Assembly: GCF_900115845.1 (NCBI RefSeq)
Contig: NZ_FOXX01000009.1
Coordinates: 128,406-152,405 of the forward strand
From: Priestia endophytica DSM 13796
GTDB lineage: Bacteria > Bacillota > Bacilli > Bacillales > Bacillaceae_H
DNA: 24,000 nucleotides
Direction of reading: 5' to 3'
The notes below the pieces were generated by a model, which saw only the letters and a program-made list of their open reading frames with translations, made no database searches and was not told where the DNA came from. Shown here piece after piece: positions 1-24,000 of this stretch (position 1 is the stretch's first letter; every line of letters begins with the position of its first letter). The translations under genes and the position numbers were made by a program.

Positions 1-89
1 TATGTAGCAACTTCATCTCCAAGCTGCTTTAAAGCGTCTCTTCCATAAAAAACGGACTCTGGCATGCTAAACTTTGAATACGTTTTCAT
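1..89 (-). CDS. Iron-containing (group III) alcohol dehydrogenase, N-terminal fragment; the gene runs off the left edge
   Basis: Minus-strand ATG at 87-89, with a GGAGG Shine-Dalgarno (complement of 96-100) 6 nt upstream. The translation MKTYSKFSMPESVFYGRDALKQLGDEVAT resembles the FucO/Fe-ADH N-terminus (F-G-R-G-A..L..EV). Only 29 codons are visible. Confidence 0.5.
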   Translation of the reverse strand, partial: MKTYSKFSMPESVFYGRDALKQLGDEVAT

Positions 90-231
90 TTTTATCCTCC
101 TTGCATGTTCGCTTTATTGTAGTAAGGAAGTTTTTACAATCTAAGATGCAAGGTTCTCTATCTCTATTGTAATACAATCCTTCTTCCCTTTTCTAGCACA
201 AATAAAAAGACAACTCTTTTTCGAGTTGTCT

Positions 232-723
232 TTACTGTACTTGAAAGATAAAATACACAATCATAATCGTCTGGAGAGCACCTTTCACAACAATGCTACT
301 TAAAAATCCGATAAGTGAGCCATATCCTACTTTCATTGCATCTCCTATGCTTTTTCTATGGACTAAAAGTTCTGCAATGACCGCTCCTAAAAATGGTCCA
401 ACAACAATGCCGACAACAGGAATAACAAATGGTCCAACAAGAAGACCAATCGTACTTCCCCATATCCCTGCTTTTGAACCGCCATACCGCTTAACTCCAA
501 CTAAGTTGGAAAAGTAGTCGGCAACAAAAAGCAAGATAACGAACATCGCTTGAATAACCCAAAATAGAATTGAAAACTGTTCAAAACTAAAAAACAGTCC
601 ATATAAAAGATACCCAGCTATAATAAACAAGACGCTTGGGATAATCGGATAAATTAACCCTACATATGCGACTATAAATACAAGACTAACAACAATCCAG
701 CCTAAAATATCGATAAAAACCAC
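232..723 (-). CDS. DUF456 family membrane protein (YqgC-like)
   Basis: 163-aa ORF with 4-5 hydrophobic helices. It carries the Gly-rich [22 protein letters not shown] motif typical of DUF456. The start is a GTG at 723 directly abutting an AGGAG, so the exact start is uncertain. Confidence 0.8.
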
Positions 724-839
724 TCCTACTGCAAAATGTCATGTGATATTTAATCATACCCTAGTATAGCAGAAATAAGCAATTCCCCTTAGCGAAAACT
801 CCGTTACTTGGTATATAATGGAGGTAGTTTAAGGATAGA

Positions 840-1649
840 ATGGAGCTTACAAAAATGACCGTTGAAGCAACAATTATTGAAACACTTAAAGAAATTGAAA
901 AAGATTACAATGTACAAGTGCTCTATGCTTGTGAATCTGGCAGCAGAGCATGGGGCTTTCCTTCTAAAGATAGCGACTTTGACGTCAGGTTTATTTATGT
1001 TCATACGCCCCATGATTATTTAGTGATTGATCCAATGGGCGTTGGCAAGAGACGAGATGTTATTGAGCTTCCTATTAATGATAAATTAGACGTTGTCGGC
1101 TGGGAGCTTACAAAAGCGCTCAAGCTATTCCGAAAAGGAAATCCACCTCTTTTAGAATGGATAAACTCAGGAATTGTCTATTATGAGAAGTTCTCCACAA
1201 TGAATCAAATTCGTGATCTAGTAGACGAGATTTTTCTTCCAACGTCAGCGATCTATCATTATTTAAATATGGCAAGAAAGAATTTTAGAGAGTTTCTACA
1301 AGGAGATACAGTAAAAATCAAAAAATACTTTTACGTCCTTCGCCCCATTCTTGCATCACGCTGGATTGAACAATTTAACGAGTTTCCTCCGTTAGAATTT
1401 CAAGAGTTGTTACAGGGAGTAGTGCCAGATGGTGAAATTAAAGATGAAATTACCGTTCTTCTTCAGCGGAAGATGGCTGGAGATGAGCTTGATTTAGAGC
1501 CTAAAATTCATGTTATTAATGATTTTCTAGCTCATGAATTAGAGCGTTTAGAAACATATGCGAAAAGCTTAGATTTGAAAGTTGAGGATCCTACACCTAA
1601 ACTGAATGTTGTGTTTAAAAATACGCTGCAGGAAGTGTGGCGTTCTTAA
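840..1649 (+). CDS. Predicted nucleotidyltransferase (YcgL / PF10127-type, Pol-beta superfamily)
   Basis: The N-terminal motif YACESGSRAWGFPSKDSDFDVRFIY (G-S..., D-x-D) is the Pol-beta-type nucleotidyltransferase signature of the YcgL/RlaP family. An alternative in-frame ATG at 855 follows a GGAG. A terminator follows the stop. Confidence 0.8.
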   Translation: MELTKMTVEATIIETLKEIEKDYNVQVLYACESGSRAWGFPSKDSDFDVRFIYVHTPHDYLVIDPMGVGKRRDVIELPINDKLDVVGWELTKALKLFRKGNPPLLEWINSGIVYYEKFSTMNQIRDLVDEIFLPTSAIYHYLNMARKNFREFLQGDTVKIKKYFYVLRPILASRWIEQFNEFPPLEFQELLQGVVPDGEIKDEITVLLQRKMAGDELDLEPKIHVINDFLAHELERLETYAKSLDLKVEDPTPKLNVVFKNTLQEVWRS

Positions 1650-1681
1650 AAAAGCATCCATTATGTAATGGATGCTTTTTT
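1650..1681. terminator. Bidirectional intrinsic terminator shared by the convergent nucleotidyltransferase and cat genes
   Basis: Perfect 10-bp stem agcatccatt / aatggatgct with a 4-nt loop, flanked by an A-run on the left and a T-run on the right. Confidence 0.8.
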
Positions 1682-1693
1682 ACCTTGCCTTTT

Positions 1694-2347
1694 CTAGGTT
1701 AACCAATGGGGGTAATTATCAATAAGTTGCTGTAAATCATGTAGAAAAAGGCCTACATGGTAACCATCACATACAGCATGATGAACTCGTATTGAGATAG
1801 GCAATAATGTTTGCTCACCGTTAGAAGCATATTTTCCACATGTAATAATAGGAAGAAGATAATCTTCCCCGTTAAATAAGTTTAATTCAAAAGATGAAAA
1901 GTTCACCCATGGGATTGAAGAGATTGAGAACGTATGGGGTGGGACATTTTCTTTTACCCATAGTCCTTTTTGATGACCGAATACGTTCAAATCAGACTCA
2001 TAATCTTTATAAAAAGTGGAGAAGTCCGAAGAATAATCGGTCCAGAGCGCCGAAAAAGTCCGAGCATCTCTATGAAAAACCGTATAATTCGGGACAACTT
2101 CATTCCAATATCCAAGAATTCCTTTTTCATTAAAGGTGGTTCTAAATTCTCTATGCTTGTTAACAATTCGCGTCACCATATAAATAAACGCAGGATAAAA
2201 TTTAATATCCTTATCTTTTAATGCTACTAGTAACTCTGTTACGTCTACATTCGCTGTCATATTGAAAGAACATTTTGCTCCACTCATATAGTGATGGAAA
2301 TGTTCTTTTCTATTCCAATGTTCAATATCAATTTGATGAAAGTTCAT
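1694..2347 (-). CDS. cat: Type A chloramphenicol O-acetyltransferase
   Basis: 217 aa with the catalytic signature HHAVCDGYH near the C-terminus. The length and N-terminus (W.RKEHF.HY) are typical of classical CATs. A GGAGG Shine-Dalgarno (complement of 2355-2359) lies 7 nt upstream of the ATG. Confidence 0.95.
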   Translation of the reverse strand: MNFHQIDIEHWNRKEHFHHYMSGAKCSFNMTANVDVTELLVALKDKDIKFYPAFIYMVTRIVNKHREFRTTFNEKGILGYWNEVVPNYTVFHRDARTFSALWTDYSSDFSTFYKDYESDLNVFGHQKGLWVKENVPPHTFSISSIPWVNFSSFELNLFNGEDYLLPIITCGKYASNGEQTLLPISIRVHHAVCDGYHVGLFLHDLQQLIDNYPHWLT

Positions 2348-2354
2348 GACTCTT

Positions 2355-2386
2355 CCTCCTAAAATATAATCTTTAATTTTAGGAGG
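2355..2386 (-). promoter_or_regulatory. RBS-sequestering stem-loop of the cat translation attenuator
   Basis: Perfect 11-bp inverted repeat: cctcctaaaat at 2355-2365 and attttaggagg at 2376-2386, with a 10-nt loop. In the mRNA the 3' arm contains the cat Shine-Dalgarno GGAGG. The 5' arm overlaps the end of the leader ORF. Confidence 0.8.
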
Positions 2387-2408
2387 CTAATTTCTCTGAT
2401 TTCTTCAT
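2379..2408 (-). CDS. cat leader peptide, 9 aa (MKKSEKLAS)
   Basis: ATG at 2406-2408 lies 7 nt downstream of a GGAGTG Shine-Dalgarno. The nine codons and TAA stop end inside the 5' arm of the hairpin. As I recall it, the cat-86 leader is MVKTDKISS, and this peptide is conservative at nearly every position. Confidence 0.75.
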   Translation of the reverse strand: MKKSEKLAS

Positions 2409-2476
2409 ATTTTTCACTCCATCATTTACTTTAGGAACGTTCATGAGATCTTTTGTAGAAAGTATCTCATGCGGTT

Positions 2477-2505
2477 ATTATACAAAGACAGAAGATTTGA
2501 AGCAA
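2477..2505 (-). promoter_or_regulatory. Putative sigma-A promoter of the cat leader transcript
   Basis: On the minus strand: TTGCTT (2500-2505), a 17-nt spacer, then TATAAT (2477-2482). An 8-bp inverted repeat, catgagat / atctcatg (2442-2471), follows. Confidence 0.55.
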
Positions 2506-2510
2506 CCTAC

Positions 2511-2545
2511 AAAAAAAGTGGATGAAGCCTAGTCCTTCATCCACT
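2511..2545 (-). terminator. Intrinsic terminator of the 6-phospho-beta-glucosidase gene
   Basis: Stem gtggatgaag / cttcatccac with a 7-nt loop. On the minus strand it is followed by a run of 7 T (the A-run at 2511-2517). Confidence 0.75.
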
Positions 2546-2569
2546 TCTATATTTTTTTCTACTTCATTC

Positions 2570-4015
<1,446 letters not shown>

Positions 4016-4025
4016 TTATAAAAAC

Positions 4026-4057
4026 AAAACGAATCCTTTTCTAAGTGATTCCGTTTT
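4026..4057 (-). promoter_or_regulatory. Terminator-like hairpin in the bglA 5' leader (possible attenuator)
   Basis: The minus-strand RNA reads AAAACGGAAUC-(11 nt)-GAUUCGUUUU (10 bp plus one bulge), followed by GUUUUUAU. It ends about 25 nt upstream of the start codon. I saw no RAT-like sequence. Confidence 0.4.
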
Positions 4058-4125
4058 TTTAATAGTGAAATGTTATACTTTAATAATAGAACAACGTCAC
4101 TTTTAATGAAATGGCTTACAATGAC

Positions 4126-4184
4126 TTTGAAATGCCGTTTTAATTTTAATGAACAATAAGCATATATTTTTGAAATGCCGTTTT
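4126..4184. repeat. Two perfect 16-nt direct repeats, TTTGAAATGCCGTTTT, in the bglA/rpiR divergent control region
   Basis: Copies lie at 4126-4141 and 4169-4184, 43 bp start to start (about four helical turns). The second copy runs into the palindrome CGTTTT-G-AAAACG. This is a candidate operator for the adjacent RpiR regulator. Confidence 0.6.
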
Positions 4185-4225
4185 GAAAACGATTAACTTT
4201 CATATGATAGAAGGAATGTTGCACA

Positions 4226-5104
4226 ATGATTATTTCGAATAAACTTGAATCAATGGACTCTTTATCAAAATCAGAAGAAATATTAGCGAAATTTATTCTC
4301 CGGGAGAAAGAAAATATCGAAAGTCTCTCAACAAAAGACTTAGCAAAAGCTACCTATACCTCCCCTTCAACAGCTGTGCGCTTGTCTAAAAAATTAGGCT
4401 TTAGCGGCTGGAATGAATTAAAAGAAAAGTATCTTGAAGAGCTTCACTATTTAAATCAGCACTTTTCTAACATTGATCCAAACTATCCATTTAACACAAA
4501 CGATACGTTTATAAATGTGGCTGCAAAAATTGGACACCTTGCCTCAGAATCAATCGAAGATACGCTTTCACTTTTAAAACATACAGAGCTTCAAAAAGCT
4601 GTTGAACTTCTTCACAAATCACAGCATATTAGCATCTACGGGATTAGCAACTCACTTATTATGGCGTATGATTTCAAACATAAAATGCTTCGCATTAACA
4701 AGTATGTTGACATTATGAACGTCCCTGAAGAGCAGCCATTTGTAGCATCAAACTCCACACCTCAGCATGTGGCCATTTTAATTTCATATTCTGGTGAAAC
4801 AGAAGGCGTCTTAAAAATCGCGAACATTTTAAAAAGAAACCGCACTCCTATTATTTCTCTAACAAGTATTGGAGAAAACAGCTTAAGAAAGCTCTCAGAT
4901 TGCGCTCTGTCCATTTCAACGCGTGAAAAGCTTTATTCAAAAATCGCTACATATTCTACAAATAACTCGATTCATCTTATCTTAGATATTTTATATTCGT
5001 GCCTTTTTAAAATGGACTATGATCGCAATTTAGAATATAAAACAAACGTTTCGAAAAACGTTGATGAACGAGTATCAAGCAGCACGCTATTAAAAGAAGA
5101 ATAA
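4226..5104 (+). CDS. MurR/RpiR family transcriptional regulator (HTH_6 plus SIS domain)
   Basis: 292 aa. The N-terminal HTH is LSTKDLAKATYTSPSTAVRLSKKLGFSGW. The C-terminal SIS-type phosphosugar-binding fold includes IYGISNS...ISYSGET. It is divergent from the phospho-glucosidase gene. Confidence 0.9.
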   Translation: MIISNKLESMDSLSKSEEILAKFILREKENIESLSTKDLAKATYTSPSTAVRLSKKLGFSGWNELKEKYLEELHYLNQHFSNIDPNYPFNTNDTFINVAAKIGHLASESIEDTLSLLKHTELQKAVELLHKSQHISIYGISNSLIMAYDFKHKMLRINKYVDIMNVPEEQPFVASNSTPQHVAILISYSGETEGVLKIANILKRNRTPIISLTSIGENSLRKLSDCALSISTREKLYSKIATYSTNNSIHLILDILYSCLFKMDYDRNLEYKTNVSKNVDERVSSSTLLKEE

Positions 5105-5113
5105 TGTTTCACT

Positions 5114-5149
5114 AAAACCGGTATTCTTGATAGAAGAACACCGGTTTTC
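5114..5149 (+). terminator. Intrinsic terminator after the rpiR-family gene
   Basis: Stem aaaccggtattctt / aagaacaccggttt (one mismatch), followed by a T-run. Confidence 0.75.
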
Positions 5150-5154
5150 GCCTA

Positions 5155-5212
5155 TTGACAAAGAATTCCTTTTACTTTATTATTTAAGTAAATACTTAAT
5201 TAACTAAATACT
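5155..5212 (+). promoter_or_regulatory. Putative sigma-A promoter with tandem TAAATACT boxes (candidate SdpR/ArsR operator)
   Basis: TTGACA (5155-5160), a 17-nt spacer, then TATTAT (5178-5183). TAAATACT follows at 5189-5196 and again at 5205-5212, a 16-nt period. The first copy lies within the short palindrome AAGTA-AA-TACTT. Confidence 0.5.
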
Positions 5213-5230
5213 AAAGAAAGGACTCACCTT

Positions 5231-5503
5231 ATGAATAACGCATTTAAAGCTCTCGCTGATATCACTCGTCGCAAAATTTTGTCTCTCTTAAAAGAAAGAG
5301 ATATGACAGCTGGGGAAATTGCAGAACAGTTTAATATGTCAAAGCCTAGCATTTCTCAGCACTTAAAAATCTTGAAAAATGCCGACCTTGTTTCAGATGA
5401 AAAGAAAGGTCAGTATGTTGTGTATTCTTTAAATGCGACTGTTTTCCAAGAACTTGTGAGCTGGGCCCTTGATTTTGTGGAAAAAGGAGATGAAAAGAAA
5501 TGA
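5231..5503 (+). CDS. sdpR: ArsR/SdpR-family autorepressor
   Basis: 90 aa winged-HTH protein (ITRRKILSLL...MSKPSISQHLKILKNADLV). The size and the ATGA overlap with a downstream SdpI-family gene match the sdpRI arrangement. Confidence 0.8.
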   Translation: MNNAFKALADITRRKILSLLKERDMTAGEIAEQFNMSKPSISQHLKILKNADLVSDEKKGQYVVYSLNATVFQELVSWALDFVEKGDEKK

Positions 5504-6135
5504 AAAAACACGTCTTCCCTCTTATCATTATGTCACTTTCTATCTTATGTTGGGTGATACTCTATAATAAGCTACCTTCTCAAATCCCGATGCAGTGGGG
5601 AGTTGATGGGACTGTGAACTCTTATGCCCCTAAACTACAAGCAGCGTTTACTCACAATGGAATCTTGCTGTTCTTGTATGCGGTTTTAGTGCTTTCCCCT
5701 AAAATGGATCCTCGGAAACAAAACTACCCGAAATTTTCACGATCGTATCGAATCATCACTCTTGCTATTATGTTGGTTTTGTTTCTTCTTAACATTTCCG
5801 TTCTTCTTGCAAGTCTTGGATACAACTTAAATGTCACAACCATTACTCCTATCCTTGTTGGTATTTTATTTATTATTCTAGGAAACTATATGCAAACTGT
5901 AAAACCTAACTTTTTTATTGGGATTAGAACTGCTTGGACGCTCAGCAATGAGCAAGTGTGGCGAAAAACACACAGACTTGGTTCAAAACTGTTTATCCTA
6001 GGAGGTATCTTATTCTTCGTAACTCCGTTTGTTCCGGAACAACTGTTATTTCCTCTTATCATCTCTATTATTCTTGCTGTTGTTCTTATTCCAACTCTCT
6101 ATTCATATGTTCAGTATCGGAAAATTACAAAATAA
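5500..6135 (+). CDS. sdpI: SdpI/YhfL-family membrane immunity/signal-transduction protein
   Basis: 211 aa with 5-6 TM helices. It has the DUF1648-type N-terminus (LPSQIPMQWGVDGTVNSY) and the SdpI-type motif GNYMQTVKPNFFIGIRTAWTLSNEQVW. It is translationally coupled to sdpR by an ATGA overlap at 5500-5503. Confidence 0.82.
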   Translation: MKKHVFPLIIMSLSILCWVILYNKLPSQIPMQWGVDGTVNSYAPKLQAAFTHNGILLFLYAVLVLSPKMDPRKQNYPKFSRSYRIITLAIMLVLFLLNISVLLASLGYNLNVTTITPILVGILFIILGNYMQTVKPNFFIGIRTAWTLSNEQVWRKTHRLGSKLFILGGILFFVTPFVPEQLLFPLIISIILAVVLIPTLYSYVQYRKITK

Positions 6136-6149
6136 CACTTTTCTACAAC

Positions 6150-6187
6150 AAAAAACCGCTCTACTAATCTAGTAGAAGCGGTTTTTT
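6150..6187. terminator. Bidirectional intrinsic terminator between the convergent sdpI and lipase genes
   Basis: aaaaaaccgctctacta / tagtagaagcggtttttt, with an A-run and a T-run on either side. Confidence 0.8.
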
Positions 6188-6201
6188 ATAGTTACATTAG
6201 C

Positions 6202-6834
6202 TTAATTTGTGTTCAAGCCTCCGCCATTTAACCCTTCTTTAATATATCCGTTTACTTGGCTATTTGCCAATAAACCGATATGAGTGATGCCGTAAAGTTG
6301 GATGTTTCTTGCTCCTTGTAATCGAGAAAGACTAGGAAGAACAATTCCATCGTTTATGCTGTAGATTGAAGTATATAAGATTTTTTGGTTAGGATCTGTA
6401 CCTGGTAAGGCTACTGAAGAAGATAGACCGTTAGCTCCACCTAGAGTAACAACATTTTCAATTTTGTCTCCGCCACCAAGATACTTGATGTAATAAAGCG
6501 TATTTGCTCCTCCCATGCTATGAGCCACAATATCAACTTTGTCTGCGCCTGTTTCGCTTAGGACTCGATCAATGTACGTTGCAAGCTGTGGTCCGTTTGT
6601 TGAGTTAGAGCCTGCTTTGTTATAGAAATCAATTGCATAGAACTGACTTCTATCCCATCCTTGCGATCTTAAATAGTTTTCAATACTGAAGAAATTATAA
6701 GAAGCTCCTCCAATACCGTGTACAAATACAACTGGATTGTGAGCAGACTCAGCTTTAGCACTTGATGGTTGAACACCAATAAAAGATAGAAAGAGTGCAA
6801 AAGATAGGACTGCTGCCATAATGACCTTTTTCAT
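6202..6834 (-). CDS. lipA: Secreted triacylglycerol lipase/esterase, family I.4 (Bacillus LipA/LipB type)
   Basis: 210 aa with a signal peptide ending SSAKA-ES. The mature protein starts [14 protein letters not shown] and carries the A-H-S-M-G nucleophile pentapeptide ([15 protein letters not shown]). The C-terminus is [12 protein letters not shown]. It is near-colinear with B. subtilis/B. pumilus lipases as I recall them. Confidence 0.95.
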
Positions 6835-6867
6835 ATACTAACCTCCTAAAATTATGTAACAAAGATA

Positions 6868-6896
6868 ATTATATACAATACCCTTAATTTTGTTAA
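6868..6896 (-). promoter_or_regulatory. Putative sigma-A promoter of the lipase gene
   Basis: On the minus strand: TTAACA (6891-6896), a 17-nt spacer, then TATAAT (6868-6873). A GGAGG Shine-Dalgarno lies at the complement of 6842-6846. Confidence 0.55.
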
Positions 6897-7002
6897 TATA
6901 TTTTTTCAAAAAAAGGGTAATATCCCCTACTAAAAATTTAATATTATTAAAGACTCCATGCTATTGATAGAAAAATATTGTTAACATCTTCAAACAATCT
7001 AC

Positions 7003-7038
7003 AAAAAAAGCGTCCTAAGTTTTTTAACTTAGAACGCT
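7003..7038 (-). terminator. Intrinsic terminator ending the marR-pssA-dedA operon
   Basis: The minus-strand RNA reads AGCGUUCUAAGU-UAAAAA-ACUUAGGACGCU (with one G-U pair), followed by 7 U. Confidence 0.75.
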
Positions 7039-7054
7039 TCACTCCGTAACCATC

Positions 7055-7543
7055 TTAAAATCGAATAACACCGGCAATTCTTCCAATTGTAATAAAAACA
7101 AAGCACCATAAGAAAGCACCAATGGCCACAAATAAGAGATATGTTTTTAAGTTCATCCGAGTAATGCCTGAAAAGTAGCATGTTACATGGCGCACACCTG
7201 GAATGAAGTAGCCAAGGATAAGCGAATATGGCCCATATTTCTTCATCCATGTTTCTACTTTACGCATTCGTTTTTCTTTCAAACCAACCCACTTTCCATA
7301 CTTATCAATAAAAGGACGACCTGCTTTCCTTCCAATAAGGTAGCTAATCATCATTCCTAATAGAGCACCTGTAAAACTAATGACAATAGCAAGCTCATAG
7401 TTGAGCGTACCAACATGTGTAAAGTACCCAATAAGCGTCATTAATACTTCATCAGGAATGGGTAAACCAACAATTCCGAGCGTAAGCATTAAAAAAACAG
7501 CAATATAGCCATAGTGGGTAATAAGATGCTCGACTAGTTCCAT
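7055..7543 (-). CDS. DedA/SNARE-associated family membrane protein (YbfM-like)
   Basis: 162 aa polytopic protein with the typical DedA N-terminus (YGYIAVFLMLTLGIVGLPIPDE). It overlaps the pssA stop by 10 nt, the same pssA-dedA order as B. subtilis pssA-ybfM. Confidence 0.85.
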   Translation of the reverse strand: MELVEHLITHYGYIAVFLMLTLGIVGLPIPDEVLMTLIGYFTHVGTLNYELAIVISFTGALLGMMISYLIGRKAGRPFIDKYGKWVGLKEKRMRKVETWMKKYGPYSLILGYFIPGVRHVTCYFSGITRMNLKTYLLFVAIGAFLWCFVFITIGRIAGVIRF

Positions 7544-8067
7544 CCCTGCGTCTCCACGTTTTCAGGGGCTTGGCTCTTGAAATGTGGGAATTTAACTCGG
7601 CTTACCATGAGATAAGCAAGAATACACGTCCCAATGGCTAGAATCACTGGGTTATGTACAAAACTCAGCACAACAAGACAAATCGCAGCGAATGGAGCAG
7701 GCATTCCAATAAATGTTGATAGTTTGCTTTGCTCAGCATTAAAACGGGCAAGACGAAGCATTCCACAAACACTGAAAGCAAGTGCACATAAAAGACCGAT
7801 AAGCGGCAGTTCATATAATGATACACTGTAGGCAAGCATTGATGGCGCAACGCTAAATGTAACAAGATCAGCTAAAGAATCCAGCTCTTTGCCGATTTCT
7901 GAAACAACATTAAGCTTGCGGGCAGCGAAACCATCAAAAAGATCAAAAAACATTCCTGTAAAAATCAGCATAACAGCTGAATGAACGTGGTGAAATAATA
8001 AAGAGTGAATAGCCAAAATCCCACAAATAAAGTTTCCGATTGTAATCATGTTGGGTATATAAATCAA
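7534..8067 (-). CDS. pssA: CDP-diacylglycerol--serine O-phosphatidyltransferase
   Basis: The CDP-alcohol phosphatidyltransferase motif is perfect: D-G-FA-A-R-x8-G-x3-D-x3-D (DGFAARKLNVVSEIGKELDSLAD). The N-terminus MIYIPNMITIGNFICG matches B. subtilis PssA as recalled. The start is a TTG at 8067. Confidence 0.92.
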   Translation of the reverse strand: MIYIPNMITIGNFICGILAIHSLLFHHVHSAVMLIFTGMFFDLFDGFAARKLNVVSEIGKELDSLADLVTFSVAPSMLAYSVSLYELPLIGLLCALAFSVCGMLRLARFNAEQSKLSTFIGMPAPFAAICLVVLSFVHNPVILAIGTCILAYLMVSRVKFPHFKSQAPENVETQGWN

Positions 8068-8112
8068 AGTGTAGTTAAACCTCCAGTACTATTCTCTATG
8101 TAATGTACCTTT

Positions 8113-8562
8113 TTAAGTTGTTTTATTTTTTGCTTTAATAACTTCATTAATTTTTTCCATTGTTCGTGTCATATGTGTTAAATCTTCTAAGTCTACTTTT
8201 GAATAATAGTTCTTAATAAGCTTTATGTCCAAATCTTGGAGCAAAGAGACATACTTTTCTCCATTTTCTCCTAATGATATAAAAGATTCCCGCTTATTTT
8301 GTGGGTTGACCGCTCGGGCGATCATTTTATTTTGTTCAAGTTTTGAGAGAACTTGACTTACAGCACTTTTTGTAATACCGAACGAATGAGCAATTTCATT
8401 TGCTGTTACGTTTAGATGCTTAGCTATATAAGCTAAGATGAGGTCCTGCTGCATTGTTAAGTCAAACTGATCAATTTTTTTCGTCTCATTAGCAATTAAT
8501 ATGCCAAACTCTTCAAAGGCATCGTTCATTTGTTTAATAATCTTTTGATACTCCGACAACAC
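8113..8562 (-). CDS. MarR family transcriptional regulator
   Basis: 149 aa winged-HTH protein (DLTMQQDLILAYIAKHLNVTANEIAHSFGITKSAVSQVLSKLEQNKMI). The start is a GTG at 8562, 9 nt after AAGGAG. Only 45 nt and no terminator separate it from pssA. Confidence 0.88.
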   Translation of the reverse strand: MLSEYQKIIKQMNDAFEEFGILIANETKKIDQFDLTMQQDLILAYIAKHLNVTANEIAHSFGITKSAVSQVLSKLEQNKMIARAVNPQNKRESFISLGENGEKYVSLLQDLDIKLIKNYYSKVDLEDLTHMTRTMEKINEVIKAKNKTT

Positions 8563-8640
8563 TTTTTTACGCTCCTTTTATAACACTATTTTCATTATCT
8601 TTTAGAAAAATGCTAGAGAAGCAATCTCTCCTGTAATTAG

Positions 8641-8687
8641 TTAAGTTAACTTAATCAATTATAAAAGTAGTTCGATTGTAATGTCAA
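8641..8687 (-). promoter_or_regulatory. marR promoter with palindromic operator, copy 1
   Basis: On the minus strand: TTGACA (8682-8687), an 18-nt spacer, then TATAAT (8658-8663). Three nt further on is the perfect 14-bp palindrome TTAAGTTAACTTAA (8641-8654). Confidence 0.6.
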
Positions 8688-8823
8688 ATTTTTCAGGTCC
8701 GCATATCAGCATACCATATAAAAAGACCTTGTGCTTAGTTTATGGAAATTTATATACATTTTTTATACAGTTTTTCCTTTTCACTTATTGTTCTCCAACT
8801 TCAAATGATATTAAAAAAATGAG

Positions 8824-8867
8824 TTGACAGTAAAGAATATCTCTCTTATAGTTAAGTTAACTTAACT
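8824..8867 (+). promoter_or_regulatory. Divergent plus-strand promoter with palindromic operator, copy 2
   Basis: TTGACA (8824-8829), a 17-nt spacer, then TATAGT (8847-8852). This overlaps the perfect 18-bp palindrome AGTTAAGTTAACTTAACT (8850-8867), which contains the same 14-bp core as copy 1. Confidence 0.6.
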
Positions 8868-9178
8868 TTTGTTAATTAATTCCTTATCATGCTCTTAAGC
8901 TTATCTAAGGTATGGCCTCCTAATAAGAGTCGAAGAAGAAGGCGAAGAAGTTTCTCTTTTGGAAGAAGTAATTTACGGAGGGAAATGTATAGATGCCTAA
9001 GAAAAGGTATAGAAACCTATGCTTTGCAGACTAGTCCCCTCTAAAATAGACTGAACAAAAATCTTGTAATCTATCCTTACTATCTTAAACTTTTGACCCT
9101 CTTATCATCCTTTTTCTGTTAGAATATGAAGATATAGGTTTTACTATATATAAAATTCATCAAGAAAGCAGGTCATAT

Positions 9179-9787
9179 ATGAGCACAGCACAAAATCATT
9201 CAAAGATTGAAAAGGAAGAGCTAAATTTAAAAGACGCTGTTTTTGTTTTTGCCTCTTTTACTTTAATGGGCATAGCAGCGATCACATTGTTAATTATTTT
9301 TGATGTTTTGACGCTAGATCAATTTTTATCATTTCATAACCCCGCTACACTTATGACCATGACGGTTACAACAACGATAGGACTTATCTTATTTGGTATT
9401 CTTTTAACGATTTTGATTCCTTCTAATTATATTGATAATCAGAATAAGCAATACCAAACATCTTCTATATCAGCACTATTTTCTCTTTTTCTTTTTGGAT
9501 CATTGTTTGAAGAGCTTTTATTTAGAGGAATTGTTCAAAATTTACTTCTTCTTTATATAGAAGAAAGCTGGACAGGAATTTTCATTACTTCTCTTCTATT
9601 TTTAGCTCTTCATGTTCAATATTTTAAAAAGCCGCTCATGCTTTTTAATATTCTATTACCAAGTCTTGCATTTGGCTGGGTATATGTGAAAACAAGTAAT
9701 ATTTTAGCACCAATCATCGCCCATTTTTTCCTTAATTTTGTCATAACTATTCTCTTTAAATATCGAATTCTAAAATTAAAACCCTAA
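9179..9787 (+). CDS. CPBP family intramembrane glutamic endopeptidase (CAAX protease / Abi bacteriocin-immunity family)
   Basis: 202 aa polytopic protein. All three CPBP motifs are present: EELLFRG (EExxxR), FLALH (FxxxH) and IIAHFFLNF (HxxxN). The Shine-Dalgarno is weak. Confidence 0.88.
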   Translation: MSTAQNHSKIEKEELNLKDAVFVFASFTLMGIAAITLLIIFDVLTLDQFLSFHNPATLMTMTVTTTIGLILFGILLTILIPSNYIDNQNKQYQTSSISALFSLFLFGSLFEELLFRGIVQNLLLLYIEESWTGIFITSLLFLALHVQYFKKPLMLFNILLPSLAFGWVYVKTSNILAPIIAHFFLNFVITILFKYRILKLKP

Positions 9788-9829
9788 ACAACAAAGACTC
9801 AAAGCTAAAAGCTCTGAGTCTTTGTTGTT
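9787..9829. terminator. Long hairpin between the convergent CPBP and DapA-family genes (terminator-like)
   Basis: Perfect 14-bp stem aacaacaaagactc / gagtctttgttgtt, plus an inner AGC/GCT pairing. The 3' arms are U-rich on both strands, but there is no clean T-run. Confidence 0.65.
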
Positions 9830-9845
9830 ACTCTATTTAAAAAAC

Positions 9846-10769
9846 TTAAGATAACGCAATAGAATCACCGAGAAACGTTGTTAAGAATGATTTCAACTCT
9901 TTTTTCTTCTCTTCACTAAGCTTGCGGGTTGGAGCTAATACATCTGTTGACACTTCTATCCCTCTTAAACGAATGGCTTCTTTGGCAACATTCATAAAGG
10001 GCGAGTCTAGTTTATATAAAAGCGGTAGGGGAGCAAGTTGACGATGAAGCTCGATCGCTTTTTCGTAGTCCCCTTTTTGAAAGGCTCTATAAATTCCAAC
10101 AGATAGTTCTGGAGCAAAACTTGCTGAGAGCGGAATTGAACCATCTCCTCCTAAAGCTAGCGTATTAAATAGGTGATCATCATACCCTGAAAAAACGACA
10201 AAATGAGGTTTCTCTTTTTTCACTTTTAAAATGAGTTCTCTTGTATGACCTACAGCGTCAACTGTATCTTTAATTCCGACGATATTTGGATGTTCTTTAG
10301 CTAGCTTCAACACTAAATCAGGAGATAGATCTGTTCCTGTTAATGAGGGAAAGTTATATAGCATGATGGGGAGATCTACATTTTGCGCAATTTCAGTATA
10401 ATGCTGAAAAAGACCTTCTTCGGTTAAGGGCCAATAATAAGGATTAATGACAACGATACCGTCAGCTCCCTTTTCTTGCGCATGAACGCTCAAGGAAATT
10501 GTCTCCATTGTGCTTGACGTGCCTGTACCAATGAGAACGGGAACACGACCGTTTACATAAGGAATAACAAACTCCGCTACTTCTCTTCTTAGCCCTGCTG
10601 ACATTTGGCTAAATTCCCCTCCAGAACCTAAAAAGAAAAGTCCATCAACATTTGATTCAATTAAGAAATCAATTAGGTTTTTCATTCCTTTTTCATCGAT
10701 GCGTCCATCTTCATATAAAATAGTTGGAATTGGGGGGATAATCCCTTTAAATATTGGATGTGACTTCAC
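9846..10769 (-). CDS. Dihydrodipicolinate synthase/N-acetylneuraminate lyase family (class I aldolase) protein
   Basis: DapA-family motifs are present: LGSGGEF, NPYYW, and the Schiff-base lysine in VGIKDT. I start the gene at GTG 10769, which lies 5 nt after AAGGAGAGG. The ORF-track ATG at 10808 has no Shine-Dalgarno and adds 13 aa. Confidence 0.85.
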   Translation of the reverse strand: MKSHPIFKGIIPPIPTILYEDGRIDEKGMKNLIDFLIESNVDGLFFLGSGGEFSQMSAGLRREVAEFVIPYVNGRVPVLIGTGTSSTMETISLSVHAQEKGADGIVVINPYYWPLTEEGLFQHYTEIAQNVDLPIMLYNFPSLTGTDLSPDLVLKLAKEHPNIVGIKDTVDAVGHTRELILKVKKEKPHFVVFSGYDDHLFNTLALGGDGSIPLSASFAPELSVGIYRAFQKGDYEKAIELHRQLAPLPLLYKLDSPFMNVAKEAIRLRGIEVSTDVLAPTRKLSEEKKKELKSFLTTFLGDSIALS

Positions 10770-10896
10770 TGCAACCTCTCCTTTTCCTTTTATATAAAAC
10801 GCTTTCATTTTAGATTTTCTGGATGTTTTTTTATCGTATCATATCCCGTGCTTTTTTAGTCATTTATTTGCATTTCGTTTATATTTTGCGAATTGA

Positions 10897-10945
10897 AATA
10901 CCCACTACTTCACTCTCTTATGAGTTGTTTGAAGTAGTGGGTATT
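10897..10945. other. Perfect 16-bp inverted repeat (large hairpin) downstream of the HD-domain gene
   Basis: aatacccactacttca (10897-10912) and tgaagtagtgggtatt (10930-10945), with a 17-nt loop. Neither strand has a convincing U-tract, so it is not a textbook terminator. Confidence 0.5.
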
Positions 10946-11000
10946 CAAAAATATAATTTAACTCCTCTAAGGTGCATTTTCGTACTTTTCTTATTGCCTT

Positions 11001-11549
11001 TTATTTCTTAAAAAAACTCTCTGCTTTTTCTTTAAACTTATAAAAAAATAGAGGTACTTCCTCTTCCTCTAAACCAATAAAAAGGTTATGGACAACGTTC
11101 AAATAGTACCACTTTTGCTTTTCATATCCCCGTTTAAAATGTTTCCACACTTCCTCTCCTTGCTCTTTGTAGTCTTTTTGTAGAGAATGTAAATTTGATA
11201 ATTTATCAGCTGCAATAAGAGCTTTTACAAGTAATGACCCGCTTTTTGCAACAGCAATTGCATGAACTTTCCGCTCTTCCCAGCTTTTAGATTTATCTTC
11301 CGTATGAGCTCCAACAAGAGATGCGACTTCTTCTCCAAAAAGAGCCTTAATGTCTTCTAGGGTAACCTCTGTATCTTCAACCGTATCGTGAAGAAGACCT
11401 GAGATTACAACACTTTCTGGCAAGTTTGCTTCTTCTAATATTTCACTCACCTCGATAGGGTGAACAATATACGGAAGGGAACTTCCTTTTCTTTTTTGTT
11501 CTCCATGCATTTTAGTTGCAAATGCTAGCGCTTTTTCTTTTGCATTCAT
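11001..11549 (-). CDS. HD-domain (p)ppGpp hydrolase-like protein (RelA/SpoT hydrolase domain only; small alarmone hydrolase type)
   Basis: 182 aa starting MNAKEKALAFATKMHGEQKRK. The motifs HPIEV and LLHDTVEDT are the RelA/SpoT/Mesh1 HD hydrolase signature. The ATG at 11549 follows AGAGGTGAT. The 75 upstream codons in the ORF-track version run through a terminator and overlap the next gene. Confidence 0.85.
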   Translation of the reverse strand: MNAKEKALAFATKMHGEQKRKGSSLPYIVHPIEVSEILEEANLPESVVISGLLHDTVEDTEVTLEDIKALFGEEVASLVGAHTEDKSKSWEERKVHAIAVAKSGSLLVKALIAADKLSNLHSLQKDYKEQGEEVWKHFKRGYEKQKWYYLNVVHNLFIGLEEEEVPLFFYKFKEKAESFFKK

Positions 11550-11622
11550 CCCATCACCTCTTGACGTCCTGTTGTTTTTATCATATGTGATATTGATGGA
11601 AAAACCAAACGTTAATACAATA

Positions 11623-11655
11623 AAGAAGCGGTTGCTAATGTAGCAACCGCTTCTT
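11623..11655 (-). terminator. Intrinsic terminator after the small charged-protein gene
   Basis: Perfect 15-bp stem aagaagcggttgcta / tagcaaccgcttctt with a 3-nt loop. It begins right after the stop codon and is followed by a T-rich tract on the minus strand. Confidence 0.75.
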
Positions 11656-11874
11656 TTATTTATGCTTTTTTTCTGTCGAAGAAGAATCCTTTGTACGATG
11701 CTTTCTTTTTTCGTCTTTCTGATCCAGTTCAACCTCTTCCAGTGGAATATGATCGACGTTTTGTTGACTTTCAAATTTGTCTAACTCTGTTCGGTCTTTT
11801 ACTTCGGATTCTTTTGAAGGTTCATTCTTTATACGTTCTTCTTCTTTATAATCATTATGTCTCGTTTTCGCCAT
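11656..11874 (-). CDS. Small, highly charged Lys/Glu/Asp-rich protein (72 aa), function unknown
   Basis: A strong AAGGGAGGAAG Shine-Dalgarno lies 5 nt before the ATG, a TATAAT sits upstream, and the gene has its own terminator. No hydrophobic segment is present and the composition predicts disorder. Confidence 0.65.
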   Translation of the reverse strand: MAKTRHNDYKEEERIKNEPSKESEVKDRTELDKFESQQNVDHIPLEEVELDQKDEKRKHRTKDSSSTEKKHK

Positions 11875-11989
11875 TTTTTCTTCCTCCCTTTTTGAAGTAT
11901 TCTATTATATTTTCTTTCGCATTTTCGTAGATAGTTATACTTCTTCTTTAACCTTAGTGAGAGAAATTCAAACGCAGTTAGAAAAACGG

Positions 11990-13444
11990 TTATGTAAGCG
12001 GAAGCTCTATTTTAATATATGCTCCCCCTTCTTTTTGATTATAAGCCTCAATTTCTCCACCGTGATTTTGGACAATAGAGTGCGCAATATAGAGGCCAAG
12101 CCCTGCGTTTCCTTCTGTACTTCCTCTTGATTGATCTTCTCGGTAAAACTTCTCAAACAGCTTTTTGTTATGATTTTGCGCAAACCCAGGTCCGCTATCT
12201 TTCACTTCAAATAAAACGGTCTCATTCTGGGTTGTAATATTCCACGTAATCTTTCCACCCCGAGGAGTGTAGCGAATACAGTTTGTGATCACATTATCAA
12301 AAGCTTGGGCAATAAGATGTGGATCAATATGGAAGAATTCCTGTTCACCATGGACCATATAAGAGAAATAAACGTCTTTTTTTTGGCTTAAAAGCTCAAA
12401 TTCGCTCCCTTTTGATTCAACAAATTCTCTAATATTAATCGGTTCTTTTTTTACAGAAAACGTAACATTCTCTAAGACGGAAACATCACGAAGTTGATCA
12501 AGTAAGCGAATGGAACGAACCGTATTTCTAAAAATGGTTTGTAAATAATCATCAAGTCGCTTCAGATTGTTTTTACTTCCTTCAAGAAGTCCTTCTGTAT
12601 GACCATGAATGATTGTAAGCGGGGTTCTTAAATCATGAGCAATCGCTGCTGTCATTTCTTTTCGGTCTTCTTCAAGCTTCCATTGACGTGTTAGTGACTC
12701 TTTAAGAGCAACTCTCATGTCTTCAAATGCATGAACAAGCTGATCTAATTCTCTCGATTCTTGAACTTTCGGTAGCGAAAACTCCAAGTCGTTACGCTGA
12801 ATTTTATGAGATGCATCAATAAGCTCGTTGAACGGTTTCTCAATTTTCCGGCTAAAGCGACGTCCAAACAGATAAGAGAAAAGATAGAAATAAAGAAACG
12901 GACTACTAAACAATAAAAACGTCGCTCCCACAATAAACAAACGGTCCTTTGGATTAGAAGAAGCAAGCGTTAATTTGTAGCGCAACAAAACAGCGCCATT
13001 TACTTCTTTTTCTCTATTAAACAGTGGATAGAGTTTAACAAAATATGTACCATCATGGATATCACTGTTCAGCTTAGAATAAAGGTCTCGTTTACTTCTG
13101 ATATACGTTTTTTCAATCGAACCGTATACAACATCCCCTTCTTTATTCAGAATTTGATAGCCAATTCCTTCTGTTGGAATCTCTTTTTCAAGTCTGCTTT
13201 GAAAACTTCGGGATGTAACATCGCTTTCATGTTTTTGAACAAATGCGAGCACATCAGGGATTTTTTTCTCATAGTAGTTAGCAGGATTCAGCCCGTTCGG
13301 AATAAGGAATATAATGGCGCATAGCACAATAGCTCCTGCAGTAATAATGGTCGCAAGTATACTAAATAAGAGGACAAGATGAAAAGACGTAACAAGCTGG
13401 GTTCTTAGACTTGCGCTCTTTTTCCATTTCTTCAACTTACCCAT
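11990..13444 (-). CDS. Sensor histidine kinase (EnvZ/LanK-like; two TM helices flanking an extracytoplasmic loop)
   Basis: H-box AAIAHDLRTPLT, N-box NVITNCIRYTP, G1 VKDSGPGF and G2 GLGLYIA. The two TM segments lie more than 100 residues apart. I start the gene at ATG 13444, which overlaps the response-regulator stop by 13 nt. Confidence 0.9.
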   Translation of the reverse strand: MGKLKKWKKSASLRTQLVTSFHLVLLFSILATIITAGAIVLCAIIFLIPNGLNPANYYEKKIPDVLAFVQKHESDVTSRSFQSRLEKEIPTEGIGYQILNKEGDVVYGSIEKTYIRSKRDLYSKLNSDIHDGTYFVKLYPLFNREKEVNGAVLLRYKLTLASSNPKDRLFIVGATFLLFSSPFLYFYLFSYLFGRRFSRKIEKPFNELIDASHKIQRNDLEFSLPKVQESRELDQLVHAFEDMRVALKESLTRQWKLEEDRKEMTAAIAHDLRTPLTIIHGHTEGLLEGSKNNLKRLDDYLQTIFRNTVRSIRLLDQLRDVSVLENVTFSVKKEPINIREFVESKGSEFELLSQKKDVYFSYMVHGEQEFFHIDPHLIAQAFDNVITNCIRYTPRGGKITWNITTQNETVLFEVKDSGPGFAQNHNKKLFEKFYREDQSRGSTEGNAGLGLYIAHSIVQNHGGEIEAYNQKEGGAYIKIELPLT

Positions 13445-14112
13445 TTGTATCCAATGCCCCACACTGTTGAAATGTAGTCTCTGCATCCTTTGTATTTAGA
13501 AAGTTTAGCGCGAATTTTTTTAATATGTTCTGTCACTGTTGAAGAGTCTCCTTCCGCATCATATCCCCAAATTTTTTCATACAGCTGCTCTCGTGTGAAC
13601 ACTTGTCCTGGATGAAGCGCTAGAAAGTGCAGAAGCTCAAACTCTCTTGATGTAAATGGAAGTTTTTCATTGTTATATAAAATTTGATAGCCGTCTAAGT
13701 CAATTGTTAAATAGCCAAAATGAAGTCGATTATATGCTGTGCTTTCCGTCCGCTTCTCTCGCCTCAAATGAGCATAAATTCTCATTTTTAGCTCCTTCAT
13801 GCTAAATGGCTTTATTAAATAGTCATCTCCTCCAACTAAAAGACCTTTGATCCGATCTTGCTCGGTTTGTTTTGCACTTAAAAACAAAATCGGACAAGAG
13901 ACATTTTTACGGATAAGTTCACAAAGCTCAAATCCGTCCATTTCAGGCATCATCACATCTAAAAGAATAAGATCTGGTCGTTCTTTTAGTTTAGTGAGCG
14001 CCTCTTTTCCATCATAGGCACATAGCACATCATATCCTTCATCTTCTAAAGCATCTCTCATAAACGAGATAATTTCTTTCTCATCATCCACAAGCAGAAT
14101 TTTTTCTTGCAT
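13432..14112 (-). CDS. OmpR/PhoB-family response regulator
   Basis: 226 aa. The receiver domain has DD at the N-terminus and the phospho-acceptor in LILLDVMMPEMDG. The C-terminal winged helix is Trans_reg_C type (VWGIGYKW). Confidence 0.93.
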   Translation of the reverse strand: MQEKILLVDDEKEIISFMRDALEDEGYDVLCAYDGKEALTKLKERPDLILLDVMMPEMDGFELCELIRKNVSCPILFLSAKQTEQDRIKGLLVGGDDYLIKPFSMKELKMRIYAHLRREKRTESTAYNRLHFGYLTIDLDGYQILYNNEKLPFTSREFELLHFLALHPGQVFTREQLYEKIWGYDAEGDSSTVTEHIKKIRAKLSKYKGCRDYISTVWGIGYKWVS

Positions 14113-14119
14113 TTTATCT

Positions 14120-14890
14120 TCATCCTATCCATTCTTTTTTCTTCCATACGGTTATATTTATTATAATGCTAAGTCCCAATATTGGAAATAGAAGGAATAA
14201 GAAATTTTCAGAGCTTTTACCGCTTAGTTGATAAAAAATCGAATCGGTCATTGAAAAGAAGAAAAGAAGCTGATCTGACGCATAGACACTCCCAATTAAT
14301 ATAGCGATTAATCCAACATATGAAAGAATGGCATTTGGCATAAGAACGCTCACTAAGCTAGCAAGTGTAATAATTGTGAGAAAAATAGCAAACGCAATGC
14401 CGTAAAATTTAAGCGTATAGAGAAATGCTCCCATCGCATCTACATCATGCCCACCTAAAAATACCGTATATTCTACATTCGGCATCACAATTTTCCCAAA
14501 CAAAAACCCGGTTACACCTGTAATAACTAACACACCGAAAAACAGAAAACATTGAATAAACCACTTCGCTAAAAACAGCTGTAAACGTGACTGAGGACGA
14601 ATTAATACAAGGCGCAGTGCCCCTGACGCATATTCTCCGTTAAAACTATCTACAACAAGCATTGGAATGAGAATAAATGTAAGAAAGAAGGCTAAATCTC
14701 GTAAATAAAGGGTAGAAGAATTTAGCGAATCCATCTTTACATCATGTTCCGGATCAAAGAAAGTGGTTCCTCCCATTGCAAATAAAAACAAACATTCAAA
14801 TCCAAGCAATAACAGATAAACAATAAGCATAATAATAGTCTTTTTTCGTTTGAAAGTTCTTTCTAGTTCACTCCAAATTAATTGTTTCAT
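14120..14890 (-). CDS. ABC-2 type transporter permease (LanG position)
   Basis: 256 aa with 6 predicted TM helices. The N-terminus MKQLIWSELERTFKRKK is paralogous to the upstream permease. AAGGAGAG Shine-Dalgarno. Fifteen nt separate it from the preceding gene. Confidence 0.85.
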   Translation of the reverse strand: MKQLIWSELERTFKRKKTIIMLIVYLLLLGFECLFLFAMGGTTFFDPEHDVKMDSLNSSTLYLRDLAFFLTFILIPMLVVDSFNGEYASGALRLVLIRPQSRLQLFLAKWFIQCFLFFGVLVITGVTGFLFGKIVMPNVEYTVFLGGHDVDAMGAFLYTLKFYGIAFAIFLTIITLASLVSVLMPNAILSYVGLIAILIGSVYASDQLLFFFSMTDSIFYQLSGKSSENFLFLLFPILGLSIIINITVWKKKEWIG

Positions 14891-14905
14891 TTCTGCTCTC
14901 TCCTT

Positions 14906-15733
14906 TTATAAAAATGTTTCTTTTTTTCGAAGTGTTAAAAATGTAAGCATGCTAAAAAACAAAATATAAAACCCCATCACTCCTAGATTCCATAAAACAA
15001 ACTGTGGTTTTTCAGCAATCATCGTTGTAATACCTTCATGTTGAATCATTGGAATTGAAGTAAAAAAGAATTTTGCAAACGTTACTTGATCAATAAATCC
15101 ACTAAATACTTTTAACATATAAGGATAAGAGAATGAAAAAAGTAAGAAACCCACTCCTCCTCCAATGGCTGCTGTCGTTGTTTTACTCACAACGGCAATA
15201 AATACGAGTACAGCCCCAATTGCAACGGTCGTTATATATGACAATCCATAGAACTCAAGATTATAAATTAAGCCTTCTTTAAAGCTAAACAACTCGTTAT
15301 GATAGAAAACAGCATAGTTTGCCTGATTATCAAAGAAAAAGAATCCTATTAAATAACTACTCAAAAAATAGATGATAAAAAAGAGAAACAAGAAGCCCAG
15401 TATAACAAGCACTTTAGCTGTGACAAGCTCACCAAGCGAACGAGCTCGAATCATCACCATGCGCAACTGTCCTGTTCGGTATTCTTCTGTAATCATCAAC
15501 GTAATAAAAACAAGTAAAAGCGCATTAAAGACGGTAAATAACATCTCAGATAACCCAAGTACAGCAAAGTTCCCTGTGAACGTATATTCCGGTAAGTCTG
15601 GACTTAGCTGCCCGTTTTGCTTTTGCAAATACGAAGCAGCAACAAGTAGTCCAGCAGGCGCCATCGCCAACACAATCCACGTTAATTTCCGTTTAAAAAG
15701 TCGCTCCCATTCCGCTAAAATTAAGGCCTTCAT
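14906..15733 (-). CDS. ABC-2 type transporter permease (LanE position)
   Basis: 275 aa with 6 predicted TM helices. The N-terminus is MKALILAEWERLFKRK. It overlaps the ATPase stop in an ATGA. Confidence 0.85.
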   Translation of the reverse strand: MKALILAEWERLFKRKLTWIVLAMAPAGLLVAASYLQKQNGQLSPDLPEYTFTGNFAVLGLSEMLFTVFNALLLVFITLMITEEYRTGQLRMVMIRARSLGELVTAKVLVILGFLFLFFIIYFLSSYLIGFFFFDNQANYAVFYHNELFSFKEGLIYNLEFYGLSYITTVAIGAVLVFIAVVSKTTTAAIGGGVGFLLFSFSYPYMLKVFSGFIDQVTFAKFFFTSIPMIQHEGITTMIAEKPQFVLWNLGVMGFYILFFSMLTFLTLRKKETFL

Positions 15734-16455
15734 CGTGACACCAACTCCACAAACGCATCTTCTAAATTTTGATTTTCAGATGCAAATTCATTTAAATCTC
15801 CGTTCCACATCAGTTCTCCTTCTCTAATCACAACAATCTGGTCGCAAACGCGCTGTAATTCATCAAGCAAGTGACTCGAAATTAAAATTGTTTTTCCATA
15901 CTCCTCTTTTAGCTTGAATAAAAGCTCGCGTAGTTCTCTTACTCCAATGGGATCAAGTCCATTTGCTGGTTCGTCTAATATCAGAAGTTCAGGATTTCCT
16001 AAAAGAGCTTGCGCAATCCCTAGTCGCTGCTTCATTCCAAGCGAGTAAGTGCGAACTTTATCATCTTCCCGCCCTGTTAATCCAACAATTTCGAGCACTT
16101 CACATACTCTTTTTTCACGTTCACTTTTAGAACTAATGTGAAGACGCGCTAGATTATGAAGATTTTCTCCTCCTGTCATATACGGAAAGAAAATGGGCGA
16201 CTCAACAATTGCTCCTACTTCCTTTAACGCTTCTTTACGATCTGTCATAATGTTTTTTCCATTTAATAAAATTCGACCCCCTGTTGGTTTAATTAAGCCT
16301 GTTAGCATACGGATGAGCGTTGTCTTCCCAGATCCATTTGGCCCTAATAACCCGCAGATGCCTCCACCTTTAACACTGAACGACACTCCCTTTAATAACG
16401 AGCGTTTTTTCATTTTTTTAGATACGTTTTGGACATTTAAAATTGTATTTTTCAT
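15730..16455 (-). CDS. ABC transporter ATP-binding protein (LanF/BcrA-like)
   Basis: Walker A GPNGSGKTT, signature SLGMKQR, Walker B LLILDEP and H-loop SSHLL. A Glu replaces the Q-loop Gln (VGAIVESP). I start the gene at ATG 16455, 9 nt after GGAGG. The ORF-track ATG at 16500 lacks a Shine-Dalgarno. Confidence 0.93.
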   Translation of the reverse strand: MKNTILNVQNVSKKMKKRSLLKGVSFSVKGGGICGLLGPNGSGKTTLIRMLTGLIKPTGGRILLNGKNIMTDRKEALKEVGAIVESPIFFPYMTGGENLHNLARLHISSKSEREKRVCEVLEIVGLTGREDDKVRTYSLGMKQRLGIAQALLGNPELLILDEPANGLDPIGVRELRELLFKLKEEYGKTILISSHLLDELQRVCDQIVVIREGELMWNGDLNEFASENQNLEDAFVELVSR

Positions 16456-16462
16456 AAGAAAA

Positions 16463-16489
16463 TCCCTCCTAACGTCAGTATAGGAGGGA
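16463..16489 (-). promoter_or_regulatory. Perfect hairpin sequestering the Shine-Dalgarno of the ABC ATPase gene
   Basis: tccctccta (16463-16471) and taggaggga (16481-16489) with a 9-nt loop. In the mRNA this reads UCCCUCCUA-N9-UAGGAGGGA-UUUUCUU-AUG. The 3' arm is the ATPase gene's Shine-Dalgarno, and the hairpin plus its U-rich tail is also terminator-like. Confidence 0.6.
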
Positions 16490-16517
16490 ATTATAAACAT
16501 TTTATAAAGTTTTAGAA

Positions 16518-16772
16518 CTAAAGAAAAAATTTTCCTGCTGCAACAAGAGCAGCAACTTGGGCGGCCACTTTTAGAAAATCCACAAAAAAGCTGTGCCAGC
16601 CAACTCCTTTTTTCACAGAGCTTTCAATTGTATCAAGCTGCTTTTGAATGATCTCAAGCTTGTATAAAATGGTCTCTTTCTGAATCGTAAGCGCCGTAAT
16701 CTCTTTATCTTTTTCACTCATTCGATTTTCGAGTTTTGCAACACTTTCTGTTAATGACTCAATCTTATTCAT
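16518..16772 (-). CDS. Small coiled-coil protein with a C-terminal hydrophobic/amphipathic helix (84 aa; XhlA-like architecture), function unknown
   Basis: Heptad-like N-terminal two-thirds (LTESVAKLENRMSEKDKEITALTIQKETILYKLEIIQKQLDTIE). The C-terminus is FFVDFLKVAAQVAALVAAGKFFL. The start overlaps the upstream gene's stop by 8 nt, with AAAGAGG as its Shine-Dalgarno. Confidence 0.7.
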   Translation of the reverse strand: MNKIESLTESVAKLENRMSEKDKEITALTIQKETILYKLEIIQKQLDTIESSVKKGVGWHSFFVDFLKVAAQVAALVAAGKFFL

Positions 16773-17133
16773 CCTCTTTCACATCTCTTGTTCCCCATAA
16801 AGCAAGGAGAGCTATCGCAAAATAAACGCCTACTCCCGTGTTCAAGGGTTGCTTTGCTAGAATAAATCCTGCTGCCATCATTCCATACAAAAACGTTGAT
16901 GAAAGCAGTGACATCTTACGCATCCACGCTTTCCCCCATACAAGTCCAAGAATAAGGGAAATCAAACTTAAAATAAAAATACTTGCCCACTCTGCTTCAT
17001 TGCCAATTTCCTGAAACGTATAAAAAAATTCAGGACGATTATGAAACAGCTCATCATTTACTACTAGAACCATAGACCACCACGCTGTAATAACGATTAA
17101 AAACATTTCAATAAAAACATTTCGTCTTTCCAT
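16765..17133 (-). CDS. Small integral membrane protein, 4 predicted TM helices (122 aa), function unknown
   Basis: AAGAGG Shine-Dalgarno 6 nt before the ATG. There are four hydrophobic segments. It is the first gene of the operon and I recognise no family motif. Confidence 0.72.
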   Translation of the reverse strand: MERRNVFIEMFLIVITAWWSMVLVVNDELFHNRPEFFYTFQEIGNEAEWASIFILSLISLILGLVWGKAWMRKMSLLSSTFLYGMMAAGFILAKQPLNTGVGVYFAIALLALWGTRDVKEDE

Positions 17134-17273
17134 AGCATGCCTCTTTTCTATTCTAGCTTCTATACTCTATGAATTTTTCTTAATACTTGTCACACTTTTT
17201 ATATAGATGAAAAAGAGATTTTGAATAAGCCTGAAGATAACAAGCCCTTCCTTTCTCTACAAGCCATTAAAAT

Positions 17274-17313
17274 AAAAAAGCGTAATAACTTTTAAAAGTT
17301 ATTACGCTTTTTT
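17274..17313. terminator. Intrinsic terminator of the pentapeptide-repeat gene, overlapping its stop codon
   Basis: gcgtaataactt / aagttattacgc, flanked by an A6 run and a T6 run. It insulates the pentapeptide gene from the downstream seven-gene operon. Confidence 0.8.
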
Positions 17314-18144
17314 CCAATGATCTGGCACTTTTAATGATGGTGGCAACTTTGTATGACTATTTCCCTTTGCTGCGTTTACTTGTGCTTGAGTAAGAAAAAG
17401 ACTTCCCGTCAAATCTGCCCCGCTAAGATCTGCATCCCTAAAGTCTGCTCCAATTAAATCTGTAAAACGAAGGTCTGCTTCTCTAAGGTCTGCCGCAATA
17501 AGAAGAGCTCCTCTTAGATTCTCTCCTTTAAGTTTTGCTTTCCTAAGCTTAGCCCCTATATAGTCACTACTATACTTTCGTTTTTTCTTATGAGTGATTT
17601 GCGGACGAGCTAATTCACTTGTTTGTAAAAGCAGCGTATTTACTTTTGCTCTATGCCCAGCAATATCTATATGTAAAATTTCTTCTGGAGATTGTTCTGT
17701 CATCTTTTCTGTTTCTCTGAACATCTCCCTTAGCTCAGTATGAATAGATTTTGTTTCCTCGTAGCTCATTGCTTCATATAAGTAGGAAAGCATTTCATGA
17801 AGCTGCTGAACAATCGGATAGACGCTAAACATTTGTTCAGCATATTGTTTATTTCCTTTCCACTCTTTCCCTTTGTATATGATTCTAGATACTTTTTGAC
17901 CTGCTCCAAAACATTCATAAGCGACACAACCGCGAAACCCTTCCTGAATTAAGTTATCATGAATGCCGCACAAGTAATGATCTTGTAAATTCTGGCAAGG
18001 TGTTCCGCCATCTTTATCAAAAGCAAAATCAGCTGACTTTGCGTATGGCAATGCAACACAGCATAAACCAAAACAGCTTGTACAGTCTGAACTCAATGCT
18101 TTTTGAACTTCTACTTTATTTTCTAATTCAATCGACACTCTCAT
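17302..18144 (-). CDS. Cys-cluster domain / pentapeptide-repeat fusion protein
   Basis: 280 aa. The N-terminal roughly 90 aa carry about 11 Cys, including CTSCFGLCC (similar to the CxxCxxCC YkgJ-type metal-binding cluster) and CVAYECFG. The C-terminus holds about 9 tandem pentapeptide repeats (GENLRGALLIAADLREADLRFTDLIGADFRDADLSGADLTG). Confidence 0.88.
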   Translation of the reverse strand: MRVSIELENKVEVQKALSSDCTSCFGLCCVALPYAKSADFAFDKDGGTPCQNLQDHYLCGIHDNLIQEGFRGCVAYECFGAGQKVSRIIYKGKEWKGNKQYAEQMFSVYPIVQQLHEMLSYLYEAMSYEETKSIHTELREMFRETEKMTEQSPEEILHIDIAGHRAKVNTLLLQTSELARPQITHKKKRKYSSDYIGAKLRKAKLKGENLRGALLIAADLREADLRFTDLIGADFRDADLSGADLTGSLFLTQAQVNAAKGNSHTKLPPSLKVPDHWKKA

Positions 18145-18631
18145 CCCATCCCTTTTCTCATCCTGCTATATTCATATTAAAAGGAATGATGTAAAAAAGG
18201 AAGAGGGTTGTAAATTAGATTTCCATTCTGTTCATATTCCTTATTAACCAAGGTGATGACGTTTTCTAACTATGTAATGGCTTAAGAGTACTAATGGTTG
18301 TAATATAAACAGGTTTTAGTCAGCAAAATTCAAGAATGATCTTTTTCATTAAAACATGTCCCGCTCTTAATCCTACTCGTATTCCCCTTTTCAATGTTCC
18401 TTCTTGATACTGTTTGGCAAGAGCTCTACACTAAGAATTTGGATCTGAATTCCCTTGAATAATGAGGATGTTTTTTATCAATTATCATCCTTTCTTCCTT
18501 TTTATACATCATATTGGTAGTTTATAAGTAGGCTAGACCTTTAAAAAGAAAAAGATTCATTTGTAGGATTTAACTTTTTCAAAAATATGGTATACTACCC
18601 AAAAAAGCATATGAACATAATAATTAATTCG

Positions 18632-18802
18632 CAGTTTAGGGTCTCTTCCTTTTTTAAAGTAGGAGGTAACAGGGAACCAAGTGAAAAACTTGGGCGGTCC
18701 AGCCACTGTGATGAAGGAGTTTTTCGCCAGATGCCACTTAACAACTATTAGGGAAGGCGGTGAAAAGTGATGATTTCAGAGCCAGGATACCTACCTAATC
18801 TG
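18632..18802 (+). promoter_or_regulatory. Cobalamin (B12) riboswitch aptamer
   Basis: Conserved core: AACAGGGAACCAAGUGAAAAACUUGG...CCAGCCACUGUGA, then GCCACUU...GGGAAGGCGGUGAAAAG, then the B12-box AGAGCCAGGAUACCUACC. P1 pairs 18632-18640 with 18794-18802 at 8 of 9 positions. An extended -10 (TGgTATACT, ending at 18596) lies upstream. Confidence 0.85.
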
Positions 18803-18885
18803 TACGCTAGGATCTTCTAGGAAAGAGAGTAGTGTATACATATTCAGCATTGTTTATTTGTGCTGCTTATTTGTTATACATATTT

Positions 18886-18925
18886 CCCTCAACTCTAGAA
18901 ATGGTTGGGGATTTTTTATTTTTAT
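18886..18925 (+). terminator. Putative riboswitch expression-platform terminator
   Basis: CCC(U)CAAC / GUUGGGG, 7 bp with one bulge and a 10-nt loop, followed by AUUUUUUAUUUUUAUU. It sits between the aptamer and the AAGGGAGG Shine-Dalgarno. Confidence 0.5.
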
Positions 18926-18942
18926 TAAGGGAGGTTATAAAA

Positions 18943-19740
18943 TTGGAAGGTTTATCACTTTTTGCATTTGTATTTGTTTTAGGATTAAGACACGGCCTTG
19001 ATGCAGATCATTTAGCTTTTATTGATGGTCAAACAAGGTACAACTGGCGTATGGGAAGTCCTTTCTCAAGATGGGTTGGTACCTTATTTTCGTTCGGACA
19101 TGGGGGTGTTGTCGCATTAACTGCTGGAGTTTTAGGAATGGTGATGAGTAACTTTACGTTCCCATCATACTTTGACACTTTTGCTTCTTGGGTATCTATT
19201 TTATCTTTATTTTTGATTGGTACATTAAATACGTACAATTTAATTCGAACAAGAAGTAGTAAGGAAGAGTTTCAGCTTAGTGGTTTAAAAGGGAAATTCA
19301 TTCCGAAAATTGCAAAAGGAACAACAAATCCGCTTCTTATTATTCTTGTTGGTGCTCTCTTTGCCCTAGCAGCCGAAACAGTGAGTCAAACAGCTGTATG
19401 GACGTTAGCTGCTGGCAATTCAAGCTCATACACTCCCTTATTATTAGGTCTTGTATTTATGGTTGGCATGATGATTACGGATACAATTGATTCTTTTGTT
19501 GTGCACAAAATGGTCAAGGACTCAAGCAAATTTGGTCAAGCTGCTTCACGCCTTATGGGCTGGGTCATCGTTGTACTAGCCTACAGCGTCTCTTTCTATC
19601 TTGCTTTTACATTCTTTAATCCATGGGCGGAAATAGACTTTGAGATTGTTGGCGTTGTACTCTTTCTATTTCTTCTTTCAATGTTTATTTTTGTCCGGCT
19701 CAAAGCTAAAAAAGCAAACAACAGTGTTCAATCCGTGTAA
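18943..19740 (+). CDS. NiCoT/UreH-like metal (probably cobalt) transporter
   Basis: NiCoT signatures are present: RHGLDADHLAFID (HX4DH), FSFGHGGVV and GMMITDTIDS. I start the gene at TTG 18943, 8 nt after AAGGGAGG and downstream of the terminator-like hairpin. The ORF-track GTG at 18832 would put that hairpin inside the CDS. Confidence 0.82.
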   Translation: MEGLSLFAFVFVLGLRHGLDADHLAFIDGQTRYNWRMGSPFSRWVGTLFSFGHGGVVALTAGVLGMVMSNFTFPSYFDTFASWVSILSLFLIGTLNTYNLIRTRSSKEEFQLSGLKGKFIPKIAKGTTNPLLIILVGALFALAAETVSQTAVWTLAAGNSSSYTPLLLGLVFMVGMMITDTIDSFVVHKMVKDSSKFGQAASRLMGWVIVVLAYSVSFYLAFTFFNPWAEIDFEIVGVVLFLFLLSMFIFVRLKAKKANNSVQSV

Positions 19741-19757
19741 CAACTGTGAGTTTATCC

Positions 19758-19790
19758 GAGAGAGCAACACATCCGCTGCTCTCTTTTTCT
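19758..19790 (+). terminator. Intrinsic terminator after the transporter gene
   Basis: Stem agagagca / tgctctct with a 10-nt loop, followed by a T-run. Confidence 0.65.
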
Positions 19791-19995
19791 CTACCTTAAA
19801 CAAGCCAGCCTGTAATAAGAAGAAGGTTTGATAGAAATTCTCTCATTTTATTCTTCCTTCTATCACAAGCAGTTCTTCTCTTCTGTCGTATTTTCTCTTT
19901 TTAAAAATAGAAAATTTCCCTTCATATAATGTAGAGAAAGCCCTCATTTAGGGTAATGATACACATAAAGGAAAATGAATAGGAGGCAGTCATTT

Positions 19996-20481
19996 ATGAA
20001 TATGAATCTTGTCATCATTTTACTTGCTTTAGCAGGACTTCTCATTATTTGCTGTAAGACCTTTAGCTCTCCTTATATTGCGTGCAATGCCGTCGGGACA
20101 TTTTGCAGTTTATTTACTGCTCTGGCTATGATTCAAAAGCAGCTTTCAATCATTGAAGGACTTATTATCATCTGTGCCATATTAGCTCTCGCTTACCTCA
20201 TTTATACTCCTTTAAAAACAAGCTTATTTGTTCAAAACTGCTATATTATGTTTAATGTTAATTTCTCTAAATCACAAGAAATTATAGAAAGAAAAAATCC
20301 TAATATTACGGTTATCACTAAACCGTTAAACACTCTTATTCTTTCCTACAAAGAGCACCAAGCAGAACAGGCACATCATCTAAAAAAGGCACTTAAACAA
20401 GAAGCACAGGGTATGCCACTATCTGGCTTTCTTCTTCTCTCAAGCTCTATTATTCTCTATTTATGGCAAGGGATTAGCTAA
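19996..20481 (+). CDS. Hypothetical membrane protein (3 N-terminal TM helices, a soluble segment, and 1 C-terminal TM helix)
   Basis: ATG 19996 lies 9 nt after AGGAGG. The ORF-track start at 19975 has no Shine-Dalgarno. A terminator follows and I recognise no family. Confidence 0.6.
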   Translation: MNMNLVIILLALAGLLIICCKTFSSPYIACNAVGTFCSLFTALAMIQKQLSIIEGLIIICAILALAYLIYTPLKTSLFVQNCYIMFNVNFSKSQEIIERKNPNITVITKPLNTLILSYKEHQAEQAHHLKKALKQEAQGMPLSGFLLLSSSIILYLWQGIS

Positions 20482-20490
20482 AACCGACCT

Positions 20491-20532
20491 AAAAAAGCAG
20501 TGAGAAACACAAAGCTTCTCACTGCTTTTTTT
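20491..20532. terminator. Bidirectional intrinsic terminator
   Basis: aaaaaagcagtgagaa / ttctcactgcttttttt, sitting between convergent genes. Confidence 0.8.
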
Positions 20533-20562
20533 ACTTCATCTCATACATTGATATAAACGGTC

Positions 20563-20916
20563 TTACATGTTGAAGTTTCGAACAATTCTTTTAATGATGT
20601 TTTGTTCTCCCTCTTCTAGTTCACTCATTATGTCTTCAAAAGCTCTAGTTGATTCATATGTATTTAATACTTGAAGTGCCGCAATACTATAGTGACCAAT
20701 TGTATCTTTTCCAAATACTTTATGAATCTCTTCATTTCTACACTTGCTTAGCTCAATAAGTTTAAAAACGACTTCTGCATTGGATATGTTACCCTTTACA
20801 ATTTGGATAAGAACCGTCACTTGCACTTTTGGATTTGGGTAATCTAAACATTCTATGAATGCTGCCTCATCAACCATGTTTTTTGTTTTCTCTTCCTTTA
20901 CAACTGGAACTCTCAA
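20563..20916 (-). CDS. Hypothetical soluble, probably all-helical protein (117 aa)
   Basis: TTG start at 20916, 7 nt after GGAGG (complement of 20924-20928). A terminator lies downstream and I recognise no motif. Confidence 0.6.
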   Translation of the reverse strand: MRVPVVKEEKTKNMVDEAAFIECLDYPNPKVQVTVLIQIVKGNISNAEVVFKLIELSKCRNEEIHKVFGKDTIGHYSIAALQVLNTYESTRAFEDIMSELEEGEQNIIKRIVRNFNM

Positions 20917-21504
20917 TATTTTTCCTCCACATTTGTAGTAATCCGTTGTTAGTGAATGATGTGAGTTGCTTTTATCTGTTGTCTCTACTACATATGTTAT
21001 GTATTACAGTTAGAAACAAACTTAAGCAAGCTAGGGTTCTATCTTATACTATATTATGCCCTCTTCTCCTCCCTTTTTTTAAAAATGATAGTAACCTATA
21101 ATATGTATTGTAAATTGTTTTTTAATATGGTCATGTTGACCTTTACATGATAAATCTTACCAGATTCCACTCCTTCTATAAAGTAGCATTTAAAAAGGAT
21201 AAGAAATTTTCAGTTTTAAAAGTGACATGTTTTGCAATAAATACTTACATAAAAAACCTCTATAATAAAACAATTATATTATTATCGTACTTGGATTCAA
21301 AAAACAATTCAACGAAAACAAACTTTTAATGTTTTTTTACTTTTATTTATATTCGTTCCACTCTTATTATTTATGTTTTTTCTCCTCTCTTAACCTTTGA
21401 ACGTTTTTAAAAGAACGCGTTCTTCTAAGAAAGCGTTAAATACAGAGTGAATTTATATTAAAAAGTGTGATATGATGAGACAAAATAAAAAGAAAACAAC
21501 ATAT

Positions 21505-21530
21505 TTATCTGTAATTTATTTTACAGATAA
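21505..21530. promoter_or_regulatory. Perfect 10-bp inverted repeat just upstream of the DeoR gene (candidate operator)
   Basis: TTATCTGTAA (21505-21514), a 6-nt spacer, then TTACAGATAA (21521-21530). It ends 20 nt before the start codon. Confidence 0.45.
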
Positions 21531-21550
21531 TATAGGAAAGGACGTTATGA

Positions 21551-22333
21551 ATGCTAGTAGCCGAAAGACAACAAAAAATTGTGGATCTAGTTAATTTACG
21601 ATCAAGCATTCGAGTTTCTGAGCTTAGTGAGATTTTTTCTGTTACAGAAGAAACCATTAGACGTGATCTTGAAAAACTTGAAAAAGAAAACAAATTACGA
21701 AGAAGTCACGGTGGCGCAGTGAGTGTTCAAGAAAAAGAAAGCGAAATAGATTTCTCAGAACGAGAAATTACAAATGTATTGGAAAAGAAAGTGATCGCTC
21801 ATGAAGCTGTAAAAAGAGTAGAAAACGGTGACCGGATTATTCTTGATGCAAGTACAACAGCATGGTATATGGCCAAAATACTCCCTAACATTCCGCTCAC
21901 TGTCATTACAAACTCCATTAAGGTTGCGATTGAACTTAGCAAAAAAGACCGAATTGAAGTAATTTCAACTGGTGGGATCCTGCTTCCAAAATCATTGTCT
22001 TATGTAGGACCGTTAGCGGAACGATCTCTTGAGAATTATCATGTTGATAAAGCCTTTCTTTCCTGTAAAGGTATTGATTTAAATAGTGGATTAAGTGACT
22101 CAAACGAATGGCAAGCTCTCTTAAAAAGAAAAATGATTGAAAGATCCAATAAAACGTTCTTGATGGTCGACTCTAGCAAGTTTGGTTACCGAGAGTTTTC
22201 ACATATCTCTACTCTAGATCATGTTGATGAAATGATCGTGGATATAAAACTCCCTCCCCATTCTCAAGAGAAATTAAAAGAAAAAAACATCATTGTTACA
22301 CCCGTTGACTTTGTTGATAAACCTGCTTCTTAA
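21551..22333 (+). CDS. DeoR/GlpR family transcriptional regulator
   Basis: 260 aa. The N-terminal DeoR HTH is ERQQKIVDLVNLRSSIRVSELSEIFSVTEETIRRDLEKLE. The C-terminal DeoR sugar-phosphate sensor domain includes ILDASTT...ITNS...GG. Confidence 0.9.
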   Translation: MLVAERQQKIVDLVNLRSSIRVSELSEIFSVTEETIRRDLEKLEKENKLRRSHGGAVSVQEKESEIDFSEREITNVLEKKVIAHEAVKRVENGDRIILDASTTAWYMAKILPNIPLTVITNSIKVAIELSKKDRIEVISTGGILLPKSLSYVGPLAERSLENYHVDKAFLSCKGIDLNSGLSDSNEWQALLKRKMIERSNKTFLMVDSSKFGYREFSHISTLDHVDEMIVDIKLPPHSQEKLKEKNIIVTPVDFVDKPAS

Positions 22334-22367
22334 ACAAACTTATTTTACGATAAGTTTGTTTTTTTGC
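22333..22367 (+). terminator. Intrinsic terminator after the DeoR gene
   Basis: Perfect 12-bp stem aaacaaacttat / ataagtttgttt followed by a T-run. A second, weaker hairpin (gaactaagacaa / ttgttttagttc) follows at about 22376-22415. Confidence 0.8.
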
Positions 22368-22433
22368 ATTTCACGGGAACTAAGACAAATTTTATATATT
22401 GTTTTAGTTCTGTTTTCAAAAGAATATAAATAG

Positions 22434-22467
22434 AAAAAGCCGGAGCTCTTTAAAGCTCTGACTTTTT
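22434..22467 (-). terminator. Putative terminator of the rhamnogalacturonan lyase gene
   Basis: A 7-bp GC-containing stem (cggagct / agctctg, with one G-U pair), extended by AAAAAG / CUUUUU pairing. A T-run follows on the minus strand. Confidence 0.5.
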
Positions 22468-22474
22468 CCTTAAC

Positions 22475-24000
22475 TTAGTGATGTTTTTTCAAAAGAGGAA
22501 CGTCACGCCAATTCATATCAGAAGCAAAATAGAAGCTCGGATATGCAGGTTGATTATAACCCGTATTTTGGTTGGCAATTCCTGTTCTGTACTGCTTATC
22601 GTGCATCAAGGTATATAACTTATGATTTGTCTTTTCTGTGCTCATATATATGCGAAGCGCTGAACTGTCCGCTTTCTTCACAATAAGTTCTTCTCTCCAG
22701 TCTCCAAATACGTCAGCAACTAAGCTTGGGTTCCCTTTTGTACCGTTGTTTGTACTCGTATTTGTAGCTGTTAGTAATCGTCCCCTTTTCCAATCATCAA
22801 TTGTTGGCGACTCCGCAAAGGTTCCATTAATGAGTTGGGTGGTCATATCAGTTCCCCATCTAATGCTCATATTTGTTCCTGGAAACTTCTGGTCTATTTT
22901 TTGGCTATCAGCGCTTAATAGACTTGTAGCCCACATTTCTAATCCTTCATGAGCAGGATCAATATCTCCTACAATCCCGCGACCTGTATCTTTACCTGTA
23001 TATTCTCCAACAATCACTTCTCCTGTTTTCGCATCGCGTAAACTATAGCCATAAGGTGCTTTTGTACCATTTTCATGCACCATAAAAATTTCTAGTCCGC
23101 TTCTTTTCGGATTAATGTCCGCAACATGCAGTGTATCCCCGTGACCAAGCTTTACCCCTTCACCACTCTTTTCACTTTCAGTCGGCATCTTACCGTATGA
23201 GCTATATAGCAACTTACCATTATGATCAATTGTTGCGCCTCCATACACTATTTCTTGTTTTCCATCATTGTCAACATCACTTGTTGTAAGATAATGAGCG
23301 CCTTGGTTTGTAAGAGTACTATATTTTTTATTCTTTCCATCTTTTTCATGTGGATTGCTGTTAAACGGGTTACTCATCGATGTCCATCCACTATCAACAG
23401 CCCAATATTTTTTAAGTTCTTTTCCATCCCAACGATATGAAACAAGATTTGCTCTTGTATAATATCCTCTTGCAAAAATAGCGTATGGTTGATCCCTTTC
23501 AAGGTAAGCAACACCTGAGAGAAACCGATCAACTCTGTTACCTGGTTCAATTCTTGGCGTTGCATAGTCGCCCCACATCAATCCATCATCATAGCGCTGA
23601 GGTTCATAGTTTATCGTTTCGAGCTCTTTACCTGTTGCACCTTCAAATACGGTTAAATATTCGGGTCCTTCTAAAATAAACCCTTGGAAGTCACGCAGTT
23701 TATTTCGTTCACTTCTCTTTGGTGCATATTCATCCATAAAGTAGTCAGCTAAACTTTTTGCATCCTCCCGTGATAAGGGATAGCGATACTTTTTAGCGAT
23801 TCCAAAACATTCTTCAAGTGTTTTTGGCCAATTTCCTTTTTGAACTTCTTCATGATTGTGCCAATTCATAAACATCTTCACAACATGATTATAGTAATCT
23901 TCACTGCTCATTCGGTAATCATCGCTATGACGATAGCCTGCTTTTATATCTCCTTTAGGCATTGTGATAAACTTCTCCCGTTCTACATTTTCACGCTTAT
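22475..24000 (-). CDS. Rhamnogalacturonan lyase, polysaccharide lyase family 11 (YesW/YesX-like); the 5' end lies beyond the right edge
   Basis: Blocks recalled from YesW/YesX are present: GPEYLTVFEGATGKEL, NRVDRFL.GVAYL, DVDNDGKQEI, GHGD.LH, NNGTK, and DWREELIVKKADSSALRIY...HKLYTLMHD..YR.GIA.QN..YNQP. The frame stays open upstream of the Met at 23962 (KRENVEREKFIT) to position 24000, so the N-terminus is missing. Confidence 0.9.
   Translation of the reverse strand, partial: KRENVEREKFITMPKGDIKAGYRHSDDYRMSSEDYYNHVVKMFMNWHNHEEVQKGNWPKTLEECFGIAKKYRYPLSREDAKSLADYFMDEYAPKRSERNKLRDFQGFILEGPEYLTVFEGATGKELETINYEPQRYDDGLMWGDYATPRIEPGNRVDRFLSGVAYLERDQPYAIFARGYYTRANLVSYRWDGKELKKYWAVDSGWTSMSNPFNSNPHEKDGKNKKYSTLTNQGAHYLTTSDVDNDGKQEIVYGGATIDHNGKLLYSSYGKMPTESEKSGEGVKLGHGDTLHVADINPKRSGLEIFMVHENGTKAPYGYSLRDAKTGEVIVGEYTGKDTGRGIVGDIDPAHEGLEMWATSLLSADSQKIDQKFPGTNMSIRWGTDMTTQLINGTFAESPTIDDWKRGRLLTATNTSTNNGTKGNPSLVADVFGDWREELIVKKADSSALRIYMSTEKTNHKLYTLMHDKQYRTGIANQNTGYNQPAYPSFYFASDMNWRDVPLLKKHH

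Follow-up and report, generated by a model that had tools for sequence, protein, structure and literature searches.

[quoted passage not shown] Lantibiotic producers of class I, by comparison, carry LanFEG-LanRK genes (NisFEG/NisRK, SpaFEG/SpaRK) together with lanA/B/C/T/P and LanI, and an E-loop is conserved among LanF proteins (PMC4742701; bioRxiv 10.1101/2025.10.09.681468). The Priestia megaterium plasmid pBM700, for which two gallidermin-like precursors have been reported (PMC6165006), has a cluster with the order LanB-T-C-flavoprotein-F-E-G-BceAB-like-R-K-S8 peptidase, and that of Clostridium botulinum pRSJ6_2 contains F-E-G, three lanA genes and LanB-T-C.

The locus described here lies in a 24-kb window, the whole stretch of Priestia endophytica DNA that was analysed, and includes a five-gene module in one F-E-G-R-K block. 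Like C. difficile CprABC-CprK/R, it has a single ABC-2 NBD with two distinct TMDs of six helices and ∼250 aa each, next to an OmpR-type regulator and a kinase that has a loop outside the cell, and its surroundings are likewise free of biosynthetic genes. This comparison is by description rather than by sequence, and there are differences, as the regulator gene is unlinked in C. difficile, and no lipoprotein gene adjoins the module here. The match in architecture supports placing the module with the CprABC-type resistance operons, a precedent that the first-pass annotation of this DNA had rightly named, and the five-gene part of the locus is therefore of an already known kind. Order, sizes and an E-loop ATPase are also shared with NisFEG/NisRK, SpaFEG/SpaRK and the F-E-G...R-K genes of pBM700, but the module lacks the lanA/B/C/T/P and LanI genes of class I producers. 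Position for position, all five proteins have paralogues within the genuine class I lanthipeptide cluster of pBM700 (52/29/33/53/37% identity, the last two values being those of the regulator and the kinase), which differs in that a BceAB-like transporter separates G from R.

Organization of the locus

Seven minus-strand ORFs occupy positions 11990–17133 in the ORF listing of the window (Table 1). The 122-aa and 84-aa genes overlap by 8 nt (16765–16772), and a 62-nt gap (16456–16517) separates the latter from the ATPase gene. The ATPase and LanE-position permease genes share an ATGA overlap (15730–15733), gaps of 15 nt and 7 nt follow the E-position and G-position permease genes, respectively, and the regulator and kinase genes overlap by 13 nt (13432–13444), all of which had been correctly described from the first reading. 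The ORF lister gives longer forms of the ATPase (start 16500) and of the kinase (start 13486); the shorter ATPase start fits the 241-aa orthologues and the deposited 241-aa protein, while the shorter kinase start fits the 13-nt R/K overlap of P. megaterium and the deposited 484-aa protein.

Table 1. Features of the P. endophytica locus, in window positions, listed from the 5′ to the 3′ end of the minus strand.
Feature	Position	Strand	Details
Pentapeptide-repeat gene, upstream neighbour	17302-18144		
Intrinsic terminator of pentapeptide-repeat gene	17274..17313	-	perfect 20+20-nt palindrome, then T-run
Promoter-like motif of small-gene pair	17162..17194	-	TGTGACAA (17194-17187), then CATAGAGTAT (17171-17162)
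122-aa four-helix membrane protein	16765..17133	-	phage-associated family phrog_8980
84-aa protein, N-terminal coiled coil and C-terminal membrane anchor	16518..16772	-	conserved partner of 122-aa gene
Tandem direct repeat CTTTATAAA-AT-GTTTATAA	16491..16509	-	11-bp period, at -35 position
Hairpin TCCCTCCTA...TAGGAGGGA	16463..16489	-	arms 16489-16481 and 16471-16463, in 62-nt gap
-10 box TATACT (putative)	16477..16482	-	within 5′ arm and loop of hairpin
LanF-type ABC ATPase, 241 aa	15730..16455	-	TIGR03740 top match, E-loop GAIVESPIFF
LanE-position ABC-2 permease, 275 aa	14906..15733	-	PF12730 ABC2_membrane_4
LanG-position ABC-2 permease, 256 aa	14120..14890	-	PF12730 and PF12679
OmpR-family response regulator, 226 aa	13432..14112	-	Response_reg and Trans_reg_C domains
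Sensor histidine kinase, 484 aa	11990..13444	-	HAMP, HisKA, HATPase (Pfam) after two membrane segments
72-aa highly charged ORF	11656-11874	-	strong SD; part of feature 11622..11874
First strong terminator 3′ of kinase	11622-11656	-	16-bp stem after 72-aa ORF

The terminator of the pentapeptide-repeat gene marks the 5′ boundary of the region. Strong terminators had been claimed to flank this neighbour; the palindrome on the near side bears this out, but on its other side no convincing terminator was found. Nothing terminator-like lies between the kinase stop codon and the 72-aa ORF, which may be a 3′ passenger of the module transcript. This ORF is kept only in P. endophytica and P. filamentosa; the P. 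megaterium, Risungbinella and Paenibacillus loci lack it 3′ of the kinase. In C. lundense a 68-aa ORF is found 3′ of the kinase, which does not imply sequence likeness to the 72-aa ORF.

As the first-pass annotation had stated, the window holds no lantibiotic biosynthetic genes: LanA/B/C/M/T/P-type domains were absent from all 20 other ORFs of at least 90 aa, and no biosynthetic gene lies within 12 kb on one side or 7 kb on the other.

The F-E-G-R-K module

The best NCBIfam match of the ATPase is TIGR03740, a lantibiotic-protection subunit, at 229.9 bits, under the trusted cut-off of 309.75; it also scores 193 bits against the DrrA model and 176 bits against that of GldA. It is 52–55% identical to the ATPases of the pBM700 and C. 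botulinum lanthipeptide clusters. The proposed replacement of the Q-loop Gln by Glu was confirmed: in the alignment with ABCA3, the Glu of VGAIVESP falls on the Q-loop Gln, and the five orthologues and two in-cluster paralogues compared all have this Glu.

The two permeases are, as suggested earlier, paralogues of each other (29% identity, E = 9e-12). The LanE-position permease, whose relatives carry precomputed PF10920, is 29–31% identical to in-cluster E-position permeases and lies nearer the E-position than the G-position proteins of other loci, while its LanG-position counterpart is 31–33% identical to in-cluster G-position permeases. Neither matches TIGR03732 or TIGR03733, and they therefore form a clade apart from the MutE/EpiE and MutG models. 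Genuine in-cluster lanthipeptide proteins fail the same lantibiotic-protection models, so these misses show only a separate subfamily. The deposited annotations of the transporter proteins are all generic.

A protein identical to the regulator is labelled ‘lantibiotic biosynthesis response regulator NisR/SpaR’ in IMG, where one member of the kinase's cluster is also named a lantibiotic biosynthesis sensor kinase. Hydropathy places the hydrophobic segments of the kinase at residues ∼15–55 and 169–189, with an external loop of ∼113 aa between them, in agreement with the sizeable extracytoplasmic loop described at first.

Four other loci, in P. megaterium, Risungbinella massiliensis, Paenibacillus montaniterrae and Clostridium lundense, have the module but not the small genes. 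They keep the F-E-G-R-K order, sizes and overlaps in unrelated neighbourhoods, with identities to the window proteins (F/E/G/R/K) from 76/61/61/80/58% down to 60/32/32/61/37%. Where relatives of the permease are plasmid-borne (16 records, E ∼1e-25), they all sit in class I lanthipeptide clusters, namely those of pBM700 and pRSJ6_2. The TIGR03740 top match, the E-loop, the five in-cluster paralogues and the lack of biosynthetic genes together support the original reading of these genes as an orphan LanFEG-LanRK-type module, orphan within the 24-kb window.

Control region of the module

The control region begins 8 nt past the stop codon of the 84-aa gene. Its tandem repeat is the sole exact match in the window, and aligns with invariant positions 5′ of the ATPase gene in six other orphan-module loci from five species; among the 17 loci fetched, the pattern is present once per orphan-module locus and nowhere else. 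A similar element, (N)TTTAT-N5-(N)TTTAT followed by a -10 box, precedes the ATPase gene of pBM700. I propose that the repeat is a candidate binding site for the module's own OmpR-type regulator. The -10 box, which reads TATACT, TATATT or TATAAT in the upstream region of every orthologue, would belong to the module's own promoter and set its transcription start.

The hairpin reported in the 62-nt gap is indeed stable (dG -17.5 kcal/mol, z = -4.8), and none of 200 shuffles folds as well. It pairs an anti-SD with the SD of the ATPase gene, AGGAGGG (16470–16464), and is followed by UUUUCUU. Equivalent hairpins are found in P. megaterium (-23.9, z = -5.8) and Risungbinella (-18.6, z = -4.2), whereas an RNA that starts 3′ of the -10 box does not fold significantly (-2.6, z = -0.45). 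Box, -10 and hairpin are all conserved in species without the small genes. The hairpin is proposed to act as an insulator or terminator against upstream read-through.

The two small genes

The 122-aa protein matches phrog_8980 (E = 1.7e-4), as do 16 of 17 family members, and an exhaustive search recovered 39 cluster representatives. Relatives are encoded by Bacillus phage Nachito and on phage contigs. The AlphaFold model of the 122-aa protein (pLDDT 92.3) consists of four long helices, and the structures it matches best are those of uncharacterised membrane proteins from phages.

P. flexa and Peribacillus also have the overlapping 122/84 pair, but not the module, and the two genes are adjacent in Herelleviridae phages. 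In the phage Nachito pair (UXR28827/UXR28828), the gene for a four-helix membrane protein is likewise overlapped by a following gene for a coiled-coil protein, and the phage homologues of the 84-aa protein have in common with it the C-terminal anchor motif GW-x3-(V/I)D-x-LK-x-AA...A-x-GK-x-x-L (E = 5e-9). The phage proteins are longer (158–166 and 117–123 aa), with extra coiled-coil segments, whereas the bacterial pair is chromosomal and stand-alone, with its own conserved promoter-like motif. The 84-aa protein has points in common with XhlA from the PBSX lysis cassette of B. subtilis: it is small, with an N-terminal coiled coil and a C-terminal anchor, it weakly matches phrog_937, a PHROG family labelled ‘hemolysin’ (E = 0.002), and one UniRef entry is named XhlA. 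However, neither it nor its phage homologues match Pfam XhlA, and no holin or endolysin gene adjoins it; unlike a lysis cassette, the Nachito pair is located between terminase, sigma-factor and DHH-phosphoesterase genes and a helicase gene.

P. endophytica, P. flexa, Peribacillus and a metagenome contig have both blocks of the pair's promoter-like motif unchanged, whereas the sequence around them diverges. With 17 nt from the AC of the first element (TGTGACAA) to CATA, it would fit the B. subtilis consensus of sigma-K/sigma-E-type promoters, AC-17-CATAnnnTA, and is thus a putative promoter of this type; it can also be read as sigma-A-like, GTGACA-18-TAGAGT. Nucleotide homology to the P. flexa and Peribacillus loci stops at window positions 16502–16516, within a few nt of where the 84-aa gene ends.

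One system or two

The first-pass annotation took all seven genes for a single new system in which the small proteins fill the place of LanI. As a single functional operon, in which the small membrane proteins would be accessory immunity factors replacing LanI or LanH, the region would have tight spacing in its favour, with only 62 nt between the 84-aa and ATPase genes, as well as the seven-gene order kept in P. endophytica and P. filamentosa (consecutive accession numbers). Some lantibiotic loci also encode small multi-pass membrane proteins in accessory roles, NukH among them. The distribution of the genes makes such an operon very improbable, as the module lacks the pair in four genera, and the pair, far from always travelling with the ABC and two-component genes, goes without the module in two genera as well as in phages. 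Each unit is preceded by a conserved promoter-like region of its own, a conserved SD-sequestering, terminator-like hairpin with a U-run separates them, and no second regulator box is found near the pair's promoter. Neither small protein contains a cysteine; they hence have no lipobox, which rules them out as LanI lipoproteins. The seven-gene ‘operon’ is an interpretation rather than an observation, and independent distribution, separate promoter-like regions and the hairpin indicate that the region probably comprises two independent transcription units that are neighbours in the P. endophytica/filamentosa lineage.

As for the role of the module, producer self-immunity against a lanthipeptide from elsewhere in the genome is unlikely. 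Class II two-peptide lanthipeptide clusters have been predicted elsewhere in B. endophyticus genomes (PMC5100339, PMC7789753), and paralogues of the module sit within producer clusters, but these go with class I gallidermin/nisin-type peptides rather than the reported class II. The 12 and 7 kb free of biosynthetic genes also argue against it, as does the module's autonomy: across five genera and in unrelated neighbourhoods it carries a sensor and a promoter of its own. It is even less probable that the substrate is another membrane-active peptide or a lipid, the likeness to LanFEG reflecting common ABC-2 ancestry only. The proteins do fall under or outside the curated lantibiotic-protection models, the ATPase scores well against DrrA and GldA, and the deposited transporter annotations are generic; but in-cluster paralogues fail the same models, the E-loop is common to orphan and in-cluster ATPases, all five genes, regulator and kinase included, have same-order paralogues in a lanthipeptide cluster, and the closest plasmid relatives all lie within such clusters.

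Proposed working of the two units

Unit 1 (11990–16509) would be a lantibiotic-resistance cassette of the CprABC/LanFEG-RK kind, complete in itself and under its own control. Its kinase would sense a peptide through its external loop and phosphorylate the OmpR-type regulator, which would bind the tandem CTTTATAAA box in lieu of a -35 element and turn on F-E-G-R-K; the F2EG transporter, coupled via the E-loop, would then expel the lantibiotic from the membrane. With the -10 box inside a hairpin whose 5′ arm would serve as anti-Shine-Dalgarno, transcripts derived from upstream would be terminated or untranslatable, and those from the module's own promoter, lacking this arm, would be translated.

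Unit 2 (16518–17194) would be a bicistronic cassette of phage origin, in which a four-helix membrane protein is paired with a tail-anchored coiled-coil partner; a conserved promoter of its own, possibly of the mother-cell sporulation type, would drive its expression. It would lie beside the module by chance of lineage rather than as part of one conserved seven-gene system, but the two units remain adjacent in both P. endophytica and P. filamentosa, which may bring some read-through coupling between them in this lineage.

Gene layout and boundaries

Seven adjacent genes encode proteins of 122 and 84 amino acids (hereafter the pair), then an ABC ATPase, two permeases, a response regulator and a histidine kinase (F, E, G, R and K, hereafter the module). 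A first-pass annotation had described them as a single operon, an orphan immunity module of LanFEG-LanRK type with the two small proteins in the place of the LanI lipoprotein. The analysis below retains the module and its likely kinship, and argues that the locus consists of two units.

The ORF listing confirms the seven minus-strand genes and their coordinates, and every junction proved exact: an 8-nt overlap within the pair (16765–16772), a 62-nt gap (16456–16517), an ATGA overlap (15730–15733), gaps of 15 and 7 nt, and a 13-nt overlap of regulator and kinase genes (13432–13444). These distances use starts at 16455 for the ATPase and 13444 for the kinase, which agree with the orthologues and with the deposited proteins of 241 and 484 amino acids. 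Identical proteins are deposited for P. endophytica DSM 13796 (KYG26254–KYG26261), the gene order is kept in P. filamentosa (AKO92484–AKO92491), and a second P. endophytica strain shows ∼94% DNA identity over the region.

The upstream neighbour was reported to be flanked by strong terminators. One of these is present, a perfect 20+20-nt terminator at 17274–17313, while a second was not found. The product of this neighbouring gene has a Cys-rich N-terminal half without a Pfam match, and C-terminal pentapeptide repeats. On the downstream side of the kinase gene, the first terminator (11622–11656) lies past a charged 72-residue ORF, and the module transcript may extend to it. This ORF, kept solely in P. 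endophytica and P. filamentosa, gave no match in family searches, and may be transcribed along with the module.

Features of the locus and of the surrounding window
Feature	Position	Strand	Remarks
Chloramphenicol acetyltransferase gene	1694–2347	-	Chromosomal; PF00302, E = 7e-82
ArsR-family HTH and SdpI/YfhL-family genes	5231–6135	+	HTH gene (90 aa) overlaps start of membrane-protein gene (211 aa)
CAAX/Rce1-like membrane protease gene	9179–9787	+	PF02517
72-aa ORF and terminator	11622–11874	-	Lys/Glu/Asp-rich; strong SD; 115 nt past kinase stop; 16-bp-stem terminator
Kinase gene (K)	11990–13444	-	
Regulator gene (R)	13432–14112	-	
Permease gene (G)	14120–14890	-	256 aa
Permease gene (E)	14906–15733	-	275 aa
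ATPase gene (F)	15730–16455	-	
Tandem CTTTATAAA repeat	16491–16509	-	Begins 8 nt past 84-aa stop codon
84-aa protein gene	16518–16772	-	
122-aa protein gene	16765–17133	-	
Pentapeptide-repeat gene, upstream neighbour	17302–18144	-	Own strong terminator; outside both units
Cobalamin riboswitch	18621–18812	+	Full-length; RF00174, 103 bits
NicO-family nickel/cobalt transporter gene	18832–19740	+	Riboswitch directly 5' of it

The module and lanthipeptide clusters

The transporter consists of a 241-residue ABC_tran protein, followed by PF12730 ABC-2 permeases of 275 and 256 residues, which are paralogues (29% identity, E = 9e-12). One NBD with two different ABC-2 TMD genes, of ∼250 amino acids and ∼six helices each (the helix count coming from crude hydropathy only), is the layout of LanFEG and CprABC transporters.

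I searched 72,556 plasmids by tblastn with the permease, which returned 16 records, all from Priestia or Clostridium botulinum. The match on pBM700 of P. megaterium QM B1551 lies inside a lanthipeptide cluster, in the order lantibiotic dehydratase, LanT-like ABC protein, LanC, flavoprotein, F, E, G, BceAB-like pair, regulator, HAMP kinase and S8 peptidase; the plasmid reportedly encodes, in a class I cluster, two precursors that are identical to each other and share 56% identity with gallidermin (PMC6165006). On C. botulinum pRSJ6_2, F-E-G run directly into three genes annotated as gallidermin/nisin- or FDLD-family precursors, and LanB, LanT and LanC come next. The window proteins are 52/29/33/53/37% identical (F/E/G/R/K) to those at the same positions in pBM700, and 55/31/31% (F/E/G) to those in pRSJ6_2, with the E-position permease resembling the E-position proteins of other loci more than their G-position proteins. 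F, E and G are thus homologous, position by position, to transporters inside genuine lanthipeptide clusters, and the lantibiotic link rests on gene context, beyond mere resemblance. The pBM700 locus (L014, 6270–13418) carries LanFEG-type and BceAB-like transporters (the latter a 259-residue ATPase and a 613-residue permease) between the biosynthetic genes and R-K, and so houses both known types of lantibiotic transporter.

The comparison with the NCBIfam lantibiotic families, suggested by the first-pass annotation, came out in part as expected. The best match of the ATPase is indeed TIGR03740 (lantibiotic-protection ATP-binding subunit), at 229.9 bits against a trusted cut-off of 309.75; the permeases match neither TIGR03732 (MutE/EpiE) nor TIGR03733 (MutG), even at E ≤ 10, and no component of the window transporter reaches the trusted cut-off of any of these three models. 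The in-cluster ATPases of pBM700 and C. botulinum score lower still on TIGR03740 (204.6 and 214.7 bits), and their in-cluster permeases are likewise without a match to TIGR03732 or TIGR03733. Because genuine in-cluster proteins fail alike, the low scores indicate a different subfamily, and give no sign of a different function; the permease result, taken as an argument against a lantibiotic role, was dropped since the controls fail too. The clade thus falls outside the MutE/EpiE and MutG models, and the predicted function stands.

The glutamate noted at the Q-loop of the ATPase is also borne out, with the E of GAIVESP aligning with the Q-loop Gln of ABCA3. This residue is invariant in the orthologues and in the in-cluster paralogues, and the motif GAI(V/I)E(S/A/N)PIFF is common to orphan and in-cluster ATPases. 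Such an E-loop is described as conserved in LanF proteins (PMC4742701; bioRxiv 10.1101/2025.10.09.681468). PADLOC gave generic ATPase matches only for F, and none for the permeases or the pair; the locus is therefore not a known defence system.

Pfam identifies the regulator as OmpR-type, and HAMP, HisKA and HATPase domains in the kinase. By hydropathy, hydrophobic segments at residues ∼15–55 and 169–189 leave ∼113 residues external, in agreement with the sizeable loop described previously. An OmpR regulator with a two-segment kinase bearing an extracytoplasmic loop, adjoining a transporter, is the LanRK-type arrangement, and the names given in IMG are NisR/SpaR for the regulator and lantibiotic kinase for the sensor.

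Two published kinds of peptide-resistance system were compared with the five-gene unit. BceAB-BceRS systems have a single ∼650-residue permease, which combines 10 helices with a large external domain, and an intramembrane-sensing kinase lacking an external loop (PMC5786555). The window locus is not of this type, because its permeases of 275 and 256 residues are too small and its kinase has an external loop of ∼113 residues, so that the earlier distinction from BceS-type intramembrane sensors holds. [quoted passage not shown] The five genes fit this published definition, as the CprABC-RK precedent named in the first-pass annotation had implied, and the unit would belong to this known kind, in a clade that the curated models leave unlabelled.

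Distribution of the module and of the pair

A search with the 275-residue permease gave 37 cluster representatives, from Priestia, Risungbinella, Psychrobacillus, Lederbergia, Heyndrickxia, Paenibacillus, Marininema and Clostridium. I inspected four of these loci, from P. megaterium, Risungbinella massiliensis, Paenibacillus montaniterrae and Clostridium lundense. In all four, the five genes keep the window order and both overlaps (ATGA and R/K); the neighbourhoods are unrelated, and none of the loci contains the small genes or lanthipeptide genes. Identities to the window proteins (F/E/G/R/K) range from 76/61/61/80/58% in P. megaterium to 60/32/32/61/37% in C. lundense. As a module, the five downstream genes are conserved and stand on their own.

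In P. megaterium (L008, 5294–7215), the orphan module is preceded by genes for an ECF sigma factor, a 359-residue protein, possibly an anti-sigma factor, and an 87-residue membrane protein. The last of these is not a counterpart of the 84-residue protein, to which it shows no similarity. Its gene stops a few nucleotides short of the CTTTATAAA box; P. endophytica is therefore not alone in having a small gene tightly joined at this point.

The pair has its own distribution. A word-indexed search over 5.8 billion proteins returned two clusters only for the 122-residue protein, and four for the 84-residue protein. With its 8-nt overlap, the pair stands alone in P. flexa, among unrelated neighbours, and in Peribacillus, adjoining ileS and divIVA; DNA similarity to these loci extends from window position 16502/16516 to 17150/17203, that is, the two genes and their presumed promoter. 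Between two P. flexa genomes (L002, 9540–10871, and L003, 9540–10879), the 1.33-kb segment with the pair is inverted relative to both flanks and is only 91% identical where the flanks are 96–98% identical, and ∼4 kb of L002 (amino-acid permease, Mn catalase) is missing at the L003 site. Flanking inverted repeats were not found at this inversion, and those sought around the pair, as marks of an invertible or mobile element, were AT-rich noise only.

Several matches to the pair are of phage origin. For the 122-residue protein, an exhaustive profile search turned up 39 distant relatives. The protein also matches phrog_8980 (E = 1.7e-4), a phage membrane protein family of unknown function; 16 of its 17 aligned family members match this profile (best E 1.8e-12). 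One relative sits after tail genes on a phage-like contig, and a second is carried by a phage contig of 145 kb, where the product of the overlapping next gene ends in the motif of the 84-residue protein (E = 5e-9). Both window proteins gave no match by tblastn against the phage collection; family member P0044, used as query, reached Bacillus phage Nachito (Herelleviridae), where an overlapping pair is annotated as two membrane proteins. In large Herelleviridae-type phages (Nachito, L017, 3896–4740; L016, 6001–6844), the homologous pair has the genes for terminase, sigma factor and DHH phosphoesterase on one side and a helicase gene on the other, rather than being part of a lysis cassette, and the phage versions have extra N-terminal coiled-coil segments in both proteins.

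The predicted model of the 122-residue protein has four long helices and short ones (pLDDT 92.3). Its nearest neighbours in a viral structure library are uncharacterised phage membrane proteins, and a PDB fold search gave generic four-helix bundles only (E > 0.6). The 84-residue protein has an XhlA-like architecture, for which the support comes down to a weak match to phrog_937 'hemolysin' (E = 0.002) and one UniRef name. It has no Pfam match to XhlA (PF10779) at E ≤ 1, nor do the P. flexa homologue and two phage homologues; the window protein and its phage homologues gave coiled-coil noise only. The proposed LanI position was not upheld: both sequences are without any cysteine and so have no lipobox, which rules out a LanI-type lipoprotein in either case.

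In the sequence 5' of the pair, TGTGACAA and CATA-A-TAT do not vary among three species and a metagenome contig, against diverging flanks; in the window, the AC of the first block is 17 nt from CATA. Promoters of the sigma-K/sigma-E type have AC or ATA, followed by CATA---TA, and the upstream motif fits this type, which I take as a lead. The two sigma factors share a -10 element (PMC517825). A sigma-A-like reading, GTGACA-18-TAGAGT, is also possible. Taken together, the pair is probably a separate, phage-derived cassette.

Control region of the module

I aligned the 90–100 nt 5' of the ATPase gene from seven sequences (the window and six loci, covering five species). Three elements are invariant: a tandem repeat of the form CTTTATAAA-(A/T)T-(G/C)TTTA..., a -10 box (TATACT in the window) and the SD. 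The repeat has its sole exact match in the 24 kb here, and its pattern occurs once per orphan-module locus and is absent elsewhere in the 17 loci scanned. Activators of the OmpR/PhoB family usually bind an 11-bp tandem repeat at the -35 position, and the tandem CTTTATAAA is a candidate operator to which the module's own regulator would bind. The pBM700 ATPase gene is preceded by a weaker element, (N)TTTAT-N5-(N)TTTAT, and then a TATATT box.

The hairpin reported in the 62-nt gap is present: TCCCTCCTA (16489–16481) pairs with TAGGAGGGA (16471–16463), with a folding energy of -17.5 kcal/mol (z = -4.8). It covers the SD and is followed by UUUUCUU. Its counterparts are likewise significant in P. 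megaterium, at -23.9 (z = -5.8), and in Risungbinella, at -18.6 (z = -4.2), and that of Paenibacillus is weak. The -10 box is within the 5' arm and loop, and a transcript from the module promoter would therefore lack the anti-SD arm; the leader that is left has no significant fold (-2.6, z = -0.45). The hairpin would thus terminate or silence upstream read-through, with translatable F mRNA arising only from regulator-dependent initiation. On either view, it is part of the module and does not tie the small genes to the transporter. A terminator-like stem (16535–16555) where the 84-aa gene ends was rejected, because shuffled sequence folds equally well (z = 0.0), and Rfam has nothing in the region.

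Other genes in the window

As noted in the first-pass annotation, the window lacks lanthipeptide biosynthesis genes, with such a domain in none of the 20 other ORFs of at least 90 amino acids. Genomes of B. endophyticus are reported to contain class II lanthipeptide clusters elsewhere (PMC5100339, PMC7789753), so the term orphan holds for this 24-kb window only.

The ArsR-family and SdpI/YfhL-family genes have the SdpR-SdpI arrangement of the B. subtilis pair that serves immunity and signalling for the cannibalism toxin; no toxin gene was seen in the vicinity. The CAAX/Rce1-like protease family is often tied to bacteriocin self-immunity. The SdpI-like gene, this protease gene and the LanFEG-RK module make three putative peptide-defence loci in 24 kb.

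One system or two

The first-pass annotation's proposal of a single seven-gene system, and the question of whether the small genes always travel with the ABC and two-component genes, can be judged from these distributions. Pair and module are found together only in P. endophytica and P. filamentosa, and everywhere else examined they occur apart, so the co-occurrence expected of a single system is not seen. It is conceivable that in these two species the pair was recruited as a new accessory immunity factor, with the anti-SD hairpin gating read-through and the seven genes acting together, but I consider this very improbable. Comparative context instead suggests that the seven-gene composition reflects two independent units placed side by side in this lineage.

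Read in this way, the locus is ordinary apart from a few points. It brings in a soil-Bacillales clade (Priestia, Risungbinella, Paenibacillus, Clostridium lundense) overlooked by the curated models now in use. Three further points are modest: a candidate operator, the tandem CTTTATAAA; a candidate compact design in which the promoter lies inside an anti-SD hairpin; and a phage membrane-protein pair kept in Priestia and Peribacillus chromosomes with its own conserved candidate promoter. It also carries a lesson: tight spacing alone hinted at a seven-gene operon, and comparative context splits the locus in two.
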